Shown piece after piece: positions 1 to 64,000 of a stretch of DNA of 64,000 nucleotides (position 1 is the first letter of the stretch; every line of letters begins with the position of its first letter). Below the pieces are notes generated by a model, which was not told the origin of the DNA, did no database searches, and was given only the letters and a program-made list of their open reading frames with translations. Source of the stretch: an uncultured Gammaproteobacteria bacterium (GTDB taxonomy: Bacteria > Patescibacteriota > Patescibacteriia > Patescibacteriales > UBA12465); the NCBI GenBank assembly GCA_964483295.1, contig CAZAAD010000002.1, forward strand, positions 936 to 64,935, written 5' to 3'. A program made the position numbers and the translations under genes.

Positions 1-76
1 GACTAAGACTATCGCTTTAGTTCTTGGAGCTATTAAAGCTACTTTGAACGAGGCGAAGCCAGCTGCTAAGAACTAA
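1..76 (+). CDS. rpsB: 30S ribosomal protein S2, C-terminal fragment (gene runs off the 5' edge)
   Basis: The frame starting at nt 2 is open from the window edge (TKTIALVLGAIKATLNEAKPAAKN*) and stops at TAA 74-76. It lies directly upstream of tsf, the conserved rpsB-tsf arrangement. It is too short for a motif-level call. Confidence 0.4.
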   Translation, partial: TKTIALVLGAIKATLNEAKPAAKN

Positions 77-91
77 GCAAATTTTAATATC

Positions 92-123
92 AGGCAAGTC
101 GGCGGCGTGTCCTCGGCTTGCCT
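92..123 (+). promoter_or_regulatory. rpsB-tsf intergenic hairpin without a U-tract (possible attenuator or processing stem)
   Basis: aggcaagtcg (92-101) pairs with cggcttgcct (114-123), giving 10 bp with one G.U and a 12-nt loop. No T-run follows. Confidence 0.3.
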
Positions 124-134
124 AGTTTAACAAT

Positions 135-929
135 ATGGAACTAATCAAAAAATTACGCGACTTAACTGGCGCTGGCATGGTTGATTGTCAGAAAGCTTTA
201 AAGGAAGCGGAAAATGATTTAGATAAAGCAGTAGAAATTTTGCGCAAGAAAGGTATTGCCAAGGCTGCTAAGCGCACTGACCGCGAAACTAACGAAGGCG
301 TAGTTAAGGTGGCAGTTAATGCTGACGGTACTGAAGGCTATGTTTTGGAATTAAATTCAGAAACTGATTTTGTTTCCCGTAATGAAAAATTCCAAGCCTT
401 TGCCGAACAAGTTTTAAATTTAGTTAAAGAAAATAGACCCGCTGACTTAGAAGCTTTACTCACTTTACCAATGGAAGGCTCAACTGTGGCTGACGCTTTA
501 AATAATTTGAGCGGTACGATTGGTGAAAAGATGGGCATTAAGCGTTTTGCTATTATCAAAGGCGACAGCGTAGCAGCTTATTCTCATTTAGGCGGACGCA
601 TGGGCGTTTTAGTGGCTTTAGACCAAGCCGGTAAGACAGAGATTGCCACTGATGTTGCGATGCAGGTAGCGGCTGCTAATCCGAAGTATATTATTCCGGC
701 TGAAGTTTCTGCTGAAGAAATGAATAAAGAAAAGGAAATTTATAAGGAACAGCTTTTGAAGGAAGGTAAGCCTGAGGCAATGGTAGAAAAAATTGTTGAA
801 GGTAAGATGGGTAAGTATTACTCTGAAGTTTGTTTAATGGAGCAGGAGTTTATTAAAGATGATAAGAAAAAAGTTAAAGAAGTTTTAGGTGGCGCTAACG
901 TAACTGAATTTGTTAGATATTCTCTTTAA
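135..929 (+). CDS. tsf: translation elongation factor Ts
   Basis: N-terminal UBA-like motif IKKLRDLTGAGMVDCQKALKEA, followed by KKGIAKAAKR and the EF-Ts core (AAANP, EQEFIKD). Located downstream of rpsB. Confidence 0.95.
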   Translation: MELIKKLRDLTGAGMVDCQKALKEAENDLDKAVEILRKKGIAKAAKRTDRETNEGVVKVAVNADGTEGYVLELNSETDFVSRNEKFQAFAEQVLNLVKENRPADLEALLTLPMEGSTVADALNNLSGTIGEKMGIKRFAIIKGDSVAAYSHLGGRMGVLVALDQAGKTEIATDVAMQVAAANPKYIIPAEVSAEEMNKEKEIYKEQLLKEGKPEAMVEKIVEGKMGKYYSEVCLMEQEFIKDDKKKVKEVLGGANVTEFVRYSL

Positions 930-956
930 GATAAGCTTGGCTATATATCCAACATT

Positions 957-1904
957 ATGAGGATAGTCCAAGTTCAATTTGCTCCTTGGGATAAGGCTTA
1001 TGATTTTTTGAATCCTGACTTAGATTTGGTGTCTGGCGACTACGTCGTTGTTGATACTGAATTAGGTCGGGAATTAGGAAAAGTTGTTGCCTGTCCAGCT
1101 GAGAGCAAACAAAATAATGCAGAAATAAAGCCGGTTTTAAGAGTGGCGACTTTTGAAGATATCGCTCGAATGGCTGATCATGCCAAGAAAGATGAAGCTT
1201 TAACTTATTGCCGTGAAGCCGTAGAAAAGTTTGCTTTACCGATGAAGTTAGTTGATGTGCATTTTTCTTTTGAAGGGAATCGCATGAACTTTGCTTTTAT
1301 TGCTGACGGCCGGGTTGATTTTCGTGAATTAGTGAAGGAATTAGCCGCTCGTTTTGGTGCCAATATCCGTTTAACTCAAATTGGTACGCGCGATGAGGCC
1401 AGAATTACTGGTGATTGCGGGCCTTGTGGGCGCAAGCTTTGTTGCCAAGGTTTCTTGTGTGAATTTTCTTCAATTACCTCAGAGATGGCCGAAGCTCAGC
1501 AAGTAGTGCACCGCGGTTCAGAAAGGATTTCTGGTATGTGCGGTCGCTTGATGTGTTGTTTAGCTTTTGAATATGAGGGTTATAAAGAAATGGCTGGTAA
1601 ATTACCGCCTATAGGAACTAAGGTTAATATTGATGGTGTTAGAGGCATGGTTTGTGGACATCATATTTTAAAACAAACCATAGATGTTAAAATTCCTCCC
1701 GAAAGACCGGACGAAATAGAAGTAACGATTGAAGTTGATATTAACCGTCGTGAGCGCCAGAAGAAAGAACAGGAGAAACGGGCGCAAGTAGATTTTACTG
1801 ACCCATTTACCACTACTACTGGTAGCAGTCACGCGCCTCGGGAAGAAGCGCAAAAAAATAATCGTTCTTATAATCGCTCTCGCGGTCGTCGCCGCAAGCG
1901 CTAA
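957..1904 (+). CDS. ricT: PSP1 domain protein (YaaT/RicT-like) with an Arg-rich C-terminal tail
   Basis: PSP1-type N-terminus (VQVQF...YDF) and a Cys-rich core GDCGPCGRKLCC...GMCGRLMCCLAFE. The tail is RSYNRSRGRRRKR. Confidence 0.8.
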   Translation: MRIVQVQFAPWDKAYDFLNPDLDLVSGDYVVVDTELGRELGKVVACPAESKQNNAEIKPVLRVATFEDIARMADHAKKDEALTYCREAVEKFALPMKLVDVHFSFEGNRMNFAFIADGRVDFRELVKELAARFGANIRLTQIGTRDEARITGDCGPCGRKLCCQGFLCEFSSITSEMAEAQQVVHRGSERISGMCGRLMCCLAFEYEGYKEMAGKLPPIGTKVNIDGVRGMVCGHHILKQTIDVKIPPERPDEIEVTIEVDINRRERQKKEQEKRAQVDFTDPFTTTTGSSHAPREEAQKNNRSYNRSRGRRRKR

Positions 1905-1910
1905 AATTAA

Positions 1911-1949
1911 ATCACCCTTTTTGCCACTGGCAGAGAGGGTGATTTTTTT
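1911..1949 (+). terminator. rho-independent terminator after the PSP1 gene
   Basis: tcaccct (1912-1918) pairs with agggtga (1936-1942), followed by TTTTTTT. Confidence 0.6.
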
Positions 1950-1975
1950 GTGATGATAGATAAATATGCTATAAT
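1948..1975 (+). promoter_or_regulatory. sigma70-like promoter for gap
   Basis: TTGTGA (1948-1953), 16-nt spacer, TATAAT (1970-1975), 40 nt before the ATG. Confidence 0.4.
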
Positions 1976-2014
1976 ATCTTTAAATAATAATTAATTTTTT
2001 ATTGATAAAAAAGT

Positions 2015-3031
2015 ATGTCTAAGATTAACATTGCTATTAATGGTTTTGGCCGTATCGGCCGGGCGGCTTATAAAGTGATTATTGATAATTTTCCTAATAT
2101 GAACGTCGTGGCGGTTAACGATTTAGCTGAGCCGGCTACTTTAGCACATTTATTAGAGTTTGATTCTTGTTATGGTCGCTACCATCATAAAGTTAGCGCT
2201 ACTAAAGATTCTATTATCGTTGGTAAGTCAAAAACGCCAGTTTTATCTATTAAAGACCCAAGTCAGTTGCCTTGGGCCAAGCTTAAGGTTGATGTCGTTT
2301 TAGAATGTACTGGCAAGTTTCGTTCTAAAGAAGATTTGGTGATGCATTTAGCGGCGGGTGCGAAAAAAGTTATCTTATCTGCTCCGGCTAAAAAAGGTGG
2401 GATTAAAACTATTGTTTTAGGGGTTAATGAAAATAAAGTTACCAAGACCGATCATATTGTTTCCTGTGCTTCCTGTACAACTAACTGTTTAGCACCGGCC
2501 ACAGCTGTTATTAAGCAGAACTTTGGTATTAAGAAAGCCTTAATGACAACCATTCATTCCTATACCGCTGACCAAAATTTAGTTGATGGGCCGCATAAAG
2601 ATTTGCGCCGAGCACGGGCCGCTGCTTTAAATATTGTCCCTACAACTACTGGAGCAGCCGTAGCGACAACAGAAGCAATTCCTTCTTTGCATGATAATTT
2701 TGATGGTTTAGCTGTACGTGTTCCGACGCCGGTTGGTTCACTATGTGATACGGTTTATGTTCTTGGCAAGAAGACAACTGCCGAAACTGTAAACAAAGCT
2801 TTTAAAAAAGCCGCTAGCGGTAAATTAAAAGGCATCATTGAAGCCTCAGAAGAAGAATTAGTTTCTTCAGATATTATTGGTAATCCTCATAGCGCGATTA
2901 TTGATTTGCTTTCAACTAAAGTCGTCGGCGGCGACTTGCTTAAAGTTATTTCTTGGTACGACAATGAGTGGGGTTATTCTAATCGCATGGTTGAGCTCGC
3001 CGCTTATTTAGCCAAAATGATTAAGCGTTAA
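2015..3031 (+). CDS. gap: glyceraldehyde-3-phosphate dehydrogenase
   Basis: NGFGRIGR NAD-binding motif, catalytic SCTTNCLAP, and C-terminal WYDNEWGYS. Confidence 0.95.
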   Translation: MSKINIAINGFGRIGRAAYKVIIDNFPNMNVVAVNDLAEPATLAHLLEFDSCYGRYHHKVSATKDSIIVGKSKTPVLSIKDPSQLPWAKLKVDVVLECTGKFRSKEDLVMHLAAGAKKVILSAPAKKGGIKTIVLGVNENKVTKTDHIVSCASCTTNCLAPATAVIKQNFGIKKALMTTIHSYTADQNLVDGPHKDLRRARAAALNIVPTTTGAAVATTEAIPSLHDNFDGLAVRVPTPVGSLCDTVYVLGKKTTAETVNKAFKKAASGKLKGIIEASEEELVSSDIIGNPHSAIIDLLSTKVVGGDLLKVISWYDNEWGYSNRMVELAAYLAKMIKR

Positions 3032-3052
3032 TAAATTAATAATTTTAAAAAT

Positions 3053-3790
3053 ATGAGATTAAATAATAAAGTCGCGGTTGTGACCGGAGCTGCTTCTGGC
3101 ATTGGTAAGGCGGCGGCTGATTTATTCGTTGCTGAAGGCGCCAAGGTTGTCTATTCCGATATCCATGAGGCACCAGCTGGCTTAGAATTGGCCCCTGGTA
3201 AAGCGATTTACGTTCGTTGCGATGTTTCCAAGCGGGAAGAGGTGGCCGCTCTAGTAGCCGCTGCTGTGGCCGAATTTGGCACTTTAGATGTGATGGTAAA
3301 TAACGCCGGGGTTGGTACTTTGGGCAGTATTTTAGATGTTAGCGAAGAGGTCTGGAATAAAACTATCCAAGTAAATTTACACGGTGTTTTTTATGGCTCA
3401 CAGTTAGCCGCTCAAGTGATGAAAGAAAAAGGCGTTAAGGGTTCAATTATTAATATTAGTTCTATTTTAGGAACGGTTGGCATGGCGGCGACGGTTTCTT
3501 ACTGTGCCTCTAAAGGAGGCGTTGTGCAGCTAACTCATGCCGCTGCCTTAGACTTAGCTCCGCACGGCATTCGGATTAATGCGGTTGCGCCTGGTTTTAT
3601 TGTTACTGGTATGACCGAAGGAGTTTTAGGTGATGATGGTTTTAATCAAATGGTTAAAGCCAACACCCCCTTGGGTTATGTTGGTGAATCAGCTGATATT
3701 GCTAATGCTTTGTTATATTTAGCTAGTGACGAAGCAAAATATGTTACCGGCACGGTTCTGCACGTTGATGGCGGCTGGACAGCTCGGTAA
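3053..3790 (+). CDS. short-chain dehydrogenase/reductase (SDR) family oxidoreductase
   Basis: TGAASGIGKA cofactor motif, NNAG, and catalytic S...YCASK. Length 245 aa. Substrate cannot be called. Confidence 0.85.
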   Translation: MRLNNKVAVVTGAASGIGKAAADLFVAEGAKVVYSDIHEAPAGLELAPGKAIYVRCDVSKREEVAALVAAAVAEFGTLDVMVNNAGVGTLGSILDVSEEVWNKTIQVNLHGVFYGSQLAAQVMKEKGVKGSIINISSILGTVGMAATVSYCASKGGVVQLTHAAALDLAPHGIRINAVAPGFIVTGMTEGVLGDDGFNQMVKANTPLGYVGESADIANALLYLASDEAKYVTGTVLHVDGGWTAR

Positions 3791-3801
3791 GCAACAATAA
3801 A

Positions 3802-4836
3802 ATGCCTAAGCAAGCCGACATTATTACTAAACTGGAGTTTGCGGGATTAACTGGTCGCGGTGGCGCCGGTTTTCCGGTAGCTAAGAAATGGTTAGCCGTT
3901 AAACAGGCTTTAGGAAAGATTAAGAATGGCCGCGGTTATATTATTATTAACGCCGCCGAAGGTGAACCAGGTGTCAAAAAAGATGCTTGGCTTTTAGAAC
4001 ATGAGGCGGAAGAAGTTTTGCGTGGCGTAAAATTAGCTTTAGATTTTTTAGGAAAAGATAAGATTGTTAAAGTTTATCTTTATTGGAGCAAAGCTTATCA
4101 AGTAGCTTTTAGTAAACAAATGGAAGTAGCTTTAGCACTTAAACAATATCGGAGCTTAAAAAATAAGTTAGAATTTTTTCTGAAGCCGAAAGAGCCGTCT
4201 TATATTTGTGGTGAAGAAAGTACGATTTTAAATGTTATTGAAGGCAAGCGTCCTGAGCCACGTTTGCGTCCGCCTTTTCCGGCCGACCATGGCTTATTTG
4301 GTGCTCCGACTTTAGTTAGTAATGTTGAGACTTTTTATAGTGTTAGTTTAGTGGAACGCGATAAATATACCGGTCGCCGTCTTTATACTTTAGCTGGGGC
4401 GGTTAAGCAGCGTGGCGTTTTTGCTTTACCAGCAGAAATGAGTATTGAAGAAGTTTTACGGGCGACTAATAATTATCCAGCCTTTGATTTTTTTGTCATT
4501 GCTGGGGGCGAAGTTTGCGGCGAAGTTTTACGTTCCGATCAGTTATCCGCTCCGGTTGAAGGTTCTGGTTTAATTATGGTTTATGATGTGAAGAAAACCG
4601 ATAAGAAAAAACTTTTAGATTATTGGTTAAAGTTTTATGAGAATGAAAGTTGTGGTGCCTGCACGGCTTGTCGGGAGGGGAGTTATCGCTTACGCGAATT
4701 ATTTTTAGCTAAAAAAATAGATAGCGCGTTGTTTGCGGATTTGTTAGATAACTTAGAAGAATCAAGTTTATGCTCACTGGGCTCATCTTTACCTTTAACA
4801 GTGAAAAGTTTTTTAGAAAATATTTATCATAAGTAA
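3802..4836 (+). CDS. NuoF/HydB-like NAD(P)H-binding iron-sulfur protein, short and divergent
   Basis: GRGGAGFPVAKKW, YICGEES, ESCGACTACREG plus LCSLG (the N3-type 4Fe-4S cysteines). At 344 aa it is shorter than typical NuoF, and the Gly-rich FMN loop before YICGEE reads KEPS. Confidence 0.75.
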   Translation: MPKQADIITKLEFAGLTGRGGAGFPVAKKWLAVKQALGKIKNGRGYIIINAAEGEPGVKKDAWLLEHEAEEVLRGVKLALDFLGKDKIVKVYLYWSKAYQVAFSKQMEVALALKQYRSLKNKLEFFLKPKEPSYICGEESTILNVIEGKRPEPRLRPPFPADHGLFGAPTLVSNVETFYSVSLVERDKYTGRRLYTLAGAVKQRGVFALPAEMSIEEVLRATNNYPAFDFFVIAGGEVCGEVLRSDQLSAPVEGSGLIMVYDVKKTDKKKLLDYWLKFYENESCGACTACREGSYRLRELFLAKKIDSALFADLLDNLEESSLCSLGSSLPLTVKSFLENIYHK

Positions 4837-4840
4837 AACT

Positions 4841-5593
4841 ATGGAAAACAAAAAATTAACTCCGGTCTTTACTATACTGGAAAACTCGGTGTCTCTTTGG
4901 TGGCAACACTTAGTCAAGATTTTAAAACTTTATTGGGAAGGCATTAAGCCAATCCTGATTCCGTTAGTCGTAACGACTGTTTCAATCGTTCTGGGATTTT
5001 TAATAACTGATCGCTTTGTTTCTAACCTGTTTAAGACTTTGGCGGGAGTATCTGGGTTTGTGAGCGTAATTTTTATGGTATATTTTTTGACCAGAGGATA
5101 TATGGCGATTTTCTTTTTGGTTAAGAATGACTATAAGGATGCACCAAAAGAGACTTATCGTGAGACTAAACCTTTGTTTTGGCCTTATATCGGTTTATCT
5201 TTGCTTACTGGGTTATTGATTTTTTTGTGGGCGTTATTATTAATTATTCCGGCTATTATTTTTTCAGTGTTTTATAGTTTAGCCGTTTATGTTTTATTTT
5301 TTGAAGGCAAAAGGGGAATGAGTGCAATTTCTCGAAGCAAGGCTTTAGTTAAGGGTTATTTCTGGCCAGTTTTTGGTCGCTTTTGTTTTTTAATGTTAGT
5401 TGTTTGGTTGCTCATGATTCTACTTATGGCGCCAATTGCCGGTGTGCCCGAAACTAGCGCCTGGTCAATGATTTGGAGCGGAATCATTCAGATTATTAGT
5501 TGGCTGATTTCCCCGATTGCTTTATTTTTCTCGTATAGTATTTATTCGGATTTAGTAAAAATCAAAGATGCTCAACCTCAGATTAAACAATAA
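4841..5593 (+). CDS. polytopic membrane protein of unknown function
   Basis: About 6 hydrophobic segments. Its 3' end overlaps the hydrogenase start by 26 nt. No recognisable motif. Confidence 0.6.
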   Translation: MENKKLTPVFTILENSVSLWWQHLVKILKLYWEGIKPILIPLVVTTVSIVLGFLITDRFVSNLFKTLAGVSGFVSVIFMVYFLTRGYMAIFFLVKNDYKDAPKETYRETKPLFWPYIGLSLLTGLLIFLWALLLIIPAIIFSVFYSLAVYVLFFEGKRGMSAISRSKALVKGYFWPVFGRFCFLMLVVWLLMILLMAPIAGVPETSAWSMIWSGIIQIISWLISPIALFFSYSIYSDLVKIKDAQPQIKQ

Positions 5594-7271
5594 AAAAATT
5601 ACTGCTAGACCTGGGCAGACAATTTTAGATGTAGCTACAGAGCGGGGAATAAAAATCCCTTCTTTGTGTCATCATCCTGATTTAGATGTGCGCGCCAGTT
5701 GTCGCGTCTGTGTGGTAGAAATAAAAGGGCGTGATAAATTAGCGACAGCCTGCTCGACTAAGGTTACTGAGGGCATGGAAATTTTAACTGATTCGCCGCG
5801 CGTCAGAAAAGCACGCCAGCTGAATATTGAATTAATTTTTGCTTCCCATATTGAAAAGTGTGCCGACTGTACTTTGCGTTTTAATTGCGACTTACTTCAG
5901 CTCGCTAGGGACTATGATATTAAGATTACGCGCTTTAATGATAGAAAGAGTAAGCGTAAGACTTATAAATTTGCTAATGCTGTTGAGATAGACGGAACGC
6001 AGTGCATTGATTGTCATAATTGTATTACCGCTTGTAGTCGTCAGGGAATTAATTTTTTAGAAATGGAGGGGCATGGTGTTAATCAAGAAGTCAAAGCTAC
6101 TAGGGCTAAGGGCCAAGCTTGTATTTATTGCGGGCAATGTGCTAATGCTTGTCCGGTGGCCGCCGCGCAAGAACAAGGCGAATGGAAACAGGTTGAAGCT
6201 GCTTTAAAGGATAAAAAGAAAATTGTTGTTGCTCAGTTTGCGCCCGCGGTACGCGTTTCCTTAGGAGAAGAATTTGGTTTGCCTTATGGATTTAATTGCG
6301 CTAAGAAAATAAATACCGCTCTGCATAAATTAGGTTTTGCTTATATTTTTGATGTTAATTTCGGGGCCGACATTACAACAATGACGGAGGCGGAGGAATT
6401 AGTAGAACGCTTAGGCGATAAAAAAGCTGCTGCTCCGATGTTTACCTCTTGCTGTCCGGCTTGGGTCGCTTATGTTGAGCATTATCATCCGGAATTGATT
6501 CCTAATTTAACGTCAGCCCGCTCACCCCATATTCATAGTGCCGGAGCAATTAAAAGTTATTTTGCTAGTAAGCATAAGTTGAATGGTAAAAAAATTGTGG
6601 TTGTTTCTATTATGCCGTGTACGGCTAAAAAATATGAAGCTGCCCGTCCCGAGTTAAAGTATCAAGGTCATCAGTTAGTTAATCACGTTTTGACAACGCG
6701 TGAGTTTGCTTTTTTATTGAAGAAAAATAATATTGATTTAAAGAACTTGCCTGATTCAGAAACTAATCCCTTCTTTAATGATGGTTCTGGTGCCGCCGCA
6801 ATTTATGGTGCTTCTGGTGGTGTAATGGAATCAGCTCTACGCACCGCTGTCTCTCTGGCTTGCGCCAAGACTAAATCAAAAAACAAGCTGTGTGCTAGTC
6901 GTTTAGAGTTTAAAGAAGTTCGCGGGCTGAAGGGGCTGAAAGAAGCCAAGGTTAATTTAGCGGGTCGCCAACTGAAAGTCGGTGTAGTTAATGGAATTGG
7001 CAATATTGAGCGCATCTTGCCAAAACTGCATGAATACCAGTATATTGAAGTGATGGCTTGTCCAGGCGGCTGTTTAGGCGGCGGTGGACAACCAATGCCG
7101 ACAACTAAGGCTATTCGGGAACAGCGTTTAGCAGGGATGTATATGATTGATGCCGGTAAGCCAGTCAGACGGGCTCATGAAAACAAGCCGATGACTGAAT
7201 ATTATTCTTGGGTGAAGCAGAATAAGCTGGCTGCTAAGTTGCTCCACACTAAATTTTCTCCTAAAAAATGA
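5568..7271 (+). CDS. hydA: [FeFe]-hydrogenase catalytic subunit (2Fe-2S, His-ligated 4Fe-4S, 2x 4Fe-4S and H-cluster domains)
   Basis: N-terminal 2Fe-2S ferredoxin fold (CHHPDL...CRVCVVE), HIEKCADCTLRFNC, and two CxxCxxCxxxCP motifs. H-cluster motifs TSCCPAW, MPCTAKKYE and EVMACPGGCLGGGGQP are present. Confidence 0.92.
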   Translation: MLNLRLNNKKITARPGQTILDVATERGIKIPSLCHHPDLDVRASCRVCVVEIKGRDKLATACSTKVTEGMEILTDSPRVRKARQLNIELIFASHIEKCADCTLRFNCDLLQLARDYDIKITRFNDRKSKRKTYKFANAVEIDGTQCIDCHNCITACSRQGINFLEMEGHGVNQEVKATRAKGQACIYCGQCANACPVAAAQEQGEWKQVEAALKDKKKIVVAQFAPAVRVSLGEEFGLPYGFNCAKKINTALHKLGFAYIFDVNFGADITTMTEAEELVERLGDKKAAAPMFTSCCPAWVAYVEHYHPELIPNLTSARSPHIHSAGAIKSYFASKHKLNGKKIVVVSIMPCTAKKYEAARPELKYQGHQLVNHVLTTREFAFLLKKNNIDLKNLPDSETNPFFNDGSGAAAIYGASGGVMESALRTAVSLACAKTKSKNKLCASRLEFKEVRGLKGLKEAKVNLAGRQLKVGVVNGIGNIERILPKLHEYQYIEVMACPGGCLGGGGQPMPTTKAIREQRLAGMYMIDAGKPVRRAHENKPMTEYYSWVKQNKLAAKLLHTKFSPKK

Positions 7272-8710
7272 TTATGAAAATTCCAGGGTATGTCAAAAAT
7301 ACCATCCTAGCACTAGAGAAGGCGGGATTTGAAGCTTATATCGTAGGCGGTTGCGTACGTGATTTTTTAATGGGCAAGGAACCTAAGGATTGGGATATTA
7401 CAACTAACGCTAAGCCGGATGATATTTTACAGGTTTTTCCTGATGGAAAATATGAAAATGGTTTTGGCACCGTGCTTCTACCGATTAGAGAGGGCGAGAC
7501 TTTACTTGATGTTTTAGAAATTACTACTTATCGTAGCGAACAGGGCTATTCTGACAGACGTCATCCTGATGAAGTGAAATTTGAGGATAAACTAGATAAA
7601 GACTTAGAACGTCGCGACTTTACTATTAATGCTTTAGCGCTTAACCCAAAAAATCCTGACGACGTGATTGATTTATTTGGTGGCGAGAAAGATATTAAGA
7701 AAAAAATTATTCGCGCTGTAGGCGAGCCGGTTGATCGTTTTAAGGAAGATGCTTTACGTATGCTTCGCGCCGTTCGTTTTGGCGCCCAACTCGGTTTTGA
7801 ATTAGAACCAAAAACTCAGCGGGCAATTGTAAAATTAGCGGGTAGTCTAAAATTTGTTTCTAAAGAAAGAATTCGCGATGAGTTGATTAAAATTTTAGCG
7901 TCTCAGCGGCCAGCGGAAGGTATTATGCTTTTACATGATTGTAAATTATTACAATATATTTTGCCGGAACTTGAGCAGGGAGTTGATGTTAAGCAAGATA
8001 GGCATCATATCTATCCAGTTTTTAAACATAATATTTTAGCACTTAAGAGTTGCCCGAGTCCTGATTGGCAGGTTCGTTTTGCTGCCTTACTTCATGACGT
8101 GGCTAAGCCGAAGACCAGGAAAATAATTGATAATATTGCGACTTTTTATAATCACGAATATTTAGGGGCGAAGATGACTGACAAGATTATGACGCGTCTT
8201 AGATTTTCTAATGAGGATAGAGAACGCGTGGTTAACCTGGTCAAAAACCACATGTTCTATTATAATGTCGGAGAGGTGACCGCGGCCTCAGTTAGGCGCT
8301 TAATTGTCAAAGTTGGTCGCGAGAATTTAAAAGATTTAATTGACCTGCGCATTGCTGACCGACTTGGTTCTGGTACGCCGAAAGCAATGCCTTATAAGTT
8401 GCGCCACTTGCAGTATATGATGGAAAAAGTGCAACATGATCCGGTTTCGGTGAAGATGTTAAAACTCAATGGCAATGATTTGATGGAAGTTTTAGGGATT
8501 GCTCCTGGTCCAAAAATCGGGGCGATTCTTGATGTCTTATTGGGCGATGTTTTAGAAAATCCTGATTTGAATGAAGCAGAAATTTTAGCAAAACGTGCTC
8601 ACGAGCTTGATAAATTACCATTAGAAGAATTGCGCGCTCAAGCAAAAAGCCTGATTGAGGAAAAAAGACAGGAAGAAGATAAAGATATAAAAAAACAATT
8701 TAAAGTTTAA
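7268..8710 (+). CDS. cca: CCA-adding tRNA nucleotidyltransferase with HD domain
   Basis: GGCVRDFLMGKEPKDWDITT, RRDFTINA, and the HD region LLHDVAKP. There is a 4-nt overlap with hydA. Confidence 0.9.
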   Translation: MIMKIPGYVKNTILALEKAGFEAYIVGGCVRDFLMGKEPKDWDITTNAKPDDILQVFPDGKYENGFGTVLLPIREGETLLDVLEITTYRSEQGYSDRRHPDEVKFEDKLDKDLERRDFTINALALNPKNPDDVIDLFGGEKDIKKKIIRAVGEPVDRFKEDALRMLRAVRFGAQLGFELEPKTQRAIVKLAGSLKFVSKERIRDELIKILASQRPAEGIMLLHDCKLLQYILPELEQGVDVKQDRHHIYPVFKHNILALKSCPSPDWQVRFAALLHDVAKPKTRKIIDNIATFYNHEYLGAKMTDKIMTRLRFSNEDRERVVNLVKNHMFYYNVGEVTAASVRRLIVKVGRENLKDLIDLRIADRLGSGTPKAMPYKLRHLQYMMEKVQHDPVSVKMLKLNGNDLMEVLGIAPGPKIGAILDVLLGDVLENPDLNEAEILAKRAHELDKLPLEELRAQAKSLIEEKRQEEDKDIKKQFKV

Positions 8711-8722
8711 TTAATATACGCT

Positions 8723-9415
8723 ATGAAAAAAATCTTTTTATCGGCAGGGATTATTGCCGCTGCTTTCACGCTTTCAGCTTGTTCCCAGGAAAAAGCTGAA
8801 GAACCAGTTGATCTGTATTCACAGAACAGTAATGTTATAAAAACTACTAATTTACCAACTGAGCCTGCCGGGCCAGTTAATTTAACTTCCACTAATATGA
8901 GAAATTTAGACGGCCAACAAGATTTAGCTCAAGAATATTCTCAAGCTATTTTAAAAACTAGCCTAGGTGATATTACGGTTAAGTTTTATAGTGATGAGTC
9001 GCCAATTACGGTTAATAATTTTTTAAATCTTGCACAATCTGGGTTTTATAATGGAACCAAGTTTCATCGCGTTATTAAAGATTTTATGATTCAGGGTGGT
9101 GATCCTAATAGTAAGGGCGAGAATACCAATATCTATGGTACCGGTGGACCAGAATATCGTTTTGCGGATGAGTTTAATAACAAGAAATTAGTTGCCGGTA
9201 GTCTGGCAATGGCTAATGCGGGTCCTGGTACTAATGGTTCCCAGTTCTTTATTGTGACGGCCGCGGAAACTCCTTGGCTTGATGGTATGCACACCAATTT
9301 TGGTGAAGTAGTGGAGGGCATGGAGATTGTTAAAGCAATTGAGGGAGTTCAGACTGGTGCGCGCGATATTCCAGTTGAGCCGATAGTTGTTAATACTGTT
9401 GAGCTAGTAAAATAG
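8723..9415 (+). CDS. cyclophilin-type peptidyl-prolyl isomerase, predicted lipoprotein
   Basis: Signal peptide with lipobox LSAC. Cyclophilin motifs FHRVIKDFMIQGGDP and GSQFFIV. Confidence 0.9.
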   Translation: MKKIFLSAGIIAAAFTLSACSQEKAEEPVDLYSQNSNVIKTTNLPTEPAGPVNLTSTNMRNLDGQQDLAQEYSQAILKTSLGDITVKFYSDESPITVNNFLNLAQSGFYNGTKFHRVIKDFMIQGGDPNSKGENTNIYGTGGPEYRFADEFNNKKLVAGSLAMANAGPGTNGSQFFIVTAAETPWLDGMHTNFGEVVEGMEIVKAIEGVQTGARDIPVEPIVVNTVELVK

Positions 9416-9443
9416 TTTAAAATAGAAAAATTATTTATAAAAA

Positions 9444-9468
9444 ATACGGGCCAGCCCCGTATTTTTTT
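9444..9468 (+). terminator. rho-independent terminator after the PPIase gene
   Basis: atacggg / cccgtat stem with a 5-nt loop, then a T7 run. Confidence 0.6.
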
Positions 9469-9482
9469 AGGTCGTTTTTAAT

Positions 9483-9511
9483 TTGACTTAAATCATTTTT
9501 TCTGTTAATAT
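9483..9511 (+). promoter_or_regulatory. sigma70-like promoter for guaB
   Basis: TTGACT (9483-9488), 17-nt spacer, TAATAT (9506-9511). Confidence 0.45.
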
Positions 9512-9522
9512 TTCTGGAATTG

Positions 9523-9546
9523 AAAAATTCAAAAATTCAAAAATTC
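9523..9546 (+). repeat. 3 x 8-nt perfect tandem repeat (AAAAATTC) in the predicted guaB leader
   Basis: aaaaattc aaaaattc aaaaattc is read directly. It lies between the predicted -10 box and the ATG at 9580. Confidence 0.8.
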
Positions 9547-9579
9547 TTTAACAATTTAATAACACTAAAATCACTGATT

Positions 9580-11088
9580 ATGACAAAAGAAAGAGCCTGT
9601 GATGCGTTTTTCAACGCTCAAAGGGAAAGATTCTTTGCGGTTGGATTTGACGATCTTCGTCTTAGGACGGATTATTCGGAAATTCTTCCCGAAGAAGCTA
9701 GGCTGCAGTCCAAGTTCTCTCGGAATATCGATTTGCAGATTCCCATTGTTAGTTCACCAATGGATACGGTGACAGAAACGAAGATGGCAATTGCGATGGC
9801 GATGGCTGGCGGTTTAGGGATAATTCATAAAGGATTATCACCAGCTAGGCAGGCCGCGCAAGTTGCCAAAGTAAAGCACCGGATGAATGCTTTTATCTAC
9901 GATCCAATTTGTGTTTCGGCACAGGATAAAGTTGCTGATGTTTTACGGATGAAAGAGGAGAAGGACTACGGTTTTTCTTCTTTCCCAGTCGTTGACAGCG
10001 ACAAACGTTTACTTGGCATGGTTACGAGTAATGATTTTCAGTTTTGTGATAACCCTCAGGAAAGCGTGATTGCTGATATTATGTCAGCTAATCCTGTTTT
10101 TGCTGAGTCGGTTGATATGGCGAAAGCCTATCAGATTATGCTGACAAATCATAAGAAAATTTTGCCGATAATTAACGTTGAAAGAAAGCTGATTGGTATT
10201 TACACCTTAACTGATTTGAAAAGAATCATGTCTAACAATGCCTCCGGGTTTAATTTGGATAGCAAGGGAAGCTTGGTTGTCGGGGCGGCTATTGGTGTCC
10301 ATGATGATGACTACGACAGAGCACAGTTATTAATTGATAAAGGAGTCAATGTTTTGGTACTAGATACCGCGCATGGTGATTCTTTAAAAGTTATAGCAAT
10401 GCTTCGTTATTTGAAGGCTAAGTATCCGGGAATAGACATTGTTGCCGGCAATATTTCCGAAGGAGCCGCCGCTAAGCGACTGGTTGATGCTGGTGCTGAC
10501 GGTATTAGAGTTGGTCAGGGTCCGGGTTCAATTTGTACCACACGGATTGTTTCCGGCATTGGTCATCCCCAAGTTTCCGCTATCTATGAATGTGCTAAAG
10601 CAATTCGTGGCTCTGGCGTGCCAGTGTGTGCCGACGGCGGAATTAAATATTCCGGCGACATCACGATTGCCCTTGGGACTGGTGCTGACAACGTTATGCT
10701 TGGTAATTTATTAGCGGGCACAACTGAATCGCCTGGAGAAGTTATTTTTCGGGAAGGTAAGGCTGTTAAATTGTATCGCGGTATGGGTTCACTCGGAGCC
10801 ATGCTTGATAACAAGGCTTCACGGGAACGTTATAGTCAGTCAGGTAAAACTAGCGACAAGTTAGTTCCAGAAGGAGTTGAGGGCGCCGTCCAATTTAAGG
10901 GCGAAGTGGCCAACATTCTTTTTCAACTGATTGGCGGCCTGAGAGCTGGCATGGGTTACAATGGAGCGAAAGATATCGCTACTCTGCAGCAGATTGCTAA
11001 TTTTTATTTAGTATCAGCTGCCGGCATGCAGGAGTCACATCCGCATGACCTTTACTTTGTGAAAGATGCGCCTAACTATAAGCGCTAA
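9580..11088 (+). CDS. guaB: IMP dehydrogenase (with CBS pair)
   Basis: SSPMDTVTE, a CBS-pair insert, GIRVGQGPGSICTTR (catalytic Cys loop), and GGIKYSGDI. I prefer the ATG at 9580 (MTKERA...) over the TTG at 9520, which lies inside the repeat leader. Confidence 0.92.
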   Translation: MTKERACDAFFNAQRERFFAVGFDDLRLRTDYSEILPEEARLQSKFSRNIDLQIPIVSSPMDTVTETKMAIAMAMAGGLGIIHKGLSPARQAAQVAKVKHRMNAFIYDPICVSAQDKVADVLRMKEEKDYGFSSFPVVDSDKRLLGMVTSNDFQFCDNPQESVIADIMSANPVFAESVDMAKAYQIMLTNHKKILPIINVERKLIGIYTLTDLKRIMSNNASGFNLDSKGSLVVGAAIGVHDDDYDRAQLLIDKGVNVLVLDTAHGDSLKVIAMLRYLKAKYPGIDIVAGNISEGAAAKRLVDAGADGIRVGQGPGSICTTRIVSGIGHPQVSAIYECAKAIRGSGVPVCADGGIKYSGDITIALGTGADNVMLGNLLAGTTESPGEVIFREGKAVKLYRGMGSLGAMLDNKASRERYSQSGKTSDKLVPEGVEGAVQFKGEVANILFQLIGGLRAGMGYNGAKDIATLQQIANFYLVSAAGMQESHPHDLYFVKDAPNYKR

Positions 11089-12669
<1,581 letters not shown>

Positions 12670-12688
12670 AGCTTAAATTAAATTTTTT

Positions 12689-12720
12689 AAACCGGTGGGG
12701 CAACTTACCGGTTTTTTCTT
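12689..12720 (+). terminator. rho-independent terminator after purA
   Basis: aaaccggt / accggttt stem followed by a T-run. Confidence 0.6.
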
Positions 12721-12751
12721 TGGTTTAATTTAGCTAAAGCTCGTAATTACC

Positions 12752-12779
12752 TTGAAATTATGAGAAAAAAGATTATAAT
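12752..12779 (+). promoter_or_regulatory. sigma70-like promoter for nifS-iscU
   Basis: TTGAAA (12752-12757), 16-nt spacer, TATAAT (12774-12779). Confidence 0.4.
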
Positions 12780-12811
12780 TAGATTACTTATAAATTAATA
12801 GAAATTAAGAT

Positions 12812-13966
12812 ATGCAAGTATATTTAGATAACGCGGCCACGACCAGGCTGGACGCGCGGGTTTTGAAAAAAATGTTGCCTTATTTTGAAAAGGAGTACGG
12901 TAACCCTTCATCTATTCATGGTTTGGGGCAGAGCGCCTGGAGTGCTCTAATGCAAGCCAAAGAAAAGGTAGCTAAATTGATTGGGGGCGAACCAAGCGGC
13001 GTTATTTTTACAGCCAGCGCGACTGAGGCTAATAATCTGATTATTAAAGGAGTCGCTTTAGCTAATCGCACGGAAAAGAAAAATAAGATTATTATTTCTT
13101 CAATTGAACATCCTTGTGTGATGGAGTCGGCTAAATTTTTAGCGCGCGAAGGTTTTGTGGTTGAGTATTTACCAATTAATAATGAGGGTTTAGTTGATGC
13201 GGCCGAGCTAGAAAAAATTATCGGCGACGATACAATTTTGGTTTCAGTAATGGCCGTTAATAATGAAATTGGCACGATTCAGGATATTGAAAAGCTGGCA
13301 AAAATCGCTCATCAGCACGGCGCCTTTTTTCATACCGACGCTGTTCAGGCAATACCGTATTTAAAATTAGACGTCAAAAAGATGGGGATTGATTTCCTGT
13401 CTCTATCTGCTCATAAATTTTATGGACCCAAAGGGGTTGGTTTGGCCTATATTAATCGCAAGATAAAAGTTCGACCGATGATTATTGGTGGCGGGCAAGA
13501 AGACGGCTTGCGCTCTGGTACTTATAATTTACCGGGAATTATTGGTTTTGCGGCCGCTCTAGAACTAGCTTATAAAGAGAGAAGTGCTTATTTAAAAAAA
13601 GTCACGTCTTTGCGCGACTATTTTTGGAAGAAAATTCAAATAGAAATTCCGGAAGTGCGCTTGAATGGCAGTTTAAAAAAGCGCGTACCAGCCAATTTAA
13701 ATATTATGTTTGGCTATATTGAGGGCGAAGCGATTTTAATGGATTTAACTTTCAAAAACATTTATGTCTCAACTGGTTCGGCTTGTTCGGCTTCTGATTT
13801 GCGCGCTTCCTATGTCCTGAAAGCCATTGGTCTTAACAAAAACTTCCTAAATAGTAATATCCGTTTTTCTTTTGGGCGCTTTAATACTAAGGCTGAGGTT
13901 GATTATGTAATTAAAGCCTTAAAAGGGACAGTTAAGCGCCTACGTAGTTTTTCCCCAATAAATTGA
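12812..13966 (+). CDS. nifS: cysteine desulfurase (NifS/IscS type)
   Basis: Class-V aminotransferase layout, PLP lysine in SAHKFYGPKG, and the active-site Cys loop STGSACS. Confidence 0.92.
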   Translation: MQVYLDNAATTRLDARVLKKMLPYFEKEYGNPSSIHGLGQSAWSALMQAKEKVAKLIGGEPSGVIFTASATEANNLIIKGVALANRTEKKNKIIISSIEHPCVMESAKFLAREGFVVEYLPINNEGLVDAAELEKIIGDDTILVSVMAVNNEIGTIQDIEKLAKIAHQHGAFFHTDAVQAIPYLKLDVKKMGIDFLSLSAHKFYGPKGVGLAYINRKIKVRPMIIGGGQEDGLRSGTYNLPGIIGFAAALELAYKERSAYLKKVTSLRDYFWKKIQIEIPEVRLNGSLKKRVPANLNIMFGYIEGEAILMDLTFKNIYVSTGSACSASDLRASYVLKAIGLNKNFLNSNIRFSFGRFNTKAEVDYVIKALKGTVKRLRSFSPIN

Positions 13967-14017
13967 CAAATAGCTAATTTTTAACTATTATTTAATAAGA
14001 ATTTAATTAATAAATAT

Positions 14018-14491
14018 ATGGCACTTAACTATACTAAGAAAACTTTAGATAATTTTTTGAAGCCTAAAAATATCGGTAAAATTGCTAATCCGGATGGTTA
14101 TGCCCAAATTGGTAATATGGTTTGTGGTGATCAGTTGGATTTCTTTTTGAAAGTAGAGAAGGGAAAGATTAAGGATGTAAAATTTCTTTCTTTCGGTTGT
14201 GCTTCCAATATTGCCACTGCTTCGGTGATGACGGAAAAAGTAAAAGGCATGACTGTTGAACAGGCAAAGAAATACGCTTGGAAAGAAATTGTGAAAGATC
14301 TAGGCGGTTTACCTCATCAGAAAGTTCATTGTTCTGTTATGGCAGTTGAAGGTTTGCAGAAAGCAATTACTGATTACGAGAGAAGGTCTGGTGCTCCAAC
14401 CGCGAATATTAAAAAAGCTCCTGTGAAAAAAATAGCCGTTAAAAAAGCGGTTGTTAAAAAACTGGTTGCTAAAAAGAAAGTTGGTAAATAA
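14018..14491 (+). CDS. iscU: IscU/NifU-like Fe-S scaffold with a Lys/Ala/Val-rich C-terminal tail
   Basis: The three scaffold Cys motifs GNMVCGD, FGCASNIA and HCSVMA. The tail is KKAPVKKIAVKKAVVKKLVAKKKVGK. Confidence 0.9.
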   Translation: MALNYTKKTLDNFLKPKNIGKIANPDGYAQIGNMVCGDQLDFFLKVEKGKIKDVKFLSFGCASNIATASVMTEKVKGMTVEQAKKYAWKEIVKDLGGLPHQKVHCSVMAVEGLQKAITDYERRSGAPTANIKKAPVKKIAVKKAVVKKLVAKKKVGK

Positions 14492-14545
14492 ATATATCAA
14501 TTGAGAAAAGAAGAACATTAATAACAAAAACCAAATCATTAAAAA

Positions 14546-14567
14546 GGGTCCTGGTGACCCAAGGAGG
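14546..14567 (+). promoter_or_regulatory. hairpin plus strong Shine-Dalgarno box in front of the PhoH2 TTG start
   Basis: gggtc-ctggt-gaccc (14546-14560), then AAGGAGG (14561-14567), 5 nt before the TTG at 14573. Confidence 0.5.
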
Positions 14568-14572
14568 AAAAA

Positions 14573-15985
14573 TTGGAAGCAAACAAAGCCAATCTGATGC
14601 TACCTGACACCAATGTCTTGATAAGTGACCGCAGTGCTATCACGAACATGATAGACGGCGGCAACTTGGTGGTAATATCTTTAACTGTTTTGCGCGAACT
14701 GGATAAGTTGAAAAATGACAACAGAATCGGTTCGGAGGTTAGAGATGTTATCAAGGATATTAAGGAGATGGTTTTTTCTAACAACGAAAATTTAGTGTTG
14801 GAGCGTAATGTGGATTTCGGTGATTTTAATTTAGACAAAGACAAGCCTGACGATCAGATTATGGCCACGTTTAATTATGTGGTCAAACAATCTCGGTACA
14901 GCGACTATCAGAAGTTTAAGTTAATAACCGATGATCGCAATATGCGAATTATTGCTTTTGGTCTTTTTGGAGATAATCCCAAGATCTCCATTGAAAAGTA
15001 TCGAGCCAATCTCGTGCCTTTGAAGAAAATTCAACGCGGATTACCGACTTTTTCTTTGCGAGAAAAAGATGTTAGCATTTCTTATTCACCTGAAGTATTT
15101 GGGGAGATGCCGGAAAATGGCGGCGCCTTAATTCAGTTAGGTGAATCTGCAGACAAGAAAGGAATGCAAACCATTCTGACTATTCGCAAGGGTGGTAAGA
15201 TGGAAATTATTCCACCTGATTTAAGGTTGTGTGGCCTGCGCGCAGTAATTAAGAAAGAGGATAGAGATGAAATTAACTGGGGCCAGCTTCTTACTTTTCA
15301 TCAGTTAATGGACAAAGGAATTCATTGTGTAGCGATTCAGGGACCAGCCGGGACTGGTAAGACCTTGATGGCAATTGCGGCTGCTCTTGAGCAGCGTGAA
15401 CGCTTTACCGAGCGGATATTAATTAATCCGATGGTGCCGCTTAGTAATCAGCAAAAAATGGGTTTTCTTCCTGGAGACATTAATGAAAAATCTGCTCCCT
15501 GGCTAAAGCCGTTTGAACAGAACATTCATTTTCTGGAAAAGAAGCAGTATGAAGAAATGCGTGAAATTTTTCAGGAAAAAAAGAAGACTGAAAAAAATGA
15601 CAAAAAGTCTAAGAATGGATTTTCTGAAAACAGCGCTGCCTCCGAGAACCTTTGGGAAAAGTATGACTTTGTTTGTCAGCCCCTGGACTATATTAGAGGA
15701 CAAACAATTGTCAACGCTTTCATTATTATTGAAGAAGCTCAGAATTTAACTCAGCATGAAGTAAAATCTATCATTACTCGAGCTGGAGAGGGGGCAAAAA
15801 TTGTCCTGTGTGGAGACTTAAGTCAGATAGACTTGCCTTATCTCTCTGCTCAGAATTCGGGGCTTACTTATCTGATTGATAAGATGAGTGGCAATGAACA
15901 TCGCAATAAGATGTTTGCCGCTTCTGTCTTAACTGAAACTGTTCGTTCTAAACTGGCTGCTTTTGCGGCCGATGTTTTGAAATGA
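14573..15985 (+). CDS. PIN-domain / PhoH-like ATPase fusion (PhoH2)
   Basis: N-terminal PIN-like segment (LPDTNVLISD...). PhoH core with Walker A GPAGTGKT and Walker B-like IIIEEAQN. A K/E-rich insert sits between them. TTG start with an AAGGAGG box; alternative ATG at 14597. Confidence 0.85.
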   Translation: MEANKANLMLPDTNVLISDRSAITNMIDGGNLVVISLTVLRELDKLKNDNRIGSEVRDVIKDIKEMVFSNNENLVLERNVDFGDFNLDKDKPDDQIMATFNYVVKQSRYSDYQKFKLITDDRNMRIIAFGLFGDNPKISIEKYRANLVPLKKIQRGLPTFSLREKDVSISYSPEVFGEMPENGGALIQLGESADKKGMQTILTIRKGGKMEIIPPDLRLCGLRAVIKKEDRDEINWGQLLTFHQLMDKGIHCVAIQGPAGTGKTLMAIAAALEQRERFTERILINPMVPLSNQQKMGFLPGDINEKSAPWLKPFEQNIHFLEKKQYEEMREIFQEKKKTEKNDKKSKNGFSENSAASENLWEKYDFVCQPLDYIRGQTIVNAFIIIEEAQNLTQHEVKSIITRAGEGAKIVLCGDLSQIDLPYLSAQNSGLTYLIDKMSGNEHRNKMFAASVLTETVRSKLAAFAADVLK

Positions 15986-16013
15986 TTCTGAAATGATTTA
16001 ACATGATTAGAGA

Positions 16014-16039
16014 GCGCTTCTTAAAGAGGCGCTTTTTTT
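16014..16039 (+). terminator. rho-independent terminator after PhoH2
   Basis: gcgcttc / gaggcgc stem (7 bp, one G.U), loop ttaaa, then T7. Confidence 0.55.
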
Positions 16040-16044
16040 ATAAC

Positions 16045-16080
16045 AAAAAACACCCCGCCTTGCGGCGAGGTGTTTTGTCT
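16045..16080. terminator. bidirectional hairpin terminator between the convergent PhoH2 and RRM genes
   Basis: aacaccccgcc / ggcgaggtgtt stem (10 bp, one mismatch), flanked by an A-run upstream and a T-run downstream. Confidence 0.6.
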
Positions 16081-16107
16081 ATTGTTGTAAAAACAGAGGG
16101 AAGACGC

Positions 16108-16365
16108 TTAGAATCTCTTTTCAAGAGGGCGTGCTTCGTTAACTACGACTCTGCGGCCATCTAACTCCTGATTGTTGTACATCTGGATAGCTGCCTCAGC
16201 TTCATCATCGTTTTCCATTTCAACGAAACCGAAACCCTTTGAACGTTGGGTCATGCGGTCCATGATAATGGTAGCGGATAAAACAGTACCGGCCTTAGAA
16301 AAGGCTTCGGCGAGAGTCTGATCAGTGGTCTTGAAATTCAAGCCACCAACAAATAACTTTTTCAT
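16108..16365 (-). CDS. RRM-type RNA-binding protein
   Basis: RNP-2 LFVGGL and RNP-1 KGFGFVEM. Length 85 aa. Confidence 0.9.
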   Translation of the reverse strand: MKKLFVGGLNFKTTDQTLAEAFSKAGTVLSATIIMDRMTQRSKGFGFVEMENDDEAEAAIQMYNNQELDGRRVVVNEARPLEKRF

Positions 16366-16420
16366 TTTCGTATCGCTTAACTTAATAAATGGTAAGGCGA
16401 CCTTTTTAAGCTAAAGAAAG

Positions 16421-16439
16421 AGCGGACTTTGGGTCCGCT
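16421..16439 (-). terminator. hairpin downstream of rplA that also lies inside the predicted 5' leader of the RRM gene (terminator or attenuator)
   Basis: agcggac / gtccgct stem with loop tttgg. On the minus strand it is followed by CTTTCTTT. Confidence 0.4.
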
Positions 16440-16471
16440 TTTCTTTACAAAATTGCTTACCTACAAGATGT

Positions 16472-16500
16472 ATTATATCCTATTTAGAAAAATAAGTCAA
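16472..16500 (-). promoter_or_regulatory. sigma70-like promoter for the RRM gene
   Basis: The minus strand reads TTGACT (16500-16495), 17-nt spacer, TATAAT (16477-16472). This gives a leader of about 100 nt. Confidence 0.5.
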
Positions 16501-16504
16501 GTGG

Positions 16505-17200
16505 TTAGGAAATGGCAACTTTTACACCAGCGCTCATTGAAGAAGAAAGGCTGATATTCTTAATGAAACTGCCCTTAGAGGAGCTTGGCTTAGTCTTTTT
16601 TACAGTTTCTAGTAATGATTTATAGTTTTCTGTTAGCTTGTTATTATCAAAGCTAACTTTGCCGATAATAGCATGTAAATTGCCAGTATCATCATTCTTA
16701 AAGCTGATTTTACCCTTCTTTAATTCCTCAACTGATTTAACTGGGTTTTGAGTGACGGTATCATTTTTTGGAGATGGCATTAAACCTCTAGTACCTAAAA
16801 TTTTAGCAATCATGCTTAAATTTTTCATCATCCCTGGTTCAGCAATGGCTACTTGAAAATCAGTCTTTTCCGTTTTCTTGATTTCAGCAATCAATTCTTC
16901 GCCGCCGACTAAATCAGCCCCAGCCGCTTTAACGGCTGCTTCATTTTCCGGAGAAACAAAAGCAGCAATCTTGATAGTTTTGCCAGTGCCGTGAGGCAAG
17001 TTGGCCGCACCTCTTACTTGTTGATCACTTTTCTTGTTGTTGATACCGAGACGGAAGTGAACTTCAACGGAAGCATCAAATTTGGTCTTGGTTAATTTCT
17101 TAACAATCTCTAAAGCCTCTTCAATGCTGTAGGTCTTGTTTTTGTCGTAGATAGTAGAGTTATCTACTTTCTTTTTAGTAACTTTCTTTTCAGTTTTCAT
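16505..17200 (-). CDS. rplA: 50S ribosomal protein L1
   Basis: L1-family sequence (RLGINNKKSDQQVRG, LPHGTGK, MPSPK) in rplK-rplA order. Start taken at the ATG at 17200 (MKTEKK...) rather than the longer ORF. Confidence 0.92.
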   Translation of the reverse strand: MKTEKKVTKKKVDNSTIYDKNKTYSIEEALEIVKKLTKTKFDASVEVHFRLGINNKKSDQQVRGAANLPHGTGKTIKIAAFVSPENEAAVKAAGADLVGGEELIAEIKKTEKTDFQVAIAEPGMMKNLSMIAKILGTRGLMPSPKNDTVTQNPVKSVEELKKGKISFKNDDTGNLHAIIGKVSFDNNKLTENYKSLLETVKKTKPSSSKGSFIKNISLSSSMSAGVKVAIS

Positions 17201-17267
17201 AGTCGTGGTCAGGCGTTTATTTATAATCAAGTGATTAAAACTAAACTCCCACAATTAAATTAATAAA

Positions 17268-17690
17268 TTATTTGATTTCAACACCCATCTGACGAGCAGT
17301 GCCGGCAATAATTTTCTTGGCGGCTTCAATATCGTTAGCGTTTAGGTCCGGTCTTTTGATAGTAGCGATTTCTTCTAATTGCTTATCAGTAATGCTACCA
17401 ACTTTTTCGGTTAAAGGCTTGCTTGAACCACCTTTGATGCCAGCTGCCTTCTTAATTAATTCACTAGCAGGCGGAGTTTTTAGGATGAAGGTATAAGTTC
17501 TATCTTCATAGACAGTAATTTCCACTGGAGTGATTTCACCCATTTTATCTTTAGTCTTGTCGTTGAACTGTTTGCAGAATTCAGCGATATTAAGGCCATG
17601 CTGACCTAAAGCTGGACCGACTGGAGGAGCTGGATTAGCTTGTCCGCCAGCGATTTGCAACTTAATTTTTGTTTTTATTTTTTTTGCCAT
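17268..17690 (-). CDS. rplK: 50S ribosomal protein L11
   Basis: [26 protein letters not shown]... matches the L11 signature. Confidence 0.95.
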
Positions 17691-17751
17691 AAAATTTTAC
17701 TAAGGACGTAGAAGCCCGCCCGTTATCTTTAATTATCAATATTTATAATAT

Positions 17752-18297
17752 TTACGCCTTTTTAATTTGTAAGAAATCTAATTCTACCGGAGTCTCACGG
17801 CCGAAGAGGGAAACAGAAACTTTAACCTTTCCTTTCGCCTCATCAACAGCAGTAACTTTTCCTTCCATATTTTTGAATGGTCCTTCATTAATCTTGACCG
17901 GAGAACCGACCACGACATCAATCTGAAATTTAGGATCTTCCACGCCCATTCTTTTCTGTAGAGCCTTAACTTCGGCGTCGCCAATTGGAGTTGGAATTGT
18001 GCCGGTGCCAATGAAACCGGTAACATTCGGAGTGTTTCTGACAATATACCAAGATTCATCAGTTACTACCATTTCTACTAAAATGTACCCAGGGAATATT
18101 TTTTCTTCAACGACTTTGCGTTTGCCATTTTTGATTTTAATCTTCTTTTCGGTAGGAATCAGAATATTGAAGATTTTATCTTCCATGTCCAAAGATTCTA
18201 CTCTTTGTTTCAGGTTCTGGGCAACGTTTTCTTCGTAGCCAGAATAAGTATGGATGACGTACCAGCGTCGGCCTTGGTTTAAAAGTTGCTTGGCCAT
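17752..18297 (-). CDS. nusG: transcription termination/antitermination factor NusG
   Basis: WYVIHTYSGYE NGN-domain start and a C-terminal KOW (GSPVKINEGPFKNMEGKV). Sits between secE and rplK. Confidence 0.95.
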   Translation of the reverse strand: MAKQLLNQGRRWYVIHTYSGYEENVAQNLKQRVESLDMEDKIFNILIPTEKKIKIKNGKRKVVEEKIFPGYILVEMVVTDESWYIVRNTPNVTGFIGTGTIPTPIGDAEVKALQKRMGVEDPKFQIDVVVGSPVKINEGPFKNMEGKVTAVDEAKGKVKVSVSLFGRETPVELDFLQIKKA

Positions 18298-18338
18298 AAA
18301 ATTTAAGAACTATTTTAATTTTTTATTGATAGATTTTT

Positions 18339-18518
18339 TTAGACGACGAATTGTAGTCCGTAGTTGAAAATGAAATCCAGGGCCCCTAAGAAAGCGGCAG
18401 TAATTAAACTGAGGGCGATAACTAGAATAGTATAATTTCTAGTTTCTTTCTTTGTCGGCCAAGTAACCTTTTTCATTTCGGCAATTGACTCCTTGATGTA
18501 GTTGATTAATTTGTTCAT
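18339..18518 (-). CDS. secE: preprotein translocase subunit SecE
   Basis: Single-TM protein with EMKKVTWPTKKET, directly upstream of nusG. Start taken at the ATG at 18518. Confidence 0.85.
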   Translation of the reverse strand: MNKLINYIKESIAEMKKVTWPTKKETRNYTILVIALSLITAAFLGALDFIFNYGLQFVV

Positions 18519-18576
18519 AAAAGCACAAAAATAGGTAATTAAAAATAGCCTTGTGGCCACCTTTTTATCTAACTAA

Positions 18577-18605
18577 ATAATACATAATAGCGCTTTCCGT
18601 GTCAA
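18577..18605 (-). promoter_or_regulatory. sigma70-like promoter for secE-nusG-rplKA
   Basis: The minus strand reads TTGACA (18605-18600), 17-nt spacer, TATTAT (18582-18577). Confidence 0.4.
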
Positions 18606-18712
18606 GACTTCAGGTGGGCTCAGTTGGTTGCCTTTTCGCTATAAACAGGCTAAAATAGAAGCAAAGAGTCGTATTATACGCTAAAATTTAGCTATAGCTA
18701 AGATATTTTACT

Positions 18713-20440
18713 ATGGTTAGCCCAAATTTAATGAAAAGACAGGCCTCTGAAAAGCCGGTCGAACTGAATGACAACACCAAAAAGCTCTTCCAGGTCATTT
18801 ATAGTGAAGAAAACAGAAAGGAAGAGGAAAGTGACAATGAAGCTAAAATTAAAGTTTCGGAACTAGTATCGCGACTCGCCTTTTTTTATGAAAAGGTGAG
18901 AAACGCGGTTGACTACGATGAAGATCATTTGCTGCGCAAGAATGCGATTGCTCGTATTTTGCGTCGCCAAGTAGTAATTGAAGGGGTTGTAAAAGATGTT
19001 GATAGTATCGGTTTATCAACTCATCTTTTAACCGAACTTATTCGTGGCAGCTATTTGCCAAATAATAAAATTCCGGAAACTAAAATTGGTGAAGTCGCGC
19101 GGCTACTAGAAAAATATTTAAAACTAAAAGATTATTTTGTTGAAAGTATTAACTCTTCTCTCGGATTACAGAGCGACATTAGTGAGATGAAGAATTTAAT
19201 CAGTGATAAAAATAATGTAATTTCCTGGCTGTTGAATATGGCCGCTTGTGAAATTGAAGAAAACTTAGCCCCGGGACGCGTCAAACAGATGATTGTTAAC
19301 AACATGTTTGATGTTTTAAGTCGCGATGTTGTCCTGCCCAAGGAAATGCCTTATGAGGGTGACCGGGAAATTCAAATCTATTTAAGTATTGGTAGGCGCT
19401 TTTTAAAGCTTGATGAAGACATGCTTAATTTCGTCTTATTTAAATACTATAATGACGGTTGGTTAGCGATTGGCTCAAAAACCGGTTTTTCCGCTGAGGA
19501 CGAAAATCATTTAAAGAAGATTGCTGTTCAGATTAAAACAGTGAGAAGTAAGGTCAAAGAACAGTTAGAACACCCTTTAACTAGACAGTTGGATAAATTA
19601 GTCCGCCGTTATTCTTTATACTTTAATGTTTTGTCGGAAACCATTAGTGATGATCCGGTTAAGGCTTATGCCGAGAGTCAGAAAGGTGAGAAGGGTTTTT
19701 TAACGATGGTGCGTAAGACTTGCGAAAAGAAATATAAGAAAGCCAAGTCTAGACTTTGGCGGGCAGCCATGCGCAGTATTATTTATATTTTCTTAACCAA
19801 GTCAATTTTTGTTTTCTTAATTGAAGTACCGGCGATTAAATGGTTTAATGAACCACTTAATCCCATGTCTCTAGCCATTAATGTCGCTTTCCCGGCAATA
19901 TTGCTGTTCTTTATTGTTTTAATGACACAAAAGCCAGGCGAGGCGAACACTGATAAGATTGTTTCCGGCATCAAACAGATTGCATTTTTTGGCCAGAACG
20001 ATAAACAGCCGATAACTTTAAGACCAGAGCGTAAGCGAGGTCTAGCGGTGCGGGGCACCTTCAATTTTATTTATGCGGCGTCTTTCTTGGTCTCAGTTTA
20101 TTTCATTATCAGATTACTAGCTCTAATGGGCTTTAATTGGGTGAGCATGATAATTTTCTTGTTCTTTTTAGCCTTTGTTAGTTTCTTCAGTATCATTGTT
20201 ACTAGAGGTATTAAGGAATTAATGATTATTGAGCGCAAAGAAAATCTGGTAACTTTTTTAATAGACCTGTTCTATATGCCGATTATTTTAGTTGGCCGTT
20301 GGCTATCTAATAATATGTCGCGCGTTAATGTCTTCATCTTTATTTTTGACTTTATTATTGAAGCACCTTTTAAGATTTTAGTTGACGTGGCTGAAGATTG
20401 GACTAAGTATGTCCGCGAACGCCGCGACAACATGGAGTAA
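18713..20440 (+). CDS. large membrane protein of unknown function (soluble N-terminal ~350 aa, C-terminal TM bundle)
   Basis: Long intact ORF with at least 4 hydrophobic segments in the C-terminal third. I recognise no catalytic motif. Confidence 0.6.
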   Translation: MVSPNLMKRQASEKPVELNDNTKKLFQVIYSEENRKEEESDNEAKIKVSELVSRLAFFYEKVRNAVDYDEDHLLRKNAIARILRRQVVIEGVVKDVDSIGLSTHLLTELIRGSYLPNNKIPETKIGEVARLLEKYLKLKDYFVESINSSLGLQSDISEMKNLISDKNNVISWLLNMAACEIEENLAPGRVKQMIVNNMFDVLSRDVVLPKEMPYEGDREIQIYLSIGRRFLKLDEDMLNFVLFKYYNDGWLAIGSKTGFSAEDENHLKKIAVQIKTVRSKVKEQLEHPLTRQLDKLVRRYSLYFNVLSETISDDPVKAYAESQKGEKGFLTMVRKTCEKKYKKAKSRLWRAAMRSIIYIFLTKSIFVFLIEVPAIKWFNEPLNPMSLAINVAFPAILLFFIVLMTQKPGEANTDKIVSGIKQIAFFGQNDKQPITLRPERKRGLAVRGTFNFIYAASFLVSVYFIIRLLALMGFNWVSMIIFLFFLAFVSFFSIIVTRGIKELMIIERKENLVTFLIDLFYMPIILVGRWLSNNMSRVNVFIFIFDFIIEAPFKILVDVAEDWTKYVRERRDNME

Positions 20441-20450
20441 CTGACTGCTT

Positions 20451-21164
20451 ATGGCTCAAGTGATTAAACAGGGAAAACTAAGCGTCGTTGGTACACCAAT
20501 TGGCAATTTAGAAGATATTTCTTTGCGTGCTTTGCGGATTTTAAAGGAAGCTGATTTTATTTTGTGTGAGGATACACGGGTGACTAAAAAATTATTATCT
20601 CACCACGGTATTACAACAGCCACTATTTCCTATCATCAGCATTCAGGTGCGCCTAAAGTTGATAAAATAATTTCTTTGTTAGCGTCGGGAAAAAATTTAG
20701 CGCTCGTCACTGATGCGGGAACGCCGGGTATTTCTGACCCAGGCGGATATTTGGTGACAGCAGTTCGCGAAGCTTTGGCTAGTCAAGTCTTGATTGAAAG
20801 TATTCCTGGTCCAACCGCACTCACAGCCGCTATTTCCTTGGCCGGTATTGGTTTTGACCGTTTCTTTTTCCTTGGTTTTCCACCGCACAAAAAGGGCCGA
20901 CAGACAATGATGAAAGAGATTGTGGCTAGTAATTATCCGGTAATTGTTTATGAATCAAAGCATCGGGCTATTCGCTTCTTAGAAGAATTGTCAGCGGCTG
21001 CTAAGGAGAAGGGTCGGGAAGTAATTGTCGCGGTCGCTCGGGAATTAACCAAGCTGCACGAAAGTTTTTATGAAGGTCAGCCAGAAGAAATCCTTGCCGA
21101 AATAAAAAGTGATGCTAATAATTTAAAAGGTGAATTTGTTATCTTAATTAGACCTAAGAAATAA
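20451..21164 (+). CDS. rsmI: 16S rRNA (cytidine1402-2'-O)-methyltransferase
   Basis: GTPIGNLEDISLRALRILKEADFILCEDTR and TDAGTPGISDPG (tetrapyrrole-methylase-fold RsmI family). Confidence 0.9.
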   Translation: MAQVIKQGKLSVVGTPIGNLEDISLRALRILKEADFILCEDTRVTKKLLSHHGITTATISYHQHSGAPKVDKIISLLASGKNLALVTDAGTPGISDPGGYLVTAVREALASQVLIESIPGPTALTAAISLAGIGFDRFFFLGFPPHKKGRQTMMKEIVASNYPVIVYESKHRAIRFLEELSAAAKEKGREVIVAVARELTKLHESFYEGQPEEILAEIKSDANNLKGEFVILIRPKK

Positions 21165-21181
21165 TTTGCAACAAGCTAAAT

Positions 21182-22621
21182 ATGGCAGCAGAAAAATTTT
21201 ACATTACTACGACTTTACCGTATATCAATTCCGATCCGCACATTGGTTTTGCCGCGGAAATAATTAAGGCTGATGTGATTGCCCGCTACTATCGCCAGCG
21301 TGGTCGGGAAGTATTTTTTAATACTGGGACTGATGAGCATGGCTTGAAGATATTTTTGAAAGCCCAAGAGATGAGCCTACCTGTACAGGAATATTGTGAT
21401 TTATATTCGGCTAAATTTAAACCTTTAAAAGAATCGTTAAATTTGTCTTACGATAAGTTTATTAGAACCACTGACGCCTCTCATATGGCCGCGGCTCAGG
21501 AGTTTTGGCGCCGCTGCGAAGCTAAAGGCGATATCTATAAAAAAAACTATCAAGTTAAATATTGCGTCGGCTGTGAGATGGAAAAAACTGATTCAGAGCT
21601 AATTGACGGGCGCTGTCCTTTGCACCCCAATCGCGATTTAGAAATTATTGACGAGGAGAATTATTTTTTCCGCTTTTCTAATTACCAGGAAAAGCTTTTA
21701 GAATTATATAAAAATAATTCTGATTTTGTTTTGCCGGCTGGTCGCTTGAAAGAAATTACGATTTTTGTGGCTGCTGGTCTTCAAGACTTTAGTATTTCCC
21801 GCCAGAAAGATAAAATGCCTCATGGCGTGCCGGTGCCTGGTGATGCTAGTCAGGTAATGTATGTTTGGTTTGATGCGCTTGTTAATTATGTTTCTACTTT
21901 AGGTTGGCCGCAGAATTTAGACAATTTTTCCCAGTTTTGGCCGGGTTTACAAGTTTGCGGCAAGGATAATCTTCGTCCGCAAGCAGCGATGTGGCAGGCG
22001 ATGCTAATGTCGGCTGACTTGCCGGCGTCGCGCCAAGTTTTAGTTTTTGGTTTTTTAACCGCTAACGGCGAGAAGATGAGTAAGAGTTTGGGTAATGTGG
22101 TTGACCCCTATGCTTTGGTTGAAAAATATGGGGCCGATGCGGTACGTTATTATCTTTTGGCCGAAATTTCTACCTTTGAAGACGGCGATTATTCGGAAGA
22201 GAAGTTTCGCTTGCGCTACAATGCGGATTTAGCTAATGGTTTAGGTAATTTATCGGCTCGCATTTCTAATCTTTTAGAAAAAAACGAAATAATTACTAAC
22301 TTGTCTCCAATTGTAGATTCTCCTGAATTTAAAGAAACTAATGATAAATTTGAGCAAGCGATGTCGGGCTATCGTTTTAATGAAGCTCTACAAGCTCTCT
22401 GGGAAAAGATTAAAACCAGTGATGAATCTTTGAGTCGTCAGGCGCCATGGAAAATGACTGATAAAACTGAGATAGAGCGTGCTCTAAAACCCTTAGCTCA
22501 AGACGTTTTAAATATCGCTTATTTATTGGAACCATTTTTACCGGCCACTAGCTTGAAAATTCAAGAGCAATTTAGCGCTTCGCAAATTAAAAAAGGCGAA
22601 TCTTTATTTCCGCGTTTATAA
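21182..22621 (+). CDS. metG: methionyl-tRNA synthetase (short form)
   Basis: TTTLPYINSDPHIGF (HIGH-class motif), a Zn knuckle CVGCE...CPLH, and KMSKS. Confidence 0.93.
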   Translation: MAAEKFYITTTLPYINSDPHIGFAAEIIKADVIARYYRQRGREVFFNTGTDEHGLKIFLKAQEMSLPVQEYCDLYSAKFKPLKESLNLSYDKFIRTTDASHMAAAQEFWRRCEAKGDIYKKNYQVKYCVGCEMEKTDSELIDGRCPLHPNRDLEIIDEENYFFRFSNYQEKLLELYKNNSDFVLPAGRLKEITIFVAAGLQDFSISRQKDKMPHGVPVPGDASQVMYVWFDALVNYVSTLGWPQNLDNFSQFWPGLQVCGKDNLRPQAAMWQAMLMSADLPASRQVLVFGFLTANGEKMSKSLGNVVDPYALVEKYGADAVRYYLLAEISTFEDGDYSEEKFRLRYNADLANGLGNLSARISNLLEKNEIITNLSPIVDSPEFKETNDKFEQAMSGYRFNEALQALWEKIKTSDESLSRQAPWKMTDKTEIERALKPLAQDVLNIAYLLEPFLPATSLKIQEQFSASQIKKGESLFPRL

Positions 22622-22638
22622 AGTTTAAATAAATATTT

Positions 22639-23154
22639 ATGGGAATTTTGGACATCGTCCTCTTGGCCCTGCTGGCATTTTTTACCTTTAGCGGCTTAAG
22701 AAAAGGACTAATCCGTTCTTTAGGAAATTTAGTCGGCCTGATTATTGGCGCCTATGTCGCTAGTCATTTTTATTTGCAAGTTTTTGAATGGGGTAGAGAT
22801 TGGGCGGGCGACCACGAATCATTAGGCAAGGTAATTGCTTTTATTGTTTTATTTGTCGCTGCCACTAGCCTGACTAATTTTATTTTCTTTTTAATTGAAA
22901 AACTCTTTAATCTCTTAGCCTTTATTCCTGGCAGTAAGTATATTAATAATCTTTTGGGTGGAATATTGGGCCTACTAGAAGGTTCTTTATTTTTAGGATT
23001 AATTCTTTATGTGGCTTCGCGTTATGCGTTTTTAGCTGGTTCTTTTGGCGAGAAGTTAACTGAGTCATTAGTTGCTCCTTGGCTAATTAAAATCTCCGGC
23101 TTAATTGTTCCGGTCTTACCAGAAGCTCTTAAGGCGCTACAATCATTGATTTAA
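22639..23154 (+). CDS. cvpA: CvpA-family membrane protein
   Basis: ILDIVLLALLAFFTFSGLRKGLIR start and 4 TM segments, typical of the colicin V production protein family. Confidence 0.7.
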   Translation: MGILDIVLLALLAFFTFSGLRKGLIRSLGNLVGLIIGAYVASHFYLQVFEWGRDWAGDHESLGKVIAFIVLFVAATSLTNFIFFLIEKLFNLLAFIPGSKYINNLLGGILGLLEGSLFLGLILYVASRYAFLAGSFGEKLTESLVAPWLIKISGLIVPVLPEALKALQSLI

Positions 23155-23166
23155 TTTTTTAATAAT

Positions 23167-23589
23167 ATGGACGACTGTATTTTTTGTAAGATTGTCCGCG
23201 GTGAAATTCCGGCCTATAAAATCTATGAAAATGAAGATTTTTTAGCCTTCCTGGATATTGCCCAGTTTACCGAAGGTCATACTATTATTATTCCTAAAAA
23301 ACATTTTCGTTTTATTTGGGATATCGAAAATGTCGGCGCTTTTTATGAGTTTGCGGTTGAAGTAGCTAACCACTATCGTGGTTTAGGCTATGAGTTTATT
23401 GATTCGGCTTCTTTCGGTCGTTTAATCCCACATGCTCATTATCATCTCATTCCGAATAAAGGCGGTGGTAATGATTGGGAAAAAGCAATAGACATTGTCG
23501 GCGTAATGCAAAGAGATTTAGATCGCCGTTTACAACCTGAGCAAGCTAAAGAGGTTTTAGCTAAATTTAAACTTCCGGCGTCCTTATAA
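23167..23589 (+). CDS. HIT-family (histidine triad) nucleotide hydrolase
   Basis: CIFCKI...GEIPA N-terminus and the histidine triad HAHYHLIP. Confidence 0.85.
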   Translation: MDDCIFCKIVRGEIPAYKIYENEDFLAFLDIAQFTEGHTIIIPKKHFRFIWDIENVGAFYEFAVEVANHYRGLGYEFIDSASFGRLIPHAHYHLIPNKGGGNDWEKAIDIVGVMQRDLDRRLQPEQAKEVLAKFKLPASL

Positions 23590-24714
23590 TTTGAGCATCG
23601 GTTTTCTATCAACTTTTAATATTTCACGACCTTCTAACCAATAGTTTCTATTGGTTATGTTGTAATAGGCGGCAATACCAATCATGCCGGCGTTATCACT
23701 GCGGAATCTTATTTCCGGGATGAAGAATTTTTTTCCGAGTTTTCTTGATAGGTTCCCAATATCGCGTACCAGGTAAAGATTGTTGCTAACGCCCCCGCCC
23801 ATAATAACCGCTTTTATTTCTGGATGAAGCTTGATGGCCTTATTAAGTTTGGTAGATAGGGATTTAGAAATGGCGCTAATAAATTCGCGTGCTAATTCGT
23901 AAGACCAGGCACTATCATTTTTATATTTTTCCCGTAGACTATTAATTTTATAAAGGCAAGCAGTCTTTAAACCAGAGAAACTGAAATTTAAATCTCCGGA
24001 ACGCATCATGGGCACAGGTAAGCCTAAGCGACCAGCTACTCCGGCTAAGGGTTTGCGTTCATTTCTTTCTGCTAGACCAGCTTTAACATTGGACCATTTT
24101 TTGTCAGCGCGACCAGCTAGTAAAGTTATAATTGGTCCGCCCGGATAGCCGATATTCATCATTCTGGCGACTTTATCAAAGGCTTCGCCAGCGGCATCAT
24201 CTAGAGTTTCGCCGAGAATTTTGTAGTCATGAAAATTTTTAACATAAACAATTTCCGTGTGGTTACCGGACACAAGCAAGGCTAAGGCAGGGAAGATATT
24301 TGCCTCTTTAGCGGATTTAATTTGTCCTTGGCCGTTTTTATTGAGAATAAAAGACGCCAGGAGATGCCCCTCCATATGATTAATTGGCACTAGCTTCTTT
24401 TTTTTGTTGTAGGCTAAATTCTTGGCAAATTCTAGGCCGACCTCTAAAGCGATAGCTAGGCCTGGCCCATAAGTGACGGCGACAAATTCAATATCCTCTT
24501 CTTTAATACGGGCGCGTTTTAGAGCTTCAAGATAGACCTTGGCAATATTTTCTTGATGGGCGCGGCGAGCAATGTCTGGTACAACACCGCCCCATTTTTT
24601 ATGGATTTCTACTTGAGACGAGATAACGCTAGAAAGAACCTGGCGCCCGCGTAAAACCGCCACCGAAGTGTCGTCACAGCTAGTGTCAATTGCGAGAATT
24701 ACTGGTTTATTCAT
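23584..24714 (-). CDS. tsaD: tRNA N6-adenosine threonylcarbamoyltransferase
   Basis: ILAIDTSCDDTSVAV, the HMEGH metal motif, and GGVSNN (Kae1/TsaD family). Confidence 0.92.
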   Translation of the reverse strand: MNKPVILAIDTSCDDTSVAVLRGRQVLSSVISSQVEIHKKWGGVVPDIARRAHQENIAKVYLEALKRARIKEEDIEFVAVTYGPGLAIALEVGLEFAKNLAYNKKKKLVPINHMEGHLLASFILNKNGQGQIKSAKEANIFPALALLVSGNHTEIVYVKNFHDYKILGETLDDAAGEAFDKVARMMNIGYPGGPIITLLAGRADKKWSNVKAGLAERNERKPLAGVAGRLGLPVPMMRSGDLNFSFSGLKTACLYKINSLREKYKNDSAWSYELAREFISAISKSLSTKLNKAIKLHPEIKAVIMGGGVSNNLYLVRDIGNLSRKLGKKFFIPEIRFRSDNAGMIGIAAYYNITNRNYWLEGREILKVDRKPMLKL

Positions 24715-25807
24715 AAGTTTCTATGGTTCTAGTGTTTTCATCAATATAGCGGAAAACTACGTTGATTACGCGTCCACCGCTGAGCTCAATTTTCTTTTTT
24801 AGTTTAATTAAAAATTTGTCCGCCCATTCAACCGCAATAACATTGCCGGCTACCAGGTATTGATTGAGTCCAATGCTTTCCAGGTCTTTAATATTTTCAA
24901 TTCGCCAAGTATCAACGTGGATAAATTTTCCCCGGCGCGCGCCGAGCTTATAGTCATACTCATTGAGAATGGTAAAAGTTGGAGATTTAATTATTTCCTT
25001 GATGTTTAATTTTTCGCCTAAGCCTTTGGAAAATTGTGTTTTGCCGCTACCCATTTCGCCACTTAAGAAAAAGACCAGTGGCTTATCAATTGGCTCATCA
25101 ATATATTTAAGCATATTCAGACCGCCAAAATTTACTGTCTCTTTATCGGTAGTAGTTTTAGCAGACAAGACCGGAGCTTTTTTGCTGAGCTGCTTTTTTA
25201 AATTTATTTGTCCTGGTCGCATGATATTTAAATTATTCATGGTGGTATCAACGACCGTTGAAGCTTCGCGGTGTGGTAATTCGCCAGCATCAATTATCAA
25301 ATCTATTAATTCTCGGCTCTTTAGGGGCGTATCTTTAAGTAGAGATTTAATACTGTAGGGCTTAGGCAAATAAGAAGCATTAGCTGAGGTGGCGGTAAAA
25401 GGTTTGCCAAAATTCTTGATAATTTCTAAAACCAAATCATAATCAGGGATGCGAATTCCTAATGTTCCATATTCAGACTCTACTCCTGGCGCTAGATTGC
25501 CACGACTCTGAGAAACAACTGTAATTGGTCCAGGTAAATAATTATTATAAAGATTAGTCGCCATTTCGTTTATTTCCACATATTTCGCTGCCATTTTTAT
25601 ATCAGAAACAGCAATGGAAAGTGGCTTGCCTTCGCGGCGGGCTTTATAGCGATAAAGTTTAGCAATTGCTTTTGGGTTAGTGGCATCAGCGCCAAGCCCG
25701 TAGCAGGTTTCGGTGGGAAATACAAAAATACCGCCTTTTTTTAAGACTTTTATGGCTTCGGCTATGATGATTGCCTTGTTTTTTTCACTATATTTTAGAA
25801 TCTTCAT
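24707..25807 (-). CDS. fusion of L-threonylcarbamoyladenylate synthase (TsaC/YrdC domain) and the t6A ATPase TsaE
   Basis: Residues 1 to ~200 carry YrdC motifs (FVFPTETCYGLGADA, KARREGKPLSIAV, TATSANAS). The C-terminal ~130 aa carries the TsaE P-loop LSGEMGSGKTQFSKGL and SPTFTILNEY. There is an 8-nt overlap with tsaD. Confidence 0.85.
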   Translation of the reverse strand: MKILKYSEKNKAIIIAEAIKVLKKGGIFVFPTETCYGLGADATNPKAIAKLYRYKARREGKPLSIAVSDIKMAAKYVEINEMATNLYNNYLPGPITVVSQSRGNLAPGVESEYGTLGIRIPDYDLVLEIIKNFGKPFTATSANASYLPKPYSIKSLLKDTPLKSRELIDLIIDAGELPHREASTVVDTTMNNLNIMRPGQINLKKQLSKKAPVLSAKTTTDKETVNFGGLNMLKYIDEPIDKPLVFFLSGEMGSGKTQFSKGLGEKLNIKEIIKSPTFTILNEYDYKLGARRGKFIHVDTWRIENIKDLESIGLNQYLVAGNVIAVEWADKFLIKLKKKIELSGGRVINVVFRYIDENTRTIETYE

Positions 25808-25876
25808 ATTTCTCTTTAATACTAAGATAAAAACGGAAATTAGACAATGCTGCCGCTAGTAACATAATTAACGTGT

Positions 25877-25905
25877 TTGCTTAAATCAAATTTATTGATT
25901 AAAAT
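25877..25905 (+). promoter_or_regulatory. sigma70-like promoter for ctp (near-leaderless)
   Basis: TTGCTT (25877-25882), 17-nt spacer, TAAAAT (25900-25905). The ATG follows only 8 nt after the -10 box. Confidence 0.4.
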
Positions 25906-25913
25906 AGTATCAT

Positions 25914-27128
25914 ATGACTAAATTTCATTATAAGAAAATCGGCTTTTGGCTGATAAGCATCGTTTTAATTGGTGCAATATTTTTAGCTGGTTTTTATTTC
26001 GGTGGCGGGTCAACTAAAGCTGGCAATTTAGCCTATTCAGAGGAGGCACGCGAAGCGGCGATGAATGGGGACAAGGAAAGCTTTGATTTTAATCTTTATT
26101 TCGAAGTTTGGAATACTTTAAAGAGTAATCATGTTGATAAGAATAAAATTAAAGACATTGATTTATTTTACGGCTCTCTGGAAGGTTTAGCGGGGGCAAC
26201 TGGTGATCCTTATACAACTTTCATGACGCCGACTTTAACTAAAGAATTTTTTGAAGATTTATCGGGGACTTTTGAGGGTATTGGCGCTGAGATTGGTCTA
26301 CGTGATGATTTTGTAACAGTAGTAGCGCCTTTAGATGGTATGCCGGCTCAGAAAGCTGGCTTAAGAGCTGGTGACAAAATTTATGCAATCAATGGCGAGT
26401 CGGCTTTAGGATTGACTGTAACTGAAGCGGTTAAAAAAATTAGAGGCCCGAAAGATACAGAGGTTACCTTAACTATTATCCGCGGTACTGATAAACCTTT
26501 TGATATTAAGATTACGCGTGGTCAGATTTTTGTCGCCAGTGTTAAAACAGAAATGAAGGACGGTATTTATATTATTCGCATTAGTAATTTTAATGAAGAT
26601 ACTGAAGCTTTATTTAATAAAGCAGTTCTTGAGGCGGTGACTAAAAATCCCAAGGGTATTGTTTTAGATTTAAGAAATAATCCTGGCGGCTATTTGGAGA
26701 CAGCGGTTAATATCGCAAGTGATTGGATTAAAGAGGGGCCAATTGTAGCCGAGCAGTATGGCGAGAATCGTCGCTCCGAGCACCCTTCAACTGGTAAGGC
26801 GCGTTTAGCTAGTTTTCCAACGGTTGTCCTGATTAATGAAGGTAGTGCTTCAGCTTCAGAAATCGTAGCCGGTGCCCTTAGGGACTATAAAAAAGCTACC
26901 ATTGTTGGCGCCCAAAGTTTTGGTAAGGGCTCGGTGCAAACAATTGCTGATTTAAGTGATGGTTCCTCACTCAAGGTAACTATAGCTCATTGGTTGACTC
27001 CGGCGGGCGACTTTATCAACGAAAAGGGAATAGAGCCAAATGTTATTGTAGAGATAACAGAAGATGATATTAAGGCGGAACGAGACCCGCAACTAGATAA
27101 AGCTTTTGAATTGTTAAAAAAGAAATAA
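25914..27128 (+). CDS. ctpA: S41 carboxy-terminal processing protease with PDZ domain
   Basis: N-terminal TM anchor, PDZ region (GMPAQKAGLRAGDKI), DLRNNPGG, and the catalytic Ser region GSASASEI. Confidence 0.9.
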   Translation: MTKFHYKKIGFWLISIVLIGAIFLAGFYFGGGSTKAGNLAYSEEAREAAMNGDKESFDFNLYFEVWNTLKSNHVDKNKIKDIDLFYGSLEGLAGATGDPYTTFMTPTLTKEFFEDLSGTFEGIGAEIGLRDDFVTVVAPLDGMPAQKAGLRAGDKIYAINGESALGLTVTEAVKKIRGPKDTEVTLTIIRGTDKPFDIKITRGQIFVASVKTEMKDGIYIIRISNFNEDTEALFNKAVLEAVTKNPKGIVLDLRNNPGGYLETAVNIASDWIKEGPIVAEQYGENRRSEHPSTGKARLASFPTVVLINEGSASASEIVAGALRDYKKATIVGAQSFGKGSVQTIADLSDGSSLKVTIAHWLTPAGDFINEKGIEPNVIVEITEDDIKAERDPQLDKAFELLKKK

Positions 27129-27133
27129 AAAAA

Positions 27134-27163
27134 GAAGCGATGATTTTGTCATCGCTTTTTTTG
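27134..27163. terminator. bidirectional terminator between ctp and the convergent small gene
   Basis: agcgatga / tcatcgct stem flanked by A- and T-runs. Confidence 0.6.
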
Positions 27164-27180
27164 GCAACCAAGTCCAGTGT

Positions 27181-27438
27181 TCATTCGTCGTCTTGGAAGA
27201 ACATTGCCCCATTTTCTTTAAAATGCAGTATTTTTAACTGCTCTTTAAAGTCAACTTCGTCATCCGGGTGAAGGTCAATTTCCGCTTCGCCATCATTTAT
27301 GGCGTAGTGCTCAACTTCTTCCGGTGCCTCCAGAAAGACGGCTTCTGCGAGGCGCAAAATGTTTGCAGATCTGGCTATTTCTTGGCCGTCAACATGAGCC
27401 AAATAGCCTTTGCTTTTGAGAGAGGATACTTTCAGCAT
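27181..27438 (-). CDS. small acidic hypothetical protein
   Basis: 85-aa ORF in its own intergenic slot between a terminator and the pyrG promoter region. No recognisable motif. Confidence 0.45.
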   Translation of the reverse strand: MLKVSSLKSKGYLAHVDGQEIARSANILRLAEAVFLEAPEEVEHYAINDGEAEIDLHPDDEVDFKEQLKILHFKENGAMFFQDDE

Positions 27439-27503
27439 GAAATAAAGTTTTTAAATTACTACGATTATAATTATATCACGAAATATTAAAAAAGTCAAAT
27501 ATT

Positions 27504-29195
27504 ATGTCTATGGAACGAAAAAAACTAGAGAAAACTAAAGAAAAAGATAAAAATACTAAATTTATCTTCGTTGTCGGCGGCGTAATGTCTGGCGTCGGTA
27601 AAGGTGTAACCACTGCTTCAATCGGGCAGATACTCCAAGCGCGTGGTTATAAAGTTAGTGCCATAAAAATGGATCCTTATATTAACGTTGATGCGGGAAC
27701 GATGAATCCAATTGAGCACGGGGAAGTATTTGTGACCGAAGATGGTGATGAAACTGACCAGGATATTGGTAACTACGAACGCTTCTTGAATAAAAATATT
27801 TATAAGGAAAATTACATGACAACTGGTCGAGTGTATCAGTCAGTCATTGCTCGGGAAAGAAATTTAGAATACAAAGGGAAGTGTGTTCAAGTTGTGCCCC
27901 ATATCCCGATGGAAATTCGCAGTCGTATTGAAAAAGCGGTTGAAAAGACTGGCGCTGAGGTGATGATTATTGAGGTTGGCGGCACGGTTGGTGAATATGA
28001 AAATCTTTTGTTTTTAGAAGCAGCTCGCGTGATGAAGCTGTACAATCCGAAAGATGTTTTATTTGTTATGGTTTCTTATTTACCTATTCCGAACAAAATT
28101 GGTGAGATGAAAACTAAGCCTACACAACATGCTGTTCGGGCTTTGCAGAGCGCCGGTATTCAGCCGGATTTTTTAGTGGCGCGCAGTGAACGGCCGATTG
28201 ATATGGCCCGCCGCGAAAAACTGTCAATAAATTGCAATGTTGCTCTTGATAGTGTTATTGCTGCTCCGGATGCTGATTCTATTTATGATATTCCTTTGAA
28301 TTTTGAAAAAGATAATTTAAGCGCTCGTATTCTTGAGAAGTTTAGCTTACCGCTGAAAAAGAGTAATAACGAGGCTTGGAAGAAGATGGTGCAAGCAACT
28401 AAGACAACTAGCCCCGAGGTGCATATTGGCATTGTTGGTAAATACTTTGCTAGCGGCGACTTTGAGCTCGGGGACTCCTATATCTCTGTTCTAGAGGCAA
28501 TTAAGCACGCTGGTGCTCATAATCATTGCAAGGTTAAAGTAAAATGGTTAGGAGCTGAGGATGTTGAGAAAGAAGGTGCTAAAGCCTTTAAAGGTCTTAA
28601 TGGTTTAATTATTCCACAGGGTTGGGGTAGTCGTGGGGCGGAAGGAAAAATTGAGGCCATTAAATATTGCCGTGAGAAGAAAATTCCATATTTTGGTCTT
28701 TGCTATGGCATGCAAATGGCGGTAATTGAATTTGCCCGCAATGTTGCCGGCTTAAAAGAAGCGAATTCGGCCGAAGTTAACCCTAAAACCCCTGATCCAG
28801 TTATTCATATTATGCCGGAGCAGGAAAAATTAATTAAAGAAAAGGGCTATGGCGGCACAATTCGTTTAGGTGGCTGGCCTTGTCAGTTGTTACCGGGAAC
28901 AAAATTAGCGACTGCTTATGCTAAATTTACTAAAAATAAAACTGTTTCTGAGCGTCATCGTCATCGTTATGAGTTTAACAATGATTATCGCACCCGTTTT
29001 GAAGAACTTGGCTTAAAAATTGCCGGCACCTCGCCTGATGGCCATATCGTTGAGGCAGTAGAAATTAAGGACCACCCTTTCTTTGTCGGCGTCCAATTTC
29101 ATCCCGAATATATTTCTCGCCCCTTAGCGCCGCATCCTTTATTTGTAGAGTTTATTAAAGTTTGTAAGCAGGGAGGAAAAAATAATTTTTATTGA
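27504..29195 (+). CDS. pyrG: CTP synthase
   Basis: FVVGGVMSGVGKG, DPYINVDAGTM, the GATase Cys in GLCYGMQ, and HRHRYEFN. Confidence 0.95.
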   Translation: MSMERKKLEKTKEKDKNTKFIFVVGGVMSGVGKGVTTASIGQILQARGYKVSAIKMDPYINVDAGTMNPIEHGEVFVTEDGDETDQDIGNYERFLNKNIYKENYMTTGRVYQSVIARERNLEYKGKCVQVVPHIPMEIRSRIEKAVEKTGAEVMIIEVGGTVGEYENLLFLEAARVMKLYNPKDVLFVMVSYLPIPNKIGEMKTKPTQHAVRALQSAGIQPDFLVARSERPIDMARREKLSINCNVALDSVIAAPDADSIYDIPLNFEKDNLSARILEKFSLPLKKSNNEAWKKMVQATKTTSPEVHIGIVGKYFASGDFELGDSYISVLEAIKHAGAHNHCKVKVKWLGAEDVEKEGAKAFKGLNGLIIPQGWGSRGAEGKIEAIKYCREKKIPYFGLCYGMQMAVIEFARNVAGLKEANSAEVNPKTPDPVIHIMPEQEKLIKEKGYGGTIRLGGWPCQLLPGTKLATAYAKFTKNKTVSERHRHRYEFNNDYRTRFEELGLKIAGTSPDGHIVEAVEIKDHPFFVGVQFHPEYISRPLAPHPLFVEFIKVCKQGGKNNFY

Positions 29196-29202
29196 TTAAA
29201 AT

Positions 29203-29233
29203 AAAAAATAGCCCCGGTTGGGGCTATTTTTTG
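29203..29233. terminator. bidirectional terminator between pyrG and rpmA
   Basis: atagcccc / ggggctat stem with loop ggtt, flanked by an A-run and a T-run. Confidence 0.65.
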
Positions 29234-29253
29234 ATATTCAAGCTAAGAAGTTT

Positions 29254-29565
29254 TTATTTTTTAGCAACGGCTGCTTTCACCGGAGCTTCTTTTAAGATAA
29301 CATTAACGATTTTAGTCGTTTTCAGGCTGCCATCGTATTTCTTAAGTTTCTTAGTAGAAAACTTAACAAATCCGCCCTTAAGAGCGAATAGAGTATCATC
29401 TGTGCCTTTGTCTACATTAAGACCAGGGTGATATTTGGTACCGCGTTGTCTAATGATGATGGCGCCGGCCTTAGCCCACTGGCCATCAGTTAATTTTACG
29501 CCGAGACGCTTACTCTCTGACTCGCGGCCTAGGGAGGTTGAACCGGCGGCTTTCTTATGTGCCAT
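29254..29565 (-). CDS. rpmA: 50S ribosomal protein L27 (with a short basic C-terminal extension)
   Basis: [24 protein letters not shown]...[13 protein letters not shown] is the L27 signature. The tail is ...[11 protein letters not shown]. Confidence 0.93.
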
Positions 29566-29738
29566 ATTGGTTTCTTTACACGCAAAATGCTAGCCAAGAA
29601 GCTCGCATCTATTAGTAGTATCTTATAATTTTATTTAACTAATATAACAAAAGGTTCTTAAATTGTCAAATATGAAGCTTTTTTTGCTTTTTTAAGGCCT
29701 AAAAATGGTTTTAATTTTTTTATAATATGCTATAATAA

Positions 29739-29945
<207 letters not shown>

Positions 29946-29954
29946 TTTTTCAAT

Positions 29955-30467
29955 ATGGCTATTGGCAATATTCCAGAGAGTAAAGCTGATTTAGAAAAGG
30001 GAATGGTCAAAAAAATTGAGGTGGCCGTCTCTTCGCCTATTTTAGAAGGAGAAAAGAATGTTTCTTTGGAAAAAATACCAGCCACTGCGGAAAAAGAAGC
30101 TATAAAAGCCGAGGTTGCCCCAGTGGAAAAAAATATTCAAAAAATAGCCGAAACGGTTGCCCCCATGACGGTCACCCCTAATCCGAATCAAGCGCGCGCG
30201 CGGGCAATTGATAGTATCTTGTCCGATGGCTTACATGAGGTTTTTTTACAAATGGACCCAGCTAAGCAGAAAGAATTTAAGCGTGTCGGCGAAGAAACAA
30301 CGGCCAAAATAAATATTTTATTAGATAAGGCTAAAGTTAAGGTTGATAAAATCATTGATTTAATTCGGCGCTGGTTAAGATTGATTCCGCGAGTTAATCA
30401 TTTTTTCTTAGAACAGGAGGTTAAGATTAAAGCTGATAAAATAATTAAGTTAAAAGATTTAAAATAG
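29955..30467 (+). CDS. hypothetical protein (E/K-rich N-terminus, helical C-terminus)
   Basis: 170-aa ORF packed tightly between the ferredoxin and the ATPase gene. No motif recognised. Confidence 0.5.
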   Translation: MAIGNIPESKADLEKGMVKKIEVAVSSPILEGEKNVSLEKIPATAEKEAIKAEVAPVEKNIQKIAETVAPMTVTPNPNQARARAIDSILSDGLHEVFLQMDPAKQKEFKRVGEETTAKINILLDKAKVKVDKIIDLIRRWLRLIPRVNHFFLEQEVKIKADKIIKLKDLK

Positions 30468-30471
30468 CGTT

Positions 30472-32946
30472 TTGCTTATGCCAGCTTTTGCATCCCTTAG
30501 TTTTGCGAGCATTCTGCCGTACTTACTGGGCGCCATTATTCTACTAGTGGCCGTCTTTTTTATTTTACGCACCATAAAATCATTTCTTTCCCGGAGACAT
30601 TATGCGCCTCATCATGTTTTTTCTATCCGCATTCCCAAGGAAAGACCAGATGATAATAATAACGCCAATCATTCCGTACAAAGCATAAAAGAAGAGATTG
30701 CTAAAGGTGAGGCAATTTTTGCCGGCTTGGGCGGCTTGCGTGCTCAACGTGGTTTTTCAGCTTGGCTAAGTGGCCGTAATGATCATGTTTCTTTTGAAAT
30801 TGTCGCTAGCGCTAAGCAGATTGCTTTTTATTTTGCGGCCCAGCGCGAAGCAGTACGCTACCTAGAACAACACATTCATGCCCATTACCCAGAGGCGGTT
30901 ATTGAAGAAATTGAGGACTATAATTGTTTTGGGGCAACTGGACAAATTTCCGCCGCTTATTTAAAAACAGTGAAAAGTTTTATTTTTCCCCTTAAGACTT
31001 ATCAGGAAATGGAAGTTGACCCGATGAATTCCTTGGTTAGTGTTTTATCTAAATTAGAAAAAGGGGAGAGCTTAGCTATTCAATATTTAGTGCGCAGCGC
31101 TAAAGGTTCTTGGCATCGCACAGTTAGAGAGGTGGTGGAGCGAATACAGCAGAAAAATTCCGTGGCCGAGGGGACGCGTTCTGGTTTTTTAGATTCAGTT
31201 TTTTCTTTTGTTTCTCCAACCAAGAAAAAAGATCCTAATCAAGAAGATAAAAAAGAAAAACGTTTAAGCGCTGTTGAGGAGGAAATGTTAAAAAAGATTG
31301 AAGAAAAAAATCTGAAGGCTGGACTTGATGTGAACTTGCGTGTACTCAGTTTTGCTCCGACAAAAGCTAAGGCAGATATGTACTTGGAAAATATTGCTAG
31401 TGCTTTTGCGGAATATAATAATTTTAGCTACGGCAATTCTTTTTCTCGTCCTAAGAAGGGTAGTCAAGATAAAATTATTAAAGATTTTATTTATCGCTAT
31501 TTTCGGGAAAGCGATAGCTTTTTGTTAAATAGTGAAGAATTGGCTGGTATTTTTCATTTGCCGCTTAGCACGACCGAAACCCCTAATATTTTGTGGCTAA
31601 CTGCTAAATCAGCCCCTGCGCCAGCTGAAGTGCCTGATGAAGGCATACTTTTAGGAAACAATGTTTATCGCGGTGTAAAGAAAGATATTAGAATAAAACG
31701 AGCTGATAGAAGGCGACATACCTATATCATTGGTAAATCAGGTGTTGGTAAATCCGTCTTGCTTGCAAACATGGCGATTCAGGATATTCAAAACGGTGAA
31801 GGTGTGTGTGTTTTAGATCCGCATGGTGATTTGATTCAGGATATTTTAGAGCGCATCCCGCCAGAAAGAGCTGAAGATGTTATTATTTTTTCGCCAGCTG
31901 ATATTGAGCGTCCTTTGGCTTTGAATTTATTAGAATTTGATGAGCGTTATCCAGAGCAAAAAAGTTTTGTCATTAATGAAATGATTGGCATCTTTGATAA
32001 ATTGTATGACCTAAAGGCAACGGGTGGACCGATGTTTGAGCAGTATATGCGTAACGCGATGCTGTTAATCATGGATGACCCAGAATCAGGTTCTACCTTA
32101 ATGGAAATACCAAAAGTTTTAGCTGATGAAAAATTCCGTCGCTTGAAAGTGGAGCGTTGTCGCAATAAAACCGTGGTTGATTTTTGGACTAATGAAGCAG
32201 AGAAGGCTGGTGGCGAAGCCGCTTTAGCCAATATCGTGCCCTATATAACCTCCAAGTTAACCTCTTTCATTTCTAATGACATGATGCGCCCGATTATTGG
32301 TCAGCAAAAGAGCGCCTTTAATTTGCGTGAAGTGATGGATAAGCAAAAAATATTATTAGTTGACTTACCGAAGGGAACAGTGGGTGAAGCTAATGCTTAT
32401 CTGCTCGGCATGATTTTAGTAGGAAAAATTTTAATGGCGGCGCTGTCTCGTACCGATATGCCGACTGAGCAGCGTAAAGATTTTTATCTTTATATTGATG
32501 AGTTTCAAAATTTTACCACTAATTCTATTTGTCAGATTTTATCGGAAGCTAGAAAATATGCTTTGAATTTAGTGATTGCCCATCAGTATATTGGTCAGTT
32601 AGCCAAAAATGGCAACACGGAAATTAAGGATGCGGTTTTTGGCAACGTGGGCACAATGGTTAGTTTTAAAATTGGCTCTGAAGATGCGGATTTTCTGGTC
32701 AAAGAATTTAACCCGGTTTTCAATCAGTATGATTTGATAAACATTGACAAGGGAACTGCTTATATTAAACTGCTAATTGATAACAGTGCGGCTCGCCCCT
32801 TTTCTTTACGAACTACCTGGCCTTTGGTTGGGGTTAAGCATGAGGGCATTGCTGATAAAATTAGGTCGCTTTCCCGTTTAAAATACGGGCAGAGCGTGCG
32901 TTTAGTTGAAGCGGAAATTGCTCGCCGCAGCGAAATAAAAAAATAA
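30472..32946 (+). CDS. membrane-anchored P-loop NTPase of the TraD/VirD4 (type IV coupling protein)/HerA-like kind, with a ~400-aa uncharacterised N-terminal domain
   Basis: N-terminal TM helix, Walker A IIGKSGVGKS followed by VLDPHGDL, and Walker B-like YLYIDEFQNF. ATG at 30478 is an alternative to TTG at 30472. Confidence 0.65.
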   Translation: MLMPAFASLSFASILPYLLGAIILLVAVFFILRTIKSFLSRRHYAPHHVFSIRIPKERPDDNNNANHSVQSIKEEIAKGEAIFAGLGGLRAQRGFSAWLSGRNDHVSFEIVASAKQIAFYFAAQREAVRYLEQHIHAHYPEAVIEEIEDYNCFGATGQISAAYLKTVKSFIFPLKTYQEMEVDPMNSLVSVLSKLEKGESLAIQYLVRSAKGSWHRTVREVVERIQQKNSVAEGTRSGFLDSVFSFVSPTKKKDPNQEDKKEKRLSAVEEEMLKKIEEKNLKAGLDVNLRVLSFAPTKAKADMYLENIASAFAEYNNFSYGNSFSRPKKGSQDKIIKDFIYRYFRESDSFLLNSEELAGIFHLPLSTTETPNILWLTAKSAPAPAEVPDEGILLGNNVYRGVKKDIRIKRADRRRHTYIIGKSGVGKSVLLANMAIQDIQNGEGVCVLDPHGDLIQDILERIPPERAEDVIIFSPADIERPLALNLLEFDERYPEQKSFVINEMIGIFDKLYDLKATGGPMFEQYMRNAMLLIMDDPESGSTLMEIPKVLADEKFRRLKVERCRNKTVVDFWTNEAEKAGGEAALANIVPYITSKLTSFISNDMMRPIIGQQKSAFNLREVMDKQKILLVDLPKGTVGEANAYLLGMILVGKILMAALSRTDMPTEQRKDFYLYIDEFQNFTTNSICQILSEARKYALNLVIAHQYIGQLAKNGNTEIKDAVFGNVGTMVSFKIGSEDADFLVKEFNPVFNQYDLINIDKGTAYIKLLIDNSAARPFSLRTTWPLVGVKHEGIADKIRSLSRLKYGQSVRLVEAEIARRSEIKK

Positions 32947-32950
32947 ATCT

Positions 32951-34603
32951 ATGAGGACGCTTTATCGCGATTACCGGCCACAGAACTTTACTGATATTCT
33001 TGGCCAGAAACATATTAAAATAACTTTGCAAAACGAAATTAGCGCTGGTAAGACGGCGCAAGCTTTTTTGTTTTGCGGTCCAAGAGCTGTTGGCAAGACG
33101 ACGATGGCGCGTGTTTTGGCTAAGGCGGTCAATTGCTTAAAGCTTAAACCAGGAGAGTATGAACCTTGTGGCCAGTGTACTAGCTGTCAGTCAATTACCG
33201 AAGGGAATAATTTAGATGTAATTGAAATTGACGCCGCTTCTAATACTGGTGTTGATAATGTCAGAGAAAACATTATTTCTTTTTCTCGGCTAGTCCCAAG
33301 TAAAATAAAATATAAAGTTTTTATCATTGATGAAGTTCACATGCTGTCACCTTCGGCCTTTAACGCTTTGTTAAAAATTATTGAAGAGCCGCCGACTTAT
33401 GTTATTTTTATTCTTTGCACAACAGAAATTCATAAAGTTCCGGCGACTATTATTTCGCGCTGTGAACGTTTTGATTTTAAGCGCATCGGCATTAGTGATA
33501 TCGTTGGTAAATTACGCCGCATTTCTATTCAGGAAAGTGTAGAAATTGATGATGAGGTGTTAGAAGCGGTCGCTCGTCGGAGTGGCGGACATTTGCGCGA
33601 TGCCGAAAGTTTATTAGGACAAATTTTTTCTTTAGGGGAAAAACGTATTACTTTAGAGCAAGCCGAATTAGTAATTCCTCATTACAATAGCAGCGAGGCC
33701 GTTGATTTGTTAGAGCATTTAAATAAAAAGGATGCGGCTAAGGCAATCGCTTTGGTTAACCAGCTCGCTGATAGTGGCGCTAATTTGCGCAATTTTAATA
33801 GCGAACTCGTGGCGCTACTTCGGAAACTAATTATTTCTAAAGTTAGTCCGGAGTTATCTAATAGTCTCGGTTTGAACTTAGGAGATAATTTAGAATTAAG
33901 ACTTAATACGATTGCCGCTAATTCTCCAATTACTTTATTAATCGCTTATCTGCGCCGGTTATTAGATGCTTATAATGAAAAAAATCTATTAATTGCCCAA
34001 CTACCCTTAGAGTTAGCGGTTATTGAAATTTGTTCCGGTTTGAGTGGACAGTCCTCAGTAACGCCCGTTTCATCACGTCCTGTTTCTACGCCCTCAACTA
34101 CAGCACCAGCAGTTTCCAAGTCCGCACCGGCTGCACCTTCCTCCGCCGTAGTGGCGGCAACATCTGAACACAAACAGCCAGCTGGCAATATTTTACCCGC
34201 TTCTGACTTGCGAGAAAATGAAGTAGCGGAAAAATGGCCGGAATTCCTGGTTAAAATAAAAAAACACAACCATTCCTTATCCTTCGTTTTGCAAAATTGC
34301 GAACCGCAAGCCTTGCAATCAGGCAAGCTAAATCTGGTTTTCAAATATAAATTTCATCAAGATAGAGTAAATGATGCTAATATCCGTAGCTTAATTGAAG
34401 CTACTTTGGCCGAGGTGTTTGGTTCTGGGGTTAGCATTGAATCTCGTTTAGATGAAAATTTAGAATTAAAGAAACATTCTACTAATCAAGTTGTAGAAGA
34501 GGAAACTTTAGCGGCCACACCAATCACTACCGATGAGCCTAAGGCTGGCGGAGCGATGATGGATAATCTATTAGCTGCTTTTGGCGGGGAAGTGATTGGC
34601 TAA
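32951..34603 (+). CDS. dnaX: DNA polymerase III subunit gamma/tau
   Basis: YRPQNF...GQ, Walker A GPRAVGKTT, zinc module CGQCTSC, DEVHML, and the SRC motif (ISRCERFDF). Confidence 0.92.
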   Translation: MRTLYRDYRPQNFTDILGQKHIKITLQNEISAGKTAQAFLFCGPRAVGKTTMARVLAKAVNCLKLKPGEYEPCGQCTSCQSITEGNNLDVIEIDAASNTGVDNVRENIISFSRLVPSKIKYKVFIIDEVHMLSPSAFNALLKIIEEPPTYVIFILCTTEIHKVPATIISRCERFDFKRIGISDIVGKLRRISIQESVEIDDEVLEAVARRSGGHLRDAESLLGQIFSLGEKRITLEQAELVIPHYNSSEAVDLLEHLNKKDAAKAIALVNQLADSGANLRNFNSELVALLRKLIISKVSPELSNSLGLNLGDNLELRLNTIAANSPITLLIAYLRRLLDAYNEKNLLIAQLPLELAVIEICSGLSGQSSVTPVSSRPVSTPSTTAPAVSKSAPAAPSSAVVAATSEHKQPAGNILPASDLRENEVAEKWPEFLVKIKKHNHSLSFVLQNCEPQALQSGKLNLVFKYKFHQDRVNDANIRSLIEATLAEVFGSGVSIESRLDENLELKKHSTNQVVEEETLAATPITTDEPKAGGAMMDNLLAAFGGEVIG

Positions 34604-34633
34604 AATAAATAATCGTGAATTAATATAAAAATT

Positions 34634-35893
34634 ATGTTAGACATAAAATTCATCCGGGACAATTTAGAAGAAGTAAAACAAGGTCTTCTCAAGCGCCTGG
34701 ATCCGGAAAAATTAAATTTAGAGCAAGTTTTAGCGCTTGACGATAAACGTCGTGAATTAATTGCTAAAACTGAAGAATTAAAAGCGGAGCGTAATAAAAA
34801 TTCTAAAGTTAAGCCAACACCGGAAATTATTGCGGCTATGAAAGATTTAGGTGAGCGCATTAAGCAGTTAGATGAAGAACTAGCGGCTACTGAAAAAGAA
34901 TTTTCAGAACAAATGGCTGAACTGCCTAATATCCCGGCGCCCGATGTGATTGCTGGTGGCAAGGAAAATAATGAAGTGATTTATACTTATGGCAAGCAGC
35001 CAGAATTTTCTTTCCAGCCGAAAGATCATGTTGAATTAGCAACTTCTCTAGGTTTAATTGATTACGAGAGAGCTGCTAAAATGTCTGGCTCGGGATTCTG
35101 GTGCTACACCGGCATGGGTGCTTTATTAGAGTGGGCTTTATTATCATATTTTATTGATTTTCATTCTCGTAATGGTTACGAATTTATGATGCCACCCTTT
35201 TTGCTAAGTGAAAAGTCGGCTTATACTTCTGGTCATTTGCCTAAATTCCGCGATGATTTATTTTGGAATCAAGATGGTCTTTGTTTAAACGCGACCAGTG
35301 AAATGATGCTGGGTAATTATTATCGTGATGAAATCCTACGTGAAGAAGATTTGCCGAAAAAATATTTTGCTTATTCCGCTTGTTTCCGTCGCGAGGCCGG
35401 TAGTTATCGCCAAGAAGAACGCGGCATGATTCGGGGTCATCAATTTAATAAAGTAGAAATGTTTATTTTTTCTCGTCCCGAGGAAAGTTGGAAGATGTTT
35501 GCCGAGATGGTTAACAATGCGCAAAAATTAATTGAAGGATTGGGTCTGCATTTTCAAATTTCTAAATTAGCGGCCGGAGATTGTAGTTCAGCGATGGCAA
35601 AAACTTATGATTTAGAAGTTTATATTCCGAGCATGGGTATTTATAAAGAAGTCAGCAGTGTTTCTAATGCTTTAGAATATCAAGCACGCCGCGGCCAGAT
35701 TAGATATAAAAATATTTCAAGTGGCAAAAATGAATTTCTCCATACTCTTAATGGTTCTGGTTTAGCGACCAGCCGTTTATTGCCAGCTATCCTAGAACAG
35801 AATCAGCAAGCCGACGGTTCAATTATTATTCCTAAGGTCTTGCGTCAGTATCTGCCAAAGCGCATGAAAGTTATTAAGATGAACGCTAACTAA
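34634..35893 (+). CDS. serS: seryl-tRNA synthetase
   Basis: MLDIKFIR N-terminal coiled-coil arm, and class II motifs (CFRREAG, GSGLATSR). Confidence 0.95.
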   Translation: MLDIKFIRDNLEEVKQGLLKRLDPEKLNLEQVLALDDKRRELIAKTEELKAERNKNSKVKPTPEIIAAMKDLGERIKQLDEELAATEKEFSEQMAELPNIPAPDVIAGGKENNEVIYTYGKQPEFSFQPKDHVELATSLGLIDYERAAKMSGSGFWCYTGMGALLEWALLSYFIDFHSRNGYEFMMPPFLLSEKSAYTSGHLPKFRDDLFWNQDGLCLNATSEMMLGNYYRDEILREEDLPKKYFAYSACFRREAGSYRQEERGMIRGHQFNKVEMFIFSRPEESWKMFAEMVNNAQKLIEGLGLHFQISKLAAGDCSSAMAKTYDLEVYIPSMGIYKEVSSVSNALEYQARRGQIRYKNISSGKNEFLHTLNGSGLATSRLLPAILEQNQQADGSIIIPKVLRQYLPKRMKVIKMNAN

Positions 35894-35902
35894 AATTAAG
35901 CA

Positions 35903-37939
35903 ATGAAGCCACGCTTTTACCTGATTATTTTATTGTTTCTATTTTGCTTACTTCCGCTGGCAGTTAAGGCGGCTTCGCTTAAGGCGTCTTATCCTCGTTT
36001 AGCTAATTATTATCTGCGCTGGGAATTAAGTGCCGAAGAAGCGAGGCAACTCGCTAAATGGGATTTATTAGTGCTTGATATGGAAGTTCAGGAAAATAGT
36101 CCAACCTCCTTACGTCTAATTCGGGAACTTAATCCTGATGTTATTATTCTTGCCTATATAACTTCTCAAGAAATTATTGATGATGTTAATTTGGCAGCCG
36201 GAAATACCGGAGCAACTTTAAGACGAGACTTGCGTTCACAAATTTCTGATTCTTGGTGGCTAAAAGATCCGGCCGGTAATCGAATATCCAACTGGCCGGG
36301 AACTTATATGTTGAACTTAACCGATGGCGCGGGCGAGAATGTTAGTGGATATAAATTCAATAAATTTTTACCAGAGTTTGTTTATCAAAATATTTACAAG
36401 CCAGGTTATTTTGATGGTGTTTTTTATGATAATACCTGGGGTGATGTCACCTGGATTAATGGCGCTAATTTAGATTTGGATCGCGATGGGCTCAAGGACA
36501 CAGTAAATAAAGCTGACACCGCTTGGTCGGAAGGCTTTAAAAAAATGCTCACCGAAAGTCGTCGTCTATTCGGAGATAAATTTATCATTGTTGGCAATGG
36601 CCGTGTTTTCCAGGGTTATCAGGGTTTGCTAAACGGGATGATGTTAGAATCGTTTCCTTCTTCTTGGGAAAATGGCGGTACCTGGTCAGGTTCAATGACA
36701 ACCTATTTGAATCTACCTAAAACTAATCGTTATCCGCAAACATCTATTATTAATGCTAGCCGCACTCAACAAACTGATTTTCAGGGATTGCGCTTTGGTT
36801 TAACCAGCGCCTTACTAGGCGATGGTTTTTATAGTTTTGATTATGGGCCGACTAATCACACTCAGACTTGGTGGTATGATGAATACGAAGTTAATCTTGG
36901 TCCGGCGCGCAGCGCGGCTTATAATTTATTAAACCCTAAATCGCCAACCATCATACAACCGGGATTATGGCGTCGGGATTTTAAGTTTGGCAGCGTTATA
37001 GTAAATTCAAGTATTAAAGAGCAGGTTCATATTTTTTCCCAAGAGAATTTTGAAAAAATTAAAGGAACTCAAGACATTAAATTTAATAACGGCGAAAGAA
37101 TAAATTTTATTAAGCTTGCTTCTAAGGATGGTATTATTCTTCTTAAGCAAGCTGATGAAATTTATAATGCCCCATTTGTAAATGGGTATTTCTATCGGGT
37201 TTTTAATATTAAAGGCGAGCAACTGAGAAATGGTTTCTTTTCTTTCTCTAATACTTATCCGGCTAGTGCGGCGGTTATTATCACTAATGGTAATAATAGC
37301 GGGGAAGAGTATGTTAACTTAATAGCTGATAAAGGCTCTATTAAACTTAATAAGAATGGCCAGCAGTTAGCTCTTTTTTATCCTTACGATAAGTTATTTT
37401 TAAAAAATTTAAACGTCTCGGCGCAAATTAATAATGGCTTTATTAATACGGTGGCCGTTGGTCCCAGTGAAGGCGGTGGTCCACAGGTGCGTATTTTTAC
37501 TGCTACGGGGCGCTTGCTAGGCAGTTTTTTTGCTTACGATAAAAATATGCGCGGCGGCGTAAGCGTGGCCTTGGGTGATTTAAATAATGACGGGGAATTA
37601 GAAATTGTGACCGGACCCGGTAAAGGCAGTGAGCCGCTTGTTAAAATTTTTGATATTGCCGGTAATTTAAAAAATAGCTTTTTAGCTTATGATAAGAAAT
37701 TCACAGGCGGAGTTGAGGTTTCTTTAGGTGATATAAATAATAATGGTGATTTAGATATTTTAACTGTGCCGGGGCCGGGTGGTGGTCCACAGGTGCGTAT
37801 TTTTACGGCTCAAGGAAAAGTGTTAGGCCAATTTTTTGCTTACGACCAGAATTATCGCGCTGGCCTAAAAATTTCTGTTAGTGATTTAGATAAGGATGGG
37901 CAAGTGGAAATTTTAGTTGGTGCTAAGAATTTTTATTAA
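35903..37939 (+). CDS. secreted protein: N-terminal glycoside-hydrolase-like (GHL/GH114-like) TIM-barrel-type region and C-terminal FG-GAP/VCBS repeats
   Basis: Signal peptide, and four repeats of the type GGGPQVRIFTA.G..LG.FFAYD....GG..V.LGD.N.DG..EI. The N-terminal region is paralogous to ORF 60778-62001. The hydrolase assignment is tentative. Confidence 0.55.
   Translation: MKPRFYLIILLFLFCLLPLAVKAASLKASYPRLANYYLRWELSAEEARQLAKWDLLVLDMEVQENSPTSLRLIRELNPDVIILAYITSQEIIDDVNLAAGNTGATLRRDLRSQISDSWWLKDPAGNRISNWPGTYMLNLTDGAGENVSGYKFNKFLPEFVYQNIYKPGYFDGVFYDNTWGDVTWINGANLDLDRDGLKDTVNKADTAWSEGFKKMLTESRRLFGDKFIIVGNGRVFQGYQGLLNGMMLESFPSSWENGGTWSGSMTTYLNLPKTNRYPQTSIINASRTQQTDFQGLRFGLTSALLGDGFYSFDYGPTNHTQTWWYDEYEVNLGPARSAAYNLLNPKSPTIIQPGLWRRDFKFGSVIVNSSIKEQVHIFSQENFEKIKGTQDIKFNNGERINFIKLASKDGIILLKQADEIYNAPFVNGYFYRVFNIKGEQLRNGFFSFSNTYPASAAVIITNGNNSGEEYVNLIADKGSIKLNKNGQQLALFYPYDKLFLKNLNVSAQINNGFINTVAVGPSEGGGPQVRIFTATGRLLGSFFAYDKNMRGGVSVALGDLNNDGELEIVTGPGKGSEPLVKIFDIAGNLKNSFLAYDKKFTGGVEVSLGDINNNGDLDILTVPGPGGGPQVRIFTAQGKVLGQFFAYDQNYRAGLKISVSDLDKDGQVEILVGAKNFY
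37475..37806 (+). repeat. intragenic direct repeat (FG-GAP modules), 26-nt identical cores
   Basis: ggtggtccacaggtgcgtatttttac occurs at 37475-37500 and again at 37781-37806. Confidence 0.85.
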
Positions 37940-37947
37940 ATATCTAT

Positions 37948-38982
37948 ATGTTTAAAAAACTTGGCAATTATTTCCGAAAAAGTTTTAATCGTTTTTATCA
38001 GCAAAGACGCTCACGTTTGATTTTAGATATTAGTTTAATTGTCGTTATTTTACTATTAACCTTAGCTGTCCTTAGTCTCCATTTTTATAATCCTAAAATC
38101 AGTGAACTTGGTACTTGGTTAAAACCAAGTCCGAAAAAAGAGGCGGCGACAGTAATAACGGAACCGCCAATTGAAGTGACTTTTGCTTGGGAAGATAAAA
38201 TTATTAAAAAAGAGGAAACAGCTAAAATTTTAGTAACTGTTAAAAATACCGCCGAGACAGCAATCTTTAATTATAATTTAAAAATTTCCTCCCGTGATAA
38301 TAATTTTTCTGCGCTCGGCGAATTAAGCTTGTCGGAGCTAGCGGCTAAGTCAGAACAAATATTACCATTAGAAATAAAGATTTCTGAAAATATTGTCTTA
38401 TCGGAGAAATCAGTCTTGCTGCGAGCAATGCAAAGCTACCAAGCGGGTGCTCAAACCTTTAAGGAGGGCTATGATTTACCGGTTATAAAAATTATTTCTG
38501 ATTTAACAGTAGCAGCAGCAGCTTATTATAATAGTCCGCAAGGCGATCAGCTTGGTTCTGGGCCATTACCACCAGTAGCTGGCTTGCCAACAAATTTTTG
38601 GATATTTCTCAAAGCAGAAGCAAATGGTAATTTTACAAATTTTTCTCTCAGCGCTAAGTTGCCAAAAAATGTTGAGCTAACCGACAACTCTTCTTTATTA
38701 GCAGGAGAATTAAATTATAATGCCTCGGCGCGCCAAGTTGTCTGGCGGGTTGATAAAATTGAAGCTCAGTCTAGTGAATATCGGGCCGGTTTTGAGGTCC
38801 AGTTAATCCCTGATGGTTCTCAGGTTGATAACTTGGCCGTGCTAGCAAGTCAGTTGCGATTCCAGGGCGAAGACGCTTTTACAGGTATAAAAGTAGAACA
38901 GTCATTATCTGAGATTAATACTGATTTAGAAGCTGATGCTTTAAATCGGGGTCAGGGCAAAGTTTTGCCGCTAGATGAGTAA
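37948..38982 (+). CDS. membrane-anchored hypothetical protein (beta-rich ectodomain)
   Basis: One N-terminal TM helix, then a beta-sandwich-like sequence (TVKNTAETAIFNYNLKISS). It follows the FG-GAP gene after 8 nt. Confidence 0.5.
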   Translation: MFKKLGNYFRKSFNRFYQQRRSRLILDISLIVVILLLTLAVLSLHFYNPKISELGTWLKPSPKKEAATVITEPPIEVTFAWEDKIIKKEETAKILVTVKNTAETAIFNYNLKISSRDNNFSALGELSLSELAAKSEQILPLEIKISENIVLSEKSVLLRAMQSYQAGAQTFKEGYDLPVIKIISDLTVAAAAYYNSPQGDQLGSGPLPPVAGLPTNFWIFLKAEANGNFTNFSLSAKLPKNVELTDNSSLLAGELNYNASARQVVWRVDKIEAQSSEYRAGFEVQLIPDGSQVDNLAVLASQLRFQGEDAFTGIKVEQSLSEINTDLEADALNRGQGKVLPLDE

Positions 38983-38996
38983 ATAAGCCGATAAAT

Positions 38997-40148
38997 ATGA
39001 TGCACATCATCAGGAGGCTATTTAAGCCAAAATACGAAACATTAAACCGCATTGAGATTGATGCTGCTAAAATAGTGGCTAATTTTAATTATCTCAAAGA
39101 GTTACAGAAAGGAGCGGAAATATTTCCGGTTTTAAAAGCCAATGCTTATGGCCACGGACTAAAGGAGGTCGCACAAATTTTAAATAAAACCTCAGCAAAA
39201 ATGATAGTAGTTGATTCCTATCCAGAGGCACAGATAGTTTATCGTTTTTTTAAAGGCAAAGTTTTGATATTAGGCGAAATGCCACTAGGAGCTTATCGTT
39301 ATACTAAGTTAAGACGAACGGAGTTTGTCGTGTATAACGAAACAACCCTCCGCTTCTTAGCTCGTTTTGGGAAAAAAGCTAAAGTCCATCTTTTCATTAA
39401 CTCGGGCATGAATCGCGAGGGTATTAAGGATATAAGTAAATTTATTACCGAAAATAGCAATTATTTAAATAAGGTAGAAGTAGCCGGCCTTTGTTCTCAC
39501 CTGGCTTCGGCTGATAGTCGTTCAATTATGAATTCGGCGCAAGAAAATAATTTTTTAAGTGCGCTTGATGCCTTAAGGACAGCTGGTTATTTTCCGCGCT
39601 GGATTCACTTAGGAAATTCTGCTTCAGTTTTTTGGTCGGATAATAAGTTATTAACCGCTTTTCGCCCCGGACTAGCTCTTTACGGCTATGATCCTTTTAT
39701 TGATGGGGAAGAGACGGCTCTGCCGTTACGGCCGGCGCTAGAAGTCTTTTCTAAAATTGTATCGGTTCAAGATTTAATGCCTAATGAAAGTGTTTCGTAT
39801 AATGAAACTTACCGCGCTGCTAAAAATGTCCGCATTGCTTCTATGCCGTTTGGTTATTATGAAGGTCTTGATCGACGTTTATCAAATAGAGCAGAGTTTT
39901 TAGTTTCCGGACATGATCGTTTTTGGGCTAAAGTAGCTGGTAGGATTTGTATGAATTTAACGTCATTAGACGTTGAACAACACAATATTCAGGTTGGAGA
40001 TGAGGTTCAGGTCGTCTCTAGTAACCCAGGAGCGCCTAATTCTGTGCCAAATTTGGCTAATATTATGGAAACTATCCCGTATGAATTCTTAGTAAAATTA
40101 CAACCCAATATTCGTCGTTTAGTAATAAACGAGGATAAGATTAAATAA
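38997..40148 (+). CDS. alr: alanine racemase
   Basis: PLP-lysine motif VLKANAYGHG and a C-terminal beta-domain with YNETYRA. Confidence 0.9.
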   Translation: MMHIIRRLFKPKYETLNRIEIDAAKIVANFNYLKELQKGAEIFPVLKANAYGHGLKEVAQILNKTSAKMIVVDSYPEAQIVYRFFKGKVLILGEMPLGAYRYTKLRRTEFVVYNETTLRFLARFGKKAKVHLFINSGMNREGIKDISKFITENSNYLNKVEVAGLCSHLASADSRSIMNSAQENNFLSALDALRTAGYFPRWIHLGNSASVFWSDNKLLTAFRPGLALYGYDPFIDGEETALPLRPALEVFSKIVSVQDLMPNESVSYNETYRAAKNVRIASMPFGYYEGLDRRLSNRAEFLVSGHDRFWAKVAGRICMNLTSLDVEQHNIQVGDEVQVVSSNPGAPNSVPNLANIMETIPYEFLVKLQPNIRRLVINEDKIK

Positions 40149-40149
40149 C

Positions 40150-40998
40150 ATGAGTAAATGGACCGTTAAAAGAAAAATTAAAAAAGACTATCAAGCCAAA
40201 GATTTAAAGAATCCTTTTTTTCGACAGAAGCAAACAGCTAACAAGAGTAAGCGTTTGCGTCGTTGGCCTTTTATTGCAGTTCCAGCTTTGATAGGAATTT
40301 TAGCTTGGTTCTTTTGGGCCGCCCCAATATGGCAGCTAAAAACCATTGATATCCAAGGCTTAACTAGAATAGACAAAGCCGAGCTAGAAAATATTGCTAG
40401 AAGCAGGGAAGCTAATTCCCGTTGGTTATTCTTTAAAGAAAGTAATATCTTTTTATTTCAAGAAAAGGAATTGTACAGCGAAATAATAGATAAATATAAT
40501 TTCGCTCAACTAGAAATTAGAAAACTACTACCGAATAAGTTGGAGATTAAAATTAGTGAGCGCCCCTACGCTTTTATTTTTCAACAGGGAAGCGAGTATA
40601 ATTATGCTTCAGGTGATGGTTATATAATTAAAGAGGTGCCGGTATCAGAAGAAGATAAAGGGAAGTATTTTATTTTGGAAAATAAAAGTCAGGTTGTGTC
40701 TGTTGGTAATAAAAATAAATTAAGCTTGAAACAGGAATACTTAGATTTTTTCTTTGCTCTGAGTGGTAAGTTAGCAGAACATGCTGACCTGCCCGTTGAA
40801 CGCTTTATTATTGACCAAGAACTCAACTCTTTAACTGTTAAATTTAAAGATGGACCCGCTGCCCTGTTTAATGTGAAAAATGGTGCCGGGGAACAGGTCG
40901 CTGATTTAGCTCTTGTCAAAAAAGAAAAAATAAGGGATAATTTCAGTAAGACTAATTATATTGATCTGCGCTACGGCAATCGGATTTTTATAAATTAA
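40150..40998 (+). CDS. ftsQ: FtsQ/DivIB-like cell division protein (TM plus POTRA)
   Basis: Basic N-terminus, a single TM, then IDIQGLTRIDKAELENI (POTRA-like). Confidence 0.7.
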   Translation: MSKWTVKRKIKKDYQAKDLKNPFFRQKQTANKSKRLRRWPFIAVPALIGILAWFFWAAPIWQLKTIDIQGLTRIDKAELENIARSREANSRWLFFKESNIFLFQEKELYSEIIDKYNFAQLEIRKLLPNKLEIKISERPYAFIFQQGSEYNYASGDGYIIKEVPVSEEDKGKYFILENKSQVVSVGNKNKLSLKQEYLDFFFALSGKLAEHADLPVERFIIDQELNSLTVKFKDGPAALFNVKNGAGEQVADLALVKKEKIRDNFSKTNYIDLRYGNRIFIN

Positions 40999-41006
40999 AC
41001 TACCTT

Positions 41007-41150
41007 ATGGAAGGACTATTTAAATTTTTATTTGGATTAGCCATCTTTGTTTACGGCTTAGTATCTGCCGGCATCTTCCTAATAATTATTAAAATTATCC
41101 TAATGTTTAATCCTGAAGTCAGATTCATGGGCCTTACATTCACTTATTAA
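41007..41150 (+). CDS. possible 47-aa hydrophobic peptide
   Basis: My own translation is MEGLFKFLFGLAIFVYGLVSAGIFLIIIKIILMFNPEVRFMGLTFTY*. It lies 8 nt after ftsQ. No further support. Confidence 0.3.
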   Translation: MEGLFKFLFGLAIFVYGLVSAGIFLIIIKIILMFNPEVRFMGLTFTY

Positions 41151-41335
41151 GTTTTTTTATAAGATAAAAGGTACTGGAGTTCGTCTTTGGTTGAAAGTTT
41201 AAAGGTAGTTCTTTTTTAACAATTGTTTTCATTTTTTCATGGATTGTTTTTTGGTTATACTGATTGATTGATGATTGATTATGCGTTTCTTTGTTCATGT
41301 TTTCTTTGTATTTGTTCTGATTTTCTCTAGTACCC

Positions 41336-41367
41336 GGGGGTTGCGTTAAAACAACCCCCATTTTTTT
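41336..41367 (+). terminator. strong rho-independent terminator
   Basis: gggggttg / caaccccc stem (8 bp) with an 8-nt loop, followed by T7. Confidence 0.7.
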
Positions 41368-41377
41368 ATCTTACTAT

Positions 41378-41405
41378 ACGTGTATTAATATACATTATGC
41401 GAAGT
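41378..41405 (-). other. dif: dif-like Xer recombination site
   Basis: The minus strand reads ACTTCGCATAATGTATATTAATACACGT. The 16-nt run CGCATAATGTATATTA is identical to E. coli dif (GGTGCGCATAATGTATATTATGTTAAAT), including the central TGTATA. The right arm diverges. Confidence 0.5.
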
Positions 41406-41418
41406 ATTGTTATGCGAA
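41395..41418 (+). repeat. direct repeat of the dif left-arm 9-mer TTATGCGAA, spaced by 6 nt
   Basis: ttatgcgaa (41395-41403), gtattg, ttatgcgaa (41410-41418). Confidence 0.8.
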
Positions 41419-41526
41419 AAATAAGGGCTTTTTGCGCTATTCTCCTTGTCACCCTTTAGTTATAACTGCTATAATAAGGATGTCTTATAACTCTCCCCTG
41501 TTAGTTTAAATAATTTTTTCTTATAA

Positions 41527-42489
41527 ATGATGTCTACTAAGCCTATTATAAAATATTTATCAGATTTCCTAGATTTCTGTGAAATAGAAAAAGGACTTTC
41601 TGTCAAGACCCAGGAGAACTACACTCGTTTCTTAAAAAAGTTCTTTGTCTGGCTAGAAGAGGTAAAGCTTACTTCCCTGACGCCTGAAGCTTTAACGCCT
41701 GACCATATCTGGAAATATAAAGTTTTTTTATCACGTCGAGTTGATCCTCGGACCAAAAAAACTTTAAAAAAAATAACCCAGAACTCATACTTAATTGCCT
41801 TGCGTTCGCTTTTAGAATTTTTTGTGGAAAAAGACATTGCTTCCCTGCCGCCCTCAAAAATTAAATTAGCTAAAGATAAGGGTGATAAAGAAATAAAATT
41901 TTTAAAACTTGAACAATTATCACGCCTAATGTCGGCGCCTGACACGGCCACTATTATTGGTTTGCGTGATCAAGCTCTCCTGGAGACCTTATTTTCTACT
42001 GGCTTGCGCGTGGCTGAGCTCGCCGCCTTAAATCGTGATCAGGTTAAAATAAAAGATGGGATGGAAGATTTGGAAATTGCCGTGGTCGGTAAAGGTGCCA
42101 AGATTAGAACGGTATATTTCTCTAAGCGGGCCGTAGAAGCTCTGCGCGACTATTTAAACAAGCGCCAGGACTTAGACGAAGCTTTGTTTATTAATTATCG
42201 CCGTGGCGCCGGTAAAAGCCTAGGTAATGATTCACGCCGTTTAACCGTTAAAAGCATTGAAGATATTGTTAAAAAATATGTTCTCATTGCCGGTCTGCCG
42301 GTAATGGCAACACCTCACACTTTGCGTCATTCATTTGCCACGGACTTACTTAATCAGGGTGTTGATTTAAGGACGGTTCAAGAATTTTTAGGCCATAGTA
42401 ATATTGCCACCACCCAGATATATACCCATGTCACTAATAAGCAATTACGAGATATCCATCGACAGGTTCACGACAAACGCAAGTTTTAA
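41527..42489 (+). CDS. xerC: tyrosine site-specific recombinase, XerC/XerD family
   Basis: N-terminal SAM-like core-binding domain. The catalytic residues are in context: ...GLRVAEL..., HTLRHSFAT, GHSNIATTQIYTHV. XerC and XerD cannot be distinguished from sequence alone. Confidence 0.88.
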   Translation: MMSTKPIIKYLSDFLDFCEIEKGLSVKTQENYTRFLKKFFVWLEEVKLTSLTPEALTPDHIWKYKVFLSRRVDPRTKKTLKKITQNSYLIALRSLLEFFVEKDIASLPPSKIKLAKDKGDKEIKFLKLEQLSRLMSAPDTATIIGLRDQALLETLFSTGLRVAELAALNRDQVKIKDGMEDLEIAVVGKGAKIRTVYFSKRAVEALRDYLNKRQDLDEALFINYRRGAGKSLGNDSRRLTVKSIEDIVKKYVLIAGLPVMATPHTLRHSFATDLLNQGVDLRTVQEFLGHSNIATTQIYTHVTNKQLRDIHRQVHDKRKF

Positions 42490-42517
42490 AAAAAGCCCCA
42501 AGTCGGGGCTTTTTTTA
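42490..42517. terminator. bidirectional terminator between xer and the M23 peptidase gene
   Basis: agcccc / ggggct stem with loop aagtc, flanked by A7 and T6. Confidence 0.65.
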
Positions 42518-42541
42518 ATAATATTTAATCAAGAGATTTGT

Positions 42542-43771
42542 TTATGGTAGGTAGTTAGCCGGATTGACCGGTAGGCCGTTTTTTCTGACTTCAAAATGTA
42601 AATGCGGGCCGCTAGAGAAGCTTCCGGAGCCAGGTGTGCCCGGTGTGCCGCCAGTTTTACCAATTACTTCCCCTCTAGTAACATATTGATCAACTTCCAC
42701 GTAAGCGGCTGATACGTGCCCGTAAACAGTGGCTAAATTATCACCATGAATAATCATGATATAAGCATAAGCCTTGGACCCATCAGATTTAACCTTAGCA
42801 ACGTAGCCGTCAGCGGCTGCATATAAGGTTGAGCCTTGAGCGGCACGGATATCAACTCCAGAGTGTTCACCAATAATCTTGCGATAAGGATAATCAGGAT
42901 CATGGAAAGTAGCCGTAATATAATTCTTCTTTACCGGCCAACCGATAGTACTATCGCCGCTCTCTAACCGCTGTTTATCTTTTTCCGACATCTTCTTTCT
43001 AATCAAATTTTCCGCGCCCGCAATTTCTGCCTGAGCTTGATTTTGTTCCGCTTTAGCGCGTGCTAGTAAAGCCTGGAATTCTTTTTCTGAAGATTTTGTT
43101 TCCTCTAAGACAGCAGCTTTTTGGTCCTGTTCATAGACTAAACCATCCTTTTTTTCTTCTAGTTTTTTCTTCATCTCCTCCATCTCCGCACTTTTATCAG
43201 CGAGTAAACCCTTATTCTTAGCTAACTGGTCTTTTTGTTTTTTTAGTTCCTTTACTCCTTCGCCAATGCGATTATTAGTATCACCTAGATATTTCACTTG
43301 ACTTAAAAAGTCGAACAAAGAGTCGTTAAGTAGCAAAGCTTCGAGTGTAGTAGTCTGTTCTTGGCGGTACATAATCTGCAAGAGGTGCGAAATATGTTCT
43401 TTTTGAGCTTCAATTTTTTTATCAAGATTCGTACTATCAACTTCTATTTTTCTAATTTCTAAGGCAGTTTTATCAATTTCTAATTCAACTTCTTCAATGT
43501 CTAAGGCAATTTTACCTAGCCTGTTTTCAATAATTGCTAACTGATTGTTAAGACTAACCTGCTCATTACGTTTAGCGGCAATTTGTGATTGATATTCTTT
43601 TTGGCGGGCCTGTAAACTTTCAATTTGCTTCTTTTGCAACTGGATTTTAAGATTTAAAGCTTCAATTTCTTGATCAATATCAACATTAAGAGCCGCTCCA
43701 GACTGATTCCTGGCGGCTAGTATTACTATAAATATAATTAATAGGGCTAATGACTTGAAAATTTTTCTCAT
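42542..43771 (-). CDS. M23 family metallopeptidase with a long N-terminal coiled coil (EnvC-like)
   Basis: Signal/anchor, about 250 aa of heptad-rich sequence, then the M23 motifs HSGVDI and GPHLHFEV. Confidence 0.88.
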   Translation of the reverse strand: MRKIFKSLALLIIFIVILAARNQSGAALNVDIDQEIEALNLKIQLQKKQIESLQARQKEYQSQIAAKRNEQVSLNNQLAIIENRLGKIALDIEEVELEIDKTALEIRKIEVDSTNLDKKIEAQKEHISHLLQIMYRQEQTTTLEALLLNDSLFDFLSQVKYLGDTNNRIGEGVKELKKQKDQLAKNKGLLADKSAEMEEMKKKLEEKKDGLVYEQDQKAAVLEETKSSEKEFQALLARAKAEQNQAQAEIAGAENLIRKKMSEKDKQRLESGDSTIGWPVKKNYITATFHDPDYPYRKIIGEHSGVDIRAAQGSTLYAAADGYVAKVKSDGSKAYAYIMIIHGDNLATVYGHVSAAYVEVDQYVTRGEVIGKTGGTPGTPGSGSFSSGPHLHFEVRKNGLPVNPANYLP

Positions 43772-43820
43772 GATATAGCTGTTACTCTGCCATTATACCA
43801 TATTTTAGGAGACGCGTAAA

Positions 43821-44825
43821 TTATTTGTTTAAATAATCGTAAGTTTTAGTAGATAGGGATCGGATTATTTCTGTGAGATGTTCAAAGCTCGCTCCATTCT
43901 CTAAATTAGCCCTAGTCATAATACAGAGTAGATAGGGACCTTTAGGCGCATAGATTATGCCACAATCATGTAGCTGTCTTTGATCTTCTAATACTCTTTC
44001 TCCAAATTTATTAGCCACGGCAACTTCTTTAGGCACCCCGCCCTCAATCCCGAAGTCGAATTTAGAGGCGGCTAATATTTCCAAAGCCTTTTCTGACATT
44101 TCTTTATTTAAGTAGGAGGCATTATAAAGAATTTCAAAAAAAGCAGAATATTCAAACACTGACATAAAATTTTCCGGATTTTCCTGACTTGGCGGTTCAA
44201 GGCCGATATCCTGATAGGTCTTTTGCATATCAGCTAAAGAAATATTTTCTAACAAGGTATTAGTCGCTAAGTTATCAGAATAATTAACAGCGTATTTAAT
44301 TAGTTCTTCAACTGTATAAGTTTTTCCTTGCTCCACTCTTTTTTCTGGAATGATGTTTGGTTTAATTTGGCTCGCCGGCTGCGTAATAATTATTTCTTGT
44401 TTTAAGATATCTGGGTTACTTTCAGCCAATTTAAAATAAGCAATCATGATTGGTACTTTCAGTAAGCTGGCTGGAGAAAATTTATCGGCACGATTTATAG
44501 CAATCCAGGAGCCGTTATCAAGATCATGAAAAAAGAGAGATAAGTTAGTAATATGTTGTATTTCTGTTTCTTTATTAATAAGTTCCCGTAATTCCTTTTC
44601 TAATGATTCAGCTTTTTTATAGTCTCTTAATTCTAACGAACAGGTCAGTAGTGGTTTAATATATTTATAGCCGGACTGATGTTTGTCTTGCCCCAAATCA
44701 GACTCAATGTGTTCTGACTCATTACTATTTTTACCAATTAAATAACTAGCGATCATTAAAATAATTAAGCCGCCAAGATAAAGATAAGTTTTTTTATTTT
44801 CTAATTTCATTTTTTTTGATAGCAA
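43821..44825 (-). CDS. membrane-anchored serine hydrolase of the class-A beta-lactamase / PBP-like fold
   Basis: SxxK (PASLLKVP) and an SDN loop (YSDNLATN), with an N-terminal TM. It overlaps the gltX 3' end by 32 nt (17 nt if the start is the ATG at 44810). Confidence 0.65.
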   Translation of the reverse strand: MLSKKMKLENKKTYLYLGGLIILMIASYLIGKNSNESEHIESDLGQDKHQSGYKYIKPLLTCSLELRDYKKAESLEKELRELINKETEIQHITNLSLFFHDLDNGSWIAINRADKFSPASLLKVPIMIAYFKLAESNPDILKQEIIITQPASQIKPNIIPEKRVEQGKTYTVEELIKYAVNYSDNLATNTLLENISLADMQKTYQDIGLEPPSQENPENFMSVFEYSAFFEILYNASYLNKEMSEKALEILAASKFDFGIEGGVPKEVAVANKFGERVLEDQRQLHDCGIIYAPKGPYLLCIMTRANLENGASFEHLTEIIRSLSTKTYDYLNK

Positions 44826-46245
44826 TTTTTAAGCGCGCTAGAGTTTCTTCTTTCCCTAAAGCCCAGGCAAGTTCAAACGGGCTAGGACTATTTTTTAGGC
44901 CCGATAAAGCAACCCGCAACGGCCAAAGGTAGTCACCGTTCTTCCCCGCTTTTTCTTTAATCCAGCCAATTATTTCTTCTTCTAACTTTTTAACTTCCCA
45001 GTTATTTTCAGAAATTTCCGATAGTTTTTCCAATAGCTCAGTTAAATTCTTAAAAATGTCTGCCCCAGTTAATTCCTTCCATAGTAAGAGTGAAGGCTCG
45101 TATTCGCCAAGCGATAATAAAGGGGTAGATAATTCTGTTATATCCTCTAATTTTTTCATTCTTTCCTGCGCTAACACCACATATTTTTCTAGTTTATCTA
45201 AGGCAATATCAAGATAAGGCTTACAGAGCATAACTAATTCGGCTGTTGATTTTTGGCGGATATAATAACCATTAAGATAGTCTAATTTTTCCAAATCAAA
45301 AACTGCCGGACTAGTTCCTAAGCCAGAAAGAGAAAATTCTTGTTTAACTTCAGACATAGTTAACATTTCTTTGTCGCCTTTTGGATGCCAACCAAGCAAA
45401 ACGCAAAAATTAAGTATTGCTTCCGGTAAATAACCCTTCTCTCGATATTGTTCCACAAAAACATCGCCCTGGCGCTTACTTAATTTCCCGCCAGTCTTAT
45501 TGAGAATCAAGGGGAAATGAATAAACTTAGGTGGCGTCCAGCCGAAAGCCTGATATAAAAGAATATTTTTTGGAAAAGATGGTAGCCACTCATCGCCGCG
45601 CGTAACGTGGGAAATTTCCATTAAGTGATCATCAACTACGCTAGCAAATTGATAAGTCGGGATGCCATTAGACTTGATTAAAACATGGTCATCTAAGTCG
45701 GCCGCAGGAAATTTAATATCGCCTCTTAATTCATCGTGGACTAAAATTTCTCCTTCTAGAGGCATTTTTTGGCGAATCACATAACTTTCACCAGCTGCTA
45801 CTTTTTTAGCAACTTCTTCTTGACTCAAGTTTCGACAAAGACGATCATAGCGGGGTGGCATCTTTCTGGCTTCTTGCTCAGCGCGCATACTTGCTAATCT
45901 GTCTTCAGTACAGAAACAGCGATAAGCCTTCCCTTCTTTTAATAGTTTATCCGCTTGCTCCTTATAAATTTCTAAACGCTCAGTTTGAATATAGGGACCA
46001 TAATTACCGCCCATTTTTGGCCCTTCATCAAACTCTATGCTCATCCAAGAGCAAATTGAAATCAGGCTATCAATCGCGCCCGCAACTTCCCTTTTTTGGT
46101 CAGTATCTTCAATGCGTAAAATAAATTGACCACCTTGGCTCTTGGCTAAAAGATAGCCAAATAAAGCTGAGCGTAAATTTCCGACATGCAAGAAACCAGT
46201 CGGCGAGGGGGCAAAGCGAAAACGAATAGATTTATTAGCTGACAT
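44794..46245 (-). CDS. gltX: glutamyl-tRNA synthetase
   Basis: RFAPSPTGFLHVGN (HIGH) and KLSKR (KMSKS). Confidence 0.93.
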   Translation of the reverse strand: MSANKSIRFRFAPSPTGFLHVGNLRSALFGYLLAKSQGGQFILRIEDTDQKREVAGAIDSLISICSWMSIEFDEGPKMGGNYGPYIQTERLEIYKEQADKLLKEGKAYRCFCTEDRLASMRAEQEARKMPPRYDRLCRNLSQEEVAKKVAAGESYVIRQKMPLEGEILVHDELRGDIKFPAADLDDHVLIKSNGIPTYQFASVVDDHLMEISHVTRGDEWLPSFPKNILLYQAFGWTPPKFIHFPLILNKTGGKLSKRQGDVFVEQYREKGYLPEAILNFCVLLGWHPKGDKEMLTMSEVKQEFSLSGLGTSPAVFDLEKLDYLNGYYIRQKSTAELVMLCKPYLDIALDKLEKYVVLAQERMKKLEDITELSTPLLSLGEYEPSLLLWKELTGADIFKNLTELLEKLSEISENNWEVKKLEEEIIGWIKEKAGKNGDYLWPLRVALSGLKNSPSPFELAWALGKEETLARLKIAIKKNEIRK

Positions 46246-46248
46246 ATA

Positions 46249-47472
46249 TTACAGATTTAATGATAAAAATTTATCTAAGAATTTCTGCGCCCCCGCTTGA
46301 CGTACCGGGTGCAAGACTTCCAACAATTTTTCAACTGGCACAAAGCGCCAAGCAACATGATCCCAAAATTTTATTTTAATTTCTGATTCATCACCAGTAA
46401 AGCGGGCAATATATAAACTTTGTGTCTGCCCCTTAAAATCAAATTTATATTTTTTAGTTTCAAAATTTTCTAGCCTTTCTGATTCTTGAAGCAGTTGTTT
46501 TCTAAGCGCCCCCTGGAAATCATAACGATGGACATTTCTGAACACCGCTTTAGTTTCAAGTGAGGTCACGTTAATCTCTTCCCATAACTCGCGCTTGCCG
46601 GCGATTTCAACATCCTCACCATCGGTTCCGCCTTGTGGTAGTTGCCAATGACCAGGACTATCTTCTCTCTCCACAATTAAAACCTCTTTACCGGCTGGCG
46701 TATCACGATATAACCAACAAGCAACATTCGGTCGATAGCGAAAACGATTTATAAAACGTGCCCGGATAACTTTAATAGCAAAAACCATCGTAGCGCGAAA
46801 AATCCGGCGATATCTTTTAGGCTGAATAATTAAGCGCCAAAGCCATTCTAGGCCTAAGTGCCGCCAAAGAGAAGGTGCGCGCCTGGCTTTACCAGTTAAA
46901 AAATCAAAAGAACCCCCGATTCCTAAAGCAACTTTTACACTCGGTAATTTTTTTAAATTATGATAAATAACTTTCTCCTGATAAGGAAAACCTAAGCCAC
47001 AAAAAAGTAGCTGAGGTGACAAGTCATTAATATTTTTTATGAGACTAGGAGCTAGCTCTAAATTTCGCGGGGCGTCAAAGGCAGTAGCGTCTAATCCAGG
47101 AAATTTTTTACTGATTGCTTGTAAAATTTCTTCTTTTGTTGAAAGACCGTTTTCCCAATTAATTATTGCTATTTTAACATTGTTTCTCGCAGCATAACCT
47201 AACAACGCAAAAGTAGTGTCAGCGCCGGTGACGCGTTGTACTTTTACGCCTAATAACTTACCAGCAATTTTTAAACCAAAACCATCAGCAAGAGATAGAT
47301 CGGCTTTGTTTAAAATATAAAAAAACTCCTCATCTTCATGAGCAGATAAGATAATTTCCGGATTCGGGGTGACGATATAATGTTGTTTGTCGTCTTGTAA
47401 AAATCCTTCAATCTTATTAAGCGTTTCTGGAGCCGATAATTCGCTTAATTTTATTCCCAAAATATTAGCCAT
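46249..47472 (-). CDS. WecG/TagA/CpsF-family glycosyltransferase fused to a C-terminal Nudix hydrolase domain
   Basis: The N-terminal 230 aa matches the TagA family (IVTPNPEIIL, ADLSLADGFG, GLEWLWRLIIQPKRYRR). The C-terminal ~170 aa has a Nudix box GGTDGEDVEIAGKRELWEEINV. Confidence 0.8.
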   Translation of the reverse strand: MANILGIKLSELSAPETLNKIEGFLQDDKQHYIVTPNPEIILSAHEDEEFFYILNKADLSLADGFGLKIAGKLLGVKVQRVTGADTTFALLGYAARNNVKIAIINWENGLSTKEEILQAISKKFPGLDATAFDAPRNLELAPSLIKNINDLSPQLLFCGLGFPYQEKVIYHNLKKLPSVKVALGIGGSFDFLTGKARRAPSLWRHLGLEWLWRLIIQPKRYRRIFRATMVFAIKVIRARFINRFRYRPNVACWLYRDTPAGKEVLIVEREDSPGHWQLPQGGTDGEDVEIAGKRELWEEINVTSLETKAVFRNVHRYDFQGALRKQLLQESERLENFETKKYKFDFKGQTQSLYIARFTGDESEIKIKFWDHVAWRFVPVEKLLEVLHPVRQAGAQKFLDKFLSLNL

Positions 47473-47533
47473 ATGTTATAATTCGGATATACTGATTTTA
47501 TTATAAAAAAAGGCTTTAGTCAAAGATTTTACT

Positions 47534-48499
47534 ATGCAATATTATCGGAAAATATCCGACCGGGTAGAGGTTATTAAAATAGATAATCCACGCAACCAAA
47601 GCTCAGGCGTTCAGTGGGTTAATATTATTAATTCTGGTAAGACAGAAATTAATTATTTACGTAAGAATTTTAATTTTGATTTGTCTCATTTACGAGCTAC
47701 AGCTGCGTCTATGACGGCCCAAAGACCAGCCGTTTTCAAGACTCCTAAGTATCTTTTTTTAATTCTACATTTTCCCACCACTAAAGATGAGCGAGTTATC
47801 CCGGGAGAGGTTGATTTCTTTGTTGGTCACGGATTTTTAGTAACTTCCCATAACAATAACTTACCCGCGTTAAGCAGTTTTTTTAATCTCGGGAAAAAAG
47901 ACCCTGATTCCCTGTTGTCATTTTCTCTAGAATCATCCGCTATTTTATTATATGAAATTTTAGAAAGATTAATTAATGATTGCTACCGCCTGCTCGATAA
48001 CAATAGCGTTGAAATCCAACATGTGGAGGAGTTGATTTTTTCCGGAAAACAGAAAGAAGCTGTTGAGCGAATTTTACTGTTACGCCGCAATATTATCAAT
48101 ATTCGCAAGATAATGCAGAACCATAAGAATATTCTCAAAGAGTTAACAACCATGAAGAGTAGCCTAGTTGATCCTGTGGCAATTAAAAAATATTATACTA
48201 TTCTCGTAGAAGATTCAAAAAGACTCTGGGAAAATTTAGATAATCAAAAGGAGATGGTTGAAGTTTTAAATGGCACGAACGAGTCCCTCTTAAACAATCA
48301 GATGAATGCCGTCATGAAAACTTTGACTATTTTTTCGGTAATTGTCTTTCCTTTAACTTTATTAGCCGCTATTTTTGGCATGAATGCTATTAATATGCCA
48401 CTAGTTAATATGGAACATGGTTTCTGGATTATTGTTGCTATTATGCTTCTTGGCAGTATTGGCATGATTATAATTTTCCGTCATAAGCGTTGGCTGTAA
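47534..48499 (+). CDS. corA: CorA-family magnesium/cobalt transporter
   Basis: Two C-terminal TM helices with the GMN motif (IFGMNAINMP). Confidence 0.9.
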   Translation: MQYYRKISDRVEVIKIDNPRNQSSGVQWVNIINSGKTEINYLRKNFNFDLSHLRATAASMTAQRPAVFKTPKYLFLILHFPTTKDERVIPGEVDFFVGHGFLVTSHNNNLPALSSFFNLGKKDPDSLLSFSLESSAILLYEILERLINDCYRLLDNNSVEIQHVEELIFSGKQKEAVERILLLRRNIINIRKIMQNHKNILKELTTMKSSLVDPVAIKKYYTILVEDSKRLWENLDNQKEMVEVLNGTNESLLNNQMNAVMKTLTIFSVIVFPLTLLAAIFGMNAINMPLVNMEHGFWIIVAIMLLGSIGMIIIFRHKRWL

Positions 48500-48524
48500 T
48501 TTCCCGCTTATTATTTTACCAAAG

Positions 48525-48557
48525 AAAAAACCGCCCTCAATTGAGAAGCGGTTTTTA
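48525..48557. terminator. hairpin terminator between corA and the convergent lipoprotein gene
   Basis: aaccgc / gcggtt stem (13-nt loop) with an A-run before it and a T-run after it. Confidence 0.5.
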
Positions 48558-48602
48558 TGAACCTATTTTTTAGGTCAGAATTTAAAACTTACAAAGAACT
48601 TT

Positions 48603-49748
48603 TTACACTTTCAGGATGGAAATCCTGACGTTTTTGAAATAAGAGTCGTAAAAGAAACTCTTACTCATATTACCGGAATAAGTGGTCGGCGCGGCGCTAT
48701 TTGGCCCGTAGCGGAAACCAGAGACCTTACCAAGCATTTCCGTAACGGGTAATTCAATTTGTCCCCATTCAGGAAAATTTGGTACTGAGTACATCGTAAT
48801 CGGTGAGCCATACGTGCCGCCAGCTAGCTCTCTAACAACGAAGGCGGCGGTAGTAAAATTTCCATCAAGACGGAAATAGAGCGTTACCTTGCCGGTAGTA
48901 GCGTCACCTGTTTGATTAAAACGGAAGTAGCCATCACCAGAGGCGCCGGGAAGATTATCCGCAATGTAAGAATCTCCGCGAGGGGTAATCGTTCCAGCGT
49001 CAAACCAGAAAATAGCTAGTCCTGGTTCAGCGGTTTTAACAAAACTCGAGCCACTGTAGTCAGCCCAGATGTTACCAGAATGAACCAAGGCGATACTGTA
49101 CTCCTCTTTAATCTTTAGATTCAATTTGACTCCGACATATTTACCAACATCAGTGGTAGTGGCCGGTTTACCATCAGTGCCGATGACATAGTTTTTTTCA
49201 GCGTCAAGGATAACTGTTTTCTGCCAACCAGTAACTGAGCCGGTAAAATAGAGAACGTTATCAGTCGCATAGCGAAGCCTTTCTTTGGCAAATAGGAATA
49301 AAACATCCCAAGAACCATCAGTCTTCGCTGTTACAAAGTAACGAATCGGGTCTGATTTACTAATATCAGCAACAGACTGGACCGTAAACGTCCTAGTTTC
49401 AGTGCTGTTATCCGCAAATTTCGCAACGACCTTAACCGATACGGCGCCGAGCGTAGTAAATTTATGAGTGACCTGTACTGCTTTGTAAGTAGTACTTTCA
49501 ATCGTCCACTCAGCTTCCGTAACAGCAGAAGTGGTTTTCGATTCAACTTTCATCCCTGTGCCTATGCCCTGTTGGACATAAATAGCACCAACTTCAGAAT
49601 TGAAACCACTGGCAGATTTTAAAACGAGCTTAGACTCGCTTGCAACCTGTTCCTCGTCAGTAATAGGTGGTTCGAATTCTTCAAATTCACAACTGGCAGC
49701 CATAATGGCTACAAAAACTACAATGAAAAAAAATCTTAACTTTTTCAT
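48603..49748 (-). CDS. predicted lipoprotein of unknown function (PKD/Ig-like segment)
   Basis: Signal peptide with lipobox AASC followed by acidic residues. There is a PKD-like stretch (WTIESTTYKAVQVTHKFTTLGAVSVKVVAKF). Confidence 0.6.
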   Translation of the reverse strand: MKKLRFFFIVVFVAIMAASCEFEEFEPPITDEEQVASESKLVLKSASGFNSEVGAIYVQQGIGTGMKVESKTTSAVTEAEWTIESTTYKAVQVTHKFTTLGAVSVKVVAKFADNSTETRTFTVQSVADISKSDPIRYFVTAKTDGSWDVLFLFAKERLRYATDNVLYFTGSVTGWQKTVILDAEKNYVIGTDGKPATTTDVGKYVGVKLNLKIKEEYSIALVHSGNIWADYSGSSFVKTAEPGLAIFWFDAGTITPRGDSYIADNLPGASGDGYFRFNQTGDATTGKVTLYFRLDGNFTTAAFVVRELAGGTYGSPITMYSVPNFPEWGQIELPVTEMLGKVSGFRYGPNSAAPTTYSGNMSKSFFYDSYFKNVRISILKV

Positions 49749-49750
49749 GA

Positions 49751-49770
49751 TTAACGGGCCTCCATACCCG
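49751..49770 (-). promoter_or_regulatory. conserved intercistronic leader: CGGGTATGGAGGCCCG with a GGAGG box and the mini-ORF ATG GAG GCC CGT TAA
   Basis: Read on the minus strand. The mini-ORF (49765-49751) stops 2 nt before the main ATG at 49748. A near-identical copy lies at 53446-53465. Confidence 0.4.
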
Positions 49771-49819
49771 AGTTTTTATTTGTTATTATTTAGTTTTTAA
49801 AGTTCCAGCTAACTATATT

Positions 49820-50923
49820 TTAATTTAAGCTGCTGCCTGATTGATAAACCGCTAAAGTCTTGTCGGCAATTTTACGCCAATCAAAGACTTCTTCGGCTCG
49901 TTTTTTACCCTTAACTCCAAGTTCGGCCATTTCTGTCGGATTATCTAGGGCGTAAGCTAAACGCTTGCTTAGCATCTCTACATTCTTGGATTCAAAATAT
50001 AAAGCCGTATCATTAGCTGCCTGCCGGTTAGCACTAATCTCACTGACAATGCACGGTAGGCCATGTGCTAAAGCTTCCAATAAGGAAATTGATAAACCCT
50101 CCATCTCAGACGACTGCACAAACAAAGCGGCATTACTATAAAGCTGATCCAGTGCTTCACCTGATTGATTGCCCGTAAAAATTACACGCGGATCACTAGC
50201 GGCTAGTTTTTCCAATTCTTCTTTATACTCACCTTCGCCAACAATTGCTAACTTGATTTTCGCGTCTGGTAAATTTTTTAAAGCTTCAATTAAATACTGA
50301 ATACCTTTTAAACGAATGATTCGAGAAACACTGATAATATATTTGCCTGGCTCTAAACCAAATGGTAATAAGTGGGCAGTGCCTTCATGGCGATGAATAA
50401 AAGCGCCATTAGGAATAATAATGCTTTCACGGTTATATCTCTGCCACAAGTAATCACGCATCACATCAGTCAAAACAATTACCTCATGGGCATATTTACA
50501 CATAATTTTTTCACCCAAACGCAACATCGCTTTGGCAAAGCCGCTCCATTTATCATTGCCATAGTCAAAACTATGTAAAGTCGCAACTACCTTAATCTTA
50601 GGTGCAAATACTCGAGGAAGCCAAGATAGTAAAGATGGTCCAATACCGTGGAAATGAATAATGTCAACTTTTTTTCTCATTGCATCAATCGTGGCTAAAA
50701 AGCCATGAGTGATAGCGGCTAAATTTTTATTATCAATAAATGGTAAATGTACTAAGCGCACACCTTTCCATTCACTAATTTTTTCCGGTAGATAACCATT
50801 GCGATTATATACGATAACCTCTTCCCCTTTCATAGCCAAAAACATCGCCAAACTCTCAACGTGACGATCAACGCCGCCACTTTTAGTAGGGATACCTTTT
50901 TGTCCAACGAAAGCTGTTTTCAT
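49820..50923 (-). CDS. GT4-family glycosyltransferase (DUF1972-like N-terminus)
   Basis: FVGQKGIPTKSGGVDRHVE N-terminus and the EX7E region SEMEGLSISLLEALAHGLP. Confidence 0.85.
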   Translation of the reverse strand: MKTAFVGQKGIPTKSGGVDRHVESLAMFLAMKGEEVIVYNRNGYLPEKISEWKGVRLVHLPFIDNKNLAAITHGFLATIDAMRKKVDIIHFHGIGPSLLSWLPRVFAPKIKVVATLHSFDYGNDKWSGFAKAMLRLGEKIMCKYAHEVIVLTDVMRDYLWQRYNRESIIIPNGAFIHRHEGTAHLLPFGLEPGKYIISVSRIIRLKGIQYLIEALKNLPDAKIKLAIVGEGEYKEELEKLAASDPRVIFTGNQSGEALDQLYSNAALFVQSSEMEGLSISLLEALAHGLPCIVSEISANRQAANDTALYFESKNVEMLSKRLAYALDNPTEMAELGVKGKKRAEEVFDWRKIADKTLAVYQSGSSLN

Positions 50924-50945
50924 ATATTGTTTTTGGAAACCTTAT

Positions 50946-50974
50946 ATTATACTTAATATATTATTATTTGTCAA
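50946..50974 (-). promoter_or_regulatory. consensus sigma70 promoter (proximal) for the GT4-lipoprotein bicistron
   Basis: The minus strand reads TTGACA (50974-50969), 17-nt spacer, TATAAT (50951-50946). Confidence 0.55.
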
Positions 50975-50977
50975 TAA

Positions 50978-51006
50978 ATTATATCATATATTTTTAATTT
51001 TGTCAA
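50978..51006 (-). promoter_or_regulatory. second consensus sigma70 promoter (distal), in tandem
   Basis: The minus strand reads TTGACA (51006-51001), 17-nt spacer, TATAAT (50983-50978). Confidence 0.5.
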
Positions 51007-51013
51007 TAAAAAG

Positions 51014-51042
51014 ACCCCTGGAACTTGGTAGTATCCAGGGGT
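51014..51042 (-). terminator. rho-independent terminator after ORF 51070-51858
   Basis: acccctgg / ccaggggt stem. The minus strand has a T-rich run after it (plus-strand aataaaaag). Confidence 0.55.
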
Positions 51043-51069
51043 TTGATTTCTTGGCTGATTTTAGCCATT

Positions 51070-51858
51070 TTACCTTTGGGTCGCAAAGACCCAATAATTA
51101 CCGGATTTAGTCATTGTTTTTAATGCCCAGCCGGTATAAGGGCATTTGATTTCAACCTGGTTGTTAAAGGAAAGTCCGCCAGCTTGAAGAGATTTTTGTA
51201 TCATTTCATCAGATACATAAAATACCCCGTCAAGCGTGACCCCATAATCACCTTCATAGAATTCAGTAGGCTCAACCTTCCAGTTGTAGCCTTTAACTTG
51301 ATTATCCGTTGGCGCTTTGGAAAACATAACACCCTGATTCATGGCGTAATGTGGGAAATAACAGTCTTCCCTTCCATTTGCCCTAACGCAGAAAATAATT
51401 TCTCCACCTTGGCGAAGATAATCGAGATTCGCTGTACCAGGGGTACCAGATTTTAAATTTCCAGTTGACGGTGGCGTTGGCGCAACTGCTGATTTACTAG
51501 CAGTAGGCGCAGTCACTGTAGTTGGAGCTTTAGTCGTTGTTGTTGTCGGTTTTCTTACCGTAGTTGTGCTACTGCTGTTTGTAACCGGAATTTTTGATTC
51601 CAGACAATCAATTAATTTAGCATTAGCCACGGCTAGTTCAGAATTTAAGCGATTAACTTCCGCTTCCAGTTGTGCAATACGGACTGCTTCGGCACAAGGA
51701 TCTGCACCGACAGTCTGACTCGATGAGGACTTTTGTCCTCCGCCTTTTTGGCCATCACAGCTATAAAAGCCGTAAACGCCAAGGATAATGACAACCGCCA
51801 CCACTCCAATCCAAGTAAGTAATCTTCTGTCCATTTTTCTTTCTTTTTGGTGATACAA
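51070..51858 (-). CDS. membrane-anchored surface protein: TM, coiled coil, Thr/Pro-rich linker and unknown C-terminal domain ('domain X')
   Basis: TM WIGVVAVVIILGVYGFY, coiled coil IAQLEAEVNRLNSELAVANAKL, and linker SSSTTTVRKPTTTTTKAPTTVTAPT. The C-terminal ~110 aa is homologous to the C-terminus of ORF 52940-53443. Confidence 0.6.
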   Translation of the reverse strand: MYHQKERKMDRRLLTWIGVVAVVIILGVYGFYSCDGQKGGGQKSSSSQTVGADPCAEAVRIAQLEAEVNRLNSELAVANAKLIDCLESKIPVTNSSSTTTVRKPTTTTTKAPTTVTAPTASKSAVAPTPPSTGNLKSGTPGTANLDYLRQGGEIIFCVRANGREDCYFPHYAMNQGVMFSKAPTDNQVKGYNWKVEPTEFYEGDYGVTLDGVFYVSDEMIQKSLQAGGLSFNNQVEIKCPYTGWALKTMTKSGNYWVFATQR

Positions 51859-51880
51859 TATTTTTTTAGAATGTTTTCCC

Positions 51881-52759
51881 TTACCTGATATTAAAGGGCA
51901 TAAAGTTTAGACCGATAACGAATTGCCGGTCATTAGCGTGCGGAATAAAATCTCCAGTTTGCATTTTATATAATGCGTAAACTGATAAGAAATCATCCCA
52001 ACCACGTTTTTTTAAGGCCAGTTCTGGACCAATCGCTAACCAATTACTTTTGTCGCCCACATAATGATAGCGGCCAACATAAATCTTTGGTTCTAGTAAG
52101 GTATTCATTCGCCCAATTTGGACAATGCTCTGCTTTAGTTCAACACCATAAGCAGACTTGTTCCACATAACCGATTCTTTAATCGGAGAATTATTCCAAA
52201 AGGAAGTCTTCTCTGAGTTGAGTGGTCTTTGGGCTGTTAAGCGTAATTGTGTCCGTGGTAATAAATTTTCTCTAAACCCGAAGGTCTTTAAAAAATTTAA
52301 ATTTAATTCGCCAGACAACATCAGGTCTTTCTGTTTAGCGTCATAATAACCAATTTGGTTTTTAAAGCTAACAGATTCTCCTTCGCCAATATCCTGACTT
52401 TTCTTGAGCATCAAGTTAAGTCCAAAGTATCCGCTATGAGATTGAGTTAAGACCTCAACGTATTTACCAGCTGCTAAGCCGGCACCAAAATCAGTGCTTG
52501 AGCCTTTATAAAACTCATTTTTGCTTTCGGTTTTAAAGCCTACTTGCGAAGCAACTGCACAGAACCCAATGTTGAGTCCGTCAGCAGTTTTTATGGGCAT
52601 GTACTCAGCGTACATTCCATACCAGCCACCGTTGTTATTCCCGTTCTTCTGAGCAGCATAGCCACCGGCGAAAAAGGAAATATTAACGTTGTCCCGGAAT
52701 TGGGCAAAGCTTGGCATTGCCAAAGCTAATACCAAAAACAAAAACACCAGTTTTTTCAT
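51881..52759 (-). CDS. predicted beta-barrel (outer-membrane-protein-like) protein
   Basis: Cleavable signal ending AMPSFAQ. About 12 amphipathic alternating strands (NVNISFFAGGYAA, GWYGMYAEYMPI, LNIGFCAVASQVGFKT, ... QFVIGLNFMPFNIR). The C-terminus is aromatic-rich. Confidence 0.5.
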   Translation of the reverse strand: MKKLVFLFLVLALAMPSFAQFRDNVNISFFAGGYAAQKNGNNNGGWYGMYAEYMPIKTADGLNIGFCAVASQVGFKTESKNEFYKGSSTDFGAGLAAGKYVEVLTQSHSGYFGLNLMLKKSQDIGEGESVSFKNQIGYYDAKQKDLMLSGELNLNFLKTFGFRENLLPRTQLRLTAQRPLNSEKTSFWNNSPIKESVMWNKSAYGVELKQSIVQIGRMNTLLEPKIYVGRYHYVGDKSNWLAIGPELALKKRGWDDFLSVYALYKMQTGDFIPHANDRQFVIGLNFMPFNIR

Positions 52760-52818
52760 GTCTTATTTATTTTTTTGTTAATGTTCGTTTATCAATAACC
52801 CAAAAAGATTATCTTAGC

Positions 52819-52847
52819 ATTATACACTATTTCTTAAAATATGTCAA
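52819..52847 (-). promoter_or_regulatory. consensus sigma70 promoter for the barrel and domain-X bicistron
   Basis: The minus strand reads TTGACA (52847-52842), 17-nt spacer, TATAAT (52824-52819). Confidence 0.55.
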
Positions 52848-52877
52848 TATGTACCAATGTCTGTCTAGTTTTTAATA

Positions 52878-52912
52878 AAGAAAAAACCCTGAAGAAAAAT
52901 CATCTTCAGGGT
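52878..52912 (-). terminator. rho-independent terminator after ORF 52940-53443
   Basis: accctgaaga / tcttcagggt stem (10 bp). On the minus strand it is followed by TTTTTTCTTT. Confidence 0.65.
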
Positions 52913-52939
52913 TCTTGGCTAATAATAAATTAATAGCCG

Positions 52940-53443
52940 TTAAAAATTGGGAAGCTTGTAAACAAGCGCTGGTTGACCGTCGATATTGGCTTCGCTCATT
53001 TTTATTGGTACCCAGGCTGGGTTGCCAATATATTCAGCGAATTGGGTCATGCCATTTGCGGTCAGAAAACTGACTTTACAGAACACAGTTCCGTCAGGCA
53101 TAACACCATAATCTTCGCTACCAGTAGCCGTTGGCATTAACCCCCAGTTAAAGCCAGCCGGATGACCGTTGCCATAAGCATCGGGACCACCACCGATTAA
53201 AGCGGGCAAATGACCATTCTGACGTCCGTCTAAACGGATGCAAAATAATACACTGCCACTTGGGGCGGCTTCGGCTAAACCTGTGTTACTTTGTAGTAAA
53301 GCTGCTGGTGCCGGAGCATTCATCACGTCGTTGCTTACCGTCTCGCTATTGCGAGAAAAATACATAATTGCCATCACGAGCAACGCTACAGCCAGTAATA
53401 AAACCAGCCAACTCTTTTTTACAAAATCAAGGATTGCATTCAT
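52940..53443 (-). CDS. membrane-anchored protein carrying 'domain X' (short paralogue of ORF 51070-51858)
   Basis: N-terminal TM WLVLLLAVALLVMAIMYF. The C-terminal region aligns to the other copy (VLFCIRLDGRQ / IIFCVRANGRE; GFNWGLMPTATGSEDYGVMPDGTVF / GYNWKVEPTEFYEGDYGVTLDGVFY). Confidence 0.6.
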   Translation of the reverse strand: MNAILDFVKKSWLVLLLAVALLVMAIMYFSRNSETVSNDVMNAPAPAALLQSNTGLAEAAPSGSVLFCIRLDGRQNGHLPALIGGGPDAYGNGHPAGFNWGLMPTATGSEDYGVMPDGTVFCKVSFLTANGMTQFAEYIGNPAWVPIKMSEANIDGQPALVYKLPNF

Positions 53444-53445
53444 TT

Positions 53446-53465
53446 TTATTGGGCCTCCATTCCCG
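53446..53465 (-). promoter_or_regulatory. second copy of the conserved leader: CGGGAATGGAGGCCCA with the mini-ORF ATG GAG GCC CAA TAA
   Basis: Read on the minus strand. The mini-ORF (53460-53446) stops 2 nt before the main ATG at 53443. Confidence 0.4.
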
Positions 53466-53524
53466 TTTGTTTATTAAATTGTTAAAGAAATTACTAACTA
53501 ACTAACTTATATTTAATTACTAAG

Positions 53525-54343
53525 TTATCGATTAATAATATTGCGCATATTGCCGCTTAAATTTTTCGGTTCAGTCATTTCTGGGGATACTGTAAAATTA
53601 TTTTCCGCCTCGTATCCCTGTTGGAATTCGCGCGTACCATAATATTCTAATTCTGGCGCTACTGGTGTTCTAGAAATTCTAGATTGCTTCAAAGTCTTAT
53701 TTTTCTTAATAGATTTACCAAATAAATAAACGCTATATCGTTCTTCCGGTAAAACATAAATATAGAACAAAGAAAAAACTAAGAAACCAATCAAGGCAAG
53801 TAAGCCATTAACTAGCAAATTTGGTTTAACCGGATAGCTAGAGGCTAAAGGCTGATCAATAATATTAATTTGCACGTTTTCACCACCATGATAATTCTGA
53901 TTACTGGTAATCAAAATATCATTAATCGCCAAGGCAATTTTTTTAGCCTCAGATACTTGAGGATGATAAACCGCTACTTCAATAATACCAGTATCACCAT
54001 CAGTCATAGTACTAACTGTTTTCTGCCATTTTTTTAACTGCTGGCTATATTCACCGGTAAAATAATTTTTATCAACACCGTATTTAGATCCACTGACCTG
54101 GTCATAGAAAGATCCGGACGTGACAACCTTAGACAATAATCCGCCTAAATATTCGTTAGAGCGTGATAAAGAATAAGCATCAGCTGAGGACGCATTCTGA
54201 ACGACTAGTAATCTGGATTTAACCCGATAGCTCAGGGGTTGAACCAAGGAAACTAAGAGCACAACCATTACACCAACTAAAGTAATCGTGAAGATGGTTT
54301 GTGCCTTTTTTTGGATGAGTTTTAAGAATTCGTGAAATTCCAT
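53525..54343 (-). CDS. Wzz/chain-length-determinant-like polysaccharide co-polymerase (short form)
   Basis: N-terminal FLKLIQKKAQTIFTITLVGVMVVLLVS...Y.V.S.LLV pattern, a second TM near the C-terminus, and a periplasm-like middle region. Confidence 0.7.
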   Translation of the reverse strand: MEFHEFLKLIQKKAQTIFTITLVGVMVVLLVSLVQPLSYRVKSRLLVVQNASSADAYSLSRSNEYLGGLLSKVVTSGSFYDQVSGSKYGVDKNYFTGEYSQQLKKWQKTVSTMTDGDTGIIEVAVYHPQVSEAKKIALAINDILITSNQNYHGGENVQINIIDQPLASSYPVKPNLLVNGLLALIGFLVFSLFYIYVLPEERYSVYLFGKSIKKNKTLKQSRISRTPVAPELEYYGTREFQQGYEAENNFTVSPEMTEPKNLSGNMRNIINR

Positions 54344-54372
54344 AAATTATATAATCAAAATTTTATCTTGCT

Positions 54373-54401
54373 AGTATACTACAATTAATTTTATTTGTCA
54401 A
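54373..54401 (-). promoter_or_regulatory. sigma70-like promoter for the wzz and domain-X bicistron
   Basis: The minus strand reads TTGACA (54401-54396), 17-nt spacer, TATACT (54378-54373). Confidence 0.5.
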
Positions 54402-54422
54402 TACCCAGCCCCAAAATAAGCA

Positions 54423-54451
54423 TTGACAAATTTTGAAATATACTGTACAAT
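54423..54451 (+). promoter_or_regulatory. divergent sigma70-like promoter for ORF 54527
   Basis: TTGACA (54423-54428), 17-nt spacer, TACAAT (54446-54451). Confidence 0.5.
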
Positions 54452-54526
54452 AAGATGATATTTAATAAAATAAAATCTATAAAAAATTAAAATATAGTTT
54501 AAATTTATCTAAAAAAAGCAAAAAAT

Positions 54527-55807
54527 ATGAAAAAATGGATAATCTCTGCGGTTGTCCTAGTTTCCCTCGTTTCACTTTTCTTAATTGTTACTCCGGGAAA
54601 AAGCCGCTTAAAATCTTATTACTCTGGCGATGCTATTGCCTACCAAAGTAAAGTCTATGTAGCCACAACTAATAGTGGTAGCTTAGAAATCTTTCGTTTA
54701 GAAGGTCAAAATTTGGAATTAATTTCTAAGACGAAGCCTTATAATGCTCGCTTTAATAAGTATGAAGAGTTTTTTGATGTAAAATTATCAGTTGAAAGCG
54801 ATAAACTTTATGCTTACGCGGTTAGTCATTACACTATCTATAAGTACCAGGTTTCTGGCAGCGTCCTCACTTTAGACAAACAAACTACCAATAGTTATTG
54901 GGAATGGTATAACCGAGTTGATAAATTTGGTGATAAGATGGTAACCGTTAGTGCTAAAGGCGTTAAAACTTTAAATTCTGATTTAAACGTAATTATCGCT
55001 CATGACTTTAAAAACGAAGCTGCTCCTTATAATCTTTCCGGAGACTATGGTCGTTTCTTTTTAAACGTTGACGAAGCTGATGGCTCTCTTAAAGTTTATG
55101 ATAGTGAATCTCGTTCTCTAGTTAAAACTATTCCTTTAAACTTCAAGTTTGATAAAGGCAACCGCCGCGCCTATCAAGACGCTTCTGGTTCTATTTATGT
55201 GGTTGATGATTACTACGCCAAAAAATTTGATATGTCAGGCAAGCTTTTAGGTAGTTTCCAGCATTTAGATTTTCAGGGCTTTGATATTTCAGCTAGCGGC
55301 CATACTGACTACGTTTATTTTTCTAACGGAGTTGGCGTGGTAAAGCTTGATAAGAACATGAAGCTAGTTGATCATGCTTGGACCGGTAATCTTGGTGGTT
55401 ATGCTGGTTGGGCCATGGGTCTTAAGGTTGTCCATAATAACGGTGACAAGGTTGTTGTCTTCAATAATACCAATATCTTGGTTTTAGATGATAAGCTGAA
55501 TAAGATTGCTTCAGTTGCCTCTACCGAGGAAGCTGAAGACTACCCTGTAGAAAATATGTATCTCCGGCTTGATAAGCCAAGCGCAGCTGCTAATTCTGAT
55601 ATTATGCTGTCTGGCGGTGGTTTCCTGTCTTATGAACAGCTTGATATTACCTTTGATGGCAAAGCAGTTTCTACTGTTACTTCGGATGCTAACGGCCGCT
55701 TCTCGGTTGTCTTAAAGGTGCCAACCCAAAGAGCTGGCAGTTATGATATTAAGGCCACTGGCGCTAATTCCAAGCTACACTACAGCATTTCCTTCAGAAT
55801 TCAATAA
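54527..55807 (+). CDS. secreted or anchored hypothetical protein, beta-propeller-like body and C-terminal Ig-like domain
   Basis: N-terminal signal/anchor and repetitive beta-strand-rich sequence. The C-terminal ~90 aa (ITFDGKAVSTVTSDANGRFSVVLKVP) resembles Ig-like or big-type domains. Confidence 0.5.
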   Translation: MKKWIISAVVLVSLVSLFLIVTPGKSRLKSYYSGDAIAYQSKVYVATTNSGSLEIFRLEGQNLELISKTKPYNARFNKYEEFFDVKLSVESDKLYAYAVSHYTIYKYQVSGSVLTLDKQTTNSYWEWYNRVDKFGDKMVTVSAKGVKTLNSDLNVIIAHDFKNEAAPYNLSGDYGRFFLNVDEADGSLKVYDSESRSLVKTIPLNFKFDKGNRRAYQDASGSIYVVDDYYAKKFDMSGKLLGSFQHLDFQGFDISASGHTDYVYFSNGVGVVKLDKNMKLVDHAWTGNLGGYAGWAMGLKVVHNNGDKVVVFNNTNILVLDDKLNKIASVASTEEAEDYPVENMYLRLDKPSAAANSDIMLSGGGFLSYEQLDITFDGKAVSTVTSDANGRFSVVLKVPTQRAGSYDIKATGANSKLHYSISFRIQ

Positions 55808-55824
55808 TCATAAATATTTCTTCT

Positions 55825-55862
55825 AAACAGGCCTTTCTCTAGCAGATTGGCCTGTTTTTTAT
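55825..55862 (+). terminator. rho-independent terminator
   Basis: aaacaggcc / ggcctgttt stem followed by a T-run. Confidence 0.65.
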
Positions 55863-55911
55863 TGCTACTGTAACAAAATATCAGATTTTACGTATATTTT
55901 AGTATAAATAT

Positions 55912-56073
55912 ATGAACCAGATAATGCAGTACAACCAGAATAACTGGCAGCCGACCAAGACTTTAGTCATCGGCTCTTTTGCCTATGTCGTGCTCGGCAA
56001 CGATTGCCGCGCCGATGGCGTTATCACTGGTGAAGCTAGGGTTCGTGGTAATTATTTAATAATTACTCCCTAA
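55912..56073 (+). CDS. possible 53-aa protein in its own transcription unit
   Basis: My own translation is MNQIMQYNQNNWQPTKTLVIGSFAYVVLGNDCRADGVITGEARVRGNYLIITP*. It is bracketed by two terminators. No homology is recognisable. Confidence 0.3.
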   Translation: MNQIMQYNQNNWQPTKTLVIGSFAYVVLGNDCRADGVITGEARVRGNYLIITP

Positions 56074-56108
56074 ATAAACGGAATATAAAATTTCTTAACC
56101 AGTAAATA

Positions 56109-56141
56109 GCGCCCTCGGCCAAAACAGCCGGGGGCGTTTTG
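56109..56141 (+). terminator. rho-independent terminator after the small ORF
   Basis: cgccctcggc / gccgggggcg stem (one G.U) followed by TTTT. Confidence 0.55.
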
Positions 56142-56215
56142 TGTCTATATGTTTAAATCTCAAAATTTGAAAATTGAAATATATCCTAATTTACGAACTT
56201 TAAAAATTTAATATT

Positions 56216-57040
56216 ATGAAAAAGCTTTTATTTAATCCGATTGTTGCTGCCTATCTCGGAATTGAGATTAGTGCGGCCGCCGCTGTCTCCTGCACTTTTG
56301 CGACTTATGTTCCCTTTCTGGCAGAAAGAGGGATGAATCTTTGGCAAATTAATGCCATTAACGCTTTCTACATGGCTATGGTCTTTTTCTCAGAATTGCC
56401 AACCGGCAGCTTTGCGGACAAATTTGGTCGGCATCGCAGTCTAGTTATCAGTTTCGCTTTAATGATTATTGGTCATTTAGTTTATTTTTCCGCTCCCTCA
56501 TTTCTCTTCTTTATTATTGCTGAATTAATCTTGGCGGCTGGTATTACCTTCTACTCCGGCGCGGCTGAATCTTGGATGGTAGACTCTTTAAAAGCTCGGC
56601 AGGAACATCATCTCCAGGTCCAAGTTTTTCGTTTTACCCCGCTTTTAAAAACAGGGGGTACTATCTTTGGAGTTGTTTTCGGGGCTTTCCTAGGAAACTT
56701 TAATCTAACCTGGCCTTGGCTCGCTGCCGCTCTCCTAACTGTTGTTACTCTTTTATTAGCTTTGCGCCTTAAAGAAAATTATCGCGACAAACTAGAGCCT
56801 AGCCCGCCAGGCGGAGTAAAAAAACAATTTCACTATGCCTGGAATTATGGCATAAGAAATCGTAGTCTGTTTCTAGTTATGGCGTTTAGTGCTTTTATGG
56901 GATTAATTACTTCCGGATTAATTGCCGAAGCGACTTCAATTAGAACAACCTGGTTTTTTTCTGGACTATTATTAATGATTGGCGTGATTACTTTCTTAAC
57001 AATCATTAAATTAAAAACCAGAAAAACAGTTCTGGCCTAA
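56216..57040 (+). CDS. MFS-type transporter, unusually short (274 aa)
   Basis: MFS loop motif GSFADKFGRHRS between TM2 and TM3, with about 8 hydrophobic segments. A canonical MFS has 12 TM in roughly 400 aa. Confidence 0.65.
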   Translation: MKKLLFNPIVAAYLGIEISAAAAVSCTFATYVPFLAERGMNLWQINAINAFYMAMVFFSELPTGSFADKFGRHRSLVISFALMIIGHLVYFSAPSFLFFIIAELILAAGITFYSGAAESWMVDSLKARQEHHLQVQVFRFTPLLKTGGTIFGVVFGAFLGNFNLTWPWLAAALLTVVTLLLALRLKENYRDKLEPSPPGGVKKQFHYAWNYGIRNRSLFLVMAFSAFMGLITSGLIAEATSIRTTWFFSGLLLMIGVITFLTIIKLKTRKTVLA

Positions 57041-57044
57041 AAAC

Positions 57045-57080
57045 CAAAAACACCCCTGGAAACAAGGGTGTTTTTTCTTT
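57045..57080. terminator. bidirectional terminator between the MFS and GT4 genes
   Basis: acaccc / gggtgt stem flanked by A-rich and T-rich runs. Confidence 0.55.
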
Positions 57081-57090
57081 TTTAGCTATT

Positions 57091-58302
57091 TCATTTTTTT
57101 AACTCTTGATAAACTTGCAAGACGGCCGCTAGGTTCTCTCCTGGACCAAAATTAGCCACGCTAGACACCGCATTATGCTTTAAGTGCTCATAATCAGCTT
57201 CAGCTAATAATTTTATTTTAGACGCCAAATCTTGAGCATCGCCCGGCTTGAATAGCCAACCATTTTTACAATTAACCACCACTTCCGGCATGCCGCCAAT
57301 TTCGGAGACAATTACCGGTTTACCTAGACTCAAGGCCTCTAGTAAGCTTAAGGGCATATTCTCATACCAAATTGAAGGGAGGATAACCGCCCTGGCGCCC
57401 ATAATAATTTCTTTTAATTCTCTACCCTCCTTGAACCCTAAAAATTCCGCGCTCACGCCCTTACTCTCCGCCAGATGGCGTAAATCATTTTCCTCTGAAC
57501 CAACGCCGGCAAATTTTAATTTGCTGTTAGTTAGGGCCGCGGCCTCAATTAAAGTCTTTAGACCCTTTTCTGTAGACAAGCGTCCAAAATACAAAAGATG
57601 GTCGGAAGTAGCCGCTTCACCAGTAATATTTTTTAAGACACTAGAAAATGGATTGTAAATAACCTTTATTTTATCCGCCGACCAGCCAAATTCAACAACC
57701 TTATTTTTCATAAAAGCGCTTGGCGCAATAAACTTAGTGATACTGCGGGCGTATATTTTTAACCAGCGATGATGAATATTCATCTCAAGTGCTGCTAGCA
57801 AACTCTTAGAAAATGAATTTTTAAAACAACGCTTCTTTACGCAGGCGCAGTAATGATTAGGTTTACAAGCTTCACAAATTTGACCATGAGCAAACAACTG
57901 ATAGTTAGGACAAATAAGTTTATAATCATGTAAGTGCATCACTACTGGAATCTTGGCTGTCCTAGCCACATCCAGAATAGACGGGGATAGTTGATGATAA
58001 ATATTATGAATGTGGATAATATCTGGCTTAAAATCGGCAACTAGTTTTTTAAATTTCCGCTTAGCTTCTAAACTATAAATCATTCTACCAGGCACTAATA
58101 ATTTATCCCTTAAGCCGCCTTCGTTAAAACTAAGGCGAGAAACAAAATATTTTTCATAAGTGCTCGACACGTTTTTAGGATGATGCATCGAAAAATAAGC
58201 CACTTCGTGCCCTACTTGTGCAAGAGCGGCGCCAAGATCAAGATAATATTTATCGGCTCCGCCCCGCGGATAATGGAACTTGTTAACCTGAAGAATACGC
58301 AT
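57091..58302 (-). CDS. GT4-family glycosyltransferase
   Basis: MRILQVNKFHYPRGGADKY N-terminus, and C-terminal YENMPLSLLEALSLGKPVIVSEIGG (EX7E). Confidence 0.88.
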   Translation of the reverse strand: MRILQVNKFHYPRGGADKYYLDLGAALAQVGHEVAYFSMHHPKNVSSTYEKYFVSRLSFNEGGLRDKLLVPGRMIYSLEAKRKFKKLVADFKPDIIHIHNIYHQLSPSILDVARTAKIPVVMHLHDYKLICPNYQLFAHGQICEACKPNHYCACVKKRCFKNSFSKSLLAALEMNIHHRWLKIYARSITKFIAPSAFMKNKVVEFGWSADKIKVIYNPFSSVLKNITGEAATSDHLLYFGRLSTEKGLKTLIEAAALTNSKLKFAGVGSEENDLRHLAESKGVSAEFLGFKEGRELKEIIMGARAVILPSIWYENMPLSLLEALSLGKPVIVSEIGGMPEVVVNCKNGWLFKPGDAQDLASKIKLLAEADYEHLKHNAVSSVANFGPGENLAAVLQVYQELKK

Positions 58303-58315
58303 AATTTTCTAATTG

Positions 58316-59410
58316 TTAAACGCTTAGTCTTTCGTACCAAGCCGCGTAATCTGTTTGCATTTTATTTAGTGAGAAACTATTTTTTACCTTTGTTTGTAAG
58401 GCTAGAGATTTTTTAATAACTACTTCTGACTCTAAATTATCTAAAATAAAATCTAATTGCTGAGCTAATTCCCCGGCTTGGCTACTGGGAAATAAGAAGC
58501 CAGTCTGCTCATCAATAATTTCTCTAATCCCATCAATATCAGACGCTAAAACCGGTTTAGCTAAGGCGCCCGCCTCTAAAACAACCAGACCAAGACCTTC
58601 CCAAAGCGAAGGGGCGACAAACACATCAGCGCTATTTAGAAATTCAACTGGCTCAACTAAACCAACCAGTTGAACCTTGGATTCTAAATTTAATTTGGTT
58701 ATCTGTTTTTTAAGAGAGCTCTCTAGTTCTCCCTGACCAGCAATTTTAATAATAACATCATTATTTTTTAACAGACTAGCGGCTTCTATTAAAACACTAA
58801 ATCCTTTCTGTGTTGTTAGGCGCCCTAAGGCACCAATAACATAAGGCTTAGTAATAACCTTCGGTTTAGCCTGAAAACGATTTAAATCAATCCCATTATA
58901 AATAACTTCAACTTTTTCTAAAGGTAAATGGTAGCGCAAAATCGCATCATCTTTTACGGCCTCAGAAACGGCAAAAAATTTTTCCGCAAACCGCGCCGTA
59001 ACTCTCTTTAAATAGGTAGCAACTTTTTTTTCACTGACATTAAGATTATGCTCGGTAGAAATAATTACCGGTACTTTTGCGAGCCTAGCAGCTAGGCGGC
59101 CATAAATGTCTCCGCCTAAATGAGTATGGACTATATCCGGAGAAAACTTCTTAATCTGGCGATAAATTTGCCAAAAATTTATCGGATCAAATAAGTAACG
59201 CTTGCGTAGAGCAAAAATTTCTACTCCTTTATTATTTAATTCTAAACGCCAGTCCTGCCCAGCGCCATTATCTTTAAATAACAAAATACCAGAGTGGAAT
59301 TTATCATTTTCCAGACCGAAGGATAAATCATAAACGACTCGTTCTGCCCCCGCTCTAACTAAGCTTGGCAGGATGTGCAATATTTTTATGCTTTTTGGCA
59401 TAGCGTTCAT
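58316..59410 (-). CDS. GT4-family glycosyltransferase
   Basis: KILHILPSLVRAGAERVV N-terminus, and C-terminal WEGLGLVVLEAGALAKPVLASDIDG (EX7E). Confidence 0.88.
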   Translation of the reverse strand: MNAMPKSIKILHILPSLVRAGAERVVYDLSFGLENDKFHSGILLFKDNGAGQDWRLELNNKGVEIFALRKRYLFDPINFWQIYRQIKKFSPDIVHTHLGGDIYGRLAARLAKVPVIISTEHNLNVSEKKVATYLKRVTARFAEKFFAVSEAVKDDAILRYHLPLEKVEVIYNGIDLNRFQAKPKVITKPYVIGALGRLTTQKGFSVLIEAASLLKNNDVIIKIAGQGELESSLKKQITKLNLESKVQLVGLVEPVEFLNSADVFVAPSLWEGLGLVVLEAGALAKPVLASDIDGIREIIDEQTGFLFPSSQAGELAQQLDFILDNLESEVVIKKSLALQTKVKNSFSLNKMQTDYAAWYERLSV

Positions 59411-60680
59411 CAGAAAATTTAACTGCTAAAATAAATAAGATAATTGGAAACCAAACCTTTCCCTTGTAGTATGAGGTATTAAATAATTGAAAAAATAGAC
59501 CGCCAAGTGAGGCGAGAGCAAATGGTAAAACCCATTTAATTCTTGGATAATATTTTTTAATGGCCAAAACACTAAAACGAACCAGGTAGACAAATAAAAA
59601 TAGCCAGGACAATAAACCGAAAATACCATTTTCCGCGGCGACTTTTTGTAAGACTCCATGGGAATCAACCGGCGGTCCATACTTAGCCCGAAAACGAATA
59701 TTATCATTAACTAAGGAGACGAATTCCCCGCTGCCATAACCGAATATTGGGCGTTCATTAAAAGCTTCACGGGCAATCTCGGTTAATAGTAATCTATTTT
59801 CAGTGGAACTAGTATTGCTGTCTTGAAGGACGCTCATCTTCCAAAATAGTGGCGACAGGAAGCCAATCATTAGCAAGACAACAATGACGATAGCCATCTT
59901 GTCTCTGTTGTTATGATGCAAGCGATAAAAAAGATAAACCGAAGATTGTAAAAATAAAATAATCCAACCAGTGCGAGAAAAGGTTAAAATTATTCCCAGA
60001 GCGGTAACTAAAAATAAAATATCAGCTAAACGCTTTGCCCGAGCATCTTTAAGAAATTCCTTAATTAGGAGTACAAAAAAGGCGCCAATATTTAAAAACT
60101 CCGCAATTAAATTATGGTTTTCTCCAAAGGGATAACTCTTTAAAAAGTACAATGATTTCATCCGAAAAAAAGCATCTTGCCAATCCTGACTCATCAACGA
60201 CAGATAACCGGAGACTAAGACGGCCATTGAACTAAGAAAAACTAAAATGACGGCCCGTTTCAAAACCTTAGTATCCTGAATAATATTAGCAGGCACAAAA
60301 ATATAAGCGAAATATAAGAATACCGGCCAACGCAAAAAGTAATATAAAGAGTCTGTGACATGATTAGACAAAAAAACAGAAATAATACTAGCTAGCAAAA
60401 AAAGGAAAAATGGGAAAAAAAGAGGCCAGGAAATTTTAATTTTTACCTGAGGAGCAAAAAAAGAACGAGCAATTAAATTAATTAAAAAGCCCAGCAGTGT
60501 TAAAAGCGCCGCCAAATCAGCGATTGGGATAATTAAACCGTAAATATAAACATCCCGACCAATTACTGGCAGGCTGGCAGCGATTAAATAAACGCCTATT
60601 TTGGGATTAACAGTAATTAAGGCCAGACCCAGAAGACTGGCGACGACAATAATAATATCCATATATCTTAATTTAATCAT
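59355..60680 (-). CDS. O-antigen ligase/polymerase (Wzy/WaaL-like) polytopic membrane protein
   Basis: More than 10 TM segments with a large loop containing SRTGW (the family's conserved region). Sits in a glycan-cluster context. Confidence 0.7.
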   Translation of the reverse strand: MIKLRYMDIIIVVASLLGLALITVNPKIGVYLIAASLPVIGRDVYIYGLIIPIADLAALLTLLGFLINLIARSFFAPQVKIKISWPLFFPFFLFLLASIISVFLSNHVTDSLYYFLRWPVFLYFAYIFVPANIIQDTKVLKRAVILVFLSSMAVLVSGYLSLMSQDWQDAFFRMKSLYFLKSYPFGENHNLIAEFLNIGAFFVLLIKEFLKDARAKRLADILFLVTALGIILTFSRTGWIILFLQSSVYLFYRLHHNNRDKMAIVIVVLLMIGFLSPLFWKMSVLQDSNTSSTENRLLLTEIAREAFNERPIFGYGSGEFVSLVNDNIRFRAKYGPPVDSHGVLQKVAAENGIFGLLSWLFLFVYLVRFSVLAIKKYYPRIKWVLPFALASLGGLFFQLFNTSYYKGKVWFPIILFILAVKFSDERYAKKHKNIAHPAKLS

Positions 60681-60697
60681 AGCGTAAAAAACAAAAT

Positions 60698-60728
60698 AAA
60701 AAAAGGCCGAGAATCAATATCCCCGGCC
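60698..60728 (-). terminator. weak hairpin terminator after ORF 60778-62001
   Basis: ggccg / cggcc stem (5 bp, 14-nt loop), followed on the minus strand by T7. Confidence 0.35.
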
Positions 60729-60777
60729 AAACTATTCTATGAAAAAGGCGCTGTTTTTAACGGGTCTAGCTCCCGTT

Positions 60778-62001
60778 TTAAGGTACTGCGATTTCCGCCC
60801 TCATTTCTAGGGGCCAAACTTTGACAGTTCCGCGTGTAAACTTGCGAAAATAAGCTTGACCATCATGGCTCATTTGCCCTAGCGGTTGTCCCAGGTTAAT
60901 TGATTCTAGTTCAGGAAAAATTCCCGAATCATCTTGACCAATTGCTAAATAAACATTATCAAGCAATAGACTGCTCGCTAAGACAAAGTTGATATTAGAG
61001 CGATTGCTCTGGAAAATGGTGTAAGAACCCGTTCTTTTGGCATTACTCACACATTGTCTCCAGCCATTTGCCCATTTATCACCTAAGTAGTCATTAGGAA
61101 ATCCCTCAAAGAATTTACCATCAACTCGATTTAAGAAATGCATGTCTCCCTTATTGGAAACGATAATAAAATCATTTTGCTTTTTCTTAAATAAACGTGA
61201 GAAAAATCCATAACGTTCGCTGCCGTGCCTAATAATTGACAGATACCGGTCAACTCCTTTAGTCCAATAACGATCAACAATTTCGTCACGGTCCGGTTTT
61301 TTATCACCGTTGATGTCAATTTTCTCGTTGTTATTTGGATAAATCCAGGAAACATTCCAAGTGCCGTTATCTTGAAAATAACCGTCCCAAATTGGGTCGG
61401 ACAAGATGTCTTGGCGGAACATTTTAGCCATCCATTCGCTATAGATTTCCCCTTTAATTTGCGGACAAGCTGAAGACATATTCAGCATTGTCATCGGATT
61501 AGCCGGTTCTTTCCAAAATTGAGCATAGCGTTCTTCGCGCTGATTCTTGTTATTAAGAAAAATGGTTTTTAGCAGCCACTGCTGACGGTTATTAACGATT
61601 TCGTTAATAACTTTATTTTGCCAAGGACGATTATTGTACGTAGACAAAAATATTTCCATGGGATTGCTATAGACCAATAACTTAATATCAGGATTTAAGA
61701 GCTTAAGCTCAAGTAGACGCTCGCGATTATTAAACTTATTTTCTAAATCAATAATCACAATATCATGCTTGGCTAAACGTTCCACTTCACTCCTCTGCAT
61801 TGTTGGACTAGTCCAATAGGCAGCGGTTTTTACTGGGTATGGCCTAACTCTGGCAACGCCTTGTTGGGCGGCAAACCATTGTTTGTCATGCTCAGTTTGA
61901 GTTTGCTGTTTCTTGCGGAAGTTTATTTCTTCTTCCAATACCCAGCTCACTCCTAAAAAGGCAAAGCCAAGGGCTAAGAAAACGATGAAGGTTTTTTTCA
62001 T
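60778..62001 (-). CDS. secreted glycoside-hydrolase-like (GHL/GH114-like) protein, paralogue of the N-terminal region of ORF 35903-37939
   Basis: Signal/anchor MKKTFIVFLALGFAFLGV. LAKHDIVIIDLE...LKLLNPDIKLLVY parallels LAKWDLLVLDME...IRELNPDVIILAY. Start taken at the ATG at 62001. Confidence 0.55.
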   Translation of the reverse strand: MKKTFIVFLALGFAFLGVSWVLEEEINFRKKQQTQTEHDKQWFAAQQGVARVRPYPVKTAAYWTSPTMQRSEVERLAKHDIVIIDLENKFNNRERLLELKLLNPDIKLLVYSNPMEIFLSTYNNRPWQNKVINEIVNNRQQWLLKTIFLNNKNQREERYAQFWKEPANPMTMLNMSSACPQIKGEIYSEWMAKMFRQDILSDPIWDGYFQDNGTWNVSWIYPNNNEKIDINGDKKPDRDEIVDRYWTKGVDRYLSIIRHGSERYGFFSRLFKKKQNDFIIVSNKGDMHFLNRVDGKFFEGFPNDYLGDKWANGWRQCVSNAKRTGSYTIFQSNRSNINFVLASSLLLDNVYLAIGQDDSGIFPELESINLGQPLGQMSHDGQAYFRKFTRGTVKVWPLEMRAEIAVP

Positions 62002-62115
62002 TGTTGCTATTTTTTTATTGTTAATGTACTTGTTTGCTAGTCTTTTGGGCAAAAAAATCCAGAGGGTCAACTCCGGAATTCAAAGCTTAGTTGACAATAA
62101 ATTGTATAACTATTT

Positions 62116-62802
62116 CTATTTTTTGTCAACTTTATAGAAATGTAAAACAGTGTGCCCCATTAAACCTGGGATATTGGCAATATTTAACAAAGCATCGTAA
62201 GCCCTGCTTAATATATTAATTAGGGGCCAGCGGTATAAATAGCTATAAGTAGCAGGCAAATTTCTTCGCTCTCTCAGTTCCCAGCCGGCCGCTGCCATTA
62301 ATTTAATAAAGTTATTAATACTCTTATAGGCATATTTAACCGGATAAGCTTCATCATGATCTTCTTGGCGAAATAGTTGATGAAAGGAAGTTGGTGTTAG
62401 GCTAGCTAAAATAAATTCTGGTGCTTTAGGATTAGATAAACTTAAAACTAATTCCCCGCCCGGCTTGACAATCCGTACCATTTCTTTAGCGGCTCGTTCC
62501 GGATTTTGTACGTGTTCTAAAACAAAATTAGCAAAAGCAATATCATAAGTATTACTAGTTAGTGGTGACATATCTTCTAAGGGACAAACAAAACTAGCAC
62601 CAGCATAAGGCTTATCTACGGAACATTCTTGAATATCAGAGCGATCGCAGGAAAAATCGCCAGCGGTAACAATAGAATCTTCAATAATTGTGCTTTTAGC
62701 CGCCCCTAAATTAATCATTTTTGGTTTCACGCCTTTTAGAGAAAATGATTTTAAGATTTTGCGCAAAATTAAAATTAAATATTTTTCTGCTTCCGTCTGC
62801 AT
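62116..62802 (-). CDS. class I SAM-dependent methyltransferase
   Basis: Methyltransf_11-like core: INLGAAKS, DIAFANFVLEHVQNPERAAKEMVRIVKPGGELVLS. Confidence 0.75.
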   Translation of the reverse strand: MQTEAEKYLILILRKILKSFSLKGVKPKMINLGAAKSTIIEDSIVTAGDFSCDRSDIQECSVDKPYAGASFVCPLEDMSPLTSNTYDIAFANFVLEHVQNPERAAKEMVRIVKPGGELVLSLSNPKAPEFILASLTPTSFHQLFRQEDHDEAYPVKYAYKSINNFIKLMAAAGWELRERRNLPATYSYLYRWPLINILSRAYDALLNIANIPGLMGHTVLHFYKVDKK

Positions 62803-62821
62803 GATAGTAAAAAATTATTTC

Positions 62822-64000
62822 TTACTTACTAATAATAACATCACTGGTTAAATCACGATTATACGTTTCTCCTGACAAAATAGCCCGAAAACTTTCGGTA
62901 CGACGTCCCGCCTGTTTTTGAGTTAATAAAGAATAAGTGTTTTGTTTCCAGGTAGCCAATACTTGACTAGGCAATTTATATTCTAATTGCAAGGCACCCG
63001 TAGTTCCTGGTTCAACACTGAAAAAGAAGCCAAAAACTGTTTTATCTAAGGCTAAGTCATCATAAGAAACAATCGATGCTTCTTCTAGGTTTGCCTTTTC
63101 TAAAGCCTTAATAGACACTAATTCGCTGCCACGGGGCACAAAAACTCTAGTATAACTACGGTAACGAGTAGTGCGCCAGTCAAAGCCACCTTCATGCTTA
63201 TAATCTAAACGCAAATTTGCTTGCAAGGCGCCGCTAGTTTCGTTAACCTCATAAACAATTTTTTTCTTAACAACCGCATCACTCTTAAAGGCAGCTAAAT
63301 TAGCATCCACCACCAAAAGATAATCACTCGTGGTTAACTTAACGGCACCATCAGCGCCAAGCGTGTACACTAAAGATTGCCAGCTAGAATTATTAAAGTA
63401 AATCTGCACATCTTTAGTTGTCATATTAGCACTAAAGATATCTAAAAGTTCTGGTAAGCGCGCAGTATCCAGGGAAAATAAACGTAATTTTAGTTCCGCC
63501 AGCAACTCATTAATTACTTCTTTTCTGTCCCAAGAAGCAATATCTTGCTCCATATAAGCAACTTCAACATTATACTGTAAGAGTGGTTGCAGATTTTCTG
63601 GAGTATAGGTTTCACCTCTAATCTCAATTGGACCGACTAAGGCTAGGAGATCGGAAACAAAATCGGGAGTAATGCCAATAACCCCGGTAAAATCTGGTGC
63701 AGTCAAACCAACAGCTTCAGTTTCACCCTTAAATATTTCTTGGATTTGCCTGGCTGAAGTTGGCCAATCAGGTGACCAGTTAGCATCACGCAGATACCAA
63801 TTTTCCACCTTCATGTATTTTTGAATCGGTGCGGGTGGTTCTAGCTTCCACTTACCAACCGCTGGCATATCAAGATGATAACTATCAGAGGTTTCTAAAG
63901 AAATTATGTCGCCATCCTTGCTTTTTAACAAACCAAACACGCCAATAAAGCCACCACTCGGTCGCAGTTCGTCGTTATTATGCATGATAATTAAAAACTC
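62822..64000 (-). CDS. DUF4012 domain protein, N-terminus beyond the window edge
   Basis: NDELRPSGGFIGVFG is the DUF4012 hallmark. The frame stays open upstream of the ATG at 63985 to position 64000, so the gene probably continues. Confidence 0.7.
   Translation of the reverse strand, partial: EFLIIMHNNDELRPSGGFIGVFGLLKSKDGDIISLETSDSYHLDMPAVGKWKLEPPAPIQKYMKVENWYLRDANWSPDWPTSARQIQEIFKGETEAVGLTAPDFTGVIGITPDFVSDLLALVGPIEIRGETYTPENLQPLLQYNVEVAYMEQDIASWDRKEVINELLAELKLRLFSLDTARLPELLDIFSANMTTKDVQIYFNNSSWQSLVYTLGADGAVKLTTSDYLLVVDANLAAFKSDAVVKKKIVYEVNETSGALQANLRLDYKHEGGFDWRTTRYRSYTRVFVPRGSELVSIKALEKANLEEASIVSYDDLALDKTVFGFFFSVEPGTTGALQLEYKLPSQVLATWKQNTYSLLTQKQAGRRTESFRAILSGETYNRDLTSDVIISK

Follow-up and report, generated by a model that had tools for sequence, protein, structure and literature searches.

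The question raised by this locus is what a 28-bp element does directly in front of a tyrosine recombinase gene, within a stretch of 64 kb (the window, by which we mean the whole stretch of DNA that was analyzed). The window carries housekeeping genes, including those for seryl-, methionyl-, and glutamyl-tRNA synthetases, DnaX, CTP synthase, and IMP dehydrogenase, together with genes for alanine racemase, an FtsQ-like protein, and an M23 peptidase. Orthologues of the recombinase gene, xer, number in the hundreds at ~80% identity and are labelled Patescibacteria or Candidatus Falkowbacteria. The first-pass annotation had proposed that the element is a dif-like Xer site, and we followed this proposal with an analysis in which all results are computational.

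The 28-bp site and its neighbors

The features of the window on which the argument draws, in the order in which they lie from ftsQ to the end of xer, are as follows, with the parts of the site given after the site itself.

40150-40998, plus strand: ftsQ-like gene
41336..41369, plus strand: intrinsic-terminator-like hairpin with a T run, which closes the alr-ftsQ gene string just before the site
41378..41405, minus strand: the 28-bp site, reading ACTTCGCATAATGTATATTAATACACGT, identified as dif on the basis of its sequence, single copy, conservation, and prophage junctions
41405-41395, minus strand: strong (left) arm, ACTTCGCATAA
41394-41389, minus strand: central hexamer, TGTATA
41388-41378, minus strand: weak (right) arm, TTAATACACGT
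41410..41420, minus strand: additional strong half-site (TTTTCGCATAA) in direct orientation, toward xer and separated from the left arm by 4 nt
41446..41475, plus strand: promoter-like element for xer (TTGTCA, 18 nt, TGnTATAAT) with 11 of 12 consensus matches, a consensus match only
41527..42489, plus strand: xer, encoding a 320-aa XerC/XerD-like tyrosine recombinase, the presumed enzyme of the site
42486..42518, no strand assigned: hairpin flanked on either side by A/T runs, where xer converges with the M23 peptidase gene, which lies on the minus strand

The site has a layout of 11 + 6 + 11 bp, i.e., two inverted arms of about 11 bp around a 6-bp center, and the symmetry of the right arm with the left in the window site is poor (6/11 positions). 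A 16-mer of the site, CGCATAATGTATATTA, is an exact stretch of E. coli dif (GGTGCGCATAATGTATATTATGTTAAAT), and the first five bases of the site, ACTTC, are those with which B. subtilis dif (ACTTCCTAGAATATATATTATGTAAACT) begins. Kono et al. 2011 (PMC3025954) print the two reference sequences, and both resemblances, which the first-pass annotation had pointed out, agree with them. Direct reading of the minus strand likewise gave the 28-mer that had been reported at these positions. The chance expectation of the exact 16-mer had been put at about 3e-5, which is correct for uniform bases and rises to ~1e-4 when corrected for the ~39% G+C of the window. With up to three mismatches allowed, 1.05 matches to the 16-mer are expected by chance, and such a match alone is not significant, so the weight of the dif argument lies in the exactness of the match and in the wider context. 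The 28-mer itself occurs once in the 64-kb window even at up to three mismatches, and none of 100 shuffled versions gave a match.

The end of the site is 121 nt from the ATG of xer, in keeping with the earlier statement that it lies ~120 nt upstream of the sole tyrosine recombinase gene, and we found no second tyrosine recombinase by tblastn in the 64 kb, nor was a second one seen in any 13-kb locus of the relatives described below. We propose that the site occupies an untranscribed gap between the alr-ftsQ terminator and the xer promoter. Many relatives have analogous G-rich hairpins after the site. The extra half-site TTTTCGCATAA is present in the closest relatives only, with the same arrangement in L001 and L002, and it may be a putative accessory or autoregulatory binding site for Xer. 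We considered and rejected a structured RNA or a tRNA in or close to the site, as the window gave no Rfam match at gathering thresholds and no tRNA or tmRNA by ARAGORN.

The Xer protein contains the Pfam Phage_integrase domain and a SAM-like N domain, and the closest solved structure is that of E. coli XerD (1a0p), with XerH (5jjv) being distant at 48.5 bits. Against NCBIfam, it scores 223.9 bits with XerC (TIGR02224, cut-off 335.15) and 218.5 bits with XerD (TIGR02225, cut-off 329.6), failing both equivalogs, and it scores lower with XerA (NF040815, 187.7 bits, cut-off 220), which is the fourth-best family, and with XerS (116 bits, cut-off 267). The catalytic residues are intact when compared with XerD, namely the R in TGLRVAEL, the K in GKGAKIR, the H-x-x-R in PHTLRHSFAT, an H, and the Y in LGHSNIATTQIYTHV. 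Orthologues of xer in the same slot of 80 genomes are 66-95% identical.

Residues RQ..QQ of XerD are reported to contact FtsK (review PMC5357621); the segment that contains them reads LRQLHQQ in XerD versus LRDIHRQ in Xer, a partial retention that decides nothing. We found no ftsK among the 31 of 52 window ORFs that were scanned (at least 150 aa), and an 824-aa protein at 30472-32946 was considered as FtsK and rejected, as it is VirD4/TrwB-like. In another CPR bacterium, TM7x, ftsK is annotated (PMC10768705).

Conservation, GC skew, and a polar word

We scanned one genome per species among the relatives, which yielded 80 loci of 13 kb with an orthologous xer. At ~75 of these 80 loci the 28-mer lies upstream of xer, in the same orientation and in the same slot between ftsQ and xer, and the loci without the site (~5/80) mostly begin too near xer. 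In the complete Falkowbacteria chromosomes CP066698.1 and OW818634.1, the site is at ~203.6 kb and ~84.9 kb, respectively. A logo of the 75 sites shows that positions 1-15 (ACTTCGCATAATGTA), 18-21, and 25 are invariant or nearly so, at ~2 bits, the exceptions being position 5 (74/75) and position 13 (71/75). The left arm ACTTCGCATAA is invariant among the relatives, positions 16-17 are variable so that the center reads TGTATA, TGTAGA, TATAGA, or TGTAGG, and in the right arm TTAA (positions 18-21) and the A at position 25 are invariant and the remainder varies. Within a few bases of either edge of the site, information content is down to 0-1 bit, and the flanks are otherwise unalignable between relatives. 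From this sharp conservation limited to the site, we conclude that it is the footprint of a protein-recognized DNA site and not of an RNA or coding element.

The gene order is kept across the clade: hyp, alr, ftsQ, the site, and xer, followed by the converging M23 gene, (a beta-lactamase-like gene), and gltX. Thus, the site and xer form a module of the vertically inherited chromosome and not a mobile island. In a metagenome collection, an exact scan for the 22-mer ACTTCGCATAATGTATATTAAT returned 100 stretches, each with one copy and all 100 in the slot between ftsQ and xer; xer lies 48-2029 nt downstream of the site in 88 of them, and the other 12 end no more than ~800 nt from the site (6 within 400 nt), too early for xer to be seen. 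The 13-kb loci also carry one copy each, prophage hybrids aside, and no dispersed copies were seen in the 64-kb window, the 13-kb loci, or the 100 metagenome stretches. Some relatives have site-to-xer segments of 0.6-2 kb, for example with an acyltransferase-like ORF (L003) or a 161-aa ORF (L018); these segments were considered as mobile-element remnants and rejected, the examples being ordinary genes.

In the left 40 kb of the window, GC skew is mostly +0.10 to +0.19, with values of +0.03 to +0.07 at minus-strand genes, and to the right of the site it is about -0.04 to -0.10. The cumulative skew reaches its maximum on a plateau at 41.0-43.0 kb that spans the site, with a peak at 42647 (a distance of 1.3 kb from the site). 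Up to xer most genes are on the plus strand, beyond it most are on the minus strand, and skew and gene orientation are partly confounded. Third-codon-position skew is positive even in four minus-strand genes left of the site, and a two-factor regression gives an effect of side (0.056) that is independent of the effect of gene strand (0.078); we therefore conclude that part of the skew is linked to replication. Sixty-two relatives had sufficient flanking sequence. Skew is higher on the left than on the right in 58 of these, its sign changes in 41, and the local cumulative maximum falls within 100 nt of the site in 14; about a quarter have no sign change within 7 kb of the site. Judged from the local skew in the 64-kb window, the site is at the replication terminus. 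The expectations of the first-pass annotation for a single copy, for a skew extremum at this place, and for conservation upstream of xer in relatives were thus borne out at the scale of the window, the ~75 of 80 genomes, and the 100 metagenome matches in one syntenic slot.

An unbiased search for strand-skewed 7-mers across the related loci ranked AGGGAAG at the top. The copies of this word that lie nearest to the site in the window are given here.

Starts 40405, 40586, and 40659 (40405..40665), plus strand: the last three plus-strand copies, pointing toward the site from the left
41678-41672 and 41846-41840, minus strand: the first two minus-strand copies, antisense inside xer, pointing toward the site from the right

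In the window, 12 copies point toward the site and 0 away from it, with 7 on the plus strand and 0 on the minus strand to the left and 0 on the plus strand and 5 on the minus strand to the right, so that the polarity switches between 40659 and 41678. In 77 relatives, the left side has 128 copies on the plus strand and 1 on the minus strand, and the right side has 4 and 194, respectively, for a total of 322 toward and 5 away; as the 80 related loci are homologous, these counts are not independent. The word is densest within 1.5 kb of the site. The first two 500-nt bins to the right of the site, which are mostly plus-strand xer, contain 74 copies on the minus strand and 1 on the plus strand. As seen from the minus-strand copies that are antisense within xer, the switch in polarity falls on the 28-mer itself rather than on the convergence of xer and the M23 gene 1.1 kb further on. 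Of 80 orthologues, 44 keep the word at xer codons 105-107; codon 105 specifies T, A, S, or P and yet stays xCT, with Ser as TCC in 53/80 and Leu as CTN in 74/80. The word is therefore kept despite a change of amino acid at codon 105, which argues for a constraint at the level of DNA. The E. coli KOPS, GGGNAGGG, is absent from the window. The convergence of AGGGAAG on the site has the pattern of KOPS and SRS, the words that orient FtsK in model bacteria, and by this analogy AGGGAAG may be recognized by FtsK.

Prophages inserted in the site

At two of the related loci, L005 and L057, a ~5-kb filamentous (inovirus-like) prophage without an integrase lies exactly inside the site, on its ftsQ side, and a 28-mer stands at either end of each insert, the two in direct orientation. 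The window itself has no prophage.

L005, 840-5860: prophage, encoding a Zot/pI-type morphogenesis ATPase
L005, 5861-5888, minus strand: attL, ACTTCGCATAA-TGTATA-TTAAGCGAAGT
L005, 812-839, minus strand: attR, GTGTTTAAAAG-TGTATA-TTAATACACCT
L057, 107-5409: prophage, encoding Zot and a rolling-circle replication initiator (PF23343, phrog_3419)
L057, 5410-5437, minus strand: attL, ACTTCGCATAA-TGTATA-TTATGCGAAGT
L057, 79-106, minus strand: attR, GGGTTTGAAAA-TGTATA-TTAATCCACGT

The junction sites are hybrids, in which a host arm and a phage arm flank TGTATA. If the two host halves are joined, they give ACTTCGCATAA-TGTATA-TTAATACACCT for L005 and the corresponding site ending in TTAATCCACGT for L057, and these are exactly the intact sites that occur in relatives without the prophage. 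L023, whose site is empty, aligns with the attL (xer-side) flank of L005 up to the site and with its attR (ftsQ-side) flank after the site, and this alignment together with the hybrid junctions places the crossover within the shared TGTATATTAA. The Zot proteins of the two prophages are 44-45% identical, so these are different prophages that were inserted in independent events. As read in silico from the L005 and L057 junctions, strand exchange within the site has happened in nature.

The attP of these phages would have had a degenerate arm and an inverted, perfect or near-perfect copy of the host strong arm. With such arms, integration would place a strong-strong site next to xer and a weak-weak site at the other end of the prophage, an arrangement that would keep dimer resolution intact and disfavor excision. 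In a scan of viral contigs with TRTAKRTTAWGCGAAGTA, 35 contigs matched versus an estimated ~20 expected by chance, and many of the matches are dif-like sites of other hosts, such as ATTTAACATAA-TATATA-TTATGCGAAGT. Those that resemble the Falkowbacteria site are L081, L086, and L101 and, more weakly, L084, L090, L091, L103, and L113. Ten ORFs of the L005 and L057 prophages had no relative in any of these viral contigs, and thus the free form of attP was not recovered.

Readings of the site and known systems

From these results, we conclude that the 28-mer is very probably the chromosomal dif site at the replication terminus of a Candidatus Falkowbacteria (Patescibacteria/CPR) genome. Four independent lines lead to this reading, namely conservation, position at the terminus, the polar word, and the natural recombinants. 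The proposal of a dif-like Xer site with which we began has accordingly gained from skew, conservation, and uniqueness, and also from the polar word and the prophage junctions, neither of which it had foreseen.

In the mechanism that we envisage, Xer protomers would bind both the invariant arm ACTTCGCATAA, with high affinity, and the degenerate arm TTAATACACGT, with protein presumably assigned to the arms in this way, and two sister sites would synapse. The conserved tyrosine of Xer would then cut at the borders of the 6-bp TGTATA, in a presumed order of cleavage, and two sequential pairs of strand exchanges via a Holliday junction would convert a chromosome dimer to monomers. From the convergence of (C)AGGGAAG, we suggest that a translocase of the FtsK type is guided to the site and permits the reaction to proceed at division, which would make the reaction FtsK dependent. 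The adjacent Xer would probably act alone on a strong and a weak arm, as in XerH/difH and XerS/difSL.

We lean, by a modest degree, toward the adjacent Xer being the single recombinase of this site. The first-pass annotation had described sites next to their xer gene as typical of single-recombinase systems, and this holds in part: a review names gene and site as one module as a possible hallmark of such systems (PMC5357621), but in two-recombinase systems xerC is also near dif. The conserved positions of the right arm are largely the dyad-symmetric ones, TTA....A..T. Native near-palindromic arms (TTAAGCGAAGT) occur at 8 relative loci together with an orthologous Xer, and at three or more of these (L050, L074, and L079) ftsQ directly adjoins the site with no insertion. 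Thus, the gene-site module, the retention of dyad-symmetric positions, the near-palindromic relatives, and the tolerance of strong-strong hybrids all argue for a single enzyme.

The site could instead be a dif of the classical XerC/XerD type, at which the adjacent protein is an XerC-like partner that binds ACTTCGCATAA and a second paralogue encoded elsewhere binds TTAATACACGT. We hold this to be somewhat doubtful and still a serious reading, because the left arm and center differ little from the XerC side of E. coli dif, XerC and XerD match the protein equally well, and xerC is usually near dif with xerD near the origin (Kono et al. 2011, PMC3025954). Three positions of the right arm, A21, T22, and C26, are conserved in a lineage-specific manner and are not dyad symmetric, and the 6/11 symmetry of this arm in the window would fit a second, different recombinase as well. 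However, the right arm is the variable one, and a dedicated partner would be expected to hold its arm constant; a subclade combines near-palindromic arms with an orthologous Xer; and a site with two strong arms is evidently tolerated as the only intact site after prophage integration. The search of the window and of every 13-kb locus also found no second recombinase, where the 64-kb window is ~7% of a genome of ~1 Mb.

A further possibility is that the 28-mer serves a mobile element for attachment, with xer encoding the integrase of that element and with no role in dimer resolution. Integrases do often adjoin their own att site, and related sites are found on phage and prophage sequences, but we consider this explanation very improbable. 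In 80 species and 100 metagenome contigs, housekeeping genes in a constant order flank xer and the site, and there are neither cargo genes nor a second boundary. The identity of Xer declines gradually from 95% to 66% over the 80 loci, the site coincides with the switch in skew and in the polar motif, and the prophages that use the site are separate insertions that lack an integrase. An equally slight chance attaches to the site being a mere transcriptional operator or promoter element of xer whose likeness to dif is a coincidence: it does lie 40 nt upstream of the promoter-like -35 element, and extra half-sites abut the start of xer in L062, L065, and L073, with one beside the site in the window, but a distance to xer that varies from 48 to 2029 nt, with an intervening gene in some relatives such as the acyltransferase-like ORF of L003, is a poor fit to a fixed operator, and the polar-motif switch and hybrid prophage junctions would be left unexplained.

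Returning to the reading of the site as dif, the kind of system is well known, and we came across no account of one in this lineage. The survey of Kono et al. 2011 (PMC3025954) gave dif predictions for 16 phyla, and the site described here extends the reach of Xer/dif past the phyla of that survey. Among the papers listed by our full-text literature search for CPR/Patescibacteria together with dif or Xer, none linked them. The 16-phylum survey reportedly predates the availability of CPR genomes. Inoviruses in CPR hosts have been described by Roux et al. 2019, and a text search of that paper gave no mention of Xer; ten words in it begin with 'dif', and these appear to be everyday words such as 'different'.

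The site would provide an exact terminus marker for CPR/Patescibacteria genomes, with AGGGAAG as a candidate word for replichore polarity, and both would be useful for checking and closing metagenome-assembled chromosomes. The prophage junctions indicate that integration that exploits Xer operates in ultra-small bacteria, and they offer attB/attP sequences as possible integration tools. More broadly, and tentatively, we suggest that Falkowbacteria, and perhaps many Patescibacteria, use a single XerC/D-type recombinase with a strong/weak-arm 28-bp dif as one terminus module, to which FtsK is steered by (C)AGGGAAG and which is hijacked by integrase-less filamentous, and possibly tailed, CPR phages. 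If this is true, the single-Xer module would add to the single-recombinase systems of bacteria one that is distinct from XerS and XerH, and the site would be a ready handle for site-specific integration in organisms that are largely genetically intractable. If Xer acts alone, it would also be a compact model, with an XerC/D-type enzyme, of how strong and weak arms order strand exchange.

Among known systems, the closest parallels are with XerCD/dif, the FtsK/KOPS-guided system of E. coli and most bacteria, and in mechanism and layout the site is of this canonical type. The site is 28 bp with an 11 + 6 + 11 layout and shares 16 bases with E. coli dif, including TGTATA; it lies at the terminus, or skew shift-point, with a G-rich polar word converging on it; the recombinase is nearest to XerD and XerC, with an identical catalytic set; and Zot-encoding filamentous prophages exploit the site in the way that CTXphi-type elements exploit dif. 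Unlike XerCD/dif, one xer is seen (in the window and the 13-kb loci) and it directly adjoins the site, the arm at the XerD position is degenerate and variable, and the protein scores too low for either the XerC or the XerD equivalog. In place of the GGGNAGGG of E. coli, the polar word is AGGGAAG.

The locus resembles XerS/difSL of streptococci and lactococci (PMC5357621) in that gene and site form one module with a presumably stronger left and weaker right half-site. However, difSL is 31 bp with an 11-bp center and XerS has 356 aa, compared with 28 bp, a 6-bp center, and 320 aa here, and these differences in site size, center, and protein length, along with a score of 116 bits against a cut-off of 267, place the locus outside XerS/difSL. 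With XerH/difH of Helicobacter and Campylobacter (PMC5357621), it would share a single recombinase near the site and an asymmetric affinity of the arms, but XerH has 354-362 aa, and the 320 aa of Xer, its 48.5 bits to 5jjv, and the unrelated arms of difH (AGTTATGAAAA and AAAAGTTTGA) set the two apart. Archaeal XerA/dif (PMC5357621) also has a single XerC/D-like recombinase and a conserved 28-bp site near the terminus; in contrast, the score of Xer is below the XerA cut-off, and XerA is described as FtsK independent, whereas a KOPS-like word converges on the site here. Finally, the L005 and L057 prophages bear the signature of IMEX (integrative mobile elements exploiting Xer) and are like the IMEX elements CTXphi, VGJphi, and TLCphi in being integrase-less and filamentous and in lying within the site with hybrid junctions and a shared center, and they differ from those examples in that the host is a CPR bacterium and the attP would carry an inverted copy of the host strong arm.

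A polar word and lone strong arms near xer

The 7-mer AGGGAAG, whose longer form is CAGGGAAG, has almost perfect strand polarity throughout the window and converges on the dif site, and we regard it as a candidate FtsK-orienting word of Falkowbacteria. One antisense copy is maintained by codon choice within xer, the neighboring tyrosine recombinase gene. The invariant left arm of the site ("strong arm," ACTTCGCATAA) also occurs alone, either adjoining the site or in the stretch that separates it from the start codon of xer, in the window and in related loci (L005, L036, L062, L065, and L073). In L062, a TATAAT box directly adjoins the orphan arm. These orphan arms may be sites of Xer autoregulation or scars of past recombination.

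AGGGAAG copies (examples) and orphan strong arms
Window 40405, 40586, 40659, plus strand: AGGGAAG
Window 41678, 41846, 45934, 46092, 51372, minus strand: AGGGAAG
Window 41410-41420, minus strand: orphan strong arm
L062 3697, plus strand: orphan strong arm
L065 1243, plus strand: orphan strong arm
L073 5891, plus strand: orphan strong arm
L005 5806, plus strand: orphan strong arm
L036 5932, minus strand: orphan strong arm

Other window genes and assembly titles

Window 30472-32946, plus strand: 824-aa protein
Window 41140-41361, minus strand: 73-aa ORF between ftsQ and the site

The 824-aa protein carries the domains of a VirD4/TrwB/TraG-type coupling protein; it is not FtsK. It may be part of the machinery for type IV secretion or DNA uptake that a preprint describes for Patescibacteria (bioRxiv 10.1101/2025.01.22.634366). 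The 73-aa ORF matches no family and lies in a spacer that varies among relatives, so it is probably not a gene. Elsewhere, a [FeFe]-hydrogenase large-subunit-like protein (window 5568-7271, plus strand) is encoded amid housekeeping genes.

Many public assemblies carrying the Falkowbacteria locus (L001, L002, L004, and many more) bear the title "uncultured Gammaproteobacteria bacterium"; one assembly is labeled "Bacillota" and one "Planctomycetota." Since Falkowbacteria synteny is conserved at these loci, the titles are probably taxonomic mislabels.

Phages and dif-type sites

Full Falkowbacteria-type sites and prophages
L081 10844-10871, minus strand: site, viral contig
L086 about 2791-2819: site, viral contig
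L101 about 1101-1129: site, viral contig
L005 812-5888: prophage with flanking hybrid sites, in a relative, absent from the window
L057 79-5437: the same, in another relative, absent from the window

In the three tailed-phage contigs, both arms of the site are strong (e.g., ACTTCGCATAA-TATAGG-TTAAGCGAAGT), and each contig encodes a large terminase, the gene lying 0.1-2 kb from the site. SU10-like adaptor or portal matches occur in L081 and L086 and a D5-like primase match in L081; no tyrosine recombinase was seen within the retrieved stretches of the three. These may be tailed phages that use the Xer of their host, either to integrate or to resolve dimers of their own genomes.

In L005 and L057, an inovirus-like (filamentous) prophage of ~5 kb is inserted exactly within the dif site, and its borders are hybrid attL and attR sites. 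Both prophages encode Zot/pI, with a rolling-circle Rep additionally in L057, and neither has an integrase. These insertions resemble integration that exploits Xer (IMEX), here in CPR bacteria.
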